This document shows, one piece after another, positions 1 to 64,000 of a DNA stretch of 64,000 bases. The DNA is from a bacterium (lineage in GTDB: Bacteria > Electryoneota > Electryoneia > Electryoneales > Electryoneaceae), in assembly GCA_963669175.1 (NCBI GenBank), contig OY769902.1, positions 3,968,001 through 4,032,000 of the forward strand, in the 5' to 3' direction. Position numbers and translations under genes: made by a program. How positions within the stretch are numbered: the stretch's first letter is position 1; the number at the start of each line of letters is the position of its first letter. Under the pieces are notes generated by a model. The model searched no databases. It worked only from the letters and a program-made list of their open reading frames with translations, and had not been told where the DNA came from.

Positions 1-31
1 AGCAATGGCTCCTGTCGCGCCTGAGAACCGT

Positions 32-1078
32 TTACGCATTATTCAGAAATACTTCGCGCCCGGTACGAACGCTCTGATACAACAGGTCAACGACCTGCAT
101 CGTTTTGGCTGCGTCTTCGATGGTGGAAATGGAGGTTGTCTCACCACGAAGCGCGTAAACAAAATGCTTCAATTGAGCCTGGAAGGACGTATGATACAGT
201 TCACCGGGGCTCATCGGTTTTACCGGCGCGACATTGACCAGCTCGCCATGCATGTGCTTCCAGATGGAGAGCGGATTCAATTGCGCGGACCCCTGGGTTC
301 CTTCGATATAGCTGTAGGCGATGCTGCGTTCTGCCCGAAGCCCCCAACTGACATCGAGATGAATAGTCTGGCCATCTTCATATTCTATCACACCGTGAAG
401 AGTATCTTCTACGTTACGTTTGAGCCCTTCCTGATGTGCAAATGCGACGACTCGGCGAATGTCCGGGTATTTGAACATCCAATGCAAAAGGTCAACGAAT
501 TGAATGCCCAGATCCATCAGTACACCGCCGCCGGTGATATTGGGTTGATCCAGCCATGGGGATCGGTCCCAGGCGCTCGCCTGTTTCAACCATCCGGCTC
601 GCACACGCCAGATTTTGCCCAGTTCGCCGCCGTTGATGAAATTCCTCACAACCTCGACATCCTGACGGAAGCGGAAATTCATGGCAACCTGCACCAGTTT
701 CTGCGCCTTTTCAGCAGCAGCTTTCAGCCGAAGCACTTCTTCCAGGTTGCGGGTCGCAGGTTTTTCCAGGATCACATGCACATTGTTACGTAACGCTTCT
801 AAACCAAGAGGCAGATGCGAGATGGTTGGCGTACAAATAAACACAACGTCAGGCTCAACGGACTTGATCAGGTTTGTGGAATCAAGAAATCCGGGAACGC
901 CATACCGGTCCGCCAGTTTGCCCAGCTTATAGGGTTCTGTATCACACAGACCGACGAGCTCGATACCATTCGTTGAGGTGAGAAGCGGCAGGTGCAGCAC
1001 CTGGGCAGCGCTCCCCAATCCAATCATGCCGACACGTAATGGTCTGTCACCGGGAACAGGCTGAAAAGAAATGGCCAT
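32..1078 (-). CDS. Gfo/Idh/MocA family NAD(P)-dependent oxidoreductase
   Basis: Rossmann motif VGMIGLGSAA, 'HVILEKP' and 'GGGVLMDLGIQ'. Start moved to the ATG at 1078 (MAISFQ). Confidence 0.9.
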   Translation of the reverse strand: MAISFQPVPGDRPLRVGMIGLGSAAQVLHLPLLTSTNGIELVGLCDTEPYKLGKLADRYGVPGFLDSTNLIKSVEPDVVFICTPTISHLPLGLEALRNNVHVILEKPATRNLEEVLRLKAAAEKAQKLVQVAMNFRFRQDVEVVRNFINGGELGKIWRVRAGWLKQASAWDRSPWLDQPNITGGGVLMDLGIQFVDLLHWMFKYPDIRRVVAFAHQEGLKRNVEDTLHGVIEYEDGQTIHLDVSWGLRAERSIAYSYIEGTQGSAQLNPLSIWKHMHGELVNVAPVKPMSPGELYHTSFQAQLKHFVYALRGETTSISTIEDAAKTMQVVDLLYQSVRTGREVFLNNA

Positions 1079-1179
1079 CGTTGCACCTGTAGTTATGCAC
1101 GAACGGCCCCGAAACAATTCAGGGCCGAGTATTGGCAAATACCTTGCAAATCGTCTGCTACTATCGGACAGAAGCCCTG

Positions 1180-1593
1180 CTACTTCTTTTTACTATCCAG
1201 GTACTCCTGTAGAAATAAGGCTGCAGCCGCCCTGTCTACCAGCCCTTTGTTCCTGGAAGGTTTACGATTCAGTTGCTGAAGTTTGGTGGTAGCATCCACA
1301 CTCGAATACCGTTCATCCACCATTTCCACAGGCAGACCAAACCGTCCAACATCCAGCGCGAACTCCTTTGCATGCAAAGCGCTTGGTCCCAGATCTCCAT
1401 TCAAGTTGAACGGCAGACCAATAACAATGCGCTCGACCTCTTCATCTTCGATGATCTTCTGCAAATCTACCCACAACCGCTCACGTGGTTGCGCTGCGAG
1501 AGTAGAGTGCGGAGTCGCTAATGTGCCTGTCAGATCCGAAAGCGCAATACCGATACGCTTTCGTCCCCAGTCGAGTGCCATGGTTCTGCCCAT
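1180..1593 (-). CDS. ruvX: Holliday junction resolvase-like / pre-16S rRNA nuclease RuvX (YqgF)
   Basis: Motifs ALDWGRKRIGIALSD, VIGLP, VDERYSS, VDRAAAALFLQ. Confidence 0.95.
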   Translation of the reverse strand: MGRTMALDWGRKRIGIALSDLTGTLATPHSTLAAQPRERLWVDLQKIIEDEEVERIVIGLPFNLNGDLGPSALHAKEFALDVGRFGLPVEMVDERYSSVDATTKLQQLNRKPSRNKGLVDRAAAALFLQEYLDSKKK

Positions 1594-1621
1594 GGACCCC
1601 CCGGTTTCGCGGATGAATACC

Positions 1622-1930
1622 CTATTCGTCCAGCGGCAATTTCAGTGCTTCTTTCAGCAACTTGCCTGGCTTGAAATGGGTCTTGCGACGCGCCGGAACA
1701 TAGATGATTTCGTTGGTCTTGGGATTGCGTGCTTTCGGTTTCGGCTTTGTCTTCTTTACTTCAAAGACACCGAAGTCACGAATTTCAATACGCAACTCAA
1801 CATCATCGCCCGCCATAATTTCGCGTAAGCTGTTAAAAATTTCGTTCGTTACACGAGCGACAATTTCGGGCTTCTCACCGGTTTTTTCGGTGACCTTTTC
1901 GACCACGTCCTTCTTGATGTAGGTCTTCAT
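1622..1930 (-). CDS. HU/IHF family DNA-binding protein
   Basis: IEIRDFGVF...ARNPKT...HFKPGKLLK signature. Confidence 0.95.
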   Translation of the reverse strand: MKTYIKKDVVEKVTEKTGEKPEIVARVTNEIFNSLREIMAGDDVELRIEIRDFGVFEVKKTKPKPKARNPKTNEIIYVPARRKTHFKPGKLLKEALKLPLDE

Positions 1931-2000
1931 GAATCGAGCCTCCGGACCTCACGTTAAGTAACAGATAAAAGGCGACTACGAAAACGCATTATACAATATT

Positions 2001-4232
2001 TCATGCCACATCGGCAACGTGTACACGCTCCACTTGGACAACATTCTTAATCTTGCTGAGCCGAGTGACAACTTTCTGAACATGAGACTGACTGCGTACT
2101 TCGAGAATCATGGTGCCAATTACCAGCGCGCCTTCAACACGCAAGTGCGCTTCAATTATATTTAGGTGTTGTTTGGACAGAATAGTTGTGATGTCGCGCA
2201 ACAAATTGGGCCTGTCCTCCGCAAAAACCCTCAACCTGGTATGGAAGAACGAACCTTCCTCCACATCCCAGTCCACCTCCAACAGACCATCCTGGTTGGC
2301 TGAAAGATCGGCTATCCTGGGACATTCCGCCCTGTGGACCATGACACCACGATTCTTTGTGGTATGCCCCACGATTTTATCACCAGGTAACGGATTACAG
2401 CAGTTGGCAAACGTATATAGATAGTGCTCGCCCCCCTTCACTCGAACATTGGTGATAACACCATCTGAACCATTTGATTTGTCTTTTTTGCGGATTTTCG
2501 GCTTCTCTTCCGCTTTCTGAACCTTGCCACCCAGCTTTGAGATTATGCGTGCTGTGCTGATTTCACCGGTTCCTATCGCAGCAAAAAGAGCCTCGGTATT
2601 ATCAAAACTGAGTGAAGAATACAGTTCCGCAAGATCTTCCCGTTTGATAGTCAAATGCTGTTCTGACAGACTGCGTTCGAACAGATCCTGGCCTGTTCGT
2701 ACCGACTCTTCAAACTGTGTCTGTTTGATAAATCGTTTGATCTGAGTCCGTGCACGTGTTGTCCTGATAAAACTCAGCCATTCTACATTGGGTGTTGCGG
2801 TAGAACTGGTTAGAACTTCCACTGTGTCGCCATTATTCAGCTTTTCTGTCAGGGACACCATTCTACCGTTTACTTTTGCGCCTAAAGCATGCAAACCGAT
2901 GTCCGTGTGTACGGCGAATGCAAAATCGATCGGTCCCGATTCCTTGGGAAGCTGGATCAGTTTACCGCGAGGAGTAAAGACATAAATTTCATCAGTGAAG
3001 AGGTTAATCTTCAGGTTATTCATGAATTCTTCAGAATCAGACTCTTCCTTCGATCCTTCGATCAATTGCCTGATCCATTTATAATAATTGGACAGGTTAT
3101 CATGGCGCTGGGCCGCGCGCGTCTCCTGTCCTGGTTTTGCCTCTTTATAATGCCAGTGCGCAGCAATACCTACTTCTGCAACCAGGTTCATCTCATGGGT
3201 ACGGATCTGTACTTCCACCGTATACCCCTGCGGCGTGATTACCTTGGTATGCAGCGACTGGTAGCCATTCCCCTTGGGCATGGCGATATAATCTGAGAAC
3301 CTCTCGATAATCGGGGTAAACATGCTGTGGACAATGCCAAGGGTCTGGTAGCATTGCGGAATCGTATCAACTGTAATTCGAACAGCCAGGAGATCCAGGA
3401 TTTCTTCGAAGCTTTTCCCACGACGGCGGATTTTATTGTAAATACTATAAAAATGTTTGGCTCTACCGTAGACTTCAGCCTGAATACCGTCAGCCTTCAG
3501 ACGTTCTTTTGAAGGTTCAACTACCGCCTCAAGCGCCTTTTCCCGTTCTTCCAGCTTCATCGCGACACGTTCCGCAATACGGCGATAAGCAACCGGGTCC
3601 AACACTTTCAGCGCATGATCTTCCAGCTCCCAGCGGATGCGTCCGATACCGAAACGGTGCGCCAAGGGCGCATAAATATCAAGGGTTTCCTGTGCGATTC
3701 GCTTCTGGGATCGTGCAGGCATGACATCGATAGTACGCATGTTATGCAACCGGTCAGCCAGCTTGATCAGGATAACGCGCAGGTCATGCGCCATGGAAAG
3801 CAGCATCTTGCGGAAGTATTCCGCCTGACGCTCTTCATTACTTCGAGTATCATAACGCAGAGATGATAGTTTGGTCATTCCCTCTACCAGCAGGGCGACC
3901 ACAGGACCGAACTCCCGTGCAACCTCTTCCAGGGAAATCCCGGTATCTTCAATAACATCGTGCAGTAATGCGCCGGTAAGTGTTACCGTATCAACATTCA
4001 GTTCCGCCAGTATTCCCATCACTTCCAGCGGATGTGTGATATAGGGATCACCGCTTAACCGGGTTTGGGCATGATGGGCGCGACAGGCAAAAGTAAACGC
4101 ACGTGTCAGACCGCCGATCTGCTTTTCGGTCAACGGGTCTTTTCTCGATTGAAGAATCTCATCGAACCGTTCCTGCAATTCCGGTTCGATCTCGAGTACA
4201 TCAACTTCTTGTCCCTGGCCGGTGCTTGTCAT
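2001..4232 (-). CDS. spoT: Bifunctional (p)ppGpp synthetase/hydrolase RelA/SpoT
   Basis: HD hydrolase (LLHDVIED), synthetase (YQSLHT, EVQIRT), TGS, CCNPLPGD and ACT domains. The ATG at 4232 overlaps the dnaB stop (TGATG). Confidence 0.95.
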   Translation of the reverse strand: MTSTGQGQEVDVLEIEPELQERFDEILQSRKDPLTEKQIGGLTRAFTFACRAHHAQTRLSGDPYITHPLEVMGILAELNVDTVTLTGALLHDVIEDTGISLEEVAREFGPVVALLVEGMTKLSSLRYDTRSNEERQAEYFRKMLLSMAHDLRVILIKLADRLHNMRTIDVMPARSQKRIAQETLDIYAPLAHRFGIGRIRWELEDHALKVLDPVAYRRIAERVAMKLEEREKALEAVVEPSKERLKADGIQAEVYGRAKHFYSIYNKIRRRGKSFEEILDLLAVRITVDTIPQCYQTLGIVHSMFTPIIERFSDYIAMPKGNGYQSLHTKVITPQGYTVEVQIRTHEMNLVAEVGIAAHWHYKEAKPGQETRAAQRHDNLSNYYKWIRQLIEGSKEESDSEEFMNNLKINLFTDEIYVFTPRGKLIQLPKESGPIDFAFAVHTDIGLHALGAKVNGRMVSLTEKLNNGDTVEVLTSSTATPNVEWLSFIRTTRARTQIKRFIKQTQFEESVRTGQDLFERSLSEQHLTIKREDLAELYSSLSFDNTEALFAAIGTGEISTARIISKLGGKVQKAEEKPKIRKKDKSNGSDGVITNVRVKGGEHYLYTFANCCNPLPGDKIVGHTTKNRGVMVHRAECPRIADLSANQDGLLEVDWDVEEGSFFHTRLRVFAEDRPNLLRDITTILSKQHLNIIEAHLRVEGALVIGTMILEVRSQSHVQKVVTRLSKIKNVVQVERVHVADVA

Positions 4233-5650
4233 CAGAACGGTGCCGCCTCCGGTTCCTGCAATTGACGTTCCTTCTCGTGGAACAAGGTGCACTGATCCAG
4301 GAACACCAGTTCCACTGACCCGGTTGGGCCATTACGTTGTTTACCGATAATGACTTCTGCTGTGTTATCGGGTATGTAATCATCCTGACGGGTTTTCCCT
4401 TCAAGACGGTCATAATATGATTGACGATACACAAACATGACAACATCCGCGTCCTGTTCGATTGCACCACTGTCACGCAAATCGGACAGGATCGGTTTCT
4501 TGCTGCCTCCCCGGGTCTCTACAGCTCGGCTCAACTGGCTGAGTGCGATAACCGGAAGCTCAAGGTCTTTTGCCAATCCCTTTAACTGGCGACTGACTGA
4601 CGCAATAAACTGCTGCTGGCTTTCTGCACGATCCGTAGGCTGCATCAACTGCAAGTAGTCAAGAACCAGCATACCTACGTTATGCTGCATTTTCAAGCGA
4701 CGCGCCCGGGCACGTACATCCACAATGCTCTGTGCTGACGATTCATCAATAAAAATCGGATATTCAGACAAACGGGAACAGGCATGCGAAATCTGCCCGA
4801 CCTCTTCCTGCGACACCTTCCCATTACGAATCTTGCCCAACGCCATTTTCGTTTCGAAGGCGATCAAACGCATGGCAATCTGCTTGGCGTTCATTTCCAG
4901 GGAGATAATCCCGACCGGAACCTTGTGCAACCGGGCCGCATTCCAAGCAAAACTCAACGCCAGCGCTGTTTTTCCCATCGATGGACGTGCAGCAAGAATC
5001 ACAAGATCCGAAGGCTGAAAACCGCCGGTCATGCCGTCCAGTTCACGATATCCGGACCCCACACCGGTAAGCGCACCCTTACGCTTGCTGAGCGCTTCGA
5101 TATCGGTAAGAGTGTCCTTCATTACTGAATACAACTCTTTGTATCCAGCACGTTCATTGGACTGCTGCAGCTTGAACAATTGCTCAAGGCTGGTCTCAAT
5201 CAGGTTGGCCGGTTCAGTTGACGGCTCCAGCGATTTCGAGCCGATCTCCTCGCCAACATCACGTAATGTACGAAGTAAATACTTGTCCTGTATGATCTTT
5301 GCATAGTATTCGATGTTGCTGGGGAATGGGACGGCGCCGGTCAATTCAGACAAATAATAATAGCCGCCAATCTGTTCCAGCTTCTCTTCCGACTTCAGCG
5401 CCTTGGCAACAGTAACAGCGTCAATCGGTTCGTTATCATTGAACAGTTTGAGCATGGCCTTGAAAATTTCACCATGCTTTTTCCAGTAAAAGGACTCCGC
5501 ACGAACAAACTGCCATACCTTCGCAAGCGCGTTGGTATCCAGCATAACCGCGCCCAGAACTGCCTGTTCAGCCTGTAAATCACTGGGCGGAATCCGCCCG
5601 CCAGCATCTGAGTCTCTCGTGGCCGCTTGCTTTTCTGCAGTTTCGTTCAT
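4232..5650 (-). CDS. dnaB: Replicative DNA helicase
   Basis: AARPSMGKT Walker A, DYLQLM, SDLRDSGAIEQDAD, KQRNGPTG. Confidence 0.98.
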   Translation of the reverse strand: MNETAEKQAATRDSDAGGRIPPSDLQAEQAVLGAVMLDTNALAKVWQFVRAESFYWKKHGEIFKAMLKLFNDNEPIDAVTVAKALKSEEKLEQIGGYYYLSELTGAVPFPSNIEYYAKIIQDKYLLRTLRDVGEEIGSKSLEPSTEPANLIETSLEQLFKLQQSNERAGYKELYSVMKDTLTDIEALSKRKGALTGVGSGYRELDGMTGGFQPSDLVILAARPSMGKTALALSFAWNAARLHKVPVGIISLEMNAKQIAMRLIAFETKMALGKIRNGKVSQEEVGQISHACSRLSEYPIFIDESSAQSIVDVRARARRLKMQHNVGMLVLDYLQLMQPTDRAESQQQFIASVSRQLKGLAKDLELPVIALSQLSRAVETRGGSKKPILSDLRDSGAIEQDADVVMFVYRQSYYDRLEGKTRQDDYIPDNTAEVIIGKQRNGPTGSVELVFLDQCTLFHEKERQLQEPEAAPF

Positions 5651-5747
5651 GCTACCTGTTCTTGAAGAAGCCCTACGTGAATATACTCACTCCAACTTCG
5701 AAAAACCTTACCTCGCTATCATCCATTCCCTTAGATGAGCTATGTAT

Positions 5748-6599
5748 CTAACTGAGGTCATCAAGGTATTTTTTCACAGCCTGTACATCTTCCCAGGTCG
5801 GGTGTTTCCATTTGGGATTTCGCAATAATGCGGCCGGGTGATAAGTTACCATTAGCCCGACACCGTGATAGTCATGCACCTTCCCGCGCAAGGAAGTTAA
5901 AGATTCGGAAGTTCGTAAAAGTGTCTGTGCGGAAATACGCCCCAACGCAAGGATAAGCTTGGGCTGGAGTAACTGCAATTGTTTTACCAGGTGCGGCTCA
6001 CATTGTTCTACTTCTGATGGCTGTGGATCACGATTATTCGGTGGACGGCATTTCAGGATATTGCAGATAAAGACATCTTCGCCACGTTTCAGATCAATCG
6101 CTGCAAGGATTTTATCCAGCAGTTGCCCGGCTCGGCCGACAAACGGTTCACCTTTTTTATCCTCTTCCGCCCCCGGCGCTTCACCAACAAGCACCAATCG
6201 TGCTTTCGGATCGCCGGCTCCAAAAACAAACTCGTTTCTGGTTTTTCCAAGCGGACACTTTTCACATCTATGAATAGCGTTTCGGAAAGAATCAAGGTCA
6301 GTGTATGCCGGGAATGGATCTTCGATTTCGCCGGGCACAGGTACTACCGGTTCCGGTTCAGGCGCTCCGCGTGACCAATCCTGGGACGCTTGCATCGGGC
6401 TTTGCTCCCTGTTAGAAGCCATTGTTTCGGGTTGTAGTGGAACCTTATCGACAGCATTCATTGGTTCTGCAGGCGCTTCTGCTTCAGGTTCCGGCTGCGG
6501 GGCTGTCTCCACAAGGTTCCCGGGTGGCGCTACCCATAACCGTGAACGATGCTGCGCCTGTTGCGCAAGAAAACGCTTTGCGTCGTTTTCGATACTCAT
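5748..6599 (-). CDS. Uracil-DNA glycosylase family 4 (Fe-S) with Pro/Glu-rich N-terminal extension
   Basis: [35 protein letters not shown]. Confidence 0.95.
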
Positions 6600-6614
6600 C
6601 CCCTGCCCGTACCT

Positions 6615-7829
6615 TTATCTGTTCCAGCCCACGACCTGTTGAAACACCCATTTCGCCAGCGCTGATTTTGGCTGTCGTCCACTGGGCGCCGCATTGTCTT
6701 TTGTAATCCAGTAAAATTCAGAGTCCTGGCTGCCCATGGCATCCAGTGTATTCAGCAGGATTGCATCTACTCCCTTGTCCTGCAGCTTTTTATTGGCTTT
6801 TTCCTGATCGAAGGATTCCTGCAATGCGAATGCGACTTTCAGCCCTTTGCACAATGGGGCGGTTGTAGCTGCAACATCAGGATTCTCTTCAAGGATGATC
6901 GAAGGCGGTTGCCCCTTTTTCCGTTCAGCCTTGCCATCAGCCAACGGTACAGGACGCCAGTCAGACACTGCGGCAGCGTAAAGCACAACGTCCGCTTCCG
7001 AAACAACTTTCCGGCAGGCATCAAGCAGTTGCAACGCTGTCTGAATCTTCACGGTATCCACACCGTGAGGAATGCCTACGTCCACTGCGCCATGGACCAG
7101 CGTAACACGCGCACCCAGCCTGACAGCTTCTTCTGCCAGCGCAACGCCCATCCGGCCGCTGCTTCGGTTGGTTAAAAACCGTACTGCGTCAATCGGCTCT
7201 TCTGTCCGTCCAGCTGTAATAACAACATGTTTGCCGGATAAAGGTCTATCCTTTGGTTCATTCAATCTGACGAGCTGATCCACGATAAACTCAGGTTCGC
7301 TCATCCGTCCCACACCCGGCTTTTCATCCGGTGCAGCCATCGCGCCGGATTCCGGTCCGATGAAGTTTATTCCACGATTCTTCAGGATATCCAGGTTGGC
7401 TTGCGTTGCAGCGTTCAAGTACATGCTGCTGTTCATGGCAGGCGCAACAGTTACCGGGCATGTGGCAGCGATAAGCGCAGTCGTAGCCAGGTCATCGGCA
7501 ATACCATGCGCCATTTTGGCCAACAGGTCAGCCGTGGCGGGCGCCACCAGGATATGATCAGCCCAATGCGGGTATTCAAGATGATCTACATCAGGCAAAC
7601 CCGCATCGGAAAACATCTCCAAGCCCACTCTCTGACCTGAAATAGCGGCAAAAGTTGTGGGATGGACAAAAAAAGTGCCCGCATGGGTCATGATGACACG
7701 GACACTTGCACCGTGTTTCATGATCCGACGGACAACATCAACAACTTTATAAGCGGCGATTCCACCACCGACGATTACCAGGATGCGTCTACCGTCCAGT
7801 CTTCTTGACTTTACGGCAGAATCATTCAT
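6615..7829 (-). CDS. coaBC: Phosphopantothenoylcysteine decarboxylase/ligase CoaBC
   Basis: GGIAAYK, APATAD, PAMN, TAGRTEEPIDAVRFLTNRSSGRMG. Confidence 0.97.
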   Translation of the reverse strand: MNDSAVKSRRLDGRRILVIVGGGIAAYKVVDVVRRIMKHGASVRVIMTHAGTFFVHPTTFAAISGQRVGLEMFSDAGLPDVDHLEYPHWADHILVAPATADLLAKMAHGIADDLATTALIAATCPVTVAPAMNSSMYLNAATQANLDILKNRGINFIGPESGAMAAPDEKPGVGRMSEPEFIVDQLVRLNEPKDRPLSGKHVVITAGRTEEPIDAVRFLTNRSSGRMGVALAEEAVRLGARVTLVHGAVDVGIPHGVDTVKIQTALQLLDACRKVVSEADVVLYAAAVSDWRPVPLADGKAERKKGQPPSIILEENPDVAATTAPLCKGLKVAFALQESFDQEKANKKLQDKGVDAILLNTLDAMGSQDSEFYWITKDNAAPSGRQPKSALAKWVFQQVVGWNR

Positions 7830-8229
7830 CCTCAGCTTGGTCCGGTTCGTCCTTTGTGATCTCTTCCAGCATGGACAGGTCTAGCCGTGGCGGGAAAGGA
7901 ATACCGAAATCGTTATCTTCCTTTTCCTCTGGCTTTTCTTCCGGTCTGATCACGGTAAGTTTTTCTGCCAGCATTTCACGAAGTGCGAGAACTGTCGGTT
8001 TTTCGAACTGAAGGACGGGCTCGTGCAGGACCGGGTTATCCTCGATCATCCCGGCGTCTTCACCTTCCTCAAACTTCTCCATCATCTCGACAGAGCTGAG
8101 GTAATTGTCCATCTCCTTGCGATGGGCTTCGCCGATTTGGCGCGCACGCTTCGCGATAACCATAATCGCCTGGTAGATATTCTGTGTGTCATGAATAAAA
8201 TCTTCAGCGAGAAACATTTCGTGACTCAC
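7822..8229 (-). CDS. rpoZ: RNA polymerase omega subunit (FCB-type)
   Basis: NIYQAIMVIAKRARQI...KPTVLALRE, in the conserved gmk-rpoZ-coaBC order. Confidence 0.9.
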   Translation of the reverse strand: MSHEMFLAEDFIHDTQNIYQAIMVIAKRARQIGEAHRKEMDNYLSSVEMMEKFEEGEDAGMIEDNPVLHEPVLQFEKPTVLALREMLAEKLTVIRPEEKPEEKEDNDFGIPFPPRLDLSMLEEITKDEPDQAEDE

Positions 8230-8822
8230 CCTGCACCTCCTTCGTTCAAGTAAGCGTCGACGATAGACACTACTTCCGCCGCCGCCCTATCCAGATCGTC
8301 ATTCATGACGATCCGATCAAAACGATCCGCTTTGGACCGTTCAAACGCGTATCGTTGCATACGTTTCTCGAGCTCTTCGTCCGATTCACGCTTGCGAGTG
8401 GTTAAACGTCTTCGAAGCTCCTCTACCGAGGGGACATCGATATATAACAGCAACGACTGCGGGTACAGCCGCTTCAGCGACAATGCCCCCAGCACATCTA
8501 CATCAAACAGGACTACGTAACCTTCATCCAACAATTGGTTTATACGTGATTTCCGTGTCCCATACCGCCAGCCATGCACATCTTCATGTTCAACAAAATC
8601 ATTCAGCTCGATCTGGCGTTCAAATTCTTCCGGCGATAGAAAATCATAGTCAACACCGTCAACTTCGCCCTGACGTTGGGGGCGAGTTGTTGAGGATACG
8701 GAAAACCGAAGCCGCTCCCCGAAATGATCCAGAACACGATGCGCAATCGTAGTCTTCCCTGCCCCGGAAGGCGCAGCAAAAACGATCAATTTATAGGTTT
8801 TTCCTGTGTCCTTTGTGGACAT
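8226..8822 (-). CDS. gmk: Guanylate kinase
   Basis: APSGAGKTT, SVSSTTRPQRQGEVDGVDY, YGT. Confidence 0.97.
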   Translation of the reverse strand: MSTKDTGKTYKLIVFAAPSGAGKTTIAHRVLDHFGERLRFSVSSTTRPQRQGEVDGVDYDFLSPEEFERQIELNDFVEHEDVHGWRYGTRKSRINQLLDEGYVVLFDVDVLGALSLKRLYPQSLLLYIDVPSVEELRRRLTTRKRESDEELEKRMQRYAFERSKADRFDRIVMNDDLDRAAAEVVSIVDAYLNEGGAG

Positions 8823-8844
8823 AGTTTACAATCCAATGTTCAAA

Positions 8845-9723
8845 TCAGGCGATGTTCTGAACCTGCTCGCGCATCTTTTCCAGTTCTTCTTTACAGTCTA
8901 CGACCCAAGTGGAAATTTCCGGATCAGCGGCTTTTGATCCCATTGTATTGATTTCACGGTTCATCTCCTGGAGCAGGAAATTCAACCGTTTTCCCACCGC
9001 AGCGCCATTGGACAAAGCCTCGGTGAACTGTTTCACATGACTGCGCATCCGAACCACTTCTTCTGTGATATCAATACGGTCAATCATGAAAACTACTTCC
9101 TGCTCCAACCGGGCCGGATCTATCTGTTCCGAAGGAATGTAACGGTCAATCCGCTCCTTCAGACGCTCCAGCAACGCAGTACGATTCTCGGCTGCACGTG
9201 TTTCAATTGAATCAACACGCTGGGAGATGGCTTCCAGGCGCTCATTGATATCTTTCGCCAGGTGCTCACCTTCCACACGAGCTGTGGTCAGGAATTCGTC
9301 CAACGCCAGCTTCAGCCCTTTTAACGCAAGCTTCTGCCTGCGATCATTGAGCTCTTCATTCTCGGCAGGCGCCATCTGGTCGAGGAGTGAAAGCAGATCC
9401 GAAAGCTTCAAATCATCTTCCAGACCTGACGTTTCTCCCAGTTTCCTGATACTGCCAACAAACTCGTGCAACGCCGCTTCATCAATACGATAAAATGCGT
9501 TGCTGCCGATCTCACGTGGTTCATTGATATGAACCAGCACTTTGCCCCGGTCAATCTTTGACTTGACCAGGTTGCGAAGATCGTTCTCTATGGCGTTTAA
9601 TGTCCGGGGCGTACGAATATTGATCTCGAGAAAACGGCTGTTCACCGAGCGTACTTCCACGCTAAGTTTCAGCGGATCGTCCTCGACTTCCGCACGTCCA
9701 AAACCAGTCTGACTTGCAATCAT
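8845..9723 (-). CDS. yicC: YicC/YloC family endoribonuclease
   Basis: MIASQTGFGR, SVNSRFL, GKRLNFLLQEMNREINTMGSK, REQVQNI. Start at 9723. Confidence 0.95.
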   Translation of the reverse strand: MIASQTGFGRAEVEDDPLKLSVEVRSVNSRFLEINIRTPRTLNAIENDLRNLVKSKIDRGKVLVHINEPREIGSNAFYRIDEAALHEFVGSIRKLGETSGLEDDLKLSDLLSLLDQMAPAENEELNDRRQKLALKGLKLALDEFLTTARVEGEHLAKDINERLEAISQRVDSIETRAAENRTALLERLKERIDRYIPSEQIDPARLEQEVVFMIDRIDITEEVVRMRSHVKQFTEALSNGAAVGKRLNFLLQEMNREINTMGSKAADPEISTWVVDCKEELEKMREQVQNIA

Positions 9724-10106
9724 GTTCGTTCCTCTAAAGCCTAATAGTGTATAATGACTACGCTTGGAAAGCAATACTTAATTCTCTAGAGAACAGGAGC
9801 CTGAGTCAACTCTCAACTCCTGAATCCCGGACTACAGGGATGAATGTTTCTGTAGCATTTCGCACGCAATATCTTTCTGTATTGTAGCAGAATAATACTC
9901 TTAGACATGCTTTTTGCTAAAAATGTTTTCGCCTTCATAGCCCCAAGTGGATGTGTCCCCATAGAACACTTATATCCCCCAAGGGGGACAACAACAAAGA
10001 AAGCTTGAATTAATAGCTATTTATCTCGCTGATTCTGTCTACATTTTTCCTGCCAATTCTGTAAACCAGGAAACATCATGTCTTCCTGACAGCAGTAGAC
10101 TCTTTA

Positions 10107-10122
10107 TGGCATATGAATTGCA
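10107..10122 (+). promoter_or_regulatory. Putative sigma-54 (-24/-12) promoter
   Basis: TGGCATATGAATTGCA, i.e. GG-N10-GC with TGGCA and TTGCA, in an intergenic region. Confidence 0.7.
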
Positions 10123-10132
10123 AAATGATTAA

Positions 10133-10262
10133 GCAAGTTCTTACACAATCGCTGTTATTTGTTGCATCCCCTACGCTCGAGAACGGAAGCGTTCGCGTCA
10201 TGAGTTGAACCGGCTCCGGCTCATGCCCCCCTTCTTCCCTCTCGAACGTAGGGATTTTTTTC
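10133..10262 (+). ncRNA. Candidate sigma-54-dependent small RNA with ~90-nt rod hairpin and U-tail
   Basis: Follows the -24/-12 motif. Long imperfect stem 10166-10255 (atccc(c)tacg/cgtagggat, tcgaga/tctcga, ggaag/cttcc, catgag/ctcatg) is followed by a T7 run. No credible ORF. Confidence 0.55.
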
Positions 10263-10263
10263 T

Positions 10264-10824
10264 CTACGCCTCACTGAAGTCTTCCAGTGACAGCCAGATC
10301 AGTTTTGTATCGCCCAGTTTTTTCTCTCGATCCACAACCCAACCTTCCGGCGCTTTCAGTTCAGATCTCGATGCGGCCTCAAAGACAAACTGACCTTCGC
10401 TGGCTATCACGCCATGCTTTCTGATTCGTTCCAGGAGCGTCTCCATCACATCATCTTTGTAAGGTGGATCTGCCAGAATGATGTCAAATGCTTGTTGCGA
10501 AGGAGTGAATCTTTCCAGCCATTTGATTGCATCAGATTTTACCAGTTGCGCTCTTTGCGCAAAGCCACATCGCTCAATATTCTGCTGGATAACGTGTGCA
10601 GCTTTGCCCTGTTTTTCGACGAATACGGCCGTATCAGCTCCACGTGCCAGCGCCTCGAGGCCAAGCATACCTGCCCCTGCGAAAAGATCCAGCACACGTG
10701 CCCCGGGTAATACCGGCATCAGGATCTGGAACAGGATTTCCCTTGTCCTTGCTGAAGTGGGACGCACAAAACTGGGAGGTGCAACCAGGATACGACCTTT
10801 CCCATCACCACCGGTTAACCTCAC
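10264..10824 (-). CDS. rsmD: 16S rRNA m2G966 methyltransferase
   Basis: VRPTSARTRE, VLDLFAGAGMLGLEALARGA, DPPY. Confidence 0.95.
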   Translation of the reverse strand: MRLTGGDGKGRILVAPPSFVRPTSARTREILFQILMPVLPGARVLDLFAGAGMLGLEALARGADTAVFVEKQGKAAHVIQQNIERCGFAQRAQLVKSDAIKWLERFTPSQQAFDIILADPPYKDDVMETLLERIRKHGVIASEGQFVFEAASRSELKAPEGWVVDREKKLGDTKLIWLSLEDFSEA

Positions 10825-12086
10825 GGCAGCCCCGCGAGGAAATACTGATCCTCTTCAGCGCCCCGGTGAATGGACAGCCTGTACGGCCGTAACGCAGCAG
10901 CATCAAACAGGTTCAACAGTTCATCACGTTGTGCCTTGGTCAACACGGCGTGAGTTGATGGATCAGGTGAAAGGCCAAGGAGTTTCAAATTGTCAAGCAT
11001 CTGTATTTCACTCAGGGTGCTATCCCCTGTTGCATGCAGCTTCACATAGAACACCAGATCTTGTGTTCCCGGCACGGACGCGCCGATACGCAGGCTGTCA
11101 AATCCTTCCAGCGAAGCGATATGTTGCGCCCAGGTCATCATCGGTTCTTCTTTGGCGTTGATCAGCAGACGCATTTCATCGCCCTGCAAGACCAATCCAT
11201 CGACAGCCACACCAAGCGTATCTGCCGAGTGATACATATCCAGTAACGAGGAAGCCATGGTCAATACAGGCGCCTGTTCCCCGTTCTTCATCTCGTAGAT
11301 TCGTTGGATCAAACCTGAAATCATCGCTTTCGGGCCATCCAGGTGCGTAAAGACATACGCCCCGGCGCCGCCCAAGATGATAACAAGTGCGGCTACCACA
11401 ATGGCAACAATCTTCAGGACAGAACCACCGGACTTTCGGGGAACCTGTTTTCTTTCTTCCCGTTCGTCAGCGCTCTCAAAGGCGGATGTATCCAGCTCAT
11501 CCTTTTCATCCTCGAGGCCAACTGCACCGGAACCTGTAGGCGTTTTTCCATGATGCCGTTGCCAGATCTTGTATAGAGTGAGCAAGTCGGCGCTCATCTC
11601 CACATCTGCAGGCACCAGCCCTGTGTACAGGGTGATGGAATGGACATTCATCCGGAGACTACGCACCATCTCTTCCCAGAAGGCAATAATCTCCGGACGA
11701 ACAACAAAGGCGTAAACGCGCTGGCCTATAGGCTGCCAGGCGTAAATGTAGTCTTCGAGATCGCTGTCAAGCCGTTGGCTTAGTTCCCATTCAACCATCT
11801 CCTCAAGCACATCCGGCGGAAGATCCTCCAACTCCAGCAACCATCCGCTTCCCCATGGCGGGGCAAGCATGATGCTTATAGGTTTCTTTGGATCCAACCA
11901 GTTGTCTTTAATGCGCTTGAGGGTTTCCTTGAGTAATGCTTTAAGTTCAGGATGCCCGGCTGATACCGGATTAGAGACGCCGGAGCGGGACTTTGCCTTT
12001 TCTACATACCCCAGCCCTTCATCCCATTCTTCCAGAATCAGGTTCTTGTCGTCCCAACGTAGACGATACGGAGGAACATCCGCCAT
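10821..12086 (-). CDS. Bitopic membrane protein, possibly PilM/PilN (GspL)-like
   Basis: 421-aa ORF with a central TM helix. The N-terminal region (VEWELSQRLDSDLEDYIYAW...VYAFVVRPEII) is reminiscent of the PilM/GspL cytoplasmic domain. Family call is tentative. Confidence 0.55.
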   Translation of the reverse strand: MADVPPYRLRWDDKNLILEEWDEGLGYVEKAKSRSGVSNPVSAGHPELKALLKETLKRIKDNWLDPKKPISIMLAPPWGSGWLLELEDLPPDVLEEMVEWELSQRLDSDLEDYIYAWQPIGQRVYAFVVRPEIIAFWEEMVRSLRMNVHSITLYTGLVPADVEMSADLLTLYKIWQRHHGKTPTGSGAVGLEDEKDELDTSAFESADEREERKQVPRKSGGSVLKIVAIVVAALVIILGGAGAYVFTHLDGPKAMISGLIQRIYEMKNGEQAPVLTMASSLLDMYHSADTLGVAVDGLVLQGDEMRLLINAKEEPMMTWAQHIASLEGFDSLRIGASVPGTQDLVFYVKLHATGDSTLSEIQMLDNLKLLGLSPDPSTHAVLTKAQRDELLNLFDAAALRPYRLSIHRGAEEDQYFLAGLP

Positions 12087-12122
12087 GAAACCATCCCTGT
12101 TGGTTGCTGTCCTGAACCCCGA

Positions 12123-13370
12123 TTACTCTTTTTCACTCCAGGAAAGATCGTCGTTTTCAACATATCCCGGGAACTTCACCGGTCCGACATTGAACAACTT
12201 ATCAAGGAAACCAGCAGACGGAAGCTGGAATTCCTTTTCAAACGGCGGCTTAATGGTAACGCCGACGGTATCGACTGAACTCAGGAAGTACTGTTCTGAA
12301 AGCTCTATCTTGCCAAGGATTTCCTGGGTCTCGGGCAAGTTTGTCCAGACACGGATCAAGCTGTCATAGCTCGTGCTGAAGAGGTAATCCTTGATAATGG
12401 CTGCGTCTTCATAATTACCAACGGAATCCGAAGGTAAAGTTTTTTCGGATTCTGCTTCAATTGTGAGATCCTTGCCCGGCCCCATGGTTGAAAGCTGGTT
12501 GTAGAAGAACTCGCCCTGCAACTCAAGCTGGCGTTCATACAGGGTTGTATCCTGCTTCATCTGCTGATCCAACTCGCCACGAGCCATACGCGCCAGCTTG
12601 TTCACGAACAGGTTAATCATCAGCTCGTTTGTGCCAATCGGGTTTTCCGGTTCACCACGTTTTACGACTGCGTAGTTGATCTCGCCGACCATCTTCATGC
12701 GGGCGTTCAAATTCAACAGGTATTCCTGGCCACTGATCGGGTCGGTTGCAATATCCTCAACCGGCAGGGTCAACAAATACTCTTTGGAAGGCACAACCAG
12801 TGAATCATAAGGAAGCTCCGTGATGTTGACTTTCTTCCTTGACCATACCTGCCAGTAAATATCCTCATCACCTTTACCGCGCCACTGTGCTTTCACCGAG
12901 TCGGTCGCTGCCATAGCGATCTGGGCCGGCGGCATGACGTCAGAGAAAAGCTTCTTGGGAGTCAGGCTTAAAATGATCGAATCTGCGTTGATCCGGTTCA
13001 TCTCGATTTTTTCAATGTGGAAACGATCCACGTAACCGATCAGGAAAGAGTCATACTTGGAATCGTAAAAGGTCAGGGATTCGATTTCGAATGACGGACG
13101 TTTAATCAGAATGGAATCGTTCTTGATAAAAGTCAGCAGCGTATCAAGATCATCAACATAAGCCTTGTTAATATCATGATATCGTTGAACGATGAAATTG
13201 ATATTCCTCATCCGTTCACGCGACAGTTCCGTCACCTCATCCTGCTTGGTCCAGAGTTTCTGGGGATACAGAATCGCTGCAATAACGAACACAATCAGCA
13301 CAACCACGAGTAAACGCAGAATCCAGCTACCCTTGGGAACCATCATCGAAATGGGCTTGTTAGAAGCCAT
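12123..13370 (-). CDS. Hypothetical protein with N-terminal membrane anchor (pseudopilin-like helix)
   Basis: 415-aa ORF in operon context, with an N-terminal TM segment followed by a long amphipathic helix. Confidence 0.7.
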   Translation of the reverse strand: MASNKPISMMVPKGSWILRLLVVVLIVFVIAAILYPQKLWTKQDEVTELSRERMRNINFIVQRYHDINKAYVDDLDTLLTFIKNDSILIKRPSFEIESLTFYDSKYDSFLIGYVDRFHIEKIEMNRINADSIILSLTPKKLFSDVMPPAQIAMAATDSVKAQWRGKGDEDIYWQVWSRKKVNITELPYDSLVVPSKEYLLTLPVEDIATDPISGQEYLLNLNARMKMVGEINYAVVKRGEPENPIGTNELMINLFVNKLARMARGELDQQMKQDTTLYERQLELQGEFFYNQLSTMGPGKDLTIEAESEKTLPSDSVGNYEDAAIIKDYLFSTSYDSLIRVWTNLPETQEILGKIELSEQYFLSSVDTVGVTIKPPFEKEFQLPSAGFLDKLFNVGPVKFPGYVENDDLSWSEKE

Positions 13371-13387
13371 TATACTCCTCCGATCCT

Positions 13388-13963
13388 CTAAACCCGAACC
13401 AGGGGTTTAATCTTCTCGAACCGTTTAGCGCCAACGCCGCGAACGAGGAGAAGATCTTCCACTTTTTTGAACGCTCCATGTTCCCGCCGAAAATCAACAA
13501 TACGTCCGGCAAGCACAGGGCCGACGCCGGGTAATTGTTGAAAATCTGCGACATCAGCAGCGTTTATGTCAAGTAATCCATGGGATGAAAGGCCTTTTTC
13601 GGTGCCCTGTGCCATCCCGGAGGTCTCCTGCTGTTCTCCAACAGAGACAGAATCGCCGTTAAGATAAGTAAAAGTATGCTGCTTTTGCGCCCTCGAAGAG
13701 AAGTTCGAGGACTCTTTTTTAGCTGTTCTTTGTGAATTTCCTAAACTCGAGCCTGATTGTTGCGGCAGCATTAGTGAATCAGCCTCCTGCATTCGAGAAA
13801 GATCAACGTCACTTTCATCGGCTACAAGTCCACGCTGAATCACCAGAACCAGGCTACCAATCACCAGCAAAAAAGCCAGAGTGATTAGAGCACGCATTTC
13901 CGCACGTGAAAAGGGAATGCCTGTAAACGGTTTATATTTCTTGTTGTCAGGAAACCGGGGCAT
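13388..13963 (-). CDS. comEA: ComEA family helix-hairpin-helix DNA-binding protein
   Basis: LDINAA...LPGVGPVLAGRIVDFR...GAFKKVEDLLLVRGVG, plus an N-terminal TM segment. Confidence 0.9.
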   Translation of the reverse strand: MPRFPDNKKYKPFTGIPFSRAEMRALITLAFLLVIGSLVLVIQRGLVADESDVDLSRMQEADSLMLPQQSGSSLGNSQRTAKKESSNFSSRAQKQHTFTYLNGDSVSVGEQQETSGMAQGTEKGLSSHGLLDINAADVADFQQLPGVGPVLAGRIVDFRREHGAFKKVEDLLLVRGVGAKRFEKIKPLVRV

Positions 13964-13992
13964 ATCAACTCCGTATCCTAACCGCGTCTATA

Positions 13993-15135
13993 TCATCCGA
14001 AAAAGGCGTCTTTCACTTTCTTGAAAAAACCTTTTTCTTTTTGTTTCGGGGGTTGCATGTTTTCTGACTGAACCATGTCTTCAAACATATCGCGCTCGTT
14101 CTGAGATAATTTTTTTGGCACGTAAATGTCTATACGCACCAACTGATCACCTTTTGCATTGCTGTTCAGCTTGCCAAGCCCTTTTCCACGCAGGCGCATC
14201 ACCTTGCCCGGTTGAATCCCTGTCGGGATATCCAGCTTGACTTTTCCATTCAAGGTCGGGATCTCTATTTCTCCACCCAACACAGCCATGGGAATGCTGA
14301 TGGTCTGCTGGTAGAGGATGTCATCGCCATTACGTTCAAAATGCTGATGTTCTTTCTCTTCGATCACCACGATCAGGTTTCCGGCAATCCCTCCACGTGG
14401 TGCGGCATGTCCTTCACCACGAATGGTCAGGTAGTTGCCTTCCTTCACCCCGGCCGGAATTTCTACGGTAACCGTGGAATCCGAACGAACCCTGCCTTCT
14501 CCGCCACAGGCTTCACATTTTTCACGAATGATCTGGCCTTCACCGTGACAGGTTGGACAGGTTGTAACAGTTACCATCTGCCCCAGCAGGGAGCGTGTCA
14601 TCTGACGCACTTCCCCAGCGCCGTTACAGGTTGTGCAGGTTTTCTTCCCACTACCCGGTTTCGCGCCAGTGCCATCACAGGTTTCGCAGGGATTGTACCG
14701 TGAAACGCGGAGTTTCTTGGTAACTCCTTCAGCAATTTCCTCAAGGGACAGGGACAGGTTTATCTGAAGGTCGCGCCCACGTGGTGTACCGCGACGACCT
14801 CCACCTCCTCCACCACCGCCGAAAATATCGCCGAACCCGAACCCGCCCATGAAAGACCGGAAGATCTCGAACGGATCGATATCCATGCTGTAGCCACCGC
14901 CGCCACCCGCTCCGCCCAGCCCGGCCTTGCCGAACTGATCATAGCGTGCACGCTTCTGTGGGTCGGACAGCACTGAATACGCTTCGCCCAGCTCCTTGAA
15001 CTTCTCTTCTGCATCCGGTTCCGAATTCCTGTCCGGATGGTACTGCATCGCCAGTTTACGGTACGCTTTTTTAATCGTTTCTTCGTCAGCGTTCCGGTCA
15101 ATGCCTAACAGATCGTAATAATCCTGGTCAGCCAC
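13993..15135 (-). CDS. dnaJ: Molecular chaperone DnaJ
   Basis: J domain with HPD, G/F-rich region, four CxxCxGxG repeats. Confidence 0.98.
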
Positions 15136-15152
15136 AATTCAATCCTGTTTTC

Positions 15153-15767
15153 CTACGCTTCAGCCGCTACGATCACTCGTGCCGGGCGAAGCAGTGCGCC
15201 TTTGATTGTATACCCCTTCTGATGAATCATCAGAACAGTACCGGGTTCAGCGTCCGGGGACGGCTGTTCCATCAAAGCTTCGTGCAATTCCGGGTTGAAA
15301 GGTTCCCCTGTTGGGTCCATGATTTCAACCCCACGTCTTTTCAACGCATCCAGTAACTTCTGCCGAATCATCACCGCACCTTTCAGGAACGGTTCCAGTT
15401 CAGTTGAATCGTTGTTATTGGCCAGCAGCAGATCCAGATCATCAATTGCCGGCAGCAGATCTTCAATCAGATCTCTACTGGCAGTTGAAGTGATACGCTC
15501 CAACTCCGCGCTGCGACGCTTTTTGTAGTTTTCAAACTCGGCCGCCGCACGGAGCATCTTGTCACGCAAAGCATCTTTTTCCTGCTGAAGCGCTTCAATC
15601 TTATCAGTCAGGGAAGAAAGCTCCACCTTATCTTCGACGTTTGTATCGTTAGAAGTTTCATCCGTCTCCTGTCCTGCCTCTTCCACAACATCAGCAGCAG
15701 TGGATTGCTCTTTTTCCTCGACGGTTGCGTCTTCTTGCGTAATCTTGATTTTCTTCTTCTTGCTCAC
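15153..15767 (-). CDS. grpE: Nucleotide exchange factor GrpE
   Basis: AEFENYKKR, FNPELHEA, KGY...LLRPARV. Confidence 0.97.
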   Translation of the reverse strand: MSKKKKIKITQEDATVEEKEQSTAADVVEEAGQETDETSNDTNVEDKVELSSLTDKIEALQQEKDALRDKMLRAAAEFENYKKRRSAELERITSTASRDLIEDLLPAIDDLDLLLANNNDSTELEPFLKGAVMIRQKLLDALKRRGVEIMDPTGEPFNPELHEALMEQPSPDAEPGTVLMIHQKGYTIKGALLRPARVIVAAEA

Positions 15768-15793
15768 TTCCAGACTTCCTTATGTGGTACACC

Positions 15794-16846
15794 CTAATCA
15801 ACCAGTTTCCTGTGAATTGCTTCAGCGGCAAAGGTCACCAGCGCAGAGACACGCGCATAGTCCATCCGTGTTGGACCAATCACACCAAGGCTGCCTTCCG
15901 CATCTCCAACGCGGTACATGGTGGAAACCAGGCTGCATCCATACAGCCCATCCCTTTCCAGCTCACGTCCGATGGCGATGCGAACACGCCTTCCGGTGGA
16001 ATGCTCGCCTTTCTCCAGCAATTCCGCGACTTCATGCCGCCTGTCAAGTACTTCAAAGACATCACGCATCCGCTTCATATCCGTAAACTCCGGAAGATCA
16101 AGCAGATGACGTGTTTCCCCAAAATGAACTGCCTGCACATCACGACTGTTCAATAACGCATGGGCTACAACGGAAAACCTATCCACGAGACCACGAATTG
16201 CCTCGGGGGCTCCATGCAGTCGCTCTTCCATACTCTCGCTGATTTGCGAAAGTTTCAAACCGCTAAGTCGTGCATTAACAAAGCGGGCAAACTCCTCAAT
16301 CGCAAGATCTCCGGTCTGTTCCGGGATCTCGAGCAACATACTCTGTACCTGGCTGTCACGCATGGTCAGGATAACCATGATTTTCGCTGATGCCAGCCGG
16401 GTGACATCGATTTTGTGCAGCTTGGATTTATTCAAACGTGGCGCCAGGATTACGGATATCATGGCGCTAAGCCGTGACATCGCAACCGAAGTATTGTCCA
16501 GCGCTTTGCCTAATCCGCTGATCCGCGCATCTTCAATCGCGTTGTTGATAGCTTTCCGCTCAGCCGGTGTTAAAACAGCTTTGCCCATCATATTGTCAAC
16601 GTAATAGCCGTACCCGAAATCTGTCGGCACACCGCCTGACGACGGATGCGGTCGCTGGAGCAACCCCATGTTTTCAAGATCAGCCATTACGTTTCGCACC
16701 GTAGCCGGGGAAAGCTTCAATTCCAGCATCTGGGCCAGTTGTTTGGAGCTAACAGCCTGCGCGGACAGCACATAGCCCTCCAGCAGCAGGCTGAATACCT
16801 GCCGTTGACGTTCTGTCAACTCGGGATATGATGAAGTCCTGACCAT
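15794..16846 (-). CDS. hrcA: Heat-inducible transcription repressor HrcA
   Basis: SPATVRNVMADLE, PHPSSGGVPT, GVIGPTRMDY. Confidence 0.96.
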   Translation of the reverse strand: MVRTSSYPELTERQRQVFSLLLEGYVLSAQAVSSKQLAQMLELKLSPATVRNVMADLENMGLLQRPHPSSGGVPTDFGYGYYVDNMMGKAVLTPAERKAINNAIEDARISGLGKALDNTSVAMSRLSAMISVILAPRLNKSKLHKIDVTRLASAKIMVILTMRDSQVQSMLLEIPEQTGDLAIEEFARFVNARLSGLKLSQISESMEERLHGAPEAIRGLVDRFSVVAHALLNSRDVQAVHFGETRHLLDLPEFTDMKRMRDVFEVLDRRHEVAELLEKGEHSTGRRVRIAIGRELERDGLYGCSLVSTMYRVGDAEGSLGVIGPTRMDYARVSALVTFAAEAIHRKLVD

Positions 16847-16900
16847 GCTGAAATCCTGAAACAGTCTAACCTTTGAAGGTAGTTGCAGTGCTCTGGCGTG

Positions 16901-17767
16901 TCAAGCAACCCGTTTCAATTCCACACCACGTGGGGCAGCGATTAATGCAGCGAAAAATCCAATCATTCCCATAGCCAGCAAAGCCAGCAGGGCTCTGAAA
17001 TAATCCGGAGCGGGGACGATGCCGCCACTCCCCTGGAATACCTGTTGAAGGATCAGGATGAGGCCGATGCCCAAGCCTCCTCCGAGCACTCCGCTAATCG
17101 TTCCAGCCACGAGAAACGGCGCCTGCACCTGCCATGCTGATCCACCGATGATAGTCACAGCGCGCACCCACCGTTCGACCGCCCGGGCAGAGACACGAAC
17201 CGCCTGCAAAGTCAGCAGGAGCGATACTGCCGCAATAATCCCGGCAATAAAGAATAACTTGTTCCGCACTGCCTGAATGACACTCTCGAGACGTGCAAGG
17301 AGATCTCCCTCAAATACGACCTCCTCAATTCCATCCAGTTTCCCAATCTCCAAGGCTTCCTGGTCGAGTGTGCCACGGCTTATCTTCGTTGGATTATACC
17401 GGATGCGTAGGGATGCCGGAAGTGGGTTTTCACCCAGCAGATCGAAAAGCTCTTCACCGTATTCTTCTGCAAACAACTCTGCTGCTCTTTCTTTGCCTAC
17501 GACCTTCACCTCTTCAACGCCACCTCGCCTGCGTAACACTTCCGCCAGTGAATCCGCCTGTTGTTCCGCCCCGGGCTGGAGATAGGCTTCCAGTTCAAAC
17601 AGGGCCAGCAAGCGTTCCTGTGCCTGGTCCAGGGTCTCTTCCGCCGCCAGCAGCAAAATAGTCGTCGTGCCGAGAATGAAGAAGGCAAACACAGTGAGCA
17701 TTCCCATAATCCCGGACCGGGCAAACGCGCCGATTCCTTCACGGACATAAAACCAGAATCGTCTCAT
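16901..17767 (-). CDS. ftsX: Cell division permease-like protein FtsX
   Basis: Four TM segments, ENPLPAS motif, coupled to ftsE. Confidence 0.9.
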   Translation of the reverse strand: MRRFWFYVREGIGAFARSGIMGMLTVFAFFILGTTTILLLAAEETLDQAQERLLALFELEAYLQPGAEQQADSLAEVLRRRGGVEEVKVVGKERAAELFAEEYGEELFDLLGENPLPASLRIRYNPTKISRGTLDQEALEIGKLDGIEEVVFEGDLLARLESVIQAVRNKLFFIAGIIAAVSLLLTLQAVRVSARAVERWVRAVTIIGGSAWQVQAPFLVAGTISGVLGGGLGIGLILILQQVFQGSGGIVPAPDYFRALLALLAMGMIGFFAALIAAPRGVELKRVA

Positions 17768-18414
17768 TCCACCTGCCTCCCCTGTTTGATCTTTACGATT
17801 CGAACAGGCAGGTCTTCCAGGAGTTCCGGACGGTGGGTTGCGATGAGAAGCGTTGATCCCTGCTCGTGAATGGAGGAAAGCAGTTCTACAATACCCCGGG
17901 CGGTTCCCAGGTCAAGATGACCGAATGGTTCATCGGCAATAAGAGCGAAAGGTTGTGCGACAAGCGCACGTGCAATGGCAAGCCGACGACGTTCACCGTA
18001 ACTCAGCGTAGTCGTTTGCGCATCGATATGAGCGTAGAGTCCAACACGGTTCAAGACATGGAGTGAAGCCTGCTTGGTTTTTCTGGAAGGCCATCCCAGC
18101 ACTTCACCGACCAGCGCCACATTGTGGAAAACCGAACGATCCGGCAACAACGCCAGATCCTGATCAACCACACCCAGCATTCTTCGAACCTGCGGCAGCT
18201 TGCGTTTGGGCAAGCCATGCAGACGATATTTGCTGACCATGATCTCGCCCTGGTCCGGCTTCTCCAGCCCGTAGATACAACGCAGCAGAGTAGACTTCCC
18301 GGCGCCGGCATGGCCAACGATAGCGACCCATTCCCCCTTTTCCACCTGCAGGTGAATGTTCTCGATACCGCGTCCCTTGTTGAATCGTTTGCTGACGCCG
18401 ATCAGTTTAATCAT
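17764..18414 (-). CDS. ftsE: Cell division ATP-binding protein FtsE
   Basis: GHAGAGKST, LSYGERRR, ADEP; directly upstream of ftsX. Confidence 0.88.
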   Translation of the reverse strand: MIKLIGVSKRFNKGRGIENIHLQVEKGEWVAIVGHAGAGKSTLLRCIYGLEKPDQGEIMVSKYRLHGLPKRKLPQVRRMLGVVDQDLALLPDRSVFHNVALVGEVLGWPSRKTKQASLHVLNRVGLYAHIDAQTTTLSYGERRRLAIARALVAQPFALIADEPFGHLDLGTARGIVELLSSIHEQGSTLLIATHRPELLEDLPVRIVKIKQGRQVE

Positions 18415-19229
18415 ACTGGCCGCACCACAAAGTGTACCCGGTCGCTCTGTTCCGAACCCTGCTTGAATGTATAGCCATCGTATTGAGAAAGCAGCTTGAA
18501 ATCACATTGTTCCACCATCTCAACAATCTGATCCAGGGACCAGATGCGCTGCTGATGATGCTCCAGGTACATTGTATCCTCTTCCATTACAAAAATCTCG
18601 AACTGGTTGTTCTGGATGCGTTCGTGCGGATCATACCAGGCCTGACGGTGAATCACGGTTCCGCGAATTCTCTCTGTCTGGTTCAGCGAGCTGAAATGCG
18701 AAAGGCTATTGGTTTCCGTACTACAGTCAAAGATAAACAGACCTTCATCACGCAACGCCGGACGAACGGCACGGAAGAACTCCATAACATCTTCCGGATT
18801 TAAAAGATAGTTCATGGAATCGTATAGGCACAGGATCAGGTCCTGTTCCATTACCGGGGGAACCTGCCGAAGATCGCCCACATGAAACTGTACCTGGAAT
18901 CCTTTGGGCACAGGTTTCTTTTTAGCAGCTTCGATCATCCGGGGATCGCCATCCACACCAACGACATTCAATCCCAAATCCGCCAGCTCCATGGCCAGAT
19001 TCCCGGTTCCACAGGCCAGGTCTGTAACATTGCTGATCTGCATCCGGTTCAGACGATGCAGGTTGATGACATACTTTGCCCATGTGCTATAGTCAACATG
19101 TTCCATGACAAGATCATAATAACGTGCGAGGATCTCGTAAGGCTCAACCTCAACCGTGCGGGACACGGTCGGCTTGGAAATGGTACGCATGAAGTTCATC
19201 TTTATCCGGTTTAGCAGCGAACGTTCCAT
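18411..19229 (-). CDS. Class I SAM-dependent methyltransferase
   Basis: DLACGTG motif I, DSMNY. Confidence 0.9.
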   Translation of the reverse strand: MERSLLNRIKMNFMRTISKPTVSRTVEVEPYEILARYYDLVMEHVDYSTWAKYVINLHRLNRMQISNVTDLACGTGNLAMELADLGLNVVGVDGDPRMIEAAKKKPVPKGFQVQFHVGDLRQVPPVMEQDLILCLYDSMNYLLNPEDVMEFFRAVRPALRDEGLFIFDCSTETNSLSHFSSLNQTERIRGTVIHRQAWYDPHERIQNNQFEIFVMEEDTMYLEHHQQRIWSLDQIVEMVEQCDFKLLSQYDGYTFKQGSEQSDRVHFVVRPV

Positions 19230-19280
19230 GAAACACCCTCTGCCAGGGTTGTTGTAAGGCTATCTTCAGGCTGCGATTGT

Positions 19281-20075
19281 CTACTCTTGGTTAAACGTAA
19301 ATCCAAACAACCGTTGCGCATTTTCGGTGGTGATACGCGCAACATCATTCAGGGTCATATCACGTATCGCAGCATGTGCGGCTGCAATATACGTAACATA
19401 AGACGGCTCGTTATCCCGTCCACGGCGCGGCACCGGCGCCAGAAAAGGGCTATCCGTCTCGAGCAACAGTCTATCATCAGGCACCAACAGGGACACTTCA
19501 GGTCGATCTGATTTTTTGTAGGTGATGTTGCCTGTAAAGGAAATGTAGAATCCGCGCTCGATCACTTCTCTCGCCATAACCTTGTCCCCGGCAAAACAGT
19601 GAAAAACACCGCCGGGGCCATCAACACCATTGAAGTTTTCATCATCCAGCACACGGAGCAGGTCACTGGATGCTTTCCTGTCGTGCAATACTACCGGCTT
19701 CCCTTTTGCCTTCGCCAGCTTCAGTTGTTTACGAAACCACTCTTCCTGCAATTCCGGGGCGCTATGCTCACGGTAATAATCTAACCCGATCTCCCCCAGG
19801 GCAGCACATTTATCCCCGTCAAGGAGCGTAGAAATTGTGTCCAGATCTTTGGTCGCCGCTTTTGACACATCGTTCGGATGAATTCCGGCGCCATACCAGA
19901 CCGATTCAAACTGTCGCGCGTGTTCGGCTGCACGTAATGAGCTGGAAACATCTGTCCCCAGGTCAAGTATGGCGGCCACACCCGAACGATTTGCACGTGC
20001 GACCACTTCCTGAACCTGACCATTATAGGTCGGCCAGGTCAGGTGTACATGAGTATCGACTATCCGTTCCATCAT
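19281..20075 (-). CDS. tatD: TatD family hydrolase
   Basis: DTHVHL, GIHP, GEIGLDY, HCF, ETDSPFLAP. Start moved to ~20075. Confidence 0.95.
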   Translation of the reverse strand: MMERIVDTHVHLTWPTYNGQVQEVVARANRSGVAAILDLGTDVSSSLRAAEHARQFESVWYGAGIHPNDVSKAATKDLDTISTLLDGDKCAALGEIGLDYYREHSAPELQEEWFRKQLKLAKAKGKPVVLHDRKASSDLLRVLDDENFNGVDGPGGVFHCFAGDKVMAREVIERGFYISFTGNITYKKSDRPEVSLLVPDDRLLLETDSPFLAPVPRRGRDNEPSYVTYIAAAHAAIRDMTLNDVARITTENAQRLFGFTFNQE

Positions 20076-20355
20076 TCCTCTTCCAACTATGCGGGTCTCC
20101 CCCGCAGACAGAAGTCCAAGATAACCTTCACAGCTGGTAAACGCTACCTGGAGCAAGCAGTTCCGCCAGTTCAGATTACAGGGAGGCGAGGAGCCACACC
20201 ACGGAAATACTGAAACTATTTCACTGGTTAAGTTGTCTAATATAAAGTAAGAGGTAAATTCGATTATTTCCTTGGATTACCCGGATAATGACAACAGTAA
20301 ATCCAGATCTGACACCAATACCAATGGAATCCTTGAAAGAAGGTTGGGAGGCAAC

Positions 20356-20562
20356 ATGATCAATGTGGAGCGTTTTCTTACAGAGCGAGGCATTTCAGTA
20401 ACGCGGGTACGTGACAACCGTAAACGGGATGTCGTGCAGTTAAACCTTGCCAATACGAGCCTTACAGAGCTCCGTCGGATGGGATTCCGCGTGTGCCGTT
20501 CGCCCGGAAATTCGCAGTTCCTGTTGTATTACAAGGGCAACTTCTGTGGGGTAGTCGTCTGA
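20356..20562 (+). CDS. Small basic hypothetical protein (68 aa)
   Basis: GGAGG RBS before the ATG at 20356 (MINVERFLTERG...); fills the gap between tatD and the ABC transporter. Confidence 0.55.
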   Translation: MINVERFLTERGISVTRVRDNRKRDVVQLNLANTSLTELRRMGFRVCRSPGNSQFLLYYKGNFCGVVV

Positions 20563-20572
20563 TACGGGGTGA

Positions 20573-22396
20573 TTATACCGTAAACTCTTTCTCGCATAAC
20601 TCTGCATATAGCTTGCTGGTTTTCATCAATTCAGCGTGTGACCCATCCGCTACCAACCTGCCGTGATCAAAGACAAGGATTCGTTCAGCTCCGGCTATGC
20701 TGGACAGACGATGTGTCGCCAGTAGAACCGTTCTTCCTTTCCCGATCACATCCAGCGACTCGAGAATTTCTTCCGCGACATCCGAATCCAGCGCTGAAGT
20801 CGGTTCATCCAGCAGCAGGATCGGCGGATCTTTCAGCAGGGCGCGTGCAATGCTGATACGTTGCCTCTGTCCCCCACTCAACCGATCCCCCAGGTCACCA
20901 AGGTTCGTATCATACCCTTCCGGCAGGTCCAGGATGAATGGTTCCGCCTGGGCCAGTTGCGCAGCACGATGAATTTTTTCATCCGGGATGGTCACATCAT
21001 TGTAGCAGATATTGGCTTTTACTGAATCATTAAACAGAATGATTTCCTGCGTGACAAAACCGAACAGGTTCCGTAGTGACGCCAGCTCGTAGTCGGTAAG
21101 TTTCCTGCCGTCAAGGGAAATGGTTCCGGTTGATGGGTCATAGAAACGTGGCAACATGTTCAGCAGTGTGCTTTTTCCCGAGCCGGACCGTCCCACCAGC
21201 ACAACACGTTCACCCGGTTTAATGGATACACTGACATCGACAAGGGCCGCTTCACGTCCTTCCGAATACGTCAAGCCGACATGTTCCAGCCTGAGTTCCT
21301 GCTTGAAACCGGATGCGGCAACAGCTCCGGGTAGCTGACGAATGTGATGCTCTTCGTCCATCAGGTCAAACACACGCTCCGCTGCGCCCTCAGCGACTTT
21401 CAGGTTGCTCTGCACATTGCTGAGGCTGACGATAGGATTCAGCATTCCCATCAGCATCAACATGAAACGAATAAAATCATCCGTCGAAATCCACTGTCCC
21501 CCCAGCGCACGTCCTCCGACAACAAACAGAATTCCCGCCACAACCACAATGCCGACCACTTCATTGAGTGGACTGATAACTCGGCGAAGCCGTTCTTTCC
21601 CAATCGCCTGGCGGAAATGATCGTTTGTTGCTGAAGTGAACCTTTCACGTTCATACGGTTGCGCTCCATAGGCCTGTACGATACGCATCCCATAGAGCGC
21701 ATCATTCAAACGTGAAGTCACAACCGCCAGCTTCTCCTGGGTGCGTTTAGATTTTCGCTTCAGGCTCATCCCGGCAAGCGTAACCACCCCACTGGTCAAC
21801 GGCGCAATCAACAACGCTGCCAGAGTCATTTGCCAGGATATGGCAAGCAGCAGGATCAGAAAGAGAATCGCGGTGATGGGATCACGGATCAACTTGCTGA
21901 AACTGTCCGCCAATCCGGCATTCAACTGGTTCACATCATTCACGGCGGCTGATACAAGGTCACCGCTTTTTCGGGCATGGAAAAAAGCCAGATCCTGTTT
22001 AAGCAGGCGTTCGTACAGTTCATCCCGCATCTGTTTGGCGACACGCTGCTCTACCGAAGCTGCCAGGATGGTTTGTAGATAGAGAGCAAGGTTTTTGAAA
22101 AGAAATGCTGCGACAATGAACAAGATGGCTCTTTTCAACGTATTCGAAGGCGTATCGGCTGCGAGGAAAGATGCACTCAGGTGTTTCAACGCATCAATAA
22201 AATTGTGCAAACCGATGGCGCCTTCCGGCATAGGCGGGACAATCATCTGCTCTCGCAGCAGAGATTGTATAAAATCCGCTGCCAGCCAGTAACTCACCCC
22301 GGAGAACGCCACGAAAAGGAGGCTGGCAAGCACAGTCCCCAGAACTCGCAGCCAGTGTGGACGTAAATAGTGTATGTATCGAATCAGAAAAGTCAT
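20573..22396 (-). CDS. MsbA-like ABC transporter (TMD+NBD)
   Basis: TM domain, GRSGSGKST, LSGGQRQR, LLLDEPTSALD. Confidence 0.93.
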   Translation of the reverse strand: MTFLIRYIHYLRPHWLRVLGTVLASLLFVAFSGVSYWLAADFIQSLLREQMIVPPMPEGAIGLHNFIDALKHLSASFLAADTPSNTLKRAILFIVAAFLFKNLALYLQTILAASVEQRVAKQMRDELYERLLKQDLAFFHARKSGDLVSAAVNDVNQLNAGLADSFSKLIRDPITAILFLILLLAISWQMTLAALLIAPLTSGVVTLAGMSLKRKSKRTQEKLAVVTSRLNDALYGMRIVQAYGAQPYERERFTSATNDHFRQAIGKERLRRVISPLNEVVGIVVVAGILFVVGGRALGGQWISTDDFIRFMLMLMGMLNPIVSLSNVQSNLKVAEGAAERVFDLMDEEHHIRQLPGAVAASGFKQELRLEHVGLTYSEGREAALVDVSVSIKPGERVVLVGRSGSGKSTLLNMLPRFYDPSTGTISLDGRKLTDYELASLRNLFGFVTQEIILFNDSVKANICYNDVTIPDEKIHRAAQLAQAEPFILDLPEGYDTNLGDLGDRLSGGQRQRISIARALLKDPPILLLDEPTSALDSDVAEEILESLDVIGKGRTVLLATHRLSSIAGAERILVFDHGRLVADGSHAELMKTSKLYAELCEKEFTV

Positions 22397-22614
22397 GGCG
22401 TGAATATACGAAGTGAACCGGCTCACGACAGGGGCTTTTTGAAAAACCCTCACGGTGAAAGGCTTGTGATGCTGCTCGCCTCGGAGAGTCTTTCTTTGTC
22501 AGTACCTTATCAGAGAACGAAGTTCGATATTTTGATTGAAGATCACATTCCAGTGGATCGATTCACATGGATCGATCCACCAGGCTCCAACTTCGACATA
22601 AACGGTTTTTACTC

Positions 22615-23793
22615 ATGCGCATAGTAAAACTGGAGAACCTGCATACCGGGGATATTCTTGGCAAATCACTTTTCAACAAACGTGGTGAACTTTTACTCGC
22701 TTCAGGCTTTCAGCTTTCCGATGAGATGATCGCAAAGATCCGCAAATCCGGGTTCCATTATATCTATGTCATGGATGAAGCGACCAGAGATATCGTCCCG
22801 GAAGAAGTAATCAGCGATACTGTGCGTCAAGTTGCCAACCAGAAACTGGCGGAAACTATTGATGGCGTGAAAGGCAACCTGGCCTTTGAAAAATTTGCTC
22901 CTGCCGAAATAAAGAAGCGTCTTGAAGAGGACCAGAAGCTCCGCTCATTTGTGAAGGTGGCGGATATCAGGAAACAGGTTGGCAATATCCTTGAAGAAAT
23001 CATCGACAACCAGATCATGATGTTTTCGTCTCTCCCGATGAAATCGGACGAGGGGCATGAGATGGAACATGCCATGGATGTGACACTTTTGTCACTCCTG
23101 TTGTCGCGCGAATTCAATTTTGATCATCGTGAAATGCGTGCCCTGGGCACCTCAGCCATGCTTCACGATATCGGAAAGATGGTGTTCCCCACGTTGCTGA
23201 AAACACCTGTATCCGAGTTGTCTCGTGATCAGAAGATGATGCTCCGCGAACATCCCGTCTATTCCATGCTGATTCTTCAGGGCAGTGAACCGACGGCTTA
23301 TGTCGAACAGGCAACCGTCCTGCAACACCATGAACAGCACAATGGCAAAGGATTTCCAAAGGGACTTCGCGGCTTTGGACGTCCTCCGATAAAAGACCGT
23401 GGCAAAGACCAGGGCTTCATTCATCGCCATGCCGAAATTCTGGCAGTGGCAAATGTCTACGACAACATGGTTTCCGGGACACAGGACGGAACCGTGTATT
23501 CCCCGGATATTGCGATACAGAAAATTGTAAATGGTGATACCGGATTATGGAATCCCTGGGTTGTGAAAGCCTTGAGTAAAGTGATATCGGTCTTTCCCAA
23601 GGGTTCGATGGTCCGCATCAACAAAACGGCCACCCATGCTTTTGAAGGCTATGTCGGAGTAGTAGCCAAAACAAACGAGTCAGATCCACATCGTCCTTTC
23701 CTGGTTCTTATCCAGAACGCGGTTGGCGCGGACATCACTCCGAAGATTCTGGATCTGAATTCGGAGAAACACGCAACTATTGAACTGGCATAA
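22615..23793 (+). CDS. HD-GYP domain protein (c-di-GMP phosphodiesterase-like)
   Basis: LHDIGK, HHEQHNGKGFPKGL, LAVANVYD. Confidence 0.88.
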   Translation: MRIVKLENLHTGDILGKSLFNKRGELLLASGFQLSDEMIAKIRKSGFHYIYVMDEATRDIVPEEVISDTVRQVANQKLAETIDGVKGNLAFEKFAPAEIKKRLEEDQKLRSFVKVADIRKQVGNILEEIIDNQIMMFSSLPMKSDEGHEMEHAMDVTLLSLLLSREFNFDHREMRALGTSAMLHDIGKMVFPTLLKTPVSELSRDQKMMLREHPVYSMLILQGSEPTAYVEQATVLQHHEQHNGKGFPKGLRGFGRPPIKDRGKDQGFIHRHAEILAVANVYDNMVSGTQDGTVYSPDIAIQKIVNGDTGLWNPWVVKALSKVISVFPKGSMVRINKTATHAFEGYVGVVAKTNESDPHRPFLVLIQNAVGADITPKILDLNSEKHATIELA

Positions 23794-23833
23794 TAGCCCG
23801 AATCGTTTGATTCGGTTCACAAGTGGAGAAAAC

Positions 23834-24508
23834 ATGCGCACAGACAAAATCATGCAACGGAAAGTCTTCCTCGCGCTTTTCCTGGTGAGTACGCTCGCCT
23901 TTTCCCTTGGATGCAAAACAACGAGCGATCAGGCAAAATCACCCGCTTCTACAGTTGACCTGGACCGTCTCGCCAACATGATGACCGGAGTATTCAGTTC
24001 AGCATCGCAAGCTGCGGCCGATCCGGACAATTTCCAGGATACACGACTTATCATGCTTCCCATCTGGACAACACGCACAGATGGTCACTGGTTATACGTG
24101 GAAAAGGCTCTGGGCGTGCGTGAAGACATCCCTTACAAGCAGCGTGTGTATCATCTGTACATGCGTCAGGACCAGAAGCTCGTTTGCGATATCTATCAGC
24201 TCCCGGGTGACCCGCTCAAATATGCCGGTGCAAGACGCGACCTTTCGGCCTTCTCCGGATTGACGCCTGACTCTCTCATCACCATGGCTGACTGCAGAAT
24301 CCTGTTTACGCTTCAAGCAGACGGTGGTTTCTCTGGCCAGACTGAGGGGAAGGGTTGTGACGGTGGACTTCCCGGCTCCAGGTACACCATCACAGAATTG
24401 ACCATATCCGATTCAGTCCTTGTTTCCTGGGAGAAAGGATTCAACGATTCAGGCAAACAGGTCTGGGGCGGCGCAGCAGGTTATCGGTACATCAAAGAGG
24501 GAAACTGA
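23834..24508 (+). CDS. CpcT/CpeT family chromophore-lyase-like lipoprotein
   Basis: Lipobox LGC, then MTGVFSS..QA, WLYVE, PYKQRVY, SWEKGF...QVWG. Confidence 0.85.
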   Translation: MRTDKIMQRKVFLALFLVSTLAFSLGCKTTSDQAKSPASTVDLDRLANMMTGVFSSASQAAADPDNFQDTRLIMLPIWTTRTDGHWLYVEKALGVREDIPYKQRVYHLYMRQDQKLVCDIYQLPGDPLKYAGARRDLSAFSGLTPDSLITMADCRILFTLQADGGFSGQTEGKGCDGGLPGSRYTITELTISDSVLVSWEKGFNDSGKQVWGGAAGYRYIKEGN

Positions 24509-24660
24509 TCGATCGTTCATTATCATTTACCCCCGACAGGGTTACAATTTATCTTGTTGTAATTATTACGCAAACAGCTTCACAAACCATTTTCTCACTT
24601 CTTGCGGCAATCTCCAGCAAGCCGTAGCTTATAAGTATCGACTACTACCAGGGGCTTCCC

Positions 24661-27600
24661 ATGCACCGTTGCTACCGTTTTCTGATTACTGCGATAGTCC
24701 TGACAGGTATCTTTTCCCTTCCCGCTTCTGGCGAAGTGTACGAGACCGGCTCGTTACGTGGTTTCATCCTGGGTGATGAACCAGCCTGTGCCTACGACAA
24801 CTGGTTTTCTCGTACCGTCGAAGGACTCGCAGTTGATGGTGGTTATAACGACCATATCCCCCCCGAACTTGATCCGCAAACACGTGGATTCGGGAATTTC
24901 GAATACATCGAAGAAGAAGATGCGGGCACCATGGAAGCGCTATGGCTGCATCTTTTTCAGGCATTGTGGCTCGGTGACCATGAGACGGCTGAAGGATTAA
25001 TCGGTGAGAATGAACTCCCTTACGAGTTTGTCTATTTCACAGACACAGAGACGGGCAATCAGTATTACATGTTGCGTGAATTGATTAACACCGCCTATGT
25101 GGATACAGGTTTTTACGCCGGTCCTGAAGATGATGTGATCGGCGGATTCGATTACGGTTGGGGTTTGTACATTGTTAATCCGGACGCTGAGTATCCGGGC
25201 GTAAATATCCAGGTTTGCCACGTCAATGACGACTTCATTGCCCCACCTTATGCCGTTGAGGCATTCCTTGAAGGTGATTTCAATTCACTGGCGCTTTGGG
25301 GAACCGGACGTGAAGTCATGTCGGTGGAAGGTGAAGATTACAACAACAGTCGTTCCCTGTCTGACCCGTCGCGAAACGGCAACCTGCCGTTCCAGTGGTT
25401 TACCGAGTTTTTCGTGGATACAACACGGAGCCAGGGACTGCATGACCTGGTAATACAGGTACACAGTTATGACACTGAATCCCACAACGGCGAGCCAACC
25501 CTGCAAGTCAGCGGCGGCAATGCAGACGGCTATCCGAACCGTCCCACACGCGACCTGTCCTATACGGGTTTTGATTGGGTGAATTGCTGTCCGACAATTA
25601 TGGTTCCGGCCAATTATTGCATGGAAGGTCAGGAGGAAGTTGAAGTCCAGGAAATGTTCGCCATCTGGCGTGGTTGGGGTGTCACTCACATTGAAAGTGG
25701 TGCAGGTATTTCCCGTGATTGCTATTTACCAGGATACCCGGACAGTCCGCAGATGTGGACTTGCAGAGAGAACACCAATTCTTATGAGACCTATGATCAC
25801 TGGCTGCATTTTGAATTGGATGAGCTTCCCTGGGCTTTGCAGGATGCTGAAATTACCGAGCTTGAATACTACGCCGGCACAGCGCCGCCAACAGAAGCGA
25901 ACTGGGCTGCATTTCTTCGCTATTTCGAGACAAGTTTAGAAGGCCTGGTTCAGAGCGTACATAACATGTACGAGTACCTGGATGAGACACCGCCAACCGC
26001 ACCACAATCTCCCTATATCTACTATGCCGGTGATAACTTCATGGAAATCGGCTGGAGTACACGTTCCTATGATCCCTATTTCCAGGCCTATGAGGTTTAT
26101 TTCGGAACCACGGAAACTATTAATCTGGACAACACTCTCTGGACAATACAGAACGACCCGAACCTGGTAGGGCAAAACCTTCAGTATACACGCGTTGAAG
26201 GATTGACACCCATGCAGAGTTATGGATTCCGGGTACGCGGTGTTGACATGTCCGGCAATGTGAGTGAATTGAGTACTGCGACCGCTTGGGGATTCAGCCA
26301 GGAAGGCAGCGCTTCTCCCCTGGCATTTGACCTGTTTGCACCGACCAGCGGCGACACCTGCCATACCCTGGATACGACACTGGTCTGGTACAGCACATCT
26401 GACCCGGATTTGTACGATATCCCCCGTTATGATGTATGGATGGATACGCTGGCAAACATGTCAACCATGTGGATGGTTGCGGATGGCGACAGCATCCAGG
26501 ATACTACAATTGATGTCAGCGGCCTGCTGAACTTCAAGGATTATTACTGGACTGTTCGCGCCACGGACCGGAACACGGAAGGCACATGGGCCAACGACAC
26601 CCTGTCTTTCCGGACCTACCGCCCGGTTCCACCAGCCGAATTCACGCAGGATTACCCGCTTGAACGCTCAACATTGTGGAACGTGGAAGAAACAGACCTG
26701 GTTTGGAATTCAACCTACGATCCGGATGGACTGGCCGATATCACTTACCAGGTATCCTGGGCAACAAATATAGAATTCACAGAGAATTACGGTTCATTCA
26801 CGACAACTGACACATTCACAACAATCGACGATCTGGAAATCAATGCTACCGTGTATTGGAGGGTCTTGGCCTGGGATAACCTGGACACGACCTGGACCGA
26901 CACATGGCGCTTTTATACCTGGACACCGGACTACCCAGAGTTTTCTCTTGACACTCCGACTGACGGAGAAACTGTCCTCAATGATACAGTAACAGTGACC
27001 TGGACTGCCCCGGAAACATCCTACCTGCCTGAAGATTTTGCATTGGCCGAACTGGATGAACAAACGTACGTAAATGCAGCCTTTGCTGACCTGCCAAAGG
27101 GGTCTGAGATTGCGTTCGGGGCTGGTGAATCCGAGCTGGATGATCATGGCGGTCCGGATTCCTTCGGACATGTCTGGATTGACAACAAGGAGCATGGCGG
27201 CCCGGCATTTGACTGGGTGGACATTTCCGAAATTGGAACCCTTTCAGATGCAAGCAATATCGATGATGGTTGCGCTCCGGCGACAATCCCCTTCCCGTTT
27301 ACCTATTATGGTGAGGAATACGAAACTGTCCATGTCGGTTCGAACGGAAACATGAACTTCCTCACCTCTGATGATGCCGACTGGAGCAATAGTGGCATCC
27401 CGAATGACGATGGTCCCTCCGCCATGATCGCACCGTTCTGGTGCGACCTGCGTCCGAATTATCGTGGCGACATCTACACCTGGGGTGACTCAACCATGTT
27501 TGTGGTGTCCTGGCTGAATATCCGTCAATACAGCCACGAAGAATGGGATTATTATTTCCAGGTAATCCTGTACCCTGACGGTATGATCAAGTTCCAGTAC

Positions 27601-29118
27601 CTGAACATGGACGGGGACCTGGATATCGCCTGTATCGGTATAGAGAACGGTGATGAGGATGACGGGTTGCAGGTTGTATACAATGCAGCGTACCTGGAAG
27701 ACAGGATCGCGATCCTCTTCACACCGGATGATTACCTGTATACGGTTGAATGGTCCGCTTCGGCAGAATTCGCACCCTCTACCCTTGAATACACACTGGA
27801 TAATGAATTCACCATTACCGATGTGGAAATTCAACAATTCCTTATACAGAACAGGTTGCTGGAAGAACTGGATGAACTTCCCGATGATATAACCATTTAC
27901 TGGCGTGTGAACACACGTAACTTGTACAGTCTTCGGAGTTTTGCAGCTCCCGGTATTAACGGCCAGACCTTCACAGTCTTTGTCCCGGAACCGCCGGTCG
28001 CTTTTGATATGGCCTACCCGGCAAATGAAGACACCGTTGTAACAGATACAGTGACAGTTGGCTGGAATGCAGCGTACGATCCAGATCCTGACGACACGTT
28101 GACGTACGTCGTTCAGTGGTCCCAAAACAGTGACTTCTCCGATTTTGCTGTGGCGACAACCCAAGATACTTTCCTGATCCTGACCGGAATGGATATGGAA
28201 GTATTCACCAGAAGCAACAGCTCAGAGTTTGCATCGGTTGCCCGTAAAAAGACGGCGCCACAAGCCATGCAGGTTAAGACCAAAAATCCATCCAAGGCCA
28301 GACAGATCTCGGGGACTGCCTTGTCAGGTGGTGCAACAGCGAATACACTTGACGAACTGGATGAGCTCCCGGATGACAGCCATATCTTCTGGCGGGTACA
28401 AGCGGTTGATGAGCTGAGAAACAGCGTATGGGCCAACCAGGGCACAGATGGCTGGTGGTTCCATGTGCAGGTGCCGGAACCGCCGCCTGCGTTCGCGCTA
28501 CTGGAACCGGAAAACGATGACACACTGGCTGTCGAAGAAGCCACCCCGGCCACACTTCGCTGGGAAGCGGCGAATGATCCGGACCCGAACGAAACAACCA
28601 GTTATAACCTGTATTACCAGTATACTCAGGGACAGGATACGGACACACTTTACTATAGCGATTTAGCAGACACAGCACTCGTCATCAACCTGGCGGACTC
28701 GCTGGGGATTGAGTATTGGGAAGAAACAATACAGGTCACCTGGTGGGTGCTGGCCGGTTCAGAAAATGACACAACGCAATGCGATGAGGATTTCATCTTC
28801 CACATCGCCCCGAATTCAGCAGTACCGGAAAAACCATTTGCAGGGATGCCAACGGAATACAGTATCGCAGCCCTGTACCCGAATCCGTTCAACCCGACAG
28901 CAACTGTGGTCGTGGGATTGCCCCAGGCCAGCCACCTGAAAGTACAGGTATACAACATTCTCGGTGAACTGGTTGAAACGGTTGTCAACAACGATATGCG
29001 AGCGGGGTATCACCGTCTGATCCTTGAGGGATCGAACTGGGCTTCCGGGCTCTATTTTGTTCGTGCCGAGAGTCCGGGACAGATGAATGAAGTACAGAGG
29101 ATTTTCCTGGTCAAATAA
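24661..29118 (+). CDS. Large T9SS-secreted multidomain protein (putative N-terminal Zn-hydrolase domain, FN3/Ig-like repeats, CTD)
   Basis: 1485 aa with a signal peptide, repeated YW.V.A FN3-like modules, a GGPDSFG module and a C-terminal LYPNPFNP...SGLYFVR sorting domain. Confidence 0.9.
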   Translation: MHRCYRFLITAIVLTGIFSLPASGEVYETGSLRGFILGDEPACAYDNWFSRTVEGLAVDGGYNDHIPPELDPQTRGFGNFEYIEEEDAGTMEALWLHLFQALWLGDHETAEGLIGENELPYEFVYFTDTETGNQYYMLRELINTAYVDTGFYAGPEDDVIGGFDYGWGLYIVNPDAEYPGVNIQVCHVNDDFIAPPYAVEAFLEGDFNSLALWGTGREVMSVEGEDYNNSRSLSDPSRNGNLPFQWFTEFFVDTTRSQGLHDLVIQVHSYDTESHNGEPTLQVSGGNADGYPNRPTRDLSYTGFDWVNCCPTIMVPANYCMEGQEEVEVQEMFAIWRGWGVTHIESGAGISRDCYLPGYPDSPQMWTCRENTNSYETYDHWLHFELDELPWALQDAEITELEYYAGTAPPTEANWAAFLRYFETSLEGLVQSVHNMYEYLDETPPTAPQSPYIYYAGDNFMEIGWSTRSYDPYFQAYEVYFGTTETINLDNTLWTIQNDPNLVGQNLQYTRVEGLTPMQSYGFRVRGVDMSGNVSELSTATAWGFSQEGSASPLAFDLFAPTSGDTCHTLDTTLVWYSTSDPDLYDIPRYDVWMDTLANMSTMWMVADGDSIQDTTIDVSGLLNFKDYYWTVRATDRNTEGTWANDTLSFRTYRPVPPAEFTQDYPLERSTLWNVEETDLVWNSTYDPDGLADITYQVSWATNIEFTENYGSFTTTDTFTTIDDLEINATVYWRVLAWDNLDTTWTDTWRFYTWTPDYPEFSLDTPTDGETVLNDTVTVTWTAPETSYLPEDFALAELDEQTYVNAAFADLPKGSEIAFGAGESELDDHGGPDSFGHVWIDNKEHGGPAFDWVDISEIGTLSDASNIDDGCAPATIPFPFTYYGEEYETVHVGSNGNMNFLTSDDADWSNSGIPNDDGPSAMIAPFWCDLRPNYRGDIYTWGDSTMFVVSWLNIRQYSHEEWDYYFQVILYPDGMIKFQYLNMDGDLDIACIGIENGDEDDGLQVVYNAAYLEDRIAILFTPDDYLYTVEWSASAEFAPSTLEYTLDNEFTITDVEIQQFLIQNRLLEELDELPDDITIYWRVNTRNLYSLRSFAAPGINGQTFTVFVPEPPVAFDMAYPANEDTVVTDTVTVGWNAAYDPDPDDTLTYVVQWSQNSDFSDFAVATTQDTFLILTGMDMEVFTRSNSSEFASVARKKTAPQAMQVKTKNPSKARQISGTALSGGATANTLDELDELPDDSHIFWRVQAVDELRNSVWANQGTDGWWFHVQVPEPPPAFALLEPENDDTLAVEEATPATLRWEAANDPDPNETTSYNLYYQYTQGQDTDTLYYSDLADTALVINLADSLGIEYWEETIQVTWWVLAGSENDTTQCDEDFIFHIAPNSAVPEKPFAGMPTEYSIAALYPNPFNPTATVVVGLPQASHLKVQVYNILGELVETVVNNDMRAGYHRLILEGSNWASGLYFVRAESPGQMNEVQRIFLVK

Positions 29119-29217
29119 GGAAATACTTCCGGTAGGTTTGGCGATTTGCTTCTTGTTTGCGACCTTTGTATTCGGGTTGGCAATCGGAAGCGATCGCGTA
29201 ACATGCTGGAGGACAAG

Positions 29218-30051
29218 ATGTTACATACTTCAACGAGCCTGTATGACCGGTGTATGGAGAAGACGCCGGAGCAGGTGTTTGTGAACTCGCTTCGTCGCGA
29301 GTTTGAGCTTTCACCGGCTGCGAGTACGGGGATATTGGAGCTTGCCAAGCGTTGTTTGTTCGGTACGATGCCGTCAACGCTTGGCAAGCTTCGTTTTTTA
29401 TGTGCGTCCAAGAAAGCTCGTCACGGTCGTCCCTTACGCGAACAAGACCTGATTCGTGTCGAACTGACACTGGATGACGGTGTTGAGGACTTGGATGTTC
29501 TGCGCGAACTGGGCGCTTCATCGCTTCGTCAGCAACGGATTCTTCGGCTAACCGAAGAGACGTACCAGCAGGGTGGGTTGCTGACACAGGAGGATCTGAG
29601 TCGTCTGCTGCACGTTTCAGATCGGACCATCCGCAAGGATATTGCGTTGCTGCTTGCTGACGGGAATACGGTGCATACGCGTGGCTACGACCATGACATT
29701 GGGCGTGGGTTATCGCACAAGGCACGGATCGTTGATTTGTACCTGGGTGGCCGGACCTATGATGAGATCATCCGTCTGACACGTCACAGCGCGTTTGCGA
29801 TCAAGCGCTATGTGAGTACGTTTGGACGCTTGTTGCTTCTGCTTAGCCATGACATTACCGAGCTGACCGACCTGAGCCGTCTGCTTCAACAGAGCGAACG
29901 GTTGACGGGTGAGTACCTGGATCTGTTTGCAAAATACAAACAGGGTGATCACTGGCCGACAAGCTATGTCGAACTTCTGGAGCAGTTGCAAGCACAGTAT
30001 CCCTCAAAAAAAAGAGCGGGACAAGGTGGCGGAGGCGTCCATGAAAACTGA
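29218..30051 (+). CDS. DUF1670-like protein A
   Basis: GGAGG RBS before the ATG at 29218. Motifs QQGGLLTQEDLSRLL (HTH), TRG..HDIG, SHK and H...RY. Confidence 0.85.
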   Translation: MLHTSTSLYDRCMEKTPEQVFVNSLRREFELSPAASTGILELAKRCLFGTMPSTLGKLRFLCASKKARHGRPLREQDLIRVELTLDDGVEDLDVLRELGASSLRQQRILRLTEETYQQGGLLTQEDLSRLLHVSDRTIRKDIALLLADGNTVHTRGYDHDIGRGLSHKARIVDLYLGGRTYDEIIRLTRHSAFAIKRYVSTFGRLLLLLSHDITELTDLSRLLQQSERLTGEYLDLFAKYKQGDHWPTSYVELLEQLQAQYPSKKRAGQGGGGVHEN

Positions 30052-30871
30052 GGTACGGAACCGTTATGAATCCCTGCCGAAGCGGAACTTTCGCACTGCG
30101 ATCATCCGGTTGTTGGAAGAGCAGTACAAGATTCTTGGCAGCCACAAGGTCTTGGCCATGGTGGCGGATGACATCATGCAACTGCACCGTGAGTTCTATC
30201 CGGATATCGAGCAACGCAGCGGTGGCAGTATTGTGTGGCGTACGACAGGTGCACAGTGCCACAAGCCCAGCTATGGGACACGGGTAGAAGACTATGAGGT
30301 GAAGACCGTCATTCTTCCGCTTGTCACTGAAGAAGATGTGGTTGATCGTATTCGTCGCCACTATGGAAAAGACGGTGCGGGCAAACAGCGCGACAGGGAT
30401 ATTGCAGTGCTGGCGCGGTTGGTGAAAAGCGCGTACGAACAAGGCGGGTTATTAAGCGGCGCGGAATTGAGTGTGTTGTTGAACCGGTCGCTGACGACCA
30501 TTGGCAAGTACATCCAACAGTATCATGAAACGCATGATGACATCCTGCCGACGAAAGGAATCATGTTGGACCAGGGAAGCCGTCCCACACACAAGGCCGC
30601 AATCATTGACCTGTACGAACAGGGCTATCCGGAACCGGATATCGCTCGCTTGACCACGCATACCCTTGAAGCGGTGGGTCGTTACTTGCGATCTTACAAA
30701 AACATCAAGTTCCTGATGGTCAAAGAACTTAATCTGATGGAAATTGTGCGTACTACCGGACTCGGACGTAGTACAGTGGTCCAATATCAGAAACTGGTGA
30801 TGCAGTATCATCCTGACCTTAAACCTAAAGATAAACAAAAAGATACAACGAAAAAGGACAAGAAAAAGTAA
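30041..30871 (+). CDS. DUF1670-like protein B (paralog of A)
   Basis: GGAGG RBS before the ATG at 30041, overlapping the end of A. Motifs EQGGLLS, PTKG..LDQG, THK and H...RY. Confidence 0.85.
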   Translation: MKTEVRNRYESLPKRNFRTAIIRLLEEQYKILGSHKVLAMVADDIMQLHREFYPDIEQRSGGSIVWRTTGAQCHKPSYGTRVEDYEVKTVILPLVTEEDVVDRIRRHYGKDGAGKQRDRDIAVLARLVKSAYEQGGLLSGAELSVLLNRSLTTIGKYIQQYHETHDDILPTKGIMLDQGSRPTHKAAIIDLYEQGYPEPDIARLTTHTLEAVGRYLRSYKNIKFLMVKELNLMEIVRTTGLGRSTVVQYQKLVMQYHPDLKPKDKQKDTTKKDKKK

Positions 30872-30940
30872 CCACTATCAACTGAAAACCTACCGGAAAT
30901 ATTTCCTAATAGTAAGTAGAACAGGTTTCAGATTCTAGAA

Positions 30941-30973
30941 CCTCGAGATCCCCGGTCAGGCTCGGGAATGACA
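30941..30973 (-). repeat. Solo REP-like palindrome (TGTCAT-CCC family)
   Basis: Reverse complement tgtcattcccgagcctgaccggggatctcgagg resembles the units of the 60366-60928 array. Confidence 0.7.
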
Positions 30974-31020
30974 TGATGGAACATGGTTGACAAGCTTTAC
31001 TGCTATTCCCTTCATTCACG

Positions 31021-31056
31021 AAAGCGGGACTGACATCGTTGTCAGTCCCGCTTTTT
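31021..31056. terminator. Bidirectional intrinsic terminator
   Basis: Perfect 15-bp stem aaagcgggactgaca-tcgt-tgtcagtcccgcttt between convergent units. Confidence 0.85.
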
Positions 31057-31075
31057 ATCTCAAAAAATCGTACTC

Positions 31076-31570
31076 TCAATCCTGTTTGACAATCTGCACC
31101 ATCTTGAACTCTTCCAGACGGTCAGTCCGTTTCACACGTTTGCCTTCGATAAGCGGCGGATGGTACCAGGCATAATCCACATGTCCCTGTGCGGATGCCA
31201 GGATCAGGCAATCCGGCTTGGCCACCTGGTACAGAAATTCGCTATCCTGAGGATTGGCGTAAGCATGAATTATTTTCGTCTTTTCATCGAGCCATGCCTT
31301 TCCTTTCCCGGAATGCAGACGTAACGCTACTCCCTTGGGAAGGACTCCATTCAGTTTGGCGACCAGCGCTTCTTTCTTTTCGACATTATCTCCAAAACCA
31401 ATATACACAAGATGCCTGATTTCCAAACCATCCAGCTTTACATCCTGCTGGCCGGGATTACGAATCTGCACCCATTCATCGTTCAGGATTTCGTTGGGTA
31501 CCCACTTGTTCATCCACGCATGCTTTTTTCGTGGTTGAACCATCGCAGCTTCAATAAAGATAACAGGCAT
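31076..31570 (-). CDS. Hypothetical protein, lamin-tail-domain-like
   Basis: EWVQIRNPGQQDVKLDGLEI resembles the LTD motif EWxExxN...VDLxG; no signal peptide. Confidence 0.65.
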   Translation of the reverse strand: MPVIFIEAAMVQPRKKHAWMNKWVPNEILNDEWVQIRNPGQQDVKLDGLEIRHLVYIGFGDNVEKKEALVAKLNGVLPKGVALRLHSGKGKAWLDEKTKIIHAYANPQDSEFLYQVAKPDCLILASAQGHVDYAWYHPPLIEGKRVKRTDRLEEFKMVQIVKQD

Positions 31571-31760
31571 GTTCCGCTCGGTCCCCTCAATACTATACCG
31601 AACCCTTTTGTAAGAATTTACAACAACTTTCTTCGTTTACAAATCCTTTTCAAACAATTAGATGCACAACTGGTCTCCAACAAGAAAGGAAAAGCCTGCC
31701 GACAACTTCACATGTATAAGTCGTCAACAGGCCCAATGTAAAGTCTTACTTTTTCTACAA

Positions 31761-32675
31761 TTAGTCAACCAATGCAACAGCCAGCAATGTAGAAAGCGCC
31801 AGCCTTTCAGCCCCATCAGCACGTCCCGCAAGGGCTACAGGCGTCATTCCACCTACCATCACAGAACCGGCTTGGGCGCCACATAGAGTCACTGCCGACT
31901 GGTAGATAGTACGTGAGACTGTCAGGTTCGGACCGATTATTCCATCCGCTTGTCCGGCAACCTCACCCTTCGCCTTTTTCTTCTCCGCTGCCATTTTATT
32001 GACCGCGATATCCAGGGAAATTGGGCCTTCGACAAAGACGTTGTCATCAGTAAAACGATCCGCTACTTCAGCAGCAACCATCGTAGAAGGCATACCTGGA
32101 TTTTTCACTTCCACCGCAGAAAGCATCCCGACACGCGGCTTATCAATACCGGACTTGAGCAAGGTATTGACAAGATGGCGAGTGATTTTCTCCAACTGGT
32201 CAACATCAGGTTCGGGACGGACAGCCATATCCGCAACCCATAAGAGCTTTTCACGGTTCGGGAAAGCAAGCGCGGCAATTCCGCATGTCCCCAGTTCGCT
32301 GTTGAAGAAATTCTTTTCCGATTTCCTCAGGAACTTGAAATTGCGCAACATGGCATCCGCACCGAAACACAGTGCATCCAGCCCGCCAGCTTCCACCGAC
32401 TCGATCAACGTCGTAACTCGCGATTCACGGTCTACCGCATCGGCAATGATAAAGTCACCGATGTTAAAATTGAACCGTGCAAGCGCATTTCGCAGCAGAT
32501 CTTCATCACCGTAAAGCACCGGACTCACCCACCCCTGCTGAAGCGGTATCTTCAATGATCCCATTACGGGAAAATCGCCTGCGCTGAGGATGAAGCCAAC
32601 CTTGTAGGGACGGCCACGGTCTTTTACCCGCTGAACGACCAGCTCGCGTATTGGATCAAACAGTTTGTTCGCCAT
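31761..32675 (-). CDS. Phosphate butyryl/acetyltransferase family protein (divergent paralog)
   Basis: MLSAVEVKNPGMPST, EGPISLDIAV, GEVAGQAD. Confidence 0.85.
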   Translation of the reverse strand: MANKLFDPIRELVVQRVKDRGRPYKVGFILSAGDFPVMGSLKIPLQQGWVSPVLYGDEDLLRNALARFNFNIGDFIIADAVDRESRVTTLIESVEAGGLDALCFGADAMLRNFKFLRKSEKNFFNSELGTCGIAALAFPNREKLLWVADMAVRPEPDVDQLEKITRHLVNTLLKSGIDKPRVGMLSAVEVKNPGMPSTMVAAEVADRFTDDNVFVEGPISLDIAVNKMAAEKKKAKGEVAGQADGIIGPNLTVSRTIYQSAVTLCGAQAGSVMVGGMTPVALAGRADGAERLALSTLLAVALVD

Positions 32676-33682
32676 CAGCCAACGTCCTCCCCGTTTCCTG
32701 CATCATTGTAAGGCGGCAGTGGCTCAAAACCTCTCTGCTCATAATCAGCAAGACATACTGCCAACGCGATGGAAGACATTTTGTTCAACATGGAATCGCT
32801 TCTTGAGACCAGACTGATCGGCACTTTCGCCCCGGAAATAACCCCCATGAAAACAGCTCCTCCGAATTGAATCAGAGCTTTGGCGGTGATGTTCACTCCT
32901 TCAATGGAATGACCGAGAAGAATATCAGCTCGTCCGGCGACCTTGTAATCCGCTTTCAGGCCCATGATGCTGGGATCAGTCACAACCAGGTCCAGCGGCA
33001 GCGGTCCTTCGGGAACCATGAAGTTGGCCCAGCGCTTCTTCAAATCCGCAACAAGATCCCTGGCCTGGACAGTTTCCGGGACGGCGTCACGAACCTGTTC
33101 AATTGGTCCCATGACCGCAAGGTGCGGTTTCACAATCCCCATGGCGCGCATGACATTGACTGCATTGGCAGCAATGGTCATTTTCTGTTCATGCGTCGGC
33201 TTGATCAGTGTCCCGCCATCGGTAAGGTTCAGCAGCTTACCGTACTTGGGAATGGAAAGGACTGCGCTATGGCTGACCAGTTCACGGTCACGCAATCCAT
33301 AGGTATGACTCAGGAGAGTTTTCAGCAGGACTGATGTCTTCAGGAAACCTTTCATCACCACATCGGCTTCCCCTGCTCCTGCAAGTTCTGCGGTTTTTAT
33401 TGCAGCTTCATATTCATCTGCAACCGCAACGATTTCAAATGCGTCACGCGGTACTTCCGCAAGGTCCAGCGCTTCATACACGCGGTCCGGATATCCGACC
33501 AGGATCGCATCGCTGATACCTTCGTTTTTACAGCCCCACATGGCAGCCAGAACATCATCCTCTTCCGCGGCAGCTACGACTACCTTGGAGAGACCACGCA
33601 CCTTGCCAATCTCGCATGCGCGCGCGATGACATCCTCATGAGAACGAAGTGGAGCCTGCAAGAATGGTAGATCACTCATCAT
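32675..33682 (-). CDS. ptb: Phosphate butyryltransferase
   Basis: ADVVMKG, LTDGG, EGPLPLD, VAGRADIL, GAKVPISLVSRSD. Confidence 0.88.
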   Translation of the reverse strand: MMSDLPFLQAPLRSHEDVIARACEIGKVRGLSKVVVAAAEEDDVLAAMWGCKNEGISDAILVGYPDRVYEALDLAEVPRDAFEIVAVADEYEAAIKTAELAGAGEADVVMKGFLKTSVLLKTLLSHTYGLRDRELVSHSAVLSIPKYGKLLNLTDGGTLIKPTHEQKMTIAANAVNVMRAMGIVKPHLAVMGPIEQVRDAVPETVQARDLVADLKKRWANFMVPEGPLPLDLVVTDPSIMGLKADYKVAGRADILLGHSIEGVNITAKALIQFGGAVFMGVISGAKVPISLVSRSDSMLNKMSSIALAVCLADYEQRGFEPLPPYNDAGNGEDVG

Positions 33683-33781
33683 GCAGCCCGTTGTATAACC
33701 GTTTCAATGAAAAATGTAAACCGGAAGATATTACAATGCCGGTACTGAAGAAACGGACAGGGAGCACTTTTACGCCGGAAA

Positions 33782-36700
33782 TTACCTGATAAGCAGAAGC
33801 CTTTCTACTTTATTGACATTGTACGCTTCCGACTGAATCCTGGCGAAGTAAATCCCCGACGCCAGATCACCGTGAGTATTCCATTCAAGCTGATGTTTTC
33901 CCGCGGACAGCATACCATAAGTGAGTTGCGCAACCTGACGTCCCAGGATATCAAAAACCCTGATCGAAAGATCCGCCTGCCCGGGCAATTCAATCTGCCA
34001 CGCAACAGAAGGGTTAAAAGGGTTTGGATATGCAGAACTTAGCGAGAAGACGGATGGTAAAGCCGTATCATCTGTCCCAACAGAATGAACATACATGGTC
34101 ACCGGAACAGTCGTGGTATCTTCAAGTCCCGGCCTGATAATATCCAGGAAAGAATAATAATAGCCTCGTGAAAGCCCGGTCGCGTCAAAGGAAAGCGCCA
34201 GTGTGTCTGCCTGTGATGCGTCCAGGGTTCCGTATTTGGGAAAGACATCGGCATACGCTACAGCGTTTCCAAGCTTGTAAAGCTTCAACTGGCCAATTGT
34301 CTGCCCCGCATCAATGAGAACCACGGGGAACACCCAGGTGTTCTCCATTCCTTCTATTCCCGTGCCGCAATCAGCTCCGACAATCACAACCCCATTGTCA
34401 GTAGATGCATAATCCTCTATGATTTCCGAATCACCGGTTTCAGGATTCACACGGTATATGCGTGGCACCCCGCCGGTCGCGGTAGTCGCGTACAACGGCA
34501 TGCCTTCCGGATCAAACGGATACCACCCGACAGCCTGAATATTGCGATCAATGCTTATTTCATTTTGAATCACACCATCCCGGTCAACCGCGACCATATC
34601 CGATGCCCCGTTTGAGCACCAGAACCAGTCATGATCGGGATCATAGGTTATTCCCCGGTTGACGTCAAACGGGGCCGGTATTGAATCCAGAATTTCGCCG
34701 GACGTATCGAAACCGATAATCCAGTCGTATTCTGTCCCGTAAAGCAATTCACCATCTGAAGCCAGGTCGTAAAAACCGTAGAAGGAGGTGGTCGGCTGGT
34801 CCACCTCGGCCACCATGTCACCGGCAGCATTGAAGAAATAGATTTTATTGGGATTCACATTACCATTTCCGCCTGCCACTGCGATCAGGCCATCCAGAAT
34901 AGCAGTTCCGGTCAATCGTGTGTCGCCGGATGCTTCCATGATATCAAAATCACCATCCAGCGTCCAGGGAATCACCTGCTCAGCATCCTGAACCCGCCAT
35001 TGCAGTGACCACATGGTTTCACCAATACCTTCGTTCGACAAAACCAGCAGCGTATCCAGTATATCATCTTCATTGATATCAAAGGAAAGCGCTTCCGGTA
35101 CAGGCACAATGCGTGGACGAGTCAGGTAAGCGAAAACCTCGGTAGTATCCCCATCAGTCACTGTAATCGTATCTGTAAAATCATTATAACCAGTTTTACT
35201 AATCGTAATCACCCAATCACCTATGGGTTGATTCTGAATAATAAAATATCCCTGTTCATCGGATTGAACTGCTCCGCCCTCTTCAATGGAAATCGTTGCC
35301 CCTTCAAGGGCTTCTTCCGAGAAGTCGTCCCAGACATTGCCGGCAACAACACCGGTAATGGGTGGAGTATCGATGAAGCCCTTGTTGTAGCAAGCTATGG
35401 CAATGGCCGTAAAATTCGCACCGCCATTCAACTGTTGATCTGCGGTTAACAAGGTTTGCGCCGCATCTTCAACCGTTGTACCATAAGCCCAGTAAAAATG
35501 CGCCTGGATCACAACAGCATCGGCAATATCAGCGCCGATATCGTCACGAATACTCCAGAGACAGCTCGACCAGATCTGGCCGTCATGATGAATATTTGCC
35601 CCACCCAGCCAATCATCGGGATAAACCCCGGCATAATCCAGCACACGACCGTCCCAGTATGGATTATGTCCATCCCAATTGGCAAACCAGGTATCATGAT
35701 AGTCGCTTTGCCTTGCACTGAATGTACCAGCCCAATAATCGCTGAAACCTTCACCCAAGGCCCCGGAATGACCTCCACCAAGGTTCGGAATCTGGTCATG
35801 CTGAATCGCATGGCCGTATTCATGGTAGATGATATCTGCGTCTTCCGCATCATCGACCCCGCCTTCACCCCAGGCGAGACGGTTTGTCGCAGGGATGTAA
35901 TGGGAGTTGTCCGCTCCATCCAATCCATGCGGATCACACTGTATGGGACCATTCTGCACATTATCAAAACCCAGTTCCTGTAAATGTCGCTGTGCATGAT
36001 CTATATGATAGTACACCATGACATCTTCGAACCCCGACTCTGATCGAGTGAAATTAAAAGCATCCGGATCTGCGGCGGTCACAGGGGTTGTATATGGCGA
36101 CTCAAAATCAGCCAGTTCTACATACGGACCTGCGAGTTCATATTCATCGCCGGATTGAGTCAAATCCAGCAAATCTACCTGGAAACGCTCATCATTCAGC
36201 TCGTCGCAGTCCGCATCGTTATTATCCGAATACGAACCACCGTAAGTCGTCTCTGCTGTGGTCAAAGGATCCGGGTTGAAGACATGACCGCTGCCATCGA
36301 CATAACACATGCGGTCAATTACTTCAAGTAGCTCACCGTTGTGCGCATCCCATAACACTTCCCAATCCCCCATCGGGTTCATGGATGCGAAGGATACATG
36401 CCAGGCCAGGTGATCATCGCCATCTTGATCACGATAAGCGACCAGCTCCGTTTCCGGATCGCTGAGATCCGGTTGCGCCCCACGAAGCGCCTGCTTTGTC
36501 TTCTCGTGGGCTTCTTCTGCAGAAAAAGACGGCACAAGGGAGGTCAACGTAATCCCCGGGTAGGGATTGATGATCGCCATCAGGATTTTATCGCTGGCCA
36601 TAGATACGTTCAGGAACGCACGATAGACAGGAATGCCTTCATAGACCTGCTGCATGTGTACATGTGTGCCGCCCGAGCTTTCCTTGACGGTCACCAGTTG

Positions 36701-37000
36701 AAAATCCTCAAATCCATCCAGGTTACCGATTTCCTGCTTGTGCGCCCGGAGAAATTCCCGAGCAATGAATTCTGATGATTTACCGCTATAGCGTTCATTC
36801 ACGTTATACCATGCGAGAGTTACCCCGGATTCAGCGTCTACACGCTTGTTTTCCAGCATCTTGTACGGTCGCTCGTAGCGAGGCGAGACCAAGTCAGTAT
36901 CTGAATCAGCAGGTTTCGCTGCGAAGCATAGAGTCGACGCGAACGTAATACCAATGAGAAAAATGGCCACAAAAGTGGCGGCATACCGTCTTTCCAGCAT
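33782..37000 (-). CDS. T9SS-secreted M36/M4-type (fungalysin/thermolysin-like) zinc metallopeptidase
   Basis: Signal peptide, FTP/PepSY-like propeptide, HEYGH plus GEGFSD zinc motif, carboxypeptidase-regulatory-like domain, AYPNPFNP CTD. Start at 37000 or 37030. Confidence 0.9.
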   Translation of the reverse strand: MLERRYAATFVAIFLIGITFASTLCFAAKPADSDTDLVSPRYERPYKMLENKRVDAESGVTLAWYNVNERYSGKSSEFIAREFLRAHKQEIGNLDGFEDFQLVTVKESSGGTHVHMQQVYEGIPVYRAFLNVSMASDKILMAIINPYPGITLTSLVPSFSAEEAHEKTKQALRGAQPDLSDPETELVAYRDQDGDDHLAWHVSFASMNPMGDWEVLWDAHNGELLEVIDRMCYVDGSGHVFNPDPLTTAETTYGGSYSDNNDADCDELNDERFQVDLLDLTQSGDEYELAGPYVELADFESPYTTPVTAADPDAFNFTRSESGFEDVMVYYHIDHAQRHLQELGFDNVQNGPIQCDPHGLDGADNSHYIPATNRLAWGEGGVDDAEDADIIYHEYGHAIQHDQIPNLGGGHSGALGEGFSDYWAGTFSARQSDYHDTWFANWDGHNPYWDGRVLDYAGVYPDDWLGGANIHHDGQIWSSCLWSIRDDIGADIADAVVIQAHFYWAYGTTVEDAAQTLLTADQQLNGGANFTAIAIACYNKGFIDTPPITGVVAGNVWDDFSEEALEGATISIEEGGAVQSDEQGYFIIQNQPIGDWVITISKTGYNDFTDTITVTDGDTTEVFAYLTRPRIVPVPEALSFDINEDDILDTLLVLSNEGIGETMWSLQWRVQDAEQVIPWTLDGDFDIMEASGDTRLTGTAILDGLIAVAGGNGNVNPNKIYFFNAAGDMVAEVDQPTTSFYGFYDLASDGELLYGTEYDWIIGFDTSGEILDSIPAPFDVNRGITYDPDHDWFWCSNGASDMVAVDRDGVIQNEISIDRNIQAVGWYPFDPEGMPLYATTATGGVPRIYRVNPETGDSEIIEDYASTDNGVVIVGADCGTGIEGMENTWVFPVVLIDAGQTIGQLKLYKLGNAVAYADVFPKYGTLDASQADTLALSFDATGLSRGYYYSFLDIIRPGLEDTTTVPVTMYVHSVGTDDTALPSVFSLSSAYPNPFNPSVAWQIELPGQADLSIRVFDILGRQVAQLTYGMLSAGKHQLEWNTHGDLASGIYFARIQSEAYNVNKVERLLLIR

Positions 37001-37361
37001 GAATCCTTTTACCTCCGGCTCGAAGTACATCTTGCATTGATAAAGTAGATACGCATGATCATGCAGGCAAGTTGCATTGTTGCTTCATACTCGCCGACAA
37101 GATTCAGAAGAAAAGCAACCACCTTTTGTATGTGCAAGATTCATGCACTTGGTTAGATGCACTGGTATGCCAAGCGTTGCATACTTCATACTGGTTAGCC
37201 CCTTCACCTGCTTGTGCATGTCATTCACAGGTCCGCGTAAACCATACCCTTCACTTTTGCTGTCTTCATATCTTGAAAAAGGAACTGCCTCCTCGGAAAA
37301 GTATTGAATTTTTTTTACCTACCAGTTTTTTTTCATCTGCCTTTTCCTCCTGAGAAGAATG

Positions 37362-37377
37362 TGGCATGTGGGTTGCC
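37362..37377 (+). promoter_or_regulatory. Putative sigma-54 promoter
   Basis: TGGCATGTGGGTTGCC (GG-N10-GC), ~105 bp upstream of a small ORF. Confidence 0.6.
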
Positions 37378-37482
37378 TTATACGGTACAGAACGTCAACA
37401 CCTCAAGTTCACAGATGGTTGACAATAGATAATGTGACAAGGACTTGGGAAACGGACGGAACTAACGGTGAGGAGGCCCCAG

Positions 37483-37698
37483 ATGAGTTACCTGCCAATC
37501 CACAAGCAACGGCGCGGAAAAAGAACTGTTTCGGGTCGTGGGTCCAACACCGGCCACTGCGCCTGCTGCGGAAAGAAAGCCAATTGGCGATCTGTGTATA
37601 ACCGCTGCTGGCGGTGTGAAATGGACGAACTTCGCACCCGGCGCCCCATTCATCTGGATCATGACCTGCTGGTTTCATTAACCGGTGTGCGTGACTAG
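37483..37698 (+). CDS. Small basic CxxC...CxxC zinc-finger protein (71 aa)
   Basis: GAGGAGG RBS, CACC and CWRC motifs, own terminator downstream. Confidence 0.65.
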   Translation: MSYLPIHKQRRGKRTVSGRGSNTGHCACCGKKANWRSVYNRCWRCEMDELRTRRPIHLDHDLLVSLTGVRD

Positions 37699-37721
37699 AT
37701 GCAAAGATGTTTCAGTTTTGC

Positions 37722-37753
37722 AGCCGTGTCCCTTTGGGATGCGGTTTTTCTTT
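37722..37753 (+). terminator. Intrinsic terminator
   Basis: agccgtgtccc-ttt-gggatgcggtt followed by a T-rich tail. Confidence 0.75.
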
Positions 37754-37818
37754 GTCCAATTTTGTATCTTTGATCTCGAAAAGAACTTCCACGCTTATCC
37801 ATTCACCTGGAAAAAAGA

Positions 37819-38640
37819 ATGCTTTCTTACCTGTCAGCTCAAAGAAGTCAGCATTTGTTCTTCCCCCTTTTCTGCTTAGCCTTGATTGCAGTCTTGAGTG
37901 CCGGATGTATTGATGATGACGAAGAGAATGATTCTCCGGTAAAGGAACTCTATCAATGGGCCGAGTTTACCCTGGATGAATCGCGTGGCGGATTATATGG
38001 GCGAACGGAACGACCTTTGCTTGCCTGGCAGGAGATAACCTTCTGGTTCCCCAATGGTTGGGATGCGGGGAATAACAATGTCTCCCTCACCCTGCTTTGT
38101 CTTCATGAGAATGATTCAGAGATCATAGGCACACCATGCACAGGTACACTCACTTATGACCCGATGCAGGATGTATATACCGGTTATTTTGTGCCAGCCT
38201 ATACCGGTGACTGGTATTTTGAACTAACTCTGCACAGCCCGAACGCATATGAGATGTCACAGGACCAGGTGCGAGTCGTTCAACCAGATACCCACCCACG
38301 TGTGAAAGCTCTCAATACATCACGATTTCAGCAGGTGTTGTCCGTTTTCGAACCTGCCAACGCACAAGCAGGAATTCAGGATTTTTCTGTGGGAATCTGG
38401 TCGCCACAGGGCGGCATGCTGACCTTTCAACAGGATACAACTTTTCAACTTGATCTCAGGGTGTTCAAACTGCTGACAGGACAGGAATCTTCATCCAATA
38501 TTGCACCGGTTCATGTTGGCGATGGCGTGTACGAGGGAGAAGTCAATTTCCCGTCTTCAGGCACCTGGGGGGTCACACTCATGAACCAGTTTGAATCATT
38601 TTCCGACACACTCACAACATTCTACTTCACCGTCAACTAG
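37819..38640 (+). CDS. Lipoprotein with YtkA/FixH-like C-terminal domain
   Basis: Lipobox SAGC plus acidic stretch; GVYEGEVNFPSSGTW motif. Confidence 0.75.
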   Translation: MLSYLSAQRSQHLFFPLFCLALIAVLSAGCIDDDEENDSPVKELYQWAEFTLDESRGGLYGRTERPLLAWQEITFWFPNGWDAGNNNVSLTLLCLHENDSEIIGTPCTGTLTYDPMQDVYTGYFVPAYTGDWYFELTLHSPNAYEMSQDQVRVVQPDTHPRVKALNTSRFQQVLSVFEPANAQAGIQDFSVGIWSPQGGMLTFQQDTTFQLDLRVFKLLTGQESSSNIAPVHVGDGVYEGEVNFPSSGTWGVTLMNQFESFSDTLTTFYFTVN

Positions 38641-39523
38641 CAACTTGGACTGGCTCACCGGAGATAAACATCTCCGCCATTTCCAGGTGCATGGAAGCGA
38701 AATCCTCAAACCGTTCCCGTGCTGCTTCATCCATGTTCAGAAGCGTGAACAGCGCCGGATCAACTTCTGTCCGGGATACCTGGATGCCATTGTGAATACC
38801 GACTGAATTGCAATACATGTTTGCGACAGTGACAACTTGCGACAGGAAAGGCAGTTCTTCAATATCTTCCAGGTCGTTGTGATGATCTTCAACCGCCAGC
38901 GCAACCGCTTCATCTACCGGCCACCATTGCCTGATGTACAGACCACCCACTTTAGCATGATTGATCCCATAGGACTCTTCTTCATGAGTAGCCAGCAGCA
39001 GGTGGTCGCGATCCTCGATATCACCCGCTACCCGGTGCAGCAATTCCCTGTATCCTTCCGGGATAAGATGAGCGAACACCATGATCCCGATATCATGCAT
39101 CAATCCTGCCATGTACGCCAGGTTTTCCACAAACTTCCCCGTCCGGCAAACACGGCAGATCGCCTGTGCAACATAGGCTGTGCCCATACAATGCTTCCAG
39201 AACGCTCGCTGGTCGACAAATCCTATCGATTCGAAAAGACGCAACACGGAAAGCGAATACACAATGTTTCGCGCTTCAAGAAGCCCGATACGTATAATCG
39301 CTTCCCTGAGGTCTGTTATCCGGCGAGTTGCACCAAATAACACGCTGTTTGACACTTGCAGCACTTTCCCGGCCATCACCGGGTCAGTGTGCATCATGCC
39401 GGCGAGTTCACGGATCTTTACTTCCGGATCGGCGACAAGATTCTGGACACGAAGCACTGTCTCCGGAATAGCCGGCAACTCCGCTTCGCTTTGAATCAAA
39501 GACTGTATGCTTTTAAGATTCAT
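38633..39523 (-). CDS. HDOD domain protein
   Basis: LPAIPE, DPVMAGKVLQVSNS, FWKHC, GLMHDIG, HH. Confidence 0.92.
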   Translation of the reverse strand: MNLKSIQSLIQSEAELPAIPETVLRVQNLVADPEVKIRELAGMMHTDPVMAGKVLQVSNSVLFGATRRITDLREAIIRIGLLEARNIVYSLSVLRLFESIGFVDQRAFWKHCMGTAYVAQAICRVCRTGKFVENLAYMAGLMHDIGIMVFAHLIPEGYRELLHRVAGDIEDRDHLLLATHEEESYGINHAKVGGLYIRQWWPVDEAVALAVEDHHNDLEDIEELPFLSQVVTVANMYCNSVGIHNGIQVSRTEVDPALFTLLNMDEAARERFEDFASMHLEMAEMFISGEPVQVAS

Positions 39524-39800
39524 GGCAGGCCTCCGCCGCATACCACACTGTTCAGCGGAAACCTACTGAAAATAAAGGATAAAAAAACAAACGTGCTCTC
39601 ACGCACAGGAGAAATGTGAGGAATAACACAGGCATGAAGACTATAATTCACCCTTACCTGTTGTTATTATTGAGCTTTTTCAATCCCAAGTCCAAAGCTA
39701 AAATCATACTCATTTTCCACGAACGCTGAACTGCGAAGTGTACTGCCACACAATTCTGCAACCGAGTTATTATTCCGGCACCAAGCTTAACAGTTTATTA

Positions 39801-40667
39801 TCAAGCACTTGCTATAAACATATCAGCCAATTCCAAGTGAATACCGGCCATATCCTCAAACTTCGCAAAGGTCTCTTCGTTCATTTGGAGAATTTCGAAA
39901 TAACGGGGATTGAAATCTTCATCGTGGACCTGTACTCCACTGAACACACCATGTGAGTTGCAATAGTGATTCGCAGCCACAACCGCCTGAGTAATGAACG
40001 GCGCACGTTCAATATCATCGATCTCGTCATGATGATGTTCAATAGCGTCAATGACCGTCTCCTCCACCGGCCACCAGTGTTTCACATACAACGCGCCTGC
40101 TCTGGGATGGTCAATGCGAAACGCATCCTCTTCCGCATTTACCAGCAGCATGTGTGACAGGTTGCTGATATCGCCGGAAACACGCCCGAGCAGAGTGGAA
40201 TAACTATCAGGCACCAGGTAGCCGAATACCATGATGCCCACATCGTGCATCAGGCCTGCGATATAACCCATATCCTCAGCATCTTTACCGGCTCGTAACA
40301 CACGGCAGATCGACTGGGTAAGGAAACCGACAGACAAACAGTGTTTCCAGTATTTCTTCTGATCAATGCCTTTCACATCTGAGAAAAGTTCCAGCACACT
40401 AACCGAGTACGCGATATTGCGCGACTGTTGCAGCCCGATTCGCACGATTGCCTGCTTTACATCCGAGATTGTTGCCCGTCCCCCAAACAGGGCGCTGTTG
40501 GCAACTTGTACCACACGTCCGGCAATGGCAGGATCAGACTGCATGAGCTTGGCCAGGGAACCGAAATTTACGTCTGGGTCAGCCAGCAGCTTTTGAATGC
40601 GTAATACGATGTCCGGAATGGCGGGCAGGTCACCCTTCGATTTGATAATCTCGACGAGATCGCGCAT
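39801..40667 (-). CDS. HDOD domain protein (tandem paralog)
   Basis: LPAIPD, DPAIAGRVVQVANS, YWKHC, GLMHDVG, WWPV. Confidence 0.92.
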   Translation of the reverse strand: MRDLVEIIKSKGDLPAIPDIVLRIQKLLADPDVNFGSLAKLMQSDPAIAGRVVQVANSALFGGRATISDVKQAIVRIGLQQSRNIAYSVSVLELFSDVKGIDQKKYWKHCLSVGFLTQSICRVLRAGKDAEDMGYIAGLMHDVGIMVFGYLVPDSYSTLLGRVSGDISNLSHMLLVNAEEDAFRIDHPRAGALYVKHWWPVEETVIDAIEHHHDEIDDIERAPFITQAVVAANHYCNSHGVFSGVQVHDEDFNPRYFEILQMNEETFAKFEDMAGIHLELADMFIASA

Positions 40668-40817
40668 CTATTCCTCCCAAATACCTACGCTGCGTTAAAG
40701 GATTCCCCAATATAAACGGCCACACTGCACAAAACCAGTACGCGGCGTATCAGAATGTATCAATTCTTAACGGATTGCGTGGTGCGAGTGGTCCATTGCA
40801 CCTGCTATGGTCCACTA

Positions 40818-41976
40818 GTGCCATTTTAGATCAAGTTAACTCGTTTATCGCGATGGTCTGACTGACCTTTCAGCTTGTGTTTGTTTCGGTATCGCAGATA
40901 AGCCTGGATAGCTTGGCCCTGTTCTTGATGGTCCATGAAGGTTCGTCCTCGTAGCGCGAATTTTTTCAATGCGGCGAAGTGAGCTTCGATGCGGTTCAGC
41001 CATGATGCATAGGTCGGCGTGAAGACCAGCGTGACCCGGTTTCGTTTGGCCCATTGTCTGATTTCTGCTTTTTTATGCGAGCCACGGTTGTCGAGGATGA
41101 TGTAGAGCCGGACAGTGGACGGATAACGTTTCCGAATGTTTTTGAAGAACGCCAACACCTCTGGCCACCGCTGGTTTGGACGTTGCCAGCCCCACAATTG
41201 ATCACTGTGGATGTCATACGCTGCCAGCAGATAGCGCGTGCCATGGGTACGCGTATAGGTAGCCGGCAGACGGACGGGTTGCTTGTGAGGATGCCAGCTC
41301 GCACCCGCGTGGGGCCGGATCTCCAGCGGCCCGAACTCGTCAAAGCAGATCACGCGCCGGTTTGCCTTCGGCGGCGCGTCATAGAGACGTCGGATGCGTT
41401 TTTTTTTCTGTCAAACTCGGGGTCCGGAGACTGTTTCCATGTCTTACTCTGCTGATAGCTGATCTTATTCTTGTGCAGCAACCAGCGCAGGTGCGGCAGG
41501 CTGATCGATTCGATGATGCCTTCTGCGACCAGATAATCGCGAAGCTTCTCCAGGGACCATTGGCCGAAGGGTAAGCCGAGATGGTCTGGCGGCGTAACAA
41601 CAACGTCAACGATCTGCTTCTGGACAGCAGCATCGAACTTGAGCGGCTTCTGGCCTTTGTACTGACTGCCAACACAGGAAAGACCCTGTTCATTGAAAGC
41701 ATGAACGATCTTGCGGATGTAACTGGCATGCCCCATCCGTTGCTGCTGAAGCTGCACAGGGGACAGGCCGGTATCTGTCGCCAACAAAATCATCGCACGG
41801 CGACGGGCTACGGGATCAGGACTACGATCACGAATCCGTTGAAGGGAATGACCTTCATCGACTGTCAAAGAACGAAGCTTCACTGGGGTAGACATCAGAA
41901 CCTCCTTGTTAACCTACCCCTTATACGCACTACTTTCAAAAACGACTCAACACTCAGACTTGATCTAAACTGGCAC
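40818..41976 (-). mobile_element. IS630 family insertion sequence (1,159 bp)
   Basis: TIRs gtgccattttagatcaagt and acttgatctaaactggcac (18/19). TA duplication at 40816-40817 and 41977-41978 within CTAG. Confidence 0.93.
40826..41895 (-). CDS. IS630 transposase, orfA/orfB joined by a -1 frameshift
   Basis: orfA HTH (41350-41895) and orfB DDE (CFDE, ILDN..SH, SWLNRIE). An A9 run at 41399-41407 gives KKKRIRRLY after a -1 shift. Confidence 0.92.
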
Positions 41977-43361
41977 TAGGACAAAAGGAACGAAGTGGTG
42001 ATAATCATGTATACGGCCAGACCGATCACATCATTGGTCATGGTAATGAATGGACCGGAAGCGTGAGCCGGATCCTGTTTCATGCTCTTCAGAAGGAATG
42101 GAGTCGTCGCGCCTGTCACAGCAGCAATCAGGATCACAGCCACCAGGGCGCTGCTTACAACCAGCGCGACATGCAGATCGCCACGCCACAGGTAGATCAC
42201 GCCGGTGAATATGGCTGCAATGACAGTACCGTTTATCAACCCGATAGCCACTTCCTGTAACACTTTTCGGAAGGTATTATGCGGGTGAATCTCGCCGGTA
42301 CCCAATCCACGCACTACGATGGTCGAAGACTGGATTCCCACATTCCCAGCAACAGCGATGACAACGGGAATGAAGAAGGCGATAATCAGAAGTTGTGAAA
42401 GCGCAACTTCATACTGCGCCAGCACCAGCGCGCTGAGAAGTTCACCGAGGAAGGCGACAATCAGCCAGGGAAGACGTGCGCGGGTAGCGACCAGAATGTT
42501 CCGTTCAAACGGCTCCTCTTCCGTACCGGTCAGACGGCTGATATCCTCGTCCGCTTCATCTTCTATAACATCCAGGATATCGTCAATGGTAATACGCCCG
42601 ATCAGACGGTTATCGCTGTCTACTACCGGGGCGCTGATAAGGTCGTAGCGCTTAAACTTCTGGGCTACCTCTTCCTGGTCTTCTTCGGTATGGATTACAA
42701 CCATATCCGGGTCCATGATCTCGGTGACCACCTGCCTGCGTGGCGCAAGCATCATCTCGAGAATGGAAATTCGACCTACAAGTTTGCTCTGCTTATCCAC
42801 GACATAGACATAGTGGATTTCTTCCACATGTTCACGTTCGCGCGCTTCACGAACTGCTTCGACTGCATCAATGACACAGGCAGAGTCGCTGACCGTCACC
42901 AACTCAACCGCCATCAAGCCACCGGCGGTTTCCTCGTCATACCCGAGCAGGCGTTCTACTTCTTCACGATCTTCGGCGTCGGTTGCCGCGAGAACACGTA
43001 GGCGAAGAGGCTCATCCAGCAAGGCGGCGATGTCAGCAGCGTCATCCGAATCCAGCTCACCGAGAATATTCCCGATACGCTCTTCCGTCATGCGCTCCAG
43101 GACATCTTCCTGGTCAGATTCTTCCAGTTCGGCGAGTACTTCGTGCTGTAAATCGGGGAACACGAGATCGAAGATGAGATTACGTTCGAACGCACCAAAC
43201 CCGCCCATCAACCCGGCTACTTCCGCGGGATGAAGTCCTTCTACCAGAGCACGGGTTTCGTCGAATTTCTGTTCGTCAAGTAAGGTCTGGATGACTTTAA
43301 ACAGATCTTCGAGTTTTGGCCGTTCGACTGGATTGGTCTGGTTTTCGATCTCCTCGGGCAT
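41976..43361 (-). CDS. mgtE: Magnesium transporter MgtE
   Basis: MgtE N domain, CBS pair, RLPWL, AGNVGIQS, PFITMTND. Confidence 0.97.
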   Translation of the reverse strand: MPEEIENQTNPVERPKLEDLFKVIQTLLDEQKFDETRALVEGLHPAEVAGLMGGFGAFERNLIFDLVFPDLQHEVLAELEESDQEDVLERMTEERIGNILGELDSDDAADIAALLDEPLRLRVLAATDAEDREEVERLLGYDEETAGGLMAVELVTVSDSACVIDAVEAVREAREREHVEEIHYVYVVDKQSKLVGRISILEMMLAPRRQVVTEIMDPDMVVIHTEEDQEEVAQKFKRYDLISAPVVDSDNRLIGRITIDDILDVIEDEADEDISRLTGTEEEPFERNILVATRARLPWLIVAFLGELLSALVLAQYEVALSQLLIIAFFIPVVIAVAGNVGIQSSTIVVRGLGTGEIHPHNTFRKVLQEVAIGLINGTVIAAIFTGVIYLWRGDLHVALVVSSALVAVILIAAVTGATTPFLLKSMKQDPAHASGPFITMTNDVIGLAVYMIITTSFLLS

Positions 43362-43527
43362 TACACGCTCAATGGTTGCACCGCTCTATTCACACGATCT
43401 ACAGGAAAAACAAAGATGAACAGGATTTTCTACAAGTACTCACAGGATGATAGGGTGAAAGGATGATAAGGATAATGAATACTTTGTGTATAGCTGTTCG
43501 CGATGTTATTCTGCTATAAAACTGCCG

Positions 43528-43651
43528 GGAAAAGGGGACGGGATCCTTTTCCTCACGCTAACATTGAATCCTCTTGCTGAATCTTTAGAAAAGGAAACTG
43601 TCCCCTTTTGCTTGTAATTCCTGCCTGCGCGCAAGAAAAAGGGTACATCCA
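43528..43651. repeat. Cluster of three degenerate GAAAAGG.AC.GTCCC REP-like motifs
   Basis: ggaaaaggggacgggatccttttcc, gaaaaggaaactgtcccctttt and gaaaaagggtacatccc; same family as 57086-57331. Confidence 0.55.
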
Positions 43652-43663
43652 CCATCCAACTTT

Positions 43664-44695
43664 TCAACCTTCGAACTTTCTAACTTTTTGCGGTATCAGT
43701 TGCGCAGCCAGCCAGGCGTATTCTTCAGCGCTTATAGTTTGCGGACGTCGTGACCAGTCGAAATCGATCTGTTCCCACGGTCCGATTCCTGAAATCCCGG
43801 ACATACTGTTTCGCAGCATTTTCCGTCGTTTGCTGAATGTGCCTTTAACCAACCGCTTAAAGGTCTGCCAGTGTGGAACCGGATAGCGTGGCTCACCGCC
43901 TATCGGCAACATCAAGACACCTGCATCCACTTTGGGCGGTGGCTGAAATGCTGTCCTTGGCACTTCCAGGATAAGCTCCGGTTCCCCCCACAACCTGGTG
44001 AACACCGCCAGGATACCGTATTCACTATCACCAGGTTCTGCAATGATTTTATGCACCACTTCCAATTGCATCAGGAGCACGATCCCCTTGAGTACTCCAG
44101 GACGCTCCAACGCCATATCCATTGCATGAAACATAAGGTTTGACGTGATATGGTACGGAAGATTCCCAGCCAAAATGAAAGGTTTTTCCTCCATGAGGTC
44201 AGCCCAATCCACCTGCAGGATATCCTCATGGAAAACTTTGAACCGGGAATGATCCGGCCAGTGCTCTCCGAGCACCTCAATCATGCGCTGGTCAATTTCT
44301 ACCGCGGTAACGGACGCTCCCTTTTCCAGCAATGCTTCTGTCAAAGCGCCTGCTCCGGGACCGACTTCAAGCACACGGTTCGTACCCAGCGCCATAACCG
44401 CAGAAGCAATCTGGCTGCATGCATATGGATCTTCCAGCCAGTTCTGCCCCAGCGACTTTTTGTTGGGTGGCAAACCACCATGTTTTCTAGCGTAACCTAT
44501 TGGTCTGGCTAATCTTGAAGCTGAGTCATCCTGTACCTGAGAAGATGATGATAACGCTGCCAATCTTTCTTCAATCTCCTCGGCAGAAAGCGGCTCAGCA
44601 TTATCCGCCTGGAATCCGTTTTGGTCTCCAGGTTGAACCTCCGGTACTGAGAAAGTCTTTCCCGGCTTTTTATTTGGCTTGTTTCGTTTTGACAT
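43664..44695 (-). CDS. rsmA: 16S rRNA dimethyladenosine transferase with N-terminal extension
   Basis: KKSLGQNWL, LEVGPGAGALT, AGNLPYHI, FQPPPKVD, RRKMLRN. Confidence 0.95.
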   Translation of the reverse strand: MSKRNKPNKKPGKTFSVPEVQPGDQNGFQADNAEPLSAEEIEERLAALSSSSQVQDDSASRLARPIGYARKHGGLPPNKKSLGQNWLEDPYACSQIASAVMALGTNRVLEVGPGAGALTEALLEKGASVTAVEIDQRMIEVLGEHWPDHSRFKVFHEDILQVDWADLMEEKPFILAGNLPYHITSNLMFHAMDMALERPGVLKGIVLLMQLEVVHKIIAEPGDSEYGILAVFTRLWGEPELILEVPRTAFQPPPKVDAGVLMLPIGGEPRYPVPHWQTFKRLVKGTFSKRRKMLRNSMSGISGIGPWEQIDFDWSRRPQTISAEEYAWLAAQLIPQKVRKFEG

Positions 44696-44780
44696 GGGTC
44701 AAAGATACCCGTACCATTTTCCTGTAGCAAGCCATCCGTCCTTTGATGCCACAATTGGTGAGGCTTTTTGATAATATGAC

Positions 44781-44809
44781 TTGACTTTGCATTATCAGCC
44801 CGTTATAAT
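44781..44809 (+). promoter_or_regulatory. Sigma-70 promoter of rho
   Basis: TTGACT-N17-TATAAT, ~270 bp upstream of the rho ATG. Confidence 0.85.
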
Positions 44810-45083
44810 CCGATATCCAGCCTTTCGAGGCCCACAGCGATAATTTTCTTTTACCAGCAGAACCCCAGTTCCGGATTCCGGCAGACTTTGGTGAAAAGGT
44901 ACGGTTCGTACCAGGATCGTTTGGGTAAACCAGGCTGGATAGCGATAAAAATACCCGCTCAAAAGTGGTTCAGAAAACTCCTGACGAAAAAAAAAGCATA
45001 GCTGCTTAAAAGGATATCCCTCAGGATAACGAAACAAAAATCCATTTGATACATGTTACAACCTCACGAAGGAAGTCCCCCCC

Positions 45084-46358
45084 ATGGAACTAGCCGAACT
45101 CAACACTCTGAAGATAGCCGAGCTGAATAAGCTGGCCAAAGATCTCCAGGTGGAAGGTTACAGCGGTTTTCCCCGCAAAGAACTCGTTTTCAAGATTCTT
45201 GAAAAACAGGCTCAGAAGGAAGGGTTGATATTTGGCAACGGCGTTCTGGAAATCCTGCCGGATGGTTACGGTTTCCTGCGCAGCCAGGCATCGAACTACC
45301 TGCCAGGCCCGGATGATATCTATGTTTCCCCTTCCCAGATCAAACGATTCGGGTTGCGAAAGGGACATATTGTCGCTGGCCAAATTCGTCCGCCAAAAGA
45401 AAATGAGCGCTTCTTTGCCCTTTTGAAGGTCGAAGCTGTCAATTTCGAAGCGCCGGAACGTGTTCGCGATAGCATCTTATTTGAGAACCTTACTCCGCTG
45501 CATCCGGATGAACGCATCAACCTGGAATACAATCCCACTGATCGTTCAACACGGATTATGGACCTGTTTGACCCGATCGGTAAAGGCCAGCGTGGTCTGA
45601 TCGTAGCCCCACCCCGCACCGGTAAGACTGTGCTGCTTCAGAAGCTTGCACACGCGATTGAGAAGAACCATCCTGAGATCATGCTGATCGTCCTGCTCAT
45701 CGACGAACGTCCTGAAGAAGTCACCGACTTCCAGCGTACGGTCAAGAGCGAAGTGGTCAGCTCGACCTTTGATGAACGTCCCGAACGTCATATTCAGGTC
45801 GCCGGCATGGTGATCGAAAAGGCCAAGCGGCTGGTGGAATACGGCAAGGATGTGGTTATTCTGCTTGACTCGATTACACGTCTGGCGCGTGCCCACAACA
45901 GCGTGGCCCCGCACTCCGGACGTATCCTGTCCGGTGGTGTTGACGCTACAGCGTTGTATGAACCGAAAAAATTCTTCGGTGCGGCTCGTAATATCGAGCA
46001 TGGCGGCAGCCTGACCATCATGGCAACCGCCCTGGTCGAAACCGGCAGCCGTATGGATGAAGTCATCTTTGAAGAGTTCAAGGGCACCGGCAACATGGAG
46101 CTGGTACTCGACCGTCGTCTCGCGGAAGCACGCATCTTCCCGGCTATCGACATCAACAAGTCCGGTACCCGTAAAGAAGAACGCATCCTCGACGAACATG
46201 TACTCAACCGTGTCTGGATCCTGCGTAACATGCTTAGTGATTACAGCTCGATGGAAACCATGAAGTTCATCCTCGACAAGATTCGCAAGTCCGAAACCAA
46301 CGAGGAATTTCTGGGCAGCATGTCTAAAGCAGGCAACGACAGCAGGCGGAGTTACTAG
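45084..46358 (+). CDS. rho: Transcription termination factor Rho
   Basis: [46 protein letters not shown]. Confidence 0.99.
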
Positions 46359-46388
46359 CCCAGCAATAGCAGACATACGTGATTTTTC

Positions 46389-46422
46389 AACGCGGATCTG
46401 TTCAGGTCCGCGTTTTTGTTTT
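46389..46422 (+). terminator. Intrinsic terminator after rho
   Basis: aacgcggatctg-tt-caggtccgcgtt followed by a T-tract. Confidence 0.85.
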
Positions 46423-46491
46423 GGTTAAAGTTTTAACACGTTGTATATTCACAGACCTGCGACTGGCATTCGGAGCTTGGAGGAACACGTG

Positions 46492-46998
46492 ATGGAGCCA
46501 AGGAAGTACTATACACATCCCAAACCACTCCGTGTAATGGGAAGGTCTATTGTAATCATTATGTTCATTGTCCTGTTGTTCATGTTGCTGGATCAGTTTA
46601 TGTCGCGGGATGGACATTCTGCATCCTCATCCCTTCTCATTTTCCTGATATTTATCCCGAGTAACCTGGTCTTTTTCCTGGCTGCACCGGTAGCGTGGGA
46701 CGGATCGCAATGGATATTCCGCAATACGAAAGAGAAGGATAGTGTCGGCTGGCGTGTGAAAACCTTGAAGCTTGTTCCCGAACAAATAATACAGATAGAA
46801 CTGGAAAAATTCTCCACCCAGGATAAAAAGATCAACAGAGTGCTGATTTATTACGTGGAAAATGGCCTTGAGCAATGCCGGTTTTCCGGCAGAATGGTGA
46901 GCTGCAATGACGTTCTTCACGACCTGAACACCTGGTTCCCGGAGAAACTTGGCCCTGAAGCCAGGGCATGGCTGGCAACCCATCCGGAAGAGATATAA
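46492..46998 (+). CDS. Hypothetical membrane protein (2 TM segments plus soluble domain)
   Basis: GGAGG RBS, two hydrophobic segments. Confidence 0.7.
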   Translation: MEPRKYYTHPKPLRVMGRSIVIIMFIVLLFMLLDQFMSRDGHSASSSLLIFLIFIPSNLVFFLAAPVAWDGSQWIFRNTKEKDSVGWRVKTLKLVPEQIIQIELEKFSTQDKKINRVLIYYVENGLEQCRFSGRMVSCNDVLHDLNTWFPEKLGPEARAWLATHPEEI

Positions 46999-47019
46999 GA
47001 CGCGAGCAACCTTCGCAAG

Positions 47020-47690
47020 GTTCATTCCGGGTGGCCCGATTTTGCCCTGCGATCAACTTGATATCAATGTTGTTCTTGATGGTAGACAGGGCTTTCACTC
47101 GCACAAAAAGTCGTTGGCAAAGTCGGGATGGTGAAAAAACTTGGTTCCTCACAAGAATTTGTGCATCCGGGCAATGTTGTGGCTGGTCTTGACGCGACTT
47201 TCCGTTTTCAGCTTTCGCTATGTTTTCCTGGATGCACGATGATACTGAAACCACAACGCGTCCTGTTATTGTCGCGTTGTGACCTGCCACCGGTATCTGC
47301 ACTCTCGAGGTTACAACGTGATGCCTGATGACCATCTATCATGCGAAATAGCAGATGTGAAGTCGGACAGGTGTTTAAAATTGCGGAGAAGAATAAGAAA
47401 AAGGCATCACATCAAGACCTGACGAAACGTGCTCTTCGAAAGTATGCACAAATTCTTGTGAGCAGCCAAAAACTTGAAAATTCAACATGGTCGTGCATCC
47501 TGAACCTTTGCGCAATCCCGACTTGCCCCCAGGAACTCACTGTATCAAACATCCCTTGCATTCCATAGAAACTTGCAAAGAATTCAGCATCACGACCTGG
47601 CAAATCGGGCCACCCAGCATGGATTTTCACCTCTGCATAGCCTATAACAAGCAACGCCCCCATGCGCTTCCATGAGGGCGGTTTGTTTTT
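47020..47690 (+). ncRNA. Candidate large structured ncRNA / long foldback element
   Basis: Five nested long-range inverted repeats (8-26 bp), local hairpins and a terminal intrinsic terminator, with no credible ORF. Strand inferred from the terminator only. Confidence 0.5.
47655..47690 (+). terminator. Intrinsic terminator
   Basis: cgccccatg-cgcttc-catgagggcg followed by gtttgtttttt. Confidence 0.7.
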
Positions 47691-47896
47691 CCTCGACTGC
47701 CGCCTGGGCGCAATCCCAGGGTTCCTTTGGCGCGGCTTGACAGGAGATCAGATCCTGGGCCCCCTGTTTCAGCCCAACAGCCGGTCCGTTTAACGGGCAT
47801 CATGCTTAATATCCGCAAGCCTGATCAGGATAACGTAAGCAACATGTTACGGCTCGCTTACAGGAGGCATGCCCACGAATCAAAGGATGATGCCCT

Positions 47897-48055
47897 TCAT
47901 TTGCCCGGAGGGGGCCTCGAAAAAGATGACGCCCTCAAGGGTTCGTTTTCAAAACATGCACCACTGAATCGATGATGGTCCAAAGCGCATACCTGGTAAT
48001 GCTTCAATGAATCGTTGTCAACCAGTGAGTGATGCAGCAGTTTTTTCGCAACCAT
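47897..48055 (-). CDS. Possible 52-aa small ORF (His/Cys-containing)
   Basis: GAGGAGG RBS 5 nt before the ATG; MVAKKLLHHSLVDNDSLKHYQVCALDHHRFSGACFENEPLRASSFSRPPPGK. Confidence 0.35.
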   Translation of the reverse strand: MVAKKLLHHSLVDNDSLKHYQVCALDHHRFSGACFENEPLRASSFSRPPPGK

Positions 48056-48340
48056 GAGTACCTCCTCTGTTGGTCCCCAGGGTAACTTTTACTGACGGTT
48101 GTTCCGTCTGAATATGCTACGACCCTATGCGAGATTTGTTCCCGCAAACAATTCCGGTTTTCAGCTTTCTCCTGCCCCCAGCAACGCGCCTATCCTATTT
48201 AATAACAACATTATAAATTCAATCAGCGTTAGTTAGCGCTATTCGTTACATGCCACAAGTGACCTTTCTAACTGCAAATATTTCTAAAGATTACGCAATA
48301 GAACATCCTACCTGTCCAGATGTCTCAGAGAGGTGACTCT

Positions 48341-48380
48341 ATTTATTGATATTCGATAAATAATTATTGATTTTCTATAA
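48341..48380. promoter_or_regulatory. Putative operator of the DUF2975/XRE operon
   Basis: Imperfect palindrome atttattg-atatt-cgataaat followed by a second degenerate copy, just upstream of the RBS. Confidence 0.55.
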
Positions 48381-48399
48381 GGTCAAACAGGAGACAGTC

Positions 48400-49095
48400 A
48401 TGACTGATCAAGACAACACCGCCACTCAGCCACATGCTTCGGCTTCGAACAGTTTCAAGCCCACACGCGCTGTCCGTGCATTTAGTATTCTGGTAACCAT
48501 ATGCTATTGGCTCAGTTATGTTGCAGGCGGATTATTACTGATCATTTTCCTGGCCTATTCAGCCGGGTTTGTGCCTTCACATATGCAGATCAAGTTGCCG
48601 GTGGCCTTCGGCTGGGAACAGGTTGTTTCTAGCGCTGATAGTGCAAGTCCGGATAAAACATACACCTGTGAATTTGAAGGAAAAGTCAGCACACCTGCAG
48701 AATATGCCAGTCATTTTATCAACATGCTGCGAATGTTTTTTGGCTTGATCCTCGTGACAGCCATGATATATGGCCTGTATCAATTACGCTTGATCATGAA
48801 GACATTACGTGCGGGCGAACCATTCGACGAGGCAAACCCCAAACGAATCCGAACGATTGGCTGGATCATTCTGTTTTGGGAGCCGGTGGTTTTTCTATCT
48901 GACGTGGTAACCGCGCCATATTATTGGAGTCCGTTGAAAGCCAGTTTGCAACAGGCTTTTGGCGATGCGATCCATTTCCAGCATGACTATAACATGAAGA
49001 TGGGCCTGGTCCTGGTCGGGCTGATTGTTCTGGTACTGTCAAAGGTGTTTGCTGAGGGTGTGCGCCTCCGTATTGAACAGGATTACACGGTATAG
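48400..49095 (+). CDS. DUF2975 domain membrane protein
   Basis: GEPFDEANPKRIRTIG and C-terminal VFAEGVRLRIEQDYTV; paired with an XRE regulator. Confidence 0.9.
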   Translation: MTDQDNTATQPHASASNSFKPTRAVRAFSILVTICYWLSYVAGGLLLIIFLAYSAGFVPSHMQIKLPVAFGWEQVVSSADSASPDKTYTCEFEGKVSTPAEYASHFINMLRMFFGLILVTAMIYGLYQLRLIMKTLRAGEPFDEANPKRIRTIGWIILFWEPVVFLSDVVTAPYYWSPLKASLQQAFGDAIHFQHDYNMKMGLVLVGLIVLVLSKVFAEGVRLRIEQDYTV

Positions 49096-49104
49096 GAGGC
49101 GGCA

Positions 49105-49314
49105 ATGGCAATCATTGTAAACCTGGATATCGTGCTGGCAAAGCGGAAGATGTCCCTGACCGAGCTGTCGGAAAAGGTTGGCCTTACGCTTGCCAACCTG
49201 TCAATTCTGAAGCAGAACCATGCCCGCGCAATTCGCTTTACGACGCTGAATGATTTATGCCATACACTTGACTGCCAACCGGGCGATTTGCTGGAATATG
49301 TACCGGATGAGTAA
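49105..49314 (+). CDS. XRE/Cro-type HTH transcriptional regulator (YozG-like)
   Basis: MAIIVNLD...NLSILK..ARAIRFTTL..LC..LDCQPGDLLEY. Confidence 0.95.
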   Translation: MAIIVNLDIVLAKRKMSLTELSEKVGLTLANLSILKQNHARAIRFTTLNDLCHTLDCQPGDLLEYVPDE

Positions 49315-49400
49315 CTCCCGGTTACACTTGTCAACACTGGTAATAGTCCCTTTTTTATAATCCTCATGCTATCTTGCTATCATTATAACGGAGACTGATC

Positions 49401-51344
49401 ATGGAAGAGGGCGCGTTCCTGATAGATTTACTGCTTCTGTTCGGTACAGCACTTGGCGCTTTGCTGATTATGCGGCTGGTCCGTGGTCCGGTGATTATCG
49501 GCTACCTGATAGCGGGTGCGATTGCCGGTCCAATCCTCGGACATGGTGAGCATATTCATACGCTTGCTGAACTGGGCGTAACTCTTCTCCTCTTCTCCAT
49601 CGGCCTTGAAGTGTCGCCTTCCAAGCTCTGGGCGCTTCGACGCGAGGCTTTGATCGGCGGAACATTTCAGGTACTGCTGACAACCGGAATCGTCTTCGGG
49701 GTTGCGTCCGGTTTCGGTGTACCGCTTCCTGCCGCGCTGGTCCTGGGAATGGCGTTTTCGCTTTCCAGTACTGCCCTGATCCTGCGTCTACTGGCCCAGA
49801 AAGGGTTGATGGACACTCCTTACGGCCGTATCAGTCTGGCCGTCCTGTTGTTGCAGGATATGGTCGTTATCCCCATGACCATCCTGATTCCACTTCTGGC
49901 GGGTGTAGAATCGAACTCGCATGATTCCGGCTGGATGTTCCTGCTGAAAGCTGTGGCGGTATTCGGCGGTGTCATTTTGTTGTCACGCAAGCTGGTGCCC
50001 TGGCTACTGGACAAGCTTGCCACCAGCGGTACACGTGAAGGTTTCCTGCTGGGCGTGTCCGGTATCGTATTCGGGACGGCCTGGCTGACAACCAGCATCG
50101 GCCTTTCCCCCGCTTTGGGAGCTTTCCTCGCGGGATTGCTGATCAGTGAATCGGAACATCGTGTCAATGCGCTTGCGGAAGTCGCTCCGTTTCGTGACCT
50201 GTTTCTGGCGGTGTTCTTCGTTTCCGTGGGTATGTATATAGATCCCAGGGTGTTGTTCGCTTCCCCTGTCATTCCCCTCGCAATCGCTGCCGGGATTTAC
50301 CTTTTAAAATCCGGAATAGTATTTGGATTGGTACGCCTGCTGCGTTACCCGGTCTTGCCGGCAGTACGTTCCGGTGCGTACCTGGGACAGGTCGGTGAGT
50401 TTTCCTTTGTACTGCTATTGTTGGGTACAAGTCTCGGGGTATTGTCAGATATGCAGATGCAGACAGCAGTATCATCCGTTGCGCTGACCCTGCTGTTTAC
50501 GCCATTGGCGGTATCCGGCGCTGAAGCTTGGGCGAAAAAACGAGAGAAGGAAACCGGATCGAAAAAATCTGAACATGCTCCCGGCGGTGAAACGGTATTA
50601 ATCATAGGCTTTGGTCACGGCGGCCGTGCAGTTGCGACTTCACTCAAAGCAGCCGGAATTCCTTATAAGATTGCCGAGATGAATCCCGAGACGGTGAAGA
50701 ACTGGAAGCAGAAAGGCGAACCGATATTGCGTGGCGATGCGGCAACTCATGAGATGCTGGAGGCGTTGGATGCCCATCATGCCGGGACGGCGGTTATCGC
50801 CATCAACGATCCCCAATCCTTACGTGCAGTCGTCATCCGCTTGCGACAGGAAGTGCCTGGTATTTTCATCATTGTCCGCACACGTTACGCCACTGAGATG
50901 ACCGAACTGTACGATCTTGGCGCGAATGAAGTCGTTTCTGAGGAATTCGAAGCGTCGCTGCATATCGTATCGCTGGTTCTGCATCATCTCGGAGTGCCTA
51001 ACGACGTGGTTCTGCGGCATATGGATGAATTGCGTGGAAGCTGCTATCGTCAACTCCGTTCCCCCTCCCTGCAAATGGGTGCGATACGGTCCCTGAAAGG
51101 GTTGGAAGTTCGGCCATTTACCGTAGAGGATACGGACAGAATTGCGGGAAGAACCATACTCGAAATGGCAGTCAGAACGAATACTCAGGCTACAATAGCG
51201 GCGATTATCCGTGACAGCGAACTCTTGCAGGATGTGGCTAATACACGAATACAGCCACAGGATACCCTGATCCTACTTGGACCGCCGCTGGTATTGGATC
51301 AGGCGGTAACCTATCTGGAAAAAGAAAACCTTTCGTTCTCCTGA
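49401..51344 (+). CDS. CPA2 cation:proton antiporter with TrkA-N/TrkA-C domains (KefB/C-like)
   Basis: LLFSIGLE, LSSTA, LLLQD, LGAFLAG, QVGEFSFVL, IIGFGHGG. Confidence 0.93.
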   Translation: MEEGAFLIDLLLLFGTALGALLIMRLVRGPVIIGYLIAGAIAGPILGHGEHIHTLAELGVTLLLFSIGLEVSPSKLWALRREALIGGTFQVLLTTGIVFGVASGFGVPLPAALVLGMAFSLSSTALILRLLAQKGLMDTPYGRISLAVLLLQDMVVIPMTILIPLLAGVESNSHDSGWMFLLKAVAVFGGVILLSRKLVPWLLDKLATSGTREGFLLGVSGIVFGTAWLTTSIGLSPALGAFLAGLLISESEHRVNALAEVAPFRDLFLAVFFVSVGMYIDPRVLFASPVIPLAIAAGIYLLKSGIVFGLVRLLRYPVLPAVRSGAYLGQVGEFSFVLLLLGTSLGVLSDMQMQTAVSSVALTLLFTPLAVSGAEAWAKKREKETGSKKSEHAPGGETVLIIGFGHGGRAVATSLKAAGIPYKIAEMNPETVKNWKQKGEPILRGDAATHEMLEALDAHHAGTAVIAINDPQSLRAVVIRLRQEVPGIFIIVRTRYATEMTELYDLGANEVVSEEFEASLHIVSLVLHHLGVPNDVVLRHMDELRGSCYRQLRSPSLQMGAIRSLKGLEVRPFTVEDTDRIAGRTILEMAVRTNTQATIAAIIRDSELLQDVANTRIQPQDTLILLGPPLVLDQAVTYLEKENLSFS

Positions 51345-51485
51345 AAAATGACAATCTCAGTTGGGGGAGTCCAGAAAAATAACAGCCCGGGTGCAAGCAC
51401 ACCGGGCCACGCAAAAACAAATCAATTTTCGTGTTTCAGCAATCGGTCCTTTTAAATCAACCTTCTTTGCCGAACTCTCTGTACA

Positions 51486-53201
51486 TCAATCCAGTGCCAG
51501 TTTCCAGGCGGGAACCCCTTTCCCTTTCAGGGTATTCAGGAAGGCTTCCGTATCCGCGCCATCGTATTCCGGGACAAGATAGACGACTTCACGGAAGAGG
51601 TGCGAACGCAGGATACGTTGCGCCAGCTCTTCTGTCGGCGATTCACGGAACACTACTGTTCCCGGCAACTTCGCCAACGCGCTTTCCCATTTCCGGTTTC
51701 CCAGCACCACCGCAACCGCGCCCGGTTGCATGAACTGGAGGCCAGCGCCAGCCGATGCGATATCTTCCGCCTCCTGCGCTACTTCTGCTTCGACCAGTGC
51801 CGCAGGACGTGCAGATTCCGCCAGCTCGATCACATCACCCAGTGTCGGGACATACGTTTCCCAACCCAGCTCGGTATGCAGACGATCCGACATGGCCTGT
51901 AGACCGGTATCTTCCCCGTGAACCAGGAAAGTCCGCATGGGTGTACGCATCTTTCGCAACCAGGGCATCATCTCGGAATAGTCCGCATGGCCACTCATGG
52001 ATGAGATGTTGACAATCTCAGCTTTGACCTTGATATGCTGACCATGAATCTTGACATATTCAGCCCCTTCAATCAGCTTCCGGCCACGAGTTTCCTCCGC
52101 CTGGTAGCCAACGATGATGATTGAGTTTTTCGGGTCCGGCAGGAGTCGGCTCATGTGGTGCAGCACACGACCTGCTGTTGCCATCCCACTTGCCGACACA
52201 ATGACCGCTGGGCCTTGGTGATCATTCAATTTCTGGGACTGTTCACGTGTTGTCAGGTAATGGACATTGGGCCGTTTGAACACACGCTCCGCCTGTATTC
52301 CTGCGAGCAACTTGGCCCCAAGCTCTTCCGGGTGACTACGGGTTTCCCAGGTCACCGAAACCGCCATCGGGCTGTCAAGGAATACATCTACCGTGGGAAT
52401 AACCTTTTCATCCATCAGGTCAGCCAGGAAAAATAACATCTGCTGACTGCGTCCCAGCGCAAAAGCGGGAATAACGACTGTGCCGCCACGTTCAAACGTG
52501 CGGAGCATGACGTCAGCCAGTTCCTTCTTCGGATCGCCGCCACCGTGCAGACGGTCGCCGTAAGTGGATTCAAGCAGCAGGAAATCCGCATTTACCGGCG
52601 GATCGGGATCGAGCAGCAACGGCGTGTTGTAACGCCCAACATCACCGGAATAAACAACCTTCGTCGGTTGACCGTTTTCCTCAATCTCCACCACGACAAA
52701 CGCCGAACCAAGAATATGTCCGTTATGCCGGAGCGATACCTTGGCCGTGTCCAAGATCGGCACCGGCTGACGATATGGCAGCGGCACAAACAACGGTAGC
52801 GTCTTCTCTACATCCTGTACCGTGTATAATGGTTCTGGCTTTTCATGCTTGGAATAGCCGAACTTGGTGGCGTGCTTGGCATCTTCTTCCTGTATGTGTG
52901 CGCTGTCTCGCAGCATGATTTCTGCCAGGTCACATGTCGCTCGCGTCGCGTAAACCGGTCCCTTGAAACCTTCCTTGACCAGTTTCGGGAGATAGCCCAA
53001 GTGGTCGATGTGGGCGTGAGAAATGATAACAGCGTCGATTGTCTTGGGATCAACCGGGAATGGTTCACGGTTTTTCAGGCGTAACTCTTTACGTCCCTGG
53101 AACATTCCACAATCAAGCAGGAGTCTGCGATTATGCCACTCGAGAAGGTGCTTGGAGCCGGTTACTGTACCGGCAGCCCCCAGAAAATGAATTGATGCCA
53201 A
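51486..53201 (-). CDS. MBL-fold beta-CASP ribonuclease with extra C-terminal domain
   Basis: GAAGTVTGS, SHAHIDH, GHILGSA, ESTYGDR, SGHAD, LVHGE. Confidence 0.93.
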   Translation of the reverse strand: MASIHFLGAAGTVTGSKHLLEWHNRRLLLDCGMFQGRKELRLKNREPFPVDPKTIDAVIISHAHIDHLGYLPKLVKEGFKGPVYATRATCDLAEIMLRDSAHIQEEDAKHATKFGYSKHEKPEPLYTVQDVEKTLPLFVPLPYRQPVPILDTAKVSLRHNGHILGSAFVVVEIEENGQPTKVVYSGDVGRYNTPLLLDPDPPVNADFLLLESTYGDRLHGGGDPKKELADVMLRTFERGGTVVIPAFALGRSQQMLFFLADLMDEKVIPTVDVFLDSPMAVSVTWETRSHPEELGAKLLAGIQAERVFKRPNVHYLTTREQSQKLNDHQGPAVIVSASGMATAGRVLHHMSRLLPDPKNSIIIVGYQAEETRGRKLIEGAEYVKIHGQHIKVKAEIVNISSMSGHADYSEMMPWLRKMRTPMRTFLVHGEDTGLQAMSDRLHTELGWETYVPTLGDVIELAESARPAALVEAEVAQEAEDIASAGAGLQFMQPGAVAVVLGNRKWESALAKLPGTVVFRESPTEELAQRILRSHLFREVVYLVPEYDGADTEAFLNTLKGKGVPAWKLALD

Positions 53202-53228
53202 CAGATACCTCCAACAGTATGCGAAACA

Positions 53229-54059
53229 CTACTCCGAACGTTCTTTCTTCACCCACTCAACCATCGTCTGCAACCAGAACCACTCTGAGTCCGGTTCCGA
53301 CAAATCGGAACCGAAGTTACTGCCGTCCCGTCCACTATCCTCTTCAATTTCAGGCTGAACAGAACATACCACAACCCGACCGTTTCCATATTCGAATATC
53401 GCTGCCGCAGGAGTCTGCGTAACAGCAAGTGTAGCAATAGATACTGCTGTCGGAGAGATGATGTTGAACTGCGGTCCGCCATGATAAAGAACCTGTACAG
53501 CGCCGATGGATGTCGGGTTAAGATAATACTGGTCAAGATTTACAATTGTCATGGCATAGCTCGGATTCGGCGCGATCAGATCAACCGGGCCTTCAGCGAG
53601 ACCATGATACAATCCCAAACCGTACGCATATGATGTCAAGCGATTAATCACCATGGAATCGGCCGCGAGATACGCTCCCGCTCCCAAACCAATGTAGCCG
53701 CCGCCACGCGAGACAAGGTTAAGAATATTCTGACGTCCTGTATATCCCAGTGCATCCGAGATTTCTTCCGGATCACCTTCACCAATAATAACCACGCCAT
53801 AATTGCGCAATCCCTGCTGGAATGCCGATGCGTCCAACAGCTTTACTTCGCGCCCTGCATTTTCCAGGCAAAGCTGAATCGCAGTTGCCGAGACATCCCA
53901 GACACCGTCGCCATTATAAACCGCAATGGTATCCGAGATGACGCCGTCATCGTCGTCATCGTCATCCTTGTAACAACCGGGAACTGTCAACAGTGAAGTG
54001 AGGAAAATGCCGATGCAGACCAGCATGAACCAGGAAGACGTACGGTAAGACCGGACCAT
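53229..54059 (-). CDS. BPL-N (glutamine amidotransferase-like) domain lipoprotein
   Basis: Lipobox VPGC plus poly-Asp; AVYNGDG, GGGYIGLGAGAYLA, GNGRVV...QPE. Confidence 0.8.
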   Translation of the reverse strand: MVRSYRTSSWFMLVCIGIFLTSLLTVPGCYKDDDDDDDGVISDTIAVYNGDGVWDVSATAIQLCLENAGREVKLLDASAFQQGLRNYGVVIIGEGDPEEISDALGYTGRQNILNLVSRGGGYIGLGAGAYLAADSMVINRLTSYAYGLGLYHGLAEGPVDLIAPNPSYAMTIVNLDQYYLNPTSIGAVQVLYHGGPQFNIISPTAVSIATLAVTQTPAAAIFEYGNGRVVVCSVQPEIEEDSGRDGSNFGSDLSEPDSEWFWLQTMVEWVKKERSE

Positions 54060-54260
54060 CAGGGACACTCCTTGAAACATGAAAGAAATACTTGCATAGA
54101 CAACGTATCTACGAAGCTGACCTGAAGCAAGTGAGCACAGGGGCGCCTGGTTCAAGTTCCCATCACAGTTGTGAAAGAAAACCAACACTTGAAATCATAG
54201 CTCTCTTTCGCCAACAACTTAATAAGCAACAGTTTAATAAAACCTGATCCAGACCTCATA

Positions 54261-54277
54261 CTGGCGCAAATTTTGCT
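54261..54277 (+). promoter_or_regulatory. Putative sigma-54 promoter
   Basis: CTGGCGCAAATTTTGCT, a close match to YTGGCACG-N4-TTGCW, upstream of 54416. Confidence 0.7.
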
Positions 54278-54415
54278 AATATTGCAAAGTAAGCTTCACA
54301 CACATCACACTCCCGGTGGGCGCCGGAAAATCCGTGGGAGAGGCTTGGGTGGTTTGAGTGAACCGATCTACAGGTATCGGCCACAACAACTCCATCTATC
54401 TCGCAGGGAGGCCAC

Positions 54416-55084
54416 ATGCTCACCATATCGACTCGTTTTGTCACCCTCGTTTTGCTTCCGGTATTTGTGTCTGCATTGCTTTTACTGGCCGGTTGCAGTG
54501 GCGGTAAAACGCTCACTCCAAAGATTACGAAATACACCGGCGCTACCTATGGCGGCATCATTGAGGATACGGAGGTTGATGCGATCTCCTCCGCCACCTA
54601 TCCGCGCATCGGAACAGGAGTCCGTGGCGAATTCCAGCTCGCCAACCAGACCTTCGAGACCGGTATCGGCTGGAACTGGCTTGCCCAGGAATTTGAATAC
54701 AATGATCCGGCAGCCGGTTTCGTTGGCACACGTACGCTCGGATATCATCAGCTTCGTGTACCCCTTACCTGGAACATTCCCCTGTTCAAGGACGCTCGTG
54801 GCCGAGCGCCGCTAATTTTCAAGCTGGGCGTGAGTGGTGGCGCTACTCTTGGCGCCTGTATTCGAAACAGCTCCAACCTGCCCAACTATGATTTTACTAC
54901 CCTCGACGCCGGTTTGCAGGCTGGAATGGCTGTATTTCCGTTCCAGTGGAACAGGAAAAAGGATATCGGGATGCTGATAGAGTTCTACCGTGGCACTTCC
55001 ATCTTCGAAGATGCCTATATCGACGCGCCCGATTACGGAAATAACAGTATGATCCTGATTGGGCTGGCAATCAGGGAATGGTAA
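54416..55084 (+). CDS. Lipoprotein / outer-membrane beta-barrel-like protein
   Basis: GGGAGG RBS, lipobox LAGC, alternating beta-strand pattern, terminal aromatic residue. Confidence 0.7.
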   Translation: MLTISTRFVTLVLLPVFVSALLLLAGCSGGKTLTPKITKYTGATYGGIIEDTEVDAISSATYPRIGTGVRGEFQLANQTFETGIGWNWLAQEFEYNDPAAGFVGTRTLGYHQLRVPLTWNIPLFKDARGRAPLIFKLGVSGGATLGACIRNSSNLPNYDFTTLDAGLQAGMAVFPFQWNRKKDIGMLIEFYRGTSIFEDAYIDAPDYGNNSMILIGLAIREW

Positions 55085-55131
55085 TGGGTACTTTCAGAAG
55101 AGTTTTCAACTTGACGTTTACGGAGGCATTG

Positions 55132-55857
55132 ATGAAGCGAATAGTCCTGTTGCTGCCCTTGCTCCTGCTCTTTACTGGCTGTGTCATTGATGATGACGAA
55201 TCGGATGACGGCAGCCGTGCGCAAAAGATGGGCGTAGTCTATGTGGATGCGGACGCCTTGGACCAGCTCATGCTCAGTATCGATAATGGCGATATTGATG
55301 TTTCCCTGTCCTATTCTGATTCTGTCAAAATCGTCTATACCAAAACCGTTGAATGCGAGGAATCCGGGCGAGCGGCCAATTACATTGATGACGTAGTATT
55401 GTCAACGACTGTTCAGGGCGAACGTCTGCTCGTTTATGATGAACTCCCCCAGGATATGATCGACATGACGATTACCATCGATCTGGATATCTCGCTGCCT
55501 TACAGGATGACCATGAGCGCCTCGCTGACCAATGGTGATATCCTCGCCTACCCACTGGTTGGTCTGCACCAGGCAATCCTGATCAATGGTAATATCACGG
55601 CTACTCCCGGCACCCTGAGTTCGGATGAGAGCGTCCAGTTCCAGACAACCAACGGCCATATCAACCTGGGAATGAATTCCAATGCTGATTTTGACTTCAA
55701 TGTCCAGACGATCAACGGCCACATCTCAATTGAGGACTTTGATGACCTCAACCTGGTTCTGACACAGAGCAATCATATGGTGGGATACATGAATGAAGGC
55801 GGATCACTGGCAACACTGCACTCGACGAATGGAAATATCACGTTGCGCGGAGAATAG
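55132..55857 (+). CDS. DUF4097 family beta-strand-repeat lipoprotein
   Basis: Lipobox FTGC; repeated (T/I)NG.I motifs. Confidence 0.8.
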   Translation: MKRIVLLLPLLLLFTGCVIDDDESDDGSRAQKMGVVYVDADALDQLMLSIDNGDIDVSLSYSDSVKIVYTKTVECEESGRAANYIDDVVLSTTVQGERLLVYDELPQDMIDMTITIDLDISLPYRMTMSASLTNGDILAYPLVGLHQAILINGNITATPGTLSSDESVQFQTTNGHINLGMNSNADFDFNVQTINGHISIEDFDDLNLVLTQSNHMVGYMNEGGSLATLHSTNGNITLRGE

Positions 55858-56027
55858 TAGTTGCATTTCAGGGAGTCAGCCGATACTAGGATTCGCGAGA
55901 GCGAATCCTTTTGTTTTCGCCCCCCTTCACATAAACACAAACCACTCCTCCCCCTTCATCTCGCTATCTTCCTTTGTATATTCCAAGTTACGATTGAACG
56001 GGAGATCGTCCGGTTACAGGCGGGGTC

Positions 56028-57041
56028 ATGGGGCCACGATTTAAAGACTATTACACCATCCTTGGGGTTATCCGCACGGCTACGCAGGAGGAGATCCAGC
56101 GTAACTACCGCAAGTTGGCACGGAAGTATCATCCGGATGTCAACAAGGCGGTGTGGGCGGAGGACAAGTTCAAGGAGATCCAGGAAGCTCATGAAGCGTT
56201 GGGCGACCCGGAGAAGCGTGCCCGGTATGACTCCCTTGGTCCGCAATGGCGTGACGGTCAGGATTTCAGCCCGCCGCCCAACTGGGGGCCGACCGCCCAG
56301 TATGGCGACACCATGGAATTCGACTTCGGCGATCAGGCTGCTGGAGAAGATGATCACTCCGATTTCTTCGAGTCCCTCTTCGGAAAAGGTTTCCGGCATT
56401 TTGACGAGCGTTTCGACGCTGCCTGGGAACGCGCAAAAGCGTCCGATCCCCACATGCAGAAAGCACAGACCTCCAAGGATCTCCAAGCAGAGGTGGAGGT
56501 GGCGCTGGAGGAAACGCTCTATGGCTGCACACGTAGATTGACCATCCGGCCAACCCACGCTCCCAACATCAAGCCACGAACCCTCGAGGTGAAAATACCG
56601 AGCGGGATTCGGAACGGTGCGCGGGTACGTGTGCCCGGACAGGGTGTTCCGGGTTGGGCAGGCAGCAAGCCCGGCGACCTCTTGATCACGGTGAAGGTCA
56701 AACCGCATCCGTTCCTCTCCCCCGATGGGGATGACCTGCGTTTGAGCTTACCTTTATCGCCCTGGGAGGCGATGCTCGGCGGACGCTATTACCTGCCTAC
56801 CCTGGAGGGACGTCACGCTACCACCATCCCACCCGGCGCGACCGAAGGATCACGTTTTCGCATCCATGAGCAGGGGCTTGCGGGACGCAACGGCGACCGT
56901 GGAGATTTAATCGTGGAAGTAATGCTGGTTTACCCGCGGGAACTTACGGATAACGAGCGAGTACTTCTGGAGAAGTTGAAAAAGAAAAGCGGTTTCAACC
57001 CGCGACCGTGGGAAGAAGAAAAAGATTTCGGAAAAGAGTAA
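56028..57041 (+). CDS. cbpA: DnaJ class B chaperone (CbpA-like)
   Basis: FKDYY, YHPDVN J domain, no Zn fingers, LSPWEAMLGG, FNPR. Confidence 0.88.
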   Translation: MGPRFKDYYTILGVIRTATQEEIQRNYRKLARKYHPDVNKAVWAEDKFKEIQEAHEALGDPEKRARYDSLGPQWRDGQDFSPPPNWGPTAQYGDTMEFDFGDQAAGEDDHSDFFESLFGKGFRHFDERFDAAWERAKASDPHMQKAQTSKDLQAEVEVALEETLYGCTRRLTIRPTHAPNIKPRTLEVKIPSGIRNGARVRVPGQGVPGWAGSKPGDLLITVKVKPHPFLSPDGDDLRLSLPLSPWEAMLGGRYYLPTLEGRHATTIPPGATEGSRFRIHEQGLAGRNGDRGDLIVEVMLVYPRELTDNERVLLEKLKKKSGFNPRPWEEEKDFGKE

Positions 57042-57085
57042 CAGGCATCCTGCTATGCCCGATGAGTATTGCAGGGTAAAGTGGC

Positions 57086-57331
57086 TGCGAAAAATGGGAC
57101 TGTTACCTTTTCATGTTTTCAAATACAAGACACTCATGGCAATCTGGAAGAAAAGGTAACTGTACCGAATTTTTCGCAAGCTTGTTGTTCTTGATCAATC
57201 GAAAATCCTGGGACAGCTACCTTTTCTGCTATTCGTATACGTTTGAAGGCCAGTAGTCGTCTGTACAATCCATTTTTTTCATTGTGTTCGGGTATTGTCT
57301 CTTGCAGAAAAGTGTAGCAGTCCCGATTTTC
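57086..57331. repeat. Two REPIN-like inverted doublets
   Basis: 57086-57112 pairs with 57150-57178, and 57201-57229 pairs with 57304-57331; core GAAAAGGTA(A/G)C(T/A)GTCCC. Confidence 0.7.
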
Positions 57332-57497
57332 CTGCTGATTTAGTCGCGTGGTTCGATTCATTCAGGATAGGGGTGCGACAACTCTTATAGAACCCGACTA
57401 ACAGAGATAGCACCTTTGCGAGTCGAATACAGCTTACAAAAACAAAAAACAAAACAACAGTAACCATACATACGTTAGCAAGAAGGAGGATAGACCA

Positions 57498-59405
57498 ATG
57501 AGCGACAAGACCGGCGAGAAAGGGAAAACCCTGCGATTCAAGGCAGAGGTGGCACAGCTCCTGGACATCGTGGTCAATTCGCTGTATACGGACAAGGAGA
57601 TTTTTGTCCGTGAACTGATTTCCAACGCTTCAGACGCGCTTGAGAAAATGCGTCGTCTTGCCCTCGTGGAAAAGGATGTCCTGGACAAGGATGCCCCGTT
57701 GGAAATCCGAATCACCACCGATGAAGAAAACCATACGTTTACCATCACCGACACCGGGATCGGAATGAATGCTGATGAAGCCAACCAGAACCTCGGCACC
57801 ATCGCGCATTCCGGCTCACGTGAGTTCATCAAACAGGCAGCGGAAGGCGAACAGCTCGACTTCAGCCTGATTGGTCAATTCGGTGTCGGTTTTTACTCTG
57901 CGTTTATGGTTGCCGAGAAGGTAGAAGTCACCACACGCAGTTACCGTAGCGACGATGAAGGCATACTCTGGACCTCCACAGGCGCCGGTACCTTCACCAT
58001 CAAACCACGTGAAGGCTTGAAACGTGGCACGTCGATTACTGTTTACCTGAAAGAAAAGCAGTACGAATACGCCAAAGAACGCACCATCAAGGATCTGGTC
58101 AAGCAGTATTCCAATTTCGTAGACTTCCCGATTTTCATTGGCGACGAGCAGGTGAATACGGTCGGCGCGCTCTGGACCAAGACCAAGAGCGATATCACCG
58201 AAGAGGAATACAAAGAATTTTACAAGTTCATCGCCAACGCGTTTGATGAACCGATGTACACATTCCATTTCAACGCGGACGCTCCCCTGGCGATCAAATC
58301 CGTCCTCTTCGTACCCGGCGACAACCAGGAGATGCTCGGCCTGGGACGTGTGGAGCCCGGCGTATCGCTCTACTGCAAGAAAGTCCTGATCCAGCAGCAG
58401 GCCGAAGAGCTTCTCCCCGAGTATTTCCGATTTATCAAGGGTGTTATCGATTCAGATGACCTGCCCCTGAATATCAGCCGTGAGACCATGCAGGACAGCG
58501 CGTTGATCGCCAAGATCCGCCAGGTCATGACCGGGCGTCTGATCAAATTCCTCTATGAGGAAGCAAGTTTCGACGCTGAGAAGTATAACGATTTCTTCAA
58601 GAAATTCGGCACCTTCATCAAGGAAGGCGTGTACTCCGACTACGATCACCGTAAAGAACTGGCCAAGCTGCTGCGTTATGAATCCAGCGCAACTAAAGAC
58701 CAGGAACTGACCTCGCTGGACGATTACGTCTCCCGGATGAAAGAATCCCAGAAGGACATTTACTTCATCTCCGGGCCGAACCGTGAAGTGATCGAAGCCG
58801 GTCCCTACCTGGAAGCCTTCCAGCAGGCGGGATTTGAAGTGCTGTACATGTACGAAGGCGGCGATGATATCGTGATGTCCGGCCTGCGTGAATACGCGGA
58901 CAAAAAACTGGTCTCCGCGGATCAGGCTGACATTGATCTTCCTGAAGAAGTGAAAGAAGAAACCGAAGATAAAGAAAAGAAGCCGGAAGGTTTGTCGAAG
59001 GATGACGCCGGTGATCTGGCCAAATGGATGAAGGAAGTCCTTGGCGACAAGATCAGCGAGGTGCGCATCTCGAAGCGTCTCGTCGGCAGCCCGGCGGTGC
59101 TGGTCAATCCCAGCGATCACATGACCACCGGCATGCAGCGTGTGTTACAGGCGGCGGCACGGAATGATTTCATGTTCGGCACTTTCCACCTGGAAATCAA
59201 TCCGAAGCACGCCATCATGCAAAACCTGAACAAGCTGCGCAGCGAAGAATCGGTCAAGGAAATCGCTGAGAACGCGGTCTGGATGCTGTTGGACAACGCG
59301 ACCATGGCTGCAGGATTGATGGTTGACCCGAAAGTGATGATGGAACGCAATACGGCGCTATTGACCACGGCGCTTGAACGGTTTGGACGTGACTCGGAAG
59401 CCTGA
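57498..59405 (+). CDS. htpG: Molecular chaperone HtpG (Hsp90)
   Basis: RELISNASDA, DTGIGM, IGQFGVGFYS, DLPLNISRE. Confidence 0.98.
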   Translation: MSDKTGEKGKTLRFKAEVAQLLDIVVNSLYTDKEIFVRELISNASDALEKMRRLALVEKDVLDKDAPLEIRITTDEENHTFTITDTGIGMNADEANQNLGTIAHSGSREFIKQAAEGEQLDFSLIGQFGVGFYSAFMVAEKVEVTTRSYRSDDEGILWTSTGAGTFTIKPREGLKRGTSITVYLKEKQYEYAKERTIKDLVKQYSNFVDFPIFIGDEQVNTVGALWTKTKSDITEEEYKEFYKFIANAFDEPMYTFHFNADAPLAIKSVLFVPGDNQEMLGLGRVEPGVSLYCKKVLIQQQAEELLPEYFRFIKGVIDSDDLPLNISRETMQDSALIAKIRQVMTGRLIKFLYEEASFDAEKYNDFFKKFGTFIKEGVYSDYDHRKELAKLLRYESSATKDQELTSLDDYVSRMKESQKDIYFISGPNREVIEAGPYLEAFQQAGFEVLYMYEGGDDIVMSGLREYADKKLVSADQADIDLPEEVKEETEDKEKKPEGLSKDDAGDLAKWMKEVLGDKISEVRISKRLVGSPAVLVNPSDHMTTGMQRVLQAAARNDFMFGTFHLEINPKHAIMQNLNKLRSEESVKEIAENAVWMLLDNATMAAGLMVDPKVMMERNTALLTTALERFGRDSEA

Positions 59406-60295
59406 TGCTGGTTGACGTGCATGGCGGTTTTCTCGCGGTGGAGGTGACGCTTTACGTCGCCTTCGCCGCGGGTGTTGTTTTCCTTATCCTGACACGACGT
59501 GCAGCCAACCGCGGACGTACAGTGCCGCAATGGCTCTATCGTCTCCTGCTGATCCCCCTGATCGGCGGGATGACCGTGTTTGGCGGGATCGCCATGGGCT
59601 GGGTGCAGTTTGCCACGCTTTTCGGCATCGGAATGATCCTCCCCGCTATCGGTGAAATCCTGGCGCTGAAATTCGGCTATGTTGGCCGTTATACCTACGA
59701 TCGTACGCTGGGACCACGCATTATCGGCGGGTTACCAATCGTTGTGATGGTCATGTGGGGAGTGCTGACAGTTCTTACCTACTGGGCCGGACTGACAGCC
59801 ATGGTGATTATCTCCATGAACGATGTCATCGCCTATGTGGACTACGCCACCCGTAACCCGGAACTGGCCAGCCCGATGGATATGCGTCTCCTGCTGGCGT
59901 TCGTGGTCGGTGTGCTCGGTTTCCTGCTGGACTTGGTGATGGACCCGGTGATGACCGACGGCGGGTTCTGGCAATGGGACAGACGTGGTCACGCCCGCCT
60001 GGGCCGCTGGTACGGCATCCCCTGGGCGAATTACATCGGCTGGTTTGTTGCCCTGTTTGTCGTTGTCGCGATCTACTCCTATTTCTTCGACCCCTACGCG
60101 CCGCTGCTCTTCCCCCAATTTAATCCGCCCCTGCATCTTCTGCTGGCGCTGCTTTTCCCCATGATGACGCTGGATTTCGCCCTGACCGCACGCGAACGTC
60201 GCCAGACACCACTCTACGCTATCGGTATGATCATCGCTGTCGGTTCCGCTGCATGGATCATCCGTGGCTGGTATGGGCTGTATTTCGGGATGTAG
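59405..60295 (+). CDS. Carotenoid biosynthesis (CruF/DUF422-like) membrane protein
   Basis: G.YTY..LGP, DLVMDP...G.W.W, YGIPWANYIGWF. Confidence 0.75.
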   Translation: MLVDVHGGFLAVEVTLYVAFAAGVVFLILTRRAANRGRTVPQWLYRLLLIPLIGGMTVFGGIAMGWVQFATLFGIGMILPAIGEILALKFGYVGRYTYDRTLGPRIIGGLPIVVMVMWGVLTVLTYWAGLTAMVIISMNDVIAYVDYATRNPELASPMDMRLLLAFVVGVLGFLLDLVMDPVMTDGGFWQWDRRGHARLGRWYGIPWANYIGWFVALFVVVAIYSYFFDPYAPLLFPQFNPPLHLLLALLFPMMTLDFALTARERRQTPLYAIGMIIAVGSAAWIIRGWYGLYFGM

Positions 60296-60365
60296 GAATT
60301 CTTGCCCGATCCTCCATCTGTCGCTGGTTTTTCCGAATACACCCTCATTACTGATCCCATTCTCC

Positions 60366-60928
60366 TGTCATCCCCGGCCCAATTCCCATGCCATCCCCGG
60401 CCTCATTCCATGTCATCCCCGGCTTGAACGGGGATCTCAGCAGACTAAGGCGTGGCCCGACTGCTTGCTGTCAGGTTTCAGAGGCAAAGCGCGTCCCGTT
60501 CCCCTGTCATCCCCGGCTTGAACGGGGATCTCAGCAGACTAAGGCGTGGCCCGACTGCTTGCTGTCGGGTTTCAGAGGCAAAGCGCGTCCCGTTCCCATG
60601 TCATCCCCGGCCCAATTCCCATGCCATCCCCGGCCTCATTCCATGCCATCCCCGGCTTGAACGGGGATCTCAGCAGACTAAGGCGTGGCCCGACTGCTTG
60701 CTGTCGGGTTTCAGAGGCAAAGCGCGTCCCGTTCCCATGTCATCCCCGGCCCAATTCCCATGCCATCCCCGGCCTCATTCCATGTCATCCCCGGCTTGAA
60801 CGGGGATCTCAGCAGACTAAGGCGTGGCCCGACTGCTTGCTGTCAGGTTTCAGAGGCAAAGCGCGTCCCGTTCCCCTGTCATCCCCTCCCCGAATGTTGT
60901 GGTCGAGGATCTACCGGAGATCTCGAGG
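60366..60928 (+). repeat. Modular REP-like tandem array (A-B-C-C-A-B-C-A-B-C plus an interrupted unit)
   Basis: All ten complete units start TG(T/C)CATCCCCGGC. A=23 bp, B=22 bp, C=94 bp (C at 60411, 60505, 60644, 60783); copies are near-identical. Confidence 0.95.
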
Positions 60929-60964
60929 ATACAGTATAAATGCTGAATTCACAATGTGTTGTTT

Positions 60965-60990
60965 CACGCAAAGCCGCAAAGAGCGCAAAG
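60965..60990 (+). repeat. Triple CGCAAAG direct repeat
   Basis: cacgcaaag-c-cgcaaag-ag-cgcaaag. Confidence 0.7.
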
Positions 60991-61256
60991 GAAGAAAACA
61001 AGAAAAACATGGCGGGTGGCCCTATTCGCACGTGATGATTTGAAGTCCATAAGGTTGATGGATACTTTGTTGAAGCAACAATACACGACGCAGCATGGAG
61101 TGAATAGGGACGGAGATTGGCCTGGGGAGCTGTTTGAGGCTTTATACATTATCCCGATGCGCTTATGAGGATTGGACGAGATAAAGGATACAGTGAGAGT
61201 TTTTCTGCTGAAATGCGAAAAGAAGCTGTATCACTTGGGCATCGGACTCCCGTCAA

Positions 61257-61988
61257 TCAAATGAGTATGTTATCCGTATTTAAAAAACTACCGTCTGTCC
61301 CTAGTTTTTCTCCAATACCATCCAAGTCACCATTTCCACTTATTGCCATTATCACATTATTTTTTATTTGAGGGCGGGAGCTTGGATTCTGATCTGTTAT
61401 ACTTACTCCCTTTCCGCATTGATATATAGTCGAGTATTCAACAAGAATCGAGTTGTTATATTCCTGATCCCCGTGAGCGACACCAACGGCAGCGCCAAGA
61501 CAAGAGTCAATCTCACAGGAATCCACTTCAACGGTAGCATATTCCCATAAAACAATCGGACCAGAAGGATTCTGGTAAGCAGTTTCCTGATCGCCACCAT
61601 GCTTGATCACACAATGGCGAAAGGTTCCTGTTGCTATGGCAAGTGTGTCACCATTGAATTTGATAGATCCCCAGGAACCAATTGACGAGGTTGTGCCACA
61701 GAAAGTGATTGGATTTTCCTCTGTGCCGGAAGCGGTCAAGGTTGCGCCGCCGTCGATGATGAGGGAGTTATCAACCGCAAACTTGACAGTCGTGCCTGCT
61801 TGGATCGTCAGCATCCCGGACGTCAGACGCACTTCGTCATTGAGGTTGTTGATGATCCAGGTCCGGTCATTGCCCCAAGTCGCGGGGCCGGCGATGCTGT
61901 CTGCGGACACCAAGCTGTCCGGCTGGGCGAACGTGATGGCGCTGACCGCGAGGAGCACGATCAACAGGAGGAAGGTTTTCCTCAGCAT
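61257..61988 (-). pseudogene. Secreted parallel beta-helix protein, apparently C-terminally truncated
   Basis: AGGAG RBS, signal peptide, LTIQAGTTVKF...GTEENPITF...WGSI module and beta-helix repeats. Ends at ~243 aa without a CTD. Confidence 0.55.
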
Positions 61989-62089
61989 AAGCAACTCCTA
62001 TCTTCTTGTAGATCAACACTTCAGTGTTGATCCGTTGGAACACCGTGCGGGACTGGTCTGGCAACTGGATTCCGCGCGGTGTTTTTTTG

Positions 62090-64000
62090 TCACTTGATAA
62101 GCAATACGCGAGTCGTCCTGACTTCCTTTCTTGTCTTAAGTTGCACGAAATAGACACCCGAGGCTAGGCCAGAAGTGTCATACGATTTTAGATGTACACC
62201 GGCTTGGAGTTGAGGCCAGTCTATTGTGAAAACGGGTTGTCCAAGGATATTGAATAGTGCGAGCTGTACCGTGGTTTGGCATGGTAGCGCGAATACCACC
62301 GTCTGTCTTGAGTTGAAGGGATTGGGGTATACCGAATCAAGGATGAACCTCTCAGGAATATCAAGATGCTCCTGATACACCGAGAGTGGATATGTATAGC
62401 TCATGCCAAATGGCCCACCCCACAAGCCGATATCATTACGAGTGCTGTCCAGATCGAAATAGGCGGTGTCTGGACACCCTGCATTGATCAAGGGCGATAG
62501 GTCATAGAGGAAAAAGTCCGTGGTATCAGCAAAGAGCGGATCTACAAATAAGTTTGTGCTATCCAGTTCAACATCAGGTGCTATCGAGTCATTATTGAAA
62601 AAACAATTATAATGAAAATTATCAAGTAAAACACCAACATCTTCTGTTCGTACTGAAATACTATTACCATAAAATGCGTTATTAATGATATCAGGAAGAA
62701 GATCACCGTCATGATATTGCCATACTACCAAGCCAGATCCTTCTCCATAAAAGATATTGTTACTTATTAACAAATCATAATAATTATGTAATGATATTAA
62801 TCCTATAGAACGCTGACTATTATTACCAAAAAATAAATTATTAGAAATATGCCCTGTAAGCATATGATCAAAATTAACACCAGTACCAGGATTATAGAAT
62901 CTGTTATTGATAATTTCAGCATGTCCCCCACCCAGATGTATAGCTGCCATGTCAACAAATAGATTGCCTTTAATCGACAATTCTGCTGCATAGCCATTTA
63001 CACCAGCACCGTTCAAATAAGAGTTATGTAGACTAAATCTCCCTGAATAGCAGTATAAAAAGGTAAATGTTCCGCCTTGTATCTGGATAAATTCAGAAGA
63101 ATCAATATCTACAGTTGAATGTCTTATCATATGAATGCTTTCATAATTGTCTGTGAGTCTGGAATGGCGGATAACTAGGTGTGTAGAATCGAGATTTGCT
63201 GCATAGGTCGGATACTCTGCAACTACGTATCGAAAATGTGACGTATCTGTGTGGCTGTAGAAATAAATCCCTCGAAAGCCGCCCACCATGGTAATACTAT
63301 CAGCAGTGACAAAACGAATGCCATCCTGTACAGTCCCCTCCGCAATCAACCTCCCATACACATCCAATCCAATGCGCTGCTCTGGATCTTCCACATATCT
63401 GAACTGCAATTCACACCCCGGTTCGATGACAAGGCTATCGCCTTCGGAGACGATGATATCTTCGACTACGTAGAACGGACTGTCTTCCACATACAAAATC
63501 CCGCTGATCTCACCACTCAGCAGCGTACGCTGGTCCACATCCACTGAGACGATTGATGAGTCTGTCTGCCCTTCGCCGTCTTCCACAATCACAGAAAAAC
63601 TGAAGTCTTCGGCGTCTTCGGGTACAATTCCCGAGACGGCCGTCGTGTCGCTGACCCAATCCAGCTCGTCCTCTTCGGTCAGCCACTCGGGCAAGTCAGG
63701 AAAGGTGAAGTCAAATGGGCCGCTGTCATCGGTTGCAGTGATCTGGATACGGAGCGGTTGCCCGGTTTGGGCGAATACCTCTTCAGGGATGGTCTGGACT
63801 GGCGGGTTATCTATAGTTTGGTTGTAGTAGAAGCACCCGATATCGGCTCGAGTGTCGTCGGGATCGTCAGGGCTGTCAGGATCACCGGCGTCAATGCACG
63901 GGCTGCTGGCCTGCAACGAATAATCAAAGGGAATGCCGCCAGCCAGGTAAGGATCAGTAACCAAATTCGTTTCATCCAGTTCGAATCCGAAGACTGCGGC
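62090..64000 (-). CDS. T9SS-secreted beta-helix protein (5' end outside the window)
   Basis: Frame is open to the window edge. SPCIDAGDP..DPDDTRADIG, beta-helix repeats, VYPNPFN...SGVYFVQL CTD. Confidence 0.92.
   Translation of the reverse strand, partial: AAVFGFELDETNLVTDPYLAGGIPFDYSLQASSPCIDAGDPDSPDDPDDTRADIGCFYYNQTIDNPPVQTIPEEVFAQTGQPLRIQITATDDSGPFDFTFPDLPEWLTEEDELDWVSDTTAVSGIVPEDAEDFSFSVIVEDGEGQTDSSIVSVDVDQRTLLSGEISGILYVEDSPFYVVEDIIVSEGDSLVIEPGCELQFRYVEDPEQRIGLDVYGRLIAEGTVQDGIRFVTADSITMVGGFRGIYFYSHTDTSHFRYVVAEYPTYAANLDSTHLVIRHSRLTDNYESIHMIRHSTVDIDSSEFIQIQGGTFTFLYCYSGRFSLHNSYLNGAGVNGYAAELSIKGNLFVDMAAIHLGGGHAEIINNRFYNPGTGVNFDHMLTGHISNNLFFGNNSQRSIGLISLHNYYDLLISNNIFYGEGSGLVVWQYHDGDLLPDIINNAFYGNSISVRTEDVGVLLDNFHYNCFFNNDSIAPDVELDSTNLFVDPLFADTTDFFLYDLSPLINAGCPDTAYFDLDSTRNDIGLWGGPFGMSYTYPLSVYQEHLDIPERFILDSVYPNPFNSRQTVVFALPCQTTVQLALFNILGQPVFTIDWPQLQAGVHLKSYDTSGLASGVYFVQLKTRKEVRTTRVLLIK

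Follow-up and report, generated by a model that had tools for sequence, protein, structure and literature searches.

A seamless, site-specific mobile element built on two DUF1670 paralogs at the last codon of sorting-domain genes: a candidate recombinase class

The window analyzed here is a stretch of 64,000 nucleotides from a bacterium of the Electryoneaceae (contig OY769902.1, positions 3,968,001 to 4,032,000), and all features described below lie on its forward (+) strand. At 29113..30913 it carries a mobile element of 1801 bp, named ISx-1 here, which is the stretch common to seven copies in the genome and runs from AAATAA to TAATAGT. The element is characterized by inverted-repeat arms of 25 nt (29115-29139 and 30886-30910, 92% complementary), which form the sole long-range inverted repeat within 28800-31200. 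Their 21-nt cores are the left (29119..29139, GGAAATACTTCCGGTAGGTTT) and right (30886..30906) terminal inverted repeats, which mismatch at 1 of 21 positions, in agreement with the 20/21 identity given in an earlier note on this DNA. The left repeat consists of a near-palindromic 12-mer (29119-29130, GGAAATACTTCC) followed by GGTAGGTTT, and the right repeat of AAACCTACC followed by the palindromic 12-mer GGAAATATTTCC. The palindrome stems at the element ends are only 4-6 bp long, and the palindromes of relatives carry compensatory variants (GGCAATATTGCC, GGAAGTACTTCC, GGAAGATCTTCC, and GGACAT..ATGTCC).

Outside the left repeat lies the terminal hexamer AAA TAA (29113..29118; Lys + stop), which is borne by the element and completes the interrupted host gene. 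Beyond the right repeat follows a 7-nt tail, TAATAGT (30907..30913), constant in 7/7 copies and of like type in relatives (TAATAGA in 15, TAATAGT in 14, TAAACGT in 6, TAAGAGT in 5, and others). The earlier note placed the bounds at 29116-30909, that is, at a TAA on each side (29116-29118 and 30907-30909). Both trinucleotides are present, but as a target-site duplication the pair was rejected: both belong to the element, the left lying within its AAA-TAA and the right within its TAATAGT tail, and the functional boundaries are 29113 and 30913. Non-coding sequence is confined to about 105 nt at the left end and about 42 nt at the right end. The leader (29140..29217) contains two more CCGGA motifs resembling the inverted repeat, at about 29181-29190 (CAATCGGAAG) and at 29205-29212 (GCTGGAGG), the latter being the Shine-Dalgarno region. 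Base pairing is possible between this region and the inner half of the left inverted repeat, and an RNAalifold consensus of 32 leaders contains 12 pairs (alignment columns 13-24 with 98-112), two of them with compensatory changes.

Two DUF1670 paralogs are encoded between the repeats. ORF A (29218..30051) specifies 277 aa with wHTH and HTH modules, and ORF B (30041..30871) a full-length paralog of 276 aa, in which an N-terminal alpha/beta domain precedes three HTH-like modules (AF2 model: pLDDT 90.3, pTM 0.75). The ORFs overlap by 11 nt, and each is preceded by a GGAGG-like site. Both match PF07900 (DUF1670) well above its gathering cut-off of 25 bits, ORF A with E 2e-45 (155.3 bits) and ORF B with E 9e-49 (166.2 bits); their other Pfam matches are HTH families, sub-threshold or marginal, such as HTH_11 for ORF A (E 1.7e-07). 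A profile-profile comparison of A with B gave a probability of 99.95% over 238 aligned columns at 23% identity. The description of the pair as overlapping, RBS-equipped mutual paralogs, and their assignment to DUF1670, both made in the earlier note, are thus borne out. The motif RG..D.G...[ST]HK...H[ST]...RY is common to A and B, and the polar motif G..D.G...[ST]HK...H...RY is strictly conserved in both paralogs over 75 diverse sequences. At E<=1e-3 there are 469 homologs of ORF A and 749 representatives for ORF B, and homologs bear only the database names ‘hypothetical’, ‘biotin operon repressor’, ‘CsgD family regulator’, ‘predicted transcriptional regulator’, and ‘DUF1670 domain-containing’. 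Purifying selection acts on both ORFs (against a diverged copy, pN 0.269 and pS 0.651 for ORF A, pN 0.215 and pS 0.734 for ORF B), and the minus-strand frames of the element are not conserved.

The host gene reaches its penultimate codon, GTC, immediately before the element (24661..29112) and encodes a protein of 1485 aa with a T9SS type A sorting domain at its C-terminus; the last 120 aa match TIGR04183 (Por_Secre_tail) with E 5.3e-09 and 35.9 bits (cut-off 23). As now read, the host ORF spans 24661..29118, its last codon and stop being supplied by the element, and since the element brings its own AAA TAA at the left end, the host protein is unchanged. The displaced native gene end, AAG TAG (Lys + stop), lies in the flank outside the element at 30914..30919; the same-genus ortholog of the host gene ends AGG TAG. 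A perfect 15-bp hairpin followed by a T-rich tail (31021..31054), recognized by inverted-repeat search and from the sequence and not listed by the consensus scan, is probably the terminator of the host gene, now downstream of the element.

All eight copies in the genome adjoin the 3' ends of different ORFs whose last 120 aa match TIGR04183 (29.0-53.6 bits, cut-off 23). Metagenomic left ends with an open upstream frame of at least 25 aa match a sorting-domain HMM in 38 of 40 cases, left-end pattern matches in named MAGs lie at sorting-domain ORF ends in 55 of 120, and a relative in another genus (G010) is inserted at ...KIVYMK*. Hexamers of the form AAR+stop occur 13974 times in the genome, and only 252 of them are preceded by (NTN)4; the sorting-domain gene family yields 317 regex matches. 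There is no replication-strand bias, with 3/8 copies co-oriented with the leading strand versus 170/317 sorting-domain genes. Site and orientation of insertion are both fixed: the junction falls after the penultimate codon and before the last one, which encodes Lys (in some lineages Arg). To the earlier note, which gave no target rule, can now be added that the target is the last codon of T9SS sorting-domain genes (8/8 copies).

The left hexamer is AAATAA in 8/8 genome copies, while the right-flank hexamer varies among the seven otherwise near-identical ones (AAATAG in four, AAGTGA in two, AAGTAG in one), and the diverged copy has AAGTAG after a 7-nt tail. Metagenomic left ends show AAATAA in 51/58, the remaining 7 being also Lys/Arg + stop. 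Among 41 complete metagenomic elements, the left and right hexamers are Lys-stop/Lys-stop in 36 and Arg-stop/Arg-stop in 2, so that this hexamer rule is satisfied in 38/41; the three exceptions are one or two bases off. In a second subgroup, the left hexamer is CGATAA and the right hexamer Arg-stop in 7/7; Arg-type elements occupy Arg-stop genes. A direct target-site duplication was also considered and rejected, the left hexamer being constant and the right variable, with the two identical in 0/8 genome copies (and in 13/41 complete relatives). Judged from these junction sequences, target duplication is absent or at most 2 bp (AA, at Lys-type sites), and it is excluded for sites of the CGATAA/AGGTAG type.

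The element is mobile. Seven near-identical copies stand at seven unrelated loci in the genome, with 0, 0, 1, 1, 1, 4, and 5 differences over 1794 bp, accompanied by one 67%-identical copy (eight in all) and a 154-nt relic; because the whole 1794-bp segment recurs seven times, the element is far beyond chance. A Logan unitig covering 29113-30915 has a depth of 156.8, versus 28.6-29.1 in the flanks. Searched genome-wide with at most one mismatch, the 21-nt end matches only the 14 ends of the seven copies; left-end scars retaining the hexamer are common. PF07900 is present in only 3/79 genomes of the phylum and absent from a same-genus genome (G001, 92% complete); it also matches in the control genome of Methanosarcina acetivorans, and the family is spread over archaea and many bacterial phyla. 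Its homologs lie mostly on contigs of element size (1.0-2.5 kb), and from lineage to lineage the ends change together with the DUF1670 genes; in a second lineage, of 32% identity, the 12-bp terminal repeats are quite different. Copies with the same ends, for which the earlier note proposed a search, therefore exist, seven near-identical ones in all, besides one diverged copy; terminal repeats co-varying with the proteins were found in metagenomic relatives when the flanks of DUF1670 genes were surveyed as it had proposed; and its picture of an IS whose only conserved genes are two DUF1670 paralogs holds for a multicopy element bounded by inverted repeats. Empty sites, for which it had also suggested a search, were not found in the same-genus genome, Logan contigs, and other loci examined, and neither were excision products or circle junctions.

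An A8 run at 30006..30013 is a putative site of programmed slippage, by which ORF A would be joined to the frame of ORF B, a frame open from 29909; this recoding signal was not remarked in the earlier note. An A8 or A9 run is found near the end of ORF A, at the same position, in 43/44 elements, where the frame of ORF B relative to A is +1 in 27 and -1 in 17, and in the second lineage the sequence reads A_AAA_AAG and B lies in the -1 frame. The 5.45-Mb genome contains only 113 runs of at least eight A and 98 of at least eight T. The run probably leads to fusion of A and B by slippage, as in IS1/IS3. Recoding is the subject of a review (PMC5009743), and IS1447 that of a paper (PMC6211511). Natural fusions join two DUF1670 units (527-546 aa) or at least three (930-952 aa), and in one case (G043) the in-frame A-B junction is located at the A-run. 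Structure prediction suggests that A and B may bind each other. The complex reached an ipSAE of 0.37 against 0.01 for the best control, rated ‘weak support’ on a mark reached by 58/80 solved complexes and 2/110 mismatched pairs, where passes with ipSAE <=0.60 comprise only 7 of the 80 solved complexes and both passing mismatches. At least 52% of contacts agree between prediction runs, and partner pLDDT is at least 64. The heteromeric action of A and B proposed earlier is plausible given the natural fusions, the conserved A-run, and this weakly supported complex.

The chemistry of these proteins has no detectable counterpart among known transposases in Pfam, NCBIfam, and fold searches, in line with the earlier remark that DDE, HUH, and serine-recombinase motifs are missing. 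In Pfam and NCBIfam, A and B reach the cut-off of no family of transposases or recombinases, their matches being to DUF1670 and HTH families only; the best NCBIfam transposase model, IS21, aligns below cut-off over an HTH (E 0.052). Foldseek searches of the PDB with the whole protein and with the N-terminal domain returned nothing at E<=1e-3, and the matches of VIA-align were HTH-level only for the whole protein (best Z 6.7) and reached Z 3.8 at best for the N-terminal domain. An RNase H-like fold is absent among these matches, no DDE-type family of Pfam or NCBIfam matches, and D177 alone is an acidic residue conserved in at least 90%. No tyrosine-recombinase family or fold matches, and the conserved R, K, H, and Y occur in another order, within HTH modules. 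On the serine-recombinase side, the sole match is to the C-terminal HTH_7 (E 0.0044, below cut-off), with no match to the catalytic domain; the conserved position 183 is Ser or Thr. HUH/Y1 families do not match, and no conserved H-hydrophobic-H is common to A and B. As for IS110-type systems, no DEDD family matches, and the sole leader structure found is the stem of the inverted repeat with the Shine-Dalgarno region. The invariant Y215 lies within an HTH-like repeat and may be structural, because the next repeat has a conserved Tyr (Y249) at the equivalent position; H207, R214, and Y215 stand where a putative recognition helix begins, and their role could be no more than DNA contact.

Several known systems resemble ISx-1 in part. 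IS110/IS1111 elements use a DEDD transposase and a bridge RNA, insert site- and orientation-specifically without duplication, and have a circular or abutted-end intermediate. ISx-1 shares with them the lack of duplication and specific, oriented insertion at a short conserved sequence with many occurrences in each genome, and its precise junctions imply a similar intermediate; in contrast, no DEDD/RuvC-like transposase was detected in it (no match to the NCBIfam IS110 model), its non-coding parts are short, its terminal inverted repeats are clear, and its two ORFs are HTH-only. IS200/IS605 elements move by the ‘peel and paste’ action of the HUH Y1 TnpA. They, too, insert seamlessly beside a fixed short motif, with palindromes at both ends, no duplication, and the same type of motif at the element end and the target cleavage points, whereas in ISx-1 neither HUH motif nor Y1 domain was detected, the ends are true inverted repeats, the palindrome stems span a few base pairs, and strand bias is absent. 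Like Tn7 (TnsD/attTn7) and integrases of tRNA 3' ends, the element reads a conserved gene end and leaves the host product unharmed, and like those integrases that restore the tRNA 3' end, it carries a replacement of the displaced sequence; unlike for them, a single genome offers it hundreds of alternative targets, not one, its replacement comprises only 6 nt, and neither a TnsABCD protein nor a tyrosine or serine integrase domain was detected. Elements of the IS1 and IS3 families share with ISx-1 a pair of consecutive, overlapping ORFs of which the first encodes an HTH protein, a slippery stretch rich in A through which a fusion protein would arise, inverted repeats at both termini, and a leader that allows pairing between the inverted repeat and the ribosome-binding site, but in ISx-1 the downstream ORF is a paralog of the upstream one, no DDE/RNase H domain was detected in it, target duplication is absent, and target specificity is extreme. 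The IS1202 family, which targets dif/pdif sites (PMC10132070), is likewise bounded by terminal inverted repeats and keeps a constant position and orientation with respect to a conserved site in the host, whereas the target of ISx-1 is a coding end and its proteins match no transposase model.

We consider it likely that ISx-1 represents an active, autonomous-looking IS family with site-specific, seamless insertion, in which recombination is carried out by the DUF1670 proteins, a catalytic role that we infer. It might instead be that these proteins only recognize the ends and the target, in synapsis or specificity, and that the DNA of the mobile element is cut and joined by an enzyme of the host, such as a Xer-type tyrosine recombinase or another housekeeping enzyme, as in XerCD hijackers. 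The proteins do look like pure multi-HTH DNA binders without a known catalytic fold, their conserved Tyr may be structural, conservative host recombinases yield seamless, duplication-free insertions, and palindromic ends around an AT-rich spacer resemble recombinase core sites in layout. Yet the conservation of the polar motif in both paralogs exceeds the usual demand of DNA binding, there are eight different insertion sites in place of a single dif-like one, and the host partner would have to be universal because the family occurs in archaea and many bacterial phyla; we therefore regard a host enzyme as unlikely. Orphan IS groups with unclassified transposases exist, and membership of ISx-1 in a family already catalogued, such as an ISNCY-type orphan in ISfinder, its chemistry known or not, has to be weighed. 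Full-text literature searches for DUF1670 or PF07900 returned no paper, no NCBIfam transposase model scores above cut-off, and homolog names carry no transposase label; we hold such membership to be quite improbable. A literature search on T9SS with insertion sequences returned nothing relevant either. Relative to the literature, Pfam, and NCBIfam searched, the family appears to be new.

That no catalytic domain was found within the element would also fit an element that is not autonomous but is mobilized in trans by a conventional transposase encoded elsewhere, the HTH proteins being passenger regulators. This is highly improbable, as no other element in the genome has these ends (GGAAATAYTTCCGGTAGG), the ends co-vary with the DUF1670 genes even in the lineage with different 12-bp repeats, and the ORFs combine purifying selection with an IS-type recoding signal. 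All copies adjoin one large paralogous family, as they would if they had spread by homologous recombination or gene conversion among sorting-domain genes with the gene end as homology arm, but the left flanks differ up to the junction (GTC, CTG, TTA, TTA, CTG, TTG, and CTA before AAATAA), the right flanks have nothing in common past the 6-nt hexamer, and the junctions are base-exact in eight copies and dozens of metagenomic relatives, which makes this spread scarcely credible.

On the reading that the DUF1670 proteins carry out recombination, the palindromic 12-mers at both ends would be bound by A, by B, and by the A-B fusion arising from slippage, and the DNA would be broken 5' of the AAR-TRR-type hexamer at both junctions. 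Such breakage at both hexamers would release the element exactly and leave the gene with its native end; the excised element would probably be a circle with its two palindromes 13 nt apart. It would then be joined 5' of the Lys/Arg-stop hexamer in another sorting-domain gene, the target being read through the hydrophobic-codon periodicity (NTN)4 together with the hexamer. An outcome that is seamless and free of duplication speaks for breakage and joining of the conservative kind, via a covalent protein-DNA intermediate, and not for DDE-type transposition, and candidate active-site residues (ORF B numbering) are G173, D177, G179, [S/T]183-H184-K185, H207, and R214-Y215.

The only two proteins of the element come from a family hitherto without an assigned function. 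We tentatively propose that DUF1670 may be a new recombinase/transposase class, in which HTH-type modules and a small domain without a match among solved structures act as an A/B hetero-oligomer or A-B fusion, insertion is seamless, free of duplication, and sequence-programmed, and the hexamer of the element matches the Lys- or Arg-stop hexamer of the target. If this match is read by base identity, the target might be re-programmable through a change of 6 nt at the element end.

The DUF1670 element of the window (ISx-1; 29113-30913, plus strand, 1801 bp) is delimited by a 25-nt inverted repeat (arms at 29115-29139 and 30886-30910, 92% complementary), the sole long-range one found by a repeat search of 28800-31200. 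The 21-nt cores of its arms are unlike at one position, and TAA adjoins both sides. It contains two plus-strand ORFs with an 11-nt overlap: A (29218-30051, 277 aa) and B (30041-30871, 276 aa). Both match PF07900 (DUF1670; E values of 2e-45 and 9e-49, respectively), and hhalign identifies them as paralogs (probability 99.95%, 23% identity, 238 columns). These results confirm the inverted repeats, TAA on both sides, and two overlapping DUF1670 paralogs described in an earlier note from the sequence alone, including its proposed PF07900 search. The further genomic copies it suggested looking for were also found: the 5.45-Mb single-contig genome carries seven full copies, with 0, 0, 1, 1, 1, 4, and 5 differences over 1794 bp, one diverged copy that is 67% identical (ISx-2, on the minus strand at C1:3751523-3753326), and a left-end relic of 154 nt (78%). 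In Logan contigs of a sequencing run containing the window, the element forms a separate 1803-bp unitig (29113-30915) with a depth of 156.8, compared with 28.6-29.1 for its flanks. The DUF1670 element is mobile and multicopy, and the reading of that note, an insertion sequence (IS), is strongly supported. To this reading we add a target rule, a borrowed stop codon, the absence of duplication, and a recoding signal.

The hexamer left of the repeat is AAATAA in all eight copies of this genome. On the right, a 7-nt tail (TAATAGT in the seven near-identical copies, GAAACGT in ISx-2) is followed by a hexamer that reads AAGTAG in one, AAATAG in four, and AAGTGA in two of the near-identical copies, and AAGTAG in ISx-2; all of these hexamers encode Lys and then a stop. 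Because the copies otherwise differ at no more than 5 of 1794 positions, the variable right hexamer belongs to the flank and the constant AAATAA to the element. The TAA pair, taken in the earlier note for a flanking duplication, did not hold as such: a 3-bp target duplication is ruled out by the variable right hexamer opposite a constant left one, and by relatives in which the tail is followed by AAA. A 2-bp AA duplication may occur at Lys-type sites; it is impossible for hexamer pairs such as CGATAA/AGGTAG.

A metagenome scan with an ORF A alignment returned 216 relatives, from which 80 loci were kept. Left ends were recognised in 58 cases, and all 58 left hexamers consist of a Lys or Arg codon and a stop (AAATAA 51, AGATAA 3, CGATAA 2, AAATGA 1, AAGTAA 1). 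After two of 43 left/right end pairs were dropped as internal chance matches (1691 bp, non-TAA tail), 41 complete elements remained; a survey of DUF1670 pairs elsewhere had been proposed in the earlier note. Lys-stop hexamers stand on both sides in 36 of them and Arg-stop hexamers in two, while the right hexamer of the other three is one or two bases off the pattern (L085 AACTGG, L088 AGCTAG, L104 TAGTAG). Mixing of Lys and Arg is absent in the 41, and the two hexamers are identical in 13 only. In a more distant subgroup (43-46% identity), the right hexamer is of the Arg-stop type in 7/7 cases, with CGATAA on the left in the two loci with both ends seen. It follows from the hexamer pattern that the element is inserted after the penultimate codon of its host gene and before the native final Lys/Arg codon. 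It supplies a new Lys/Arg codon and TAA, and the native pair is left just downstream. The ortholog of the window target in G001, a genome of the same genus, has AGG TAG as its end, which differs from the displaced AAG TAG by a single base. Two metagenomic loci, L092 and L095, have a host gene tail and element in common, with right hexamers AAATAA and AAATAG, respectively, and unlike downstream DNA.

All eight genomic copies are co-oriented with, and located at the very end of, eight different ORFs with tails of the form ...NPFN...(K/R)hhhLLK*. The last 120 aa of each match TIGR04183, the type IX secretion system (T9SS) type A sorting domain, with 29.0-53.6 bits (cut-off 23). A regular expression finds 317 sorting-domain gene ends in this genome (LK 99, VK 71, MK 30, VR 25, IK 25, LR 16); these approximately 317 ORF ends, e.g., that of window 24661-29118, represent a very large secreted-protein repertoire. 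With an HMM made from 313 sorting-domain tails of this genome, a match was obtained for 38 of the 40 metagenomic left ends with an open upstream frame of at least 25 aa, the misses being L099 and L102. The remaining 18 left ends have shorter open frames: 16 lack a flank, and L064 at 3983 and L087 contain in-frame stops. The DNA upstream in L102 and in L064 at 3983 is another element. A relative in another genus (G010) adjoins ...KIVYMK*. In one genome per species, an IUPAC left-end pattern matched at least 120 stretches; 55 of those listed lie at HMM-matching ORF ends, and the rest of those listed look like chance matches.

AAR plus a stop occurs 13,974 times in the genome, but only 252 occurrences are preceded by four NTN codons, almost all of them at the ends of sorting-domain genes. 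Were AAATAA+RTRR alone the target, there would be 63 unoccupied sites, only two of them at sorting-domain gene ends. Upstream of 57 distinct occupied sites, base composition by position resembles that of 226 sorting-domain genes that end in Lys and are unoccupied, although ATG is somewhat over-represented at -12..-10. Since the Lys/Arg type of the element head matches that of the target, these sequences suggest that one reader recognises both hexamers. Insertions would fall within the host transcription unit, upstream of its terminator-like hairpin. In the window, this is a perfect 15-bp hairpin with a T-rich tail (31021-31054, ~110 nt past the element), probably the terminator of the host gene judging from its sequence; it was not listed by the consensus terminator scan, and the promoter/terminator consensus scan gave no signal above shuffles. 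The insertions show no replication-strand bias. Directly 3' of many sorting-domain gene stops there are tandem 9-nt repeats (GTAAAGAAA / GGTAAAAAA type), for example at L030:875-945 (G001:C5, the ortholog of the window target) and near positions 2090142, 2093844, 3357370, and 4184316 of C1.

Each element end carries a 12-mer palindrome (GGAAATATTTCC type) beside GGTAGGT, and relatives show compensatory variants of it (GGCAATATTGCC, GGAAGTACTTCC, GGAAGATCTTCC, GGACAT..ATGTCC). Such a sequence would fit either a dimeric binding site or a hairpin. In the ~105-nt leader, the inner repeat motif occurs twice more (..GTAACCGGAA.. and ..CTAACCGGAGG), and CTAACCGGAGG includes the Shine-Dalgarno (SD) sequence. 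In an RNAalifold analysis of 32 leaders, the SD region base-pairs with the left repeat's inner half (12 pairs, two with compensatory changes). This predicted pairing could stop translation of read-through transcripts from the host gene, comparable to the fold-back inhibition of IS10; alternatively, the repeated leader motifs could be extra protein sites.

Of 44 elements (two from this genome and 42 metagenomic), 43 have an A8 or A9 run 25-45 nt ahead of the stop of ORF A (A9 23, A8 20; the remaining one has A6). ORF B is in the +1 frame in 27 (all 23 with A9 and four with A8) and in the -1 frame in 17, and its frame is open across or from the A-run. Long A-runs are scarce in the genome (113 of A>=8, 98 of T>=8). 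In L035:1-2300 (G043:C207), a degenerate relative from another family of the phylum with a frameshifted ORF A N-terminus, A and B share one frame exactly at the A-run, and the right end reads TAATAGA and then AAGTAG. Natural fusions of 527-546 aa contain two DUF1670 units and those of 930-952 aa three detected units, with no other domain. Four proteins of the latter size (P0147, P0149, P0157, and P0158; 930-952 aa, at least three DUF1670 units and nothing else, contigs of ~3.5 kb) may, by their sequence, be single-chain versions of the A/B machinery. Two consecutive ORFs with a putative slippery A-run, which would give a fusion protein, form an arrangement like that of IS1 and IS3. By this analogy, the active form is probably a fusion of A and B made at a low level. 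Related literature includes a recoding review (PMC5009743) and a paper on IS1447 (PMC6211511). Prediction of an A+B complex gave an ipSAE of 0.37 against 0.01 for the best control, with runs agreeing in at least 52% of contacts and a partner pLDDT of at least 64; this weakly supports the complex. The benchmark mark was passed by 58/80 solved complexes and 2/110 mismatches, and scores of up to 0.60 belonged to only seven of those 80 solved complexes and to both passing mismatches.

Both ORFs are under purifying selection relative to ISx-2 (pN/pS 0.269/0.651 for A, 0.215/0.734 for B); two minus-strand ORFs of the element (204 and 195 aa) show no conservation among relatives. Beyond PF07900, Pfam matches of both proteins are limited to helix-turn-helix (HTH) families, and PADLOC and PHROGs searches gave HTH-level matches only. 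An AF2 model of ORF B from a 75-sequence alignment (pLDDT 90.3, pTM 0.75) predicts that residues 1-110 form an alpha-alpha-beta-beta-alpha domain at the N-terminus and that three HTH-like modules come after it. The absence of known transposase motifs remarked on in the earlier note is borne out at the level of families and folds: NCBIfam has no transposase model above cut-off for either ORF, and neither Foldseek nor VIA-align revealed a catalytic fold for ORF B. The ORF B model has no Foldseek match in the PDB at E<=1e-3, and VIA-align against 48,161 chains returned HTH/winged-helix matches only (Z <=6.7). Among these is the winged-helix domain of topoisomerase VI-A/Spo11 (Z 6.2 and 5.3), which bears the catalytic Tyr in those enzymes; unlike them, the matched region of ORF B has no conserved Tyr. 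For the N-terminal domain alone (pLDDT 86.7), the best Foldseek match is HU/IHF-like (E 0.5), and the best VIA Z is 3.8. The best score in the ESM Atlas excluding PF07900 (0.81, small archaeal HTH proteins) is a lead only. H184 and Y215 do not vary in an alignment of 75 diverse ORF B-type sequences, in which G62, L92, R126, A131, L138, P170, G173, D177, G179, K185, H207, and Y249 are at least 90% conserved; ORF A retains the same motif. A PDB sequence profile search found only the designed (de novo) repeat protein 8vd6, whose alignment presents the C-terminal half of ORF B as two tandem HTH-like repeats. Because Y215 and Y249 occupy equivalent repeat positions, Y215 may be a structural residue.

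In an inserted copy, the sequence at either junction is N^AA(A/R)T(A/R)(A/R). If both were cut 5' of the hexamer, the element would be released and the penultimate codon rejoined, without a scar, to the native Lys-stop. The ends of the freed element, once joined, would place two palindromes 13 nt apart, and another sorting-domain gene, cut in the same way 5' of its Lys/Arg-stop hexamer, would receive the element. Its location upstream of the terminator-like hairpin would let the element ride on host transcription. Seamless outcomes without duplication are what conservative recombination (tyrosine, serine, HUH, IS110-type) typically yields, unlike DDE transposition. Covalent-intermediate chemistry is favoured by such an outcome, and the chance that the conserved polar motif bears it is roughly even. 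The main rival explanation is that DUF1670 proteins only target, and that a host enzyme performs the cutting; the HTH-only matches and the seamless junctions stand on its side, and on the other stands the strictly conserved polar motif. That DUF1670 represents a new transposase class remains a well-motivated inference.

The empty alleles for which the earlier note had proposed to search did not appear in G001, Logan contigs, collected loci, or the genome. The candidate AAATAGTAA was rejected, as none of its 40 occurrences lies at a sorting-domain gene end. The G001 ortholog is not a clean empty allele either, because it is only 66-79% identical, ends in Arg (...MMLVR*, AGG TAG), and has different downstream DNA. 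Five sequencing runs from two studies were listed, with no RNA run among them. No Logan contig from four runs, of which X4 placed no contig, joins across the element, and a programmatic search of all collected loci and the genome gave no match for the left flank directly joined to the right flank. Abutted right-end/left-end junctions, expected of a circle or tandem, were absent from the collected loci, with chance regular-expression matches only in the genome; likewise, G001, Logan contigs, and collected loci contained no excision product. In solo left-end scars, a sorting-domain gene runs directly into the AAATAA hexamer and 17-170 nt of left-end sequence, beyond which the DNA is unrelated (C1:800628-800654, C1:2946981-2947010, and L009 at C1:2071034-2071187 in this genome; further, L152, L157, L183, L192, L194, L204, and L209). 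Decay of the element seems common, as many genomes carry such scars alone; the borrowed stop codon seems to outlast the element, which would fit selection for it.

PF07900 occurs in 3/79 genomes of the phylum, including this one, and not in G001; an unassembled repeat is possible there, because that assembly is 92% complete and in 390 contigs. ORF A has 469 homologs at E<=1e-3, mostly on contigs of 1.0-2.5 kb, several of 1793-1808 bp, and distant DUF1670 representatives are likewise found on 1.7-2.1-kb contigs. Such element-sized contigs are the usual signature of assembly-breaking repeats. ORF B in turn yields 749 representative clusters (E<=1e-3). Look-alike DUF1670 clusters come from bacterial phyla such as Bacteroidota, Chloroflexota, and Planctomycetota, and from methanogenic archaea; of the distant lineages, those in Chloroflexota, Planctomycetota, and Methanosarcina are not known to possess a T9SS. 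Left-end carriers among the matches listed are MAGs labelled Calditrichia, Caldithrix, Calditrichota, Ignavibacteria, Ignavibacteriales, Melioribacteraceae, Chlorobi, KSB1, Neomarinimicrobiota, Balneolales, and Bacteroidetes/Bacteroidota. A search of genome contigs with a single protein gave no relative, and tblastn against plasmids no match. A second two-ORF lineage (L102:172-1980; L064:2197-3976), whose A and B are ~32% identical to those of ISx-1, has different 12-bp repeats (TATCAAATGACC) and a classical A_AAA_AAG heptamer, and its ORF B is in the -1 frame. It sits between two first-lineage copies, bordered by AAATAG and AAATAA, and its genes lie on the opposite strand. This position indicates that elements stack at shared Lys-stop hexamers. 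The motif TATCA[AT]ATGA is also present after the right hexamer in L060, L068, L069, L090, and L113.

In the literature searched, there is no mention of DUF1670 or PF07900, and no IS targeting T9SS sorting-domain genes is described. The widespread domain DUF1670, whose genes are now annotated as regulators or hypothetical, gains a testable function. If its proteins catalyse, they would form a transposase/recombinase class without a known catalytic fold, one that combines compactness (~550 aa for the fusion) with seamless insertion and high site specificity and would be of interest for mechanism and genome engineering. The design of this IS uses hundreds of conserved T9SS cargo-gene 3' ends as safe landing sites, where the interrupted host gene is repaired by the element's own last codon and stop. 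DUF1670 elements disrupt metagenome assemblies, and their scars provide the stop codons for many secreted-protein genes.

Follow-up and report, generated by a model that had tools for sequence, protein, structure and literature searches.

A mobile element with two paralogous DUF1670 genes and a putative transposase of a new kind, with a conserved polar HTH motif as its best active-site candidate

To our knowledge, every well-studied prokaryotic transposase belongs to the DDE/DEDD, HUH, serine or tyrosine class. Tyrosine recombinases carry their catalytic residues in the order R-K-H-R-H-Y and place the crossover within a 6-8 bp overlap; XerC and XerD are two paralogous subunits of this kind. 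In the HTH pattern, a Gly separates helix 1 from helix 2, and there follow I-A in helix 2, a Ser/Thr cap and V-x-x-aromatic in helix 3, and a catalytic tyrosine is borne by the winged-helix domain of topoisomerase VI-A and Spo11. Here we describe an element in a bacterial genome whose only two proteins, A and B, belong to DUF1670 (PF07900), a family for which a literature search by name and accession found no report. The element lies in a stretch of 64,000 nucleotides (GCA_963669175.1 OY769902.1:3968001-4032000; hereafter the window), in which we distinguish the following features, all numbered from the first base of the window.

24661-29118, plus strand: target gene, whose product of 1485 aa has a T9SS type A sorting domain (ORF and TIGR04183)
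29113-29118, plus strand: element-borne AAATAA (Lys codon and TAA), abutting the left inverted repeat on its outside (36 elements and the start of a unitig)
29119-29139, plus strand: left terminal inverted repeat, GGAAATACTTCCGGTAGGTTT, 21 nt (repeat search)
29218-30051, plus strand: ORF A, DUF1670, 277 aa from a Met conserved in homologues (ORF and Pfam)
29713-29811, plus strand: motif in A, predicted as HTH2, with H172, K173, H195 and Y203 (model and alignment)
30006-30013, plus strand: A8 run, candidate slippage site, 35 nt before the stop of A (run present in 39 of 40 related elements)
30041-30871, plus strand: ORF B (P0001), DUF1670, 276 aa (ORF and Pfam)
30587-30685, plus strand: motif in B, predicted as HTH2, with H184, K185, H207 and Y215 (model and alignment)
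30886-30906, plus strand: right terminal inverted repeat, reverse complement GGAAATATTTCCGGTAGGTTT, 21 nt (repeat search)
30907-30913, plus strand: TAATAGT, seven element-borne bases between right repeat and flank (17 of 36 elements)
30914-30919, plus strand: AAG (Lys) and TAG (stop), with which the target gene originally ended, now displaced (Lys/Arg codon and stop in 34 of 36 elements)

At the window locus the element extends from 29113 to 30913, about 1.8 kb, and, as in an insertion sequence, several near-identical copies are found between terminal inverted repeats: the genome holds seven copies that are 99-100% identical and an eighth at 67%, and the 21-nt repeats (the tip of the left one is a near-palindromic 12-mer) stand at all 14 ends of the seven near-identical copies. 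Searching the whole genome for the repeat, with up to 4 mismatches allowed, returned these 14 ends and five degenerate or solo sites only, and the genome's 16 PF07900 matches are confined to the eight elements. In the contigs of the sequencing run the element is collapsed into a single unitig of 1803 bp (29113-30915), and the depth of the repeat contig is 156.8 compared with 28.6-29.1 in the flanks, a ratio of about 5.5. Neither a circle junction nor a contig bridging the element was found among the assembled contigs of the sequencing runs, and a tblastn search of a plasmid collection with B gave no match. Elsewhere in the phylum, the family is rare, with three carriers among 79 genomes. A search with a closer alignment (A4) brought up relatives in MAGs of Ignavibacteria, Bacteroidetes, Caldithrix and Balneolales and in 80 metagenome contigs, where one with B alone gave none; the DUF1670 family is also present in Methanosarcina. 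Thirty-six complete elements, from many samples, measure 1766-1989 bp between outer repeat ends and keep the two-ORF unit at 60-75% protein identity. Judged by eye from a table of their junctions, variants of the TAATAGT sequence appear to follow element lineage.

The target gene in the window encodes a protein whose last 100 residues match TIGR04183 (Por_Secre_tail; E 3.2e-9, 36.6 bits against a cut-off of 23 bits). All eight elements in this genome come after genes with products that end in a T9SS sorting tail of the form ...(L/V/M)(L/V)K, the TIGR04183 match being confirmed for the window gene and the 67% copy only. Among the 36 complete elements of the junction table (eight from this genome and 28 from elsewhere), 33 have AAATAA as the 6-mer immediately outside the left repeat, two have CGATAA and one has AAATGA. 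The 6-mer that begins 7 nt past the right repeat, on the other hand, is a Lys or Arg codon followed by a stop in 34 of 36 cases, spelt AAATAG (11), AAATAA (7), AAGTAG (5), AAATGA (4), AAGTGA (3), AAGTAA (2), CGATAG (1) or AGATAG (1). Since the left 6-mer is constant and the right one differs, we assign the left 6-mer to the element and read the right one as the native gene end, now displaced. The final codon and stop of the target gene, 29113-29118, are now supplied by the element, and the junction sequences place the element exactly before the last codon of a gene for a T9SS-sorted protein, where it restores the Lys-stop. A syntenic locus without the element exists in a genome of the same genus (G033) and does not define the junction, because identity is no more than about 70% there and the gene has AGG TAG as its end.

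These junctions also constrain how much sequence could be held in common by element and target. Left and right 6-mers are identical in seven of the 36 elements (in none of the seven near-identical copies of this genome) and differ in 29, which is not the pattern of a target-site duplication, and AA is common to both junctions in 34 of 36 elements, with nothing longer. As the junctions have only AA in common, an overlap or duplication of 0-2 bp fits, a 2-bp AA duplication being compatible with the data, and an overlap of 6-8 bp does not. Duplications of 3 bp (TAA) and of 5 bp (AAATA) were considered and dropped, for the left 6-mer is constant and the right one varies in the way native gene ends do. 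An earlier note on this DNA had argued that TAA would be a crossover core rather than a duplicated target if the two proteins had a tyrosine-recombinase-like active site. It was right to doubt the duplication, but with a constant left 6-mer facing a native codon plus stop on the right, TAA is not the crossover core either, and the 'TAA' on the right side is made up of the last T of TAATAGT and the AA of the native Lys codon.

A and B overlap by 11 nt and both match DUF1670 far above the PF07900 gathering cut-off of 25 bits (A: E 2.3e-45, 155.1 bits; B: E 1.4e-48, 165.6 bits). They are 36% identical over 143 residues (E 2e-14), a likeness that we attribute to paralogy. Residues of B are numbered as in P0001 and residues of A as in P0002, whose numbering begins at 29203 and whose M6 shows no variation in alignment A4. 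The strings on which the earlier note had built are present in both translations, as SHKARIVDLYLGGRTYDEIIRLTRHSAFAIKRY in A (P0002 residues 171-203, 29713-29811) and as THKAAIIDLYEQGYPEPDIARLTTHTLEAVGRY in B (P0001 residues 183-215, 30587-30685).

How the two ORFs might be expressed is suggested by a run of A8 to A10, which 39 of 40 related elements have at a distance of 13-45 nt before the A stop codon, the one other having A6. Relative to A, B is read in the +1 frame in 25 elements, including the window copy, and in the +2 frame in 15, and in one relative A and B form a single in-frame ORF. Conservation of the A8/A9 run suggests that an A-B fusion may arise by slippage, as in OrfA/OrfAB arrangements; IS3-family elements are reported to show slippage of this kind during transcription (PMC6211511; reviewed in PMC5009743). 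Prediction of an A:B complex gave a score of 0.34 compared with 0.00 for the best of three controls, which supports association weakly, given that 58 of 80 solved complexes reach the mark used, as do two of 110 mismatched pairs, and that at scores of 0.60 or under it is reached by only seven of those 80 and by both of the mismatches. The prediction runs, made with custom alignments, agreed on at least 79% of contacts, with a partner pLDDT of at least 67.

AlphaFold2 models built from family alignments (pLDDT 90.9 for B, 84.8 for A) give both proteins an alpha-alpha-beta-beta-alpha N-terminal domain followed by a winged HTH (HTH1), HTH2 and HTH3. The helices of HTH2 comprise residues 183-193, 198-205 and 209-227 in B, a layout that is repeated in A with residues 172-181, 186-193 and 197-215. 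According to the models, then, the motif is an ordinary three-helix HTH, the middle one of three HTH units in both DUF1670 proteins. The earlier note had read this segment as a divergent tyrosine-recombinase active site and had set a plain second HTH against that reading; as far as the fold is concerned, it is the plain HTH that is predicted.

Searches by structure and by sequence arrive at the same fold. When models of B and A were compared with 48,161 chains using VIA-align (50 matches considered for each), the best Z was 6.7 for B and 6.5 for A, and top matches were all of HTH type. Residues 181-229 of B match the HTHs of DesR (4ldz; Z 6.0, rmsd 1.7 over 49 residues), a phage small terminase (4xvn; Z 5.8, rmsd 1.3 over 47) and Tn3 resolvase (5cy1; Z 5.4, rmsd 2.2 over 45) as well as region 4 of sigma-28 (1rp3; Z 5.7, rmsd 1.5 over 48), and the HTH matches of this segment as a whole, sigma-E included, have Z 5.2-6.0 and rmsd 1.3-2.7 over 45-51 residues. 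In Pfam, HTH_28, HTH_23 and HTH_7 match the motif weakly and below their cut-offs (HTH_28 on the A motif, 29713-29811, reaches 20.6 bits against a cut-off of 25). A profile of 78 family members, searched against the sequences of solved structures, had the HTH 'CAP repeat' as its sole match with E below 0.5 (E 4.8e-8), the next two (E 0.52 and 1.4) being weak and neither of them a recombinase. The ESM Atlas returned clusters of HTH_23 and GerE only, with a top score of 0.81.

Within this fold, the T-H-K triplet of B caps helix 1 of HTH2. H207 falls, on our assignment, in the HTH turn at position 10 of the standard 20-residue numbering, and Y215 on what we take to be the buried face of helix 3, at position 18. 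Y215 lies on the hydrophobic side of that helix, alongside V212, I216, Y219 and V222, and this hydrophobic face, together with the hydrophobic residues found in its place and in place of H207 in degenerate units (see below), argues that Y215 is at least partly buried rather than an exposed nucleophile. HTH3 has a Tyr at the position equivalent to Y215 (Y249, in 112 of 130 sequences, with His in 15), so that a Tyr at this position may be a feature of this type of HTH.

The residues of the motif are nonetheless the best conserved of the family. Among 78 sequences with 20-47% identity to B, H184 and Y215 are the only invariant columns, and R126, G173, D177, G179, K185, H207 and Y249 are among those conserved in at least 90%; an alignment started from A agrees, with G161, D165, H172, K173, H195 and Y203 invariant. 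In 153 aligned domain hits, counting for each column the domains that have a residue there, H184 is kept in 140 of 145, K185 in 128 of 143, H207 in 132 of 138, Y215 in 131 of 135, D177 in 135 of 146 and R126 in 129 of 132; as far as the alignment reaches, these six are the most conserved residues of the family. Directly before HTH2 stands a conserved loop, R-G-x-x-x-D-x-G.

Fused proteins with two or three DUF1670 units provide further information on these residues. The first unit is degenerate in all five (P0149, P0151, P0159, P0160 and P0261), and these degenerate units change several of D177, G179, H184, K185, H207 and Y215 together, in various combinations: H207 is replaced in all four with the column aligned (by I, L, V and I), Y215 by I or W in three of four, H184 is altered in four of five and D177 or G179 in four of five. 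The later units listed retain H184, H207 and Y215, and middle units have A, I or M in place of K185. Residues that are dispensable for the fold and tend to go together show the pattern of a lost functional site, and their joint loss points to a functional site in the intact units. With D177, G179 and R126, the motif residues would make up a conserved polar site that is not needed by the fold, and we infer that they cluster in space. The earlier note was thus well guided in singling out these residues, which may well form a functional site, and mistaken in deriving them from tyrosine recombinases.

Could some other gene or domain provide the enzyme? The two ORFs leave little room between the repeats of the window copy, and three antisense ORFs in the element match no Pfam family and disclose no hidden third gene. 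Sixteen of the best 150 family representatives exceed 400 aa; of these, ten were scanned with Pfam and contain DUF1670 and HTH families only, and eight forms of about 430 aa (two of them among the ten) have the N-terminal domain of DUF1670 duplicated, so that no architecture with a known catalytic domain occurs in either set. PHROGs matches were limited to families of regulators or HTHs, none of them below E 5e-4, NCBIfam gave no match near any cut-off, and no DDE, HUH, serine-recombinase or tyrosine-recombinase chain is present among the 50 VIA-align matches each for B and A. Pfam, NCBIfam, PHROGs, PDB sequences, Foldseek and VIA-align thus yield matches of HTH type only, with residues 1-110 barely covered by the fold searches. 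Because no catalytic fold or motif of a known transposase or recombinase class was found, the argument that A and B are the enzyme is one of elimination.

We suggest the following model, which taken as a whole we consider reasonably probable. A and B, and probably also an A-B fusion, would be the element's own recombinase or transposase. They would bind the 21-nt terminal repeats and place the element, always in the same orientation, precisely ahead of the final codon of genes whose products are T9SS-sorted, with no target duplication or at most 2 bp in common, and thanks to the element-borne AAATAA the host protein would stay whole. As active site, the best candidate, chosen roughly by elimination, would be the conserved cluster in HTH2 and the loop that precedes it. 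The parts of this model do not stand equally firm: that A and B are the enzyme is quite likely, that the HTH2 cluster is catalytic has an even chance, and that Y215 in B and Y203 in A act as nucleophile is doubtful. Fold, conservation, joint loss, copy number and junctions can be read from the data; the catalytic role of A and B, and its location in the proteins, we infer.

There are a number of other scenarios. The least improbable of them, although still somewhat unlikely, is that the His-Lys-His-Tyr cluster has no role beyond binding (of DNA, a metal or a ligand) or a structural network within HTH2, with A and B recognising ends and target and a host enzyme or some other mechanism breaking and joining the strands. 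Every recognisable module in the two proteins is DNA-binding, and if the numbering we assume is correct, Y215 and H207 occupy positions of the hydrophobic core, as their hydrophobic replacements in degenerate domains and Y249 at the same position in HTH3 would also lead one to expect; moreover, ten tyrosine recombinases are encoded elsewhere in the host genome. However, several phyla contain this two-gene element, and Methanosarcina has the family too, which makes a common host partner unlikely, and the joint loss of residues in dead repeats resembles that of an active site. We also know of few pure DNA-binding domains that retain invariant His, Lys, His and Tyr at 20-30% identity, which we count against a role confined to binding.

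A bolder proposal, which we regard as doubtful, goes beyond the model in its chemistry: DUF1670 A and B, or their fusion, would represent a new class of recombinase or transposase made of HTH modules only, with its active site in HTH2 and a Tyr nucleophile, convergent with tyrosine recombinases. D177, H184, K185, H207 and Y215 with R126 would then be the active site and the two paralogues might divide the work as XerC and XerD do.

It is improbable that the element is non-autonomous, that is, that A and B correspond to the N-terminal DNA-binding part of a DDE transposase (IS630/IS3-like, HTH_23/28/29) and that the element is moved in trans by a full-length relative. The HTH families that A and B match weakly in Pfam are typical of IS630 and IS3 OrfA proteins, and the A-run with its OrfA/OrfAB layout resembles IS3 and IS1. 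On the other side, the repeat search gave the 14 copy ends and the five degenerate or solo sites only, the 16 PF07900 matches all fall within the eight elements, and the two-ORF unit has been conserved across 36 elements with no DDE partner.

This leaves homology to tyrosine recombinases. A and B have no PF00589 match at E of 1 or below, while the same model detects ten tyrosine-recombinase genes in the host genome. Aligned with hhalign against the catalytic domains of these ten, the 78 DUF1670 sequences gave a probability of 1.5% (E 0.033, 59 columns), in the very register of the earlier note, with H207 on the histidine of GH, Y215 on the catalytic Tyr and the THK triplet opposite a gap. Foldseek found no match in the PDB at E of 0.001 or below, and neither a recombinase nor a topoisomerase IB chain occurs among the 50 VIA-align matches for B or the 50 for A. 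As strings, the motif and box II of tyrosine recombinases are indeed alike, but their likeness is no greater than chance would give and provides no evidence of homology. That HTH2 is a true, diverged recombinase core (H-K for HxxR, H207 as box II His, Y215 as nucleophile, TAA as crossover core) is very improbable: hhalign selects exactly this register, the order R126...K/R172...H184-K185...H207...Y215 recalls the catalytic one, and two paralogous subunits and orientation-specific insertion free of target duplication would suit it, but against this stand the low hhalign probability, the missing PF00589 match, the THK triplet in a gap, a segment that is a 45-residue HTH within a run of three, and junctions that have AA rather than 6-8 bp in common and, in the true register, no TAA on the right.

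Returning to the model in which A and B move the element, we note that the element is clearly mobile, yet its only two proteins show none of the known transposase folds. If A and B are an enzyme, they would embody a new way of cutting and joining DNA, with a 21-nt end and a very precise target, and could become a tool. Even if they are not, insertion before the last codon with a Lys-stop of its own spares the host gene, which is unusual, as is the first functional context that DUF1670 gains here.

Compared with known systems, the element comes close to several. Tyrosine recombinases (XerC/XerD, Cre, lambda Int and TnpA/TnpB of Tn554) resemble A and B in the linear order Arg, Lys, His, His, Tyr, and resemble the element in a pair of paralogous subunits, oriented site-specific insertion without target duplication and an end that imitates the target. 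They differ in a catalytic domain of about 170 residues where A and B have a three-helix HTH that their profile does not match, and in holding 6-8 bp in common compared with 2 bp here; the element also has 21-nt terminal inverted repeats. Sigma region 4, LuxR/NarL, resolvases/invertases (HTH_7) and the HTHs of IS630 and IS3 OrfA have the same three-helix fold as HTH2, which matches the HTH pattern at each of the points given at the outset. Ordinary HTHs, however, have aliphatic or aromatic core residues where HTH2 has a His in the turn and an invariant Tyr, and HTH2 is preceded by the R-G-x-x-x-D-x-G loop and has no catalytic domain attached. With IS1 and IS3 the element shares overlapping ORFs, terminal inverted repeats, a large number of identical copies and an A8/A9 run before the overlap (39 of 40 elements conserve the slippery run), whereas the DDE/RNase H domain and the target duplication of 3-4 bp are missing here and the element is strictly target-specific. 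Topoisomerase VI-A and Spo11, finally, show that a domain of HTH type can bear a catalytic Tyr, since their winged helix does so. Topoisomerase VI-A (1d3y_B) matches the winged HTH1 (B: Z 6.3, rmsd 1.7 over 62 residues; A: Z 5.9, values near 6 being common for winged helices in VIA-align), but the match is to HTH1 and not to HTH2, HTH1 has no conserved Tyr and there is no Toprim in A or B. Set beside these systems, the element seems to have a transposase of a new kind, for which the conserved polar cluster of HTH2 is the best active-site candidate.

In genes encoding T9SS-sorted proteins, the element lies exactly 5' of the last codon, both in the window (29113-29118 and 30914-30919) and at loci L001-L008 and L030-L134, and the native Lys or Arg codon, together with its stop, is now found 7 nt past the element's right repeat. 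The AAATAA that closes the interrupted gene is brought by the element itself, with CGATAA instead in two elements, those in which the native codon that was displaced specifies Arg. Because each element supplies its own terminal codon and stop in this manner, the host protein is left unaltered.

Stray left-end repeats, and a locus without the element, are found at the following positions:

G000:C1:800638-800658, 2071164-2071184 (locus L009) and about 2946992: left-end repeats, solo or degenerate, immediately 3' of stop codons
L029 1054-1130 (genome G033): 9-nt GTAAAGAAA-like units repeated in tandem 3' of the gene's stop

At L009 the repeat follows a non-T9SS gene that ends in AAG TAA, and the left end of the element is retained there over about 158 bp, at 78% identity. 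The tandem units in G033, a genome of the same genus, lie at the syntenic locus, which carries no element.

Within the element and its relatives, four further features lie in the ends and in the two genes:

Window 29119-29130 and 30895-30906: 12-bp palindrome GGAAATATTTCC at the tip of each terminal repeat, the left copy with one mismatch
Window 29339-29390: within ORF A, an inverted repeat with perfectly matching 16-nt arms and a spacer of 20 nt
Window 30006-30013: run of eight A residues near the A/B overlap
L014 295-1752 (genome G005): single 485-aa ORF joining A and B in a relative

Since the repeat tips are palindromic, their sequence suggests that each element end might be bound by a dimer. 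A run of eight to ten A residues is kept in 39 of 40 related elements, with B in the +1 or +2 frame, a pattern which suggests that programmed slippage at the run may yield an A-B fusion. The fused ORF at L014 is truncated at its N-terminus and has Asp (GRD) in place of B's invariant Tyr; it is probably a copy in decay.

At position 30526 the window has T versus C in the contigs assembled from sequencing runs (a collapsed repeat contig), a mismatch that reflects variation among copies or strains. Larger DUF1670 architectures also occur: P0149, P0151, P0159 and P0160 (930-952 aa) each combine three DUF1670 units in one chain, the first unit being degenerate, and in P0230 and other proteins of about 430 aa the N-terminal domain alone is present in an extra copy.
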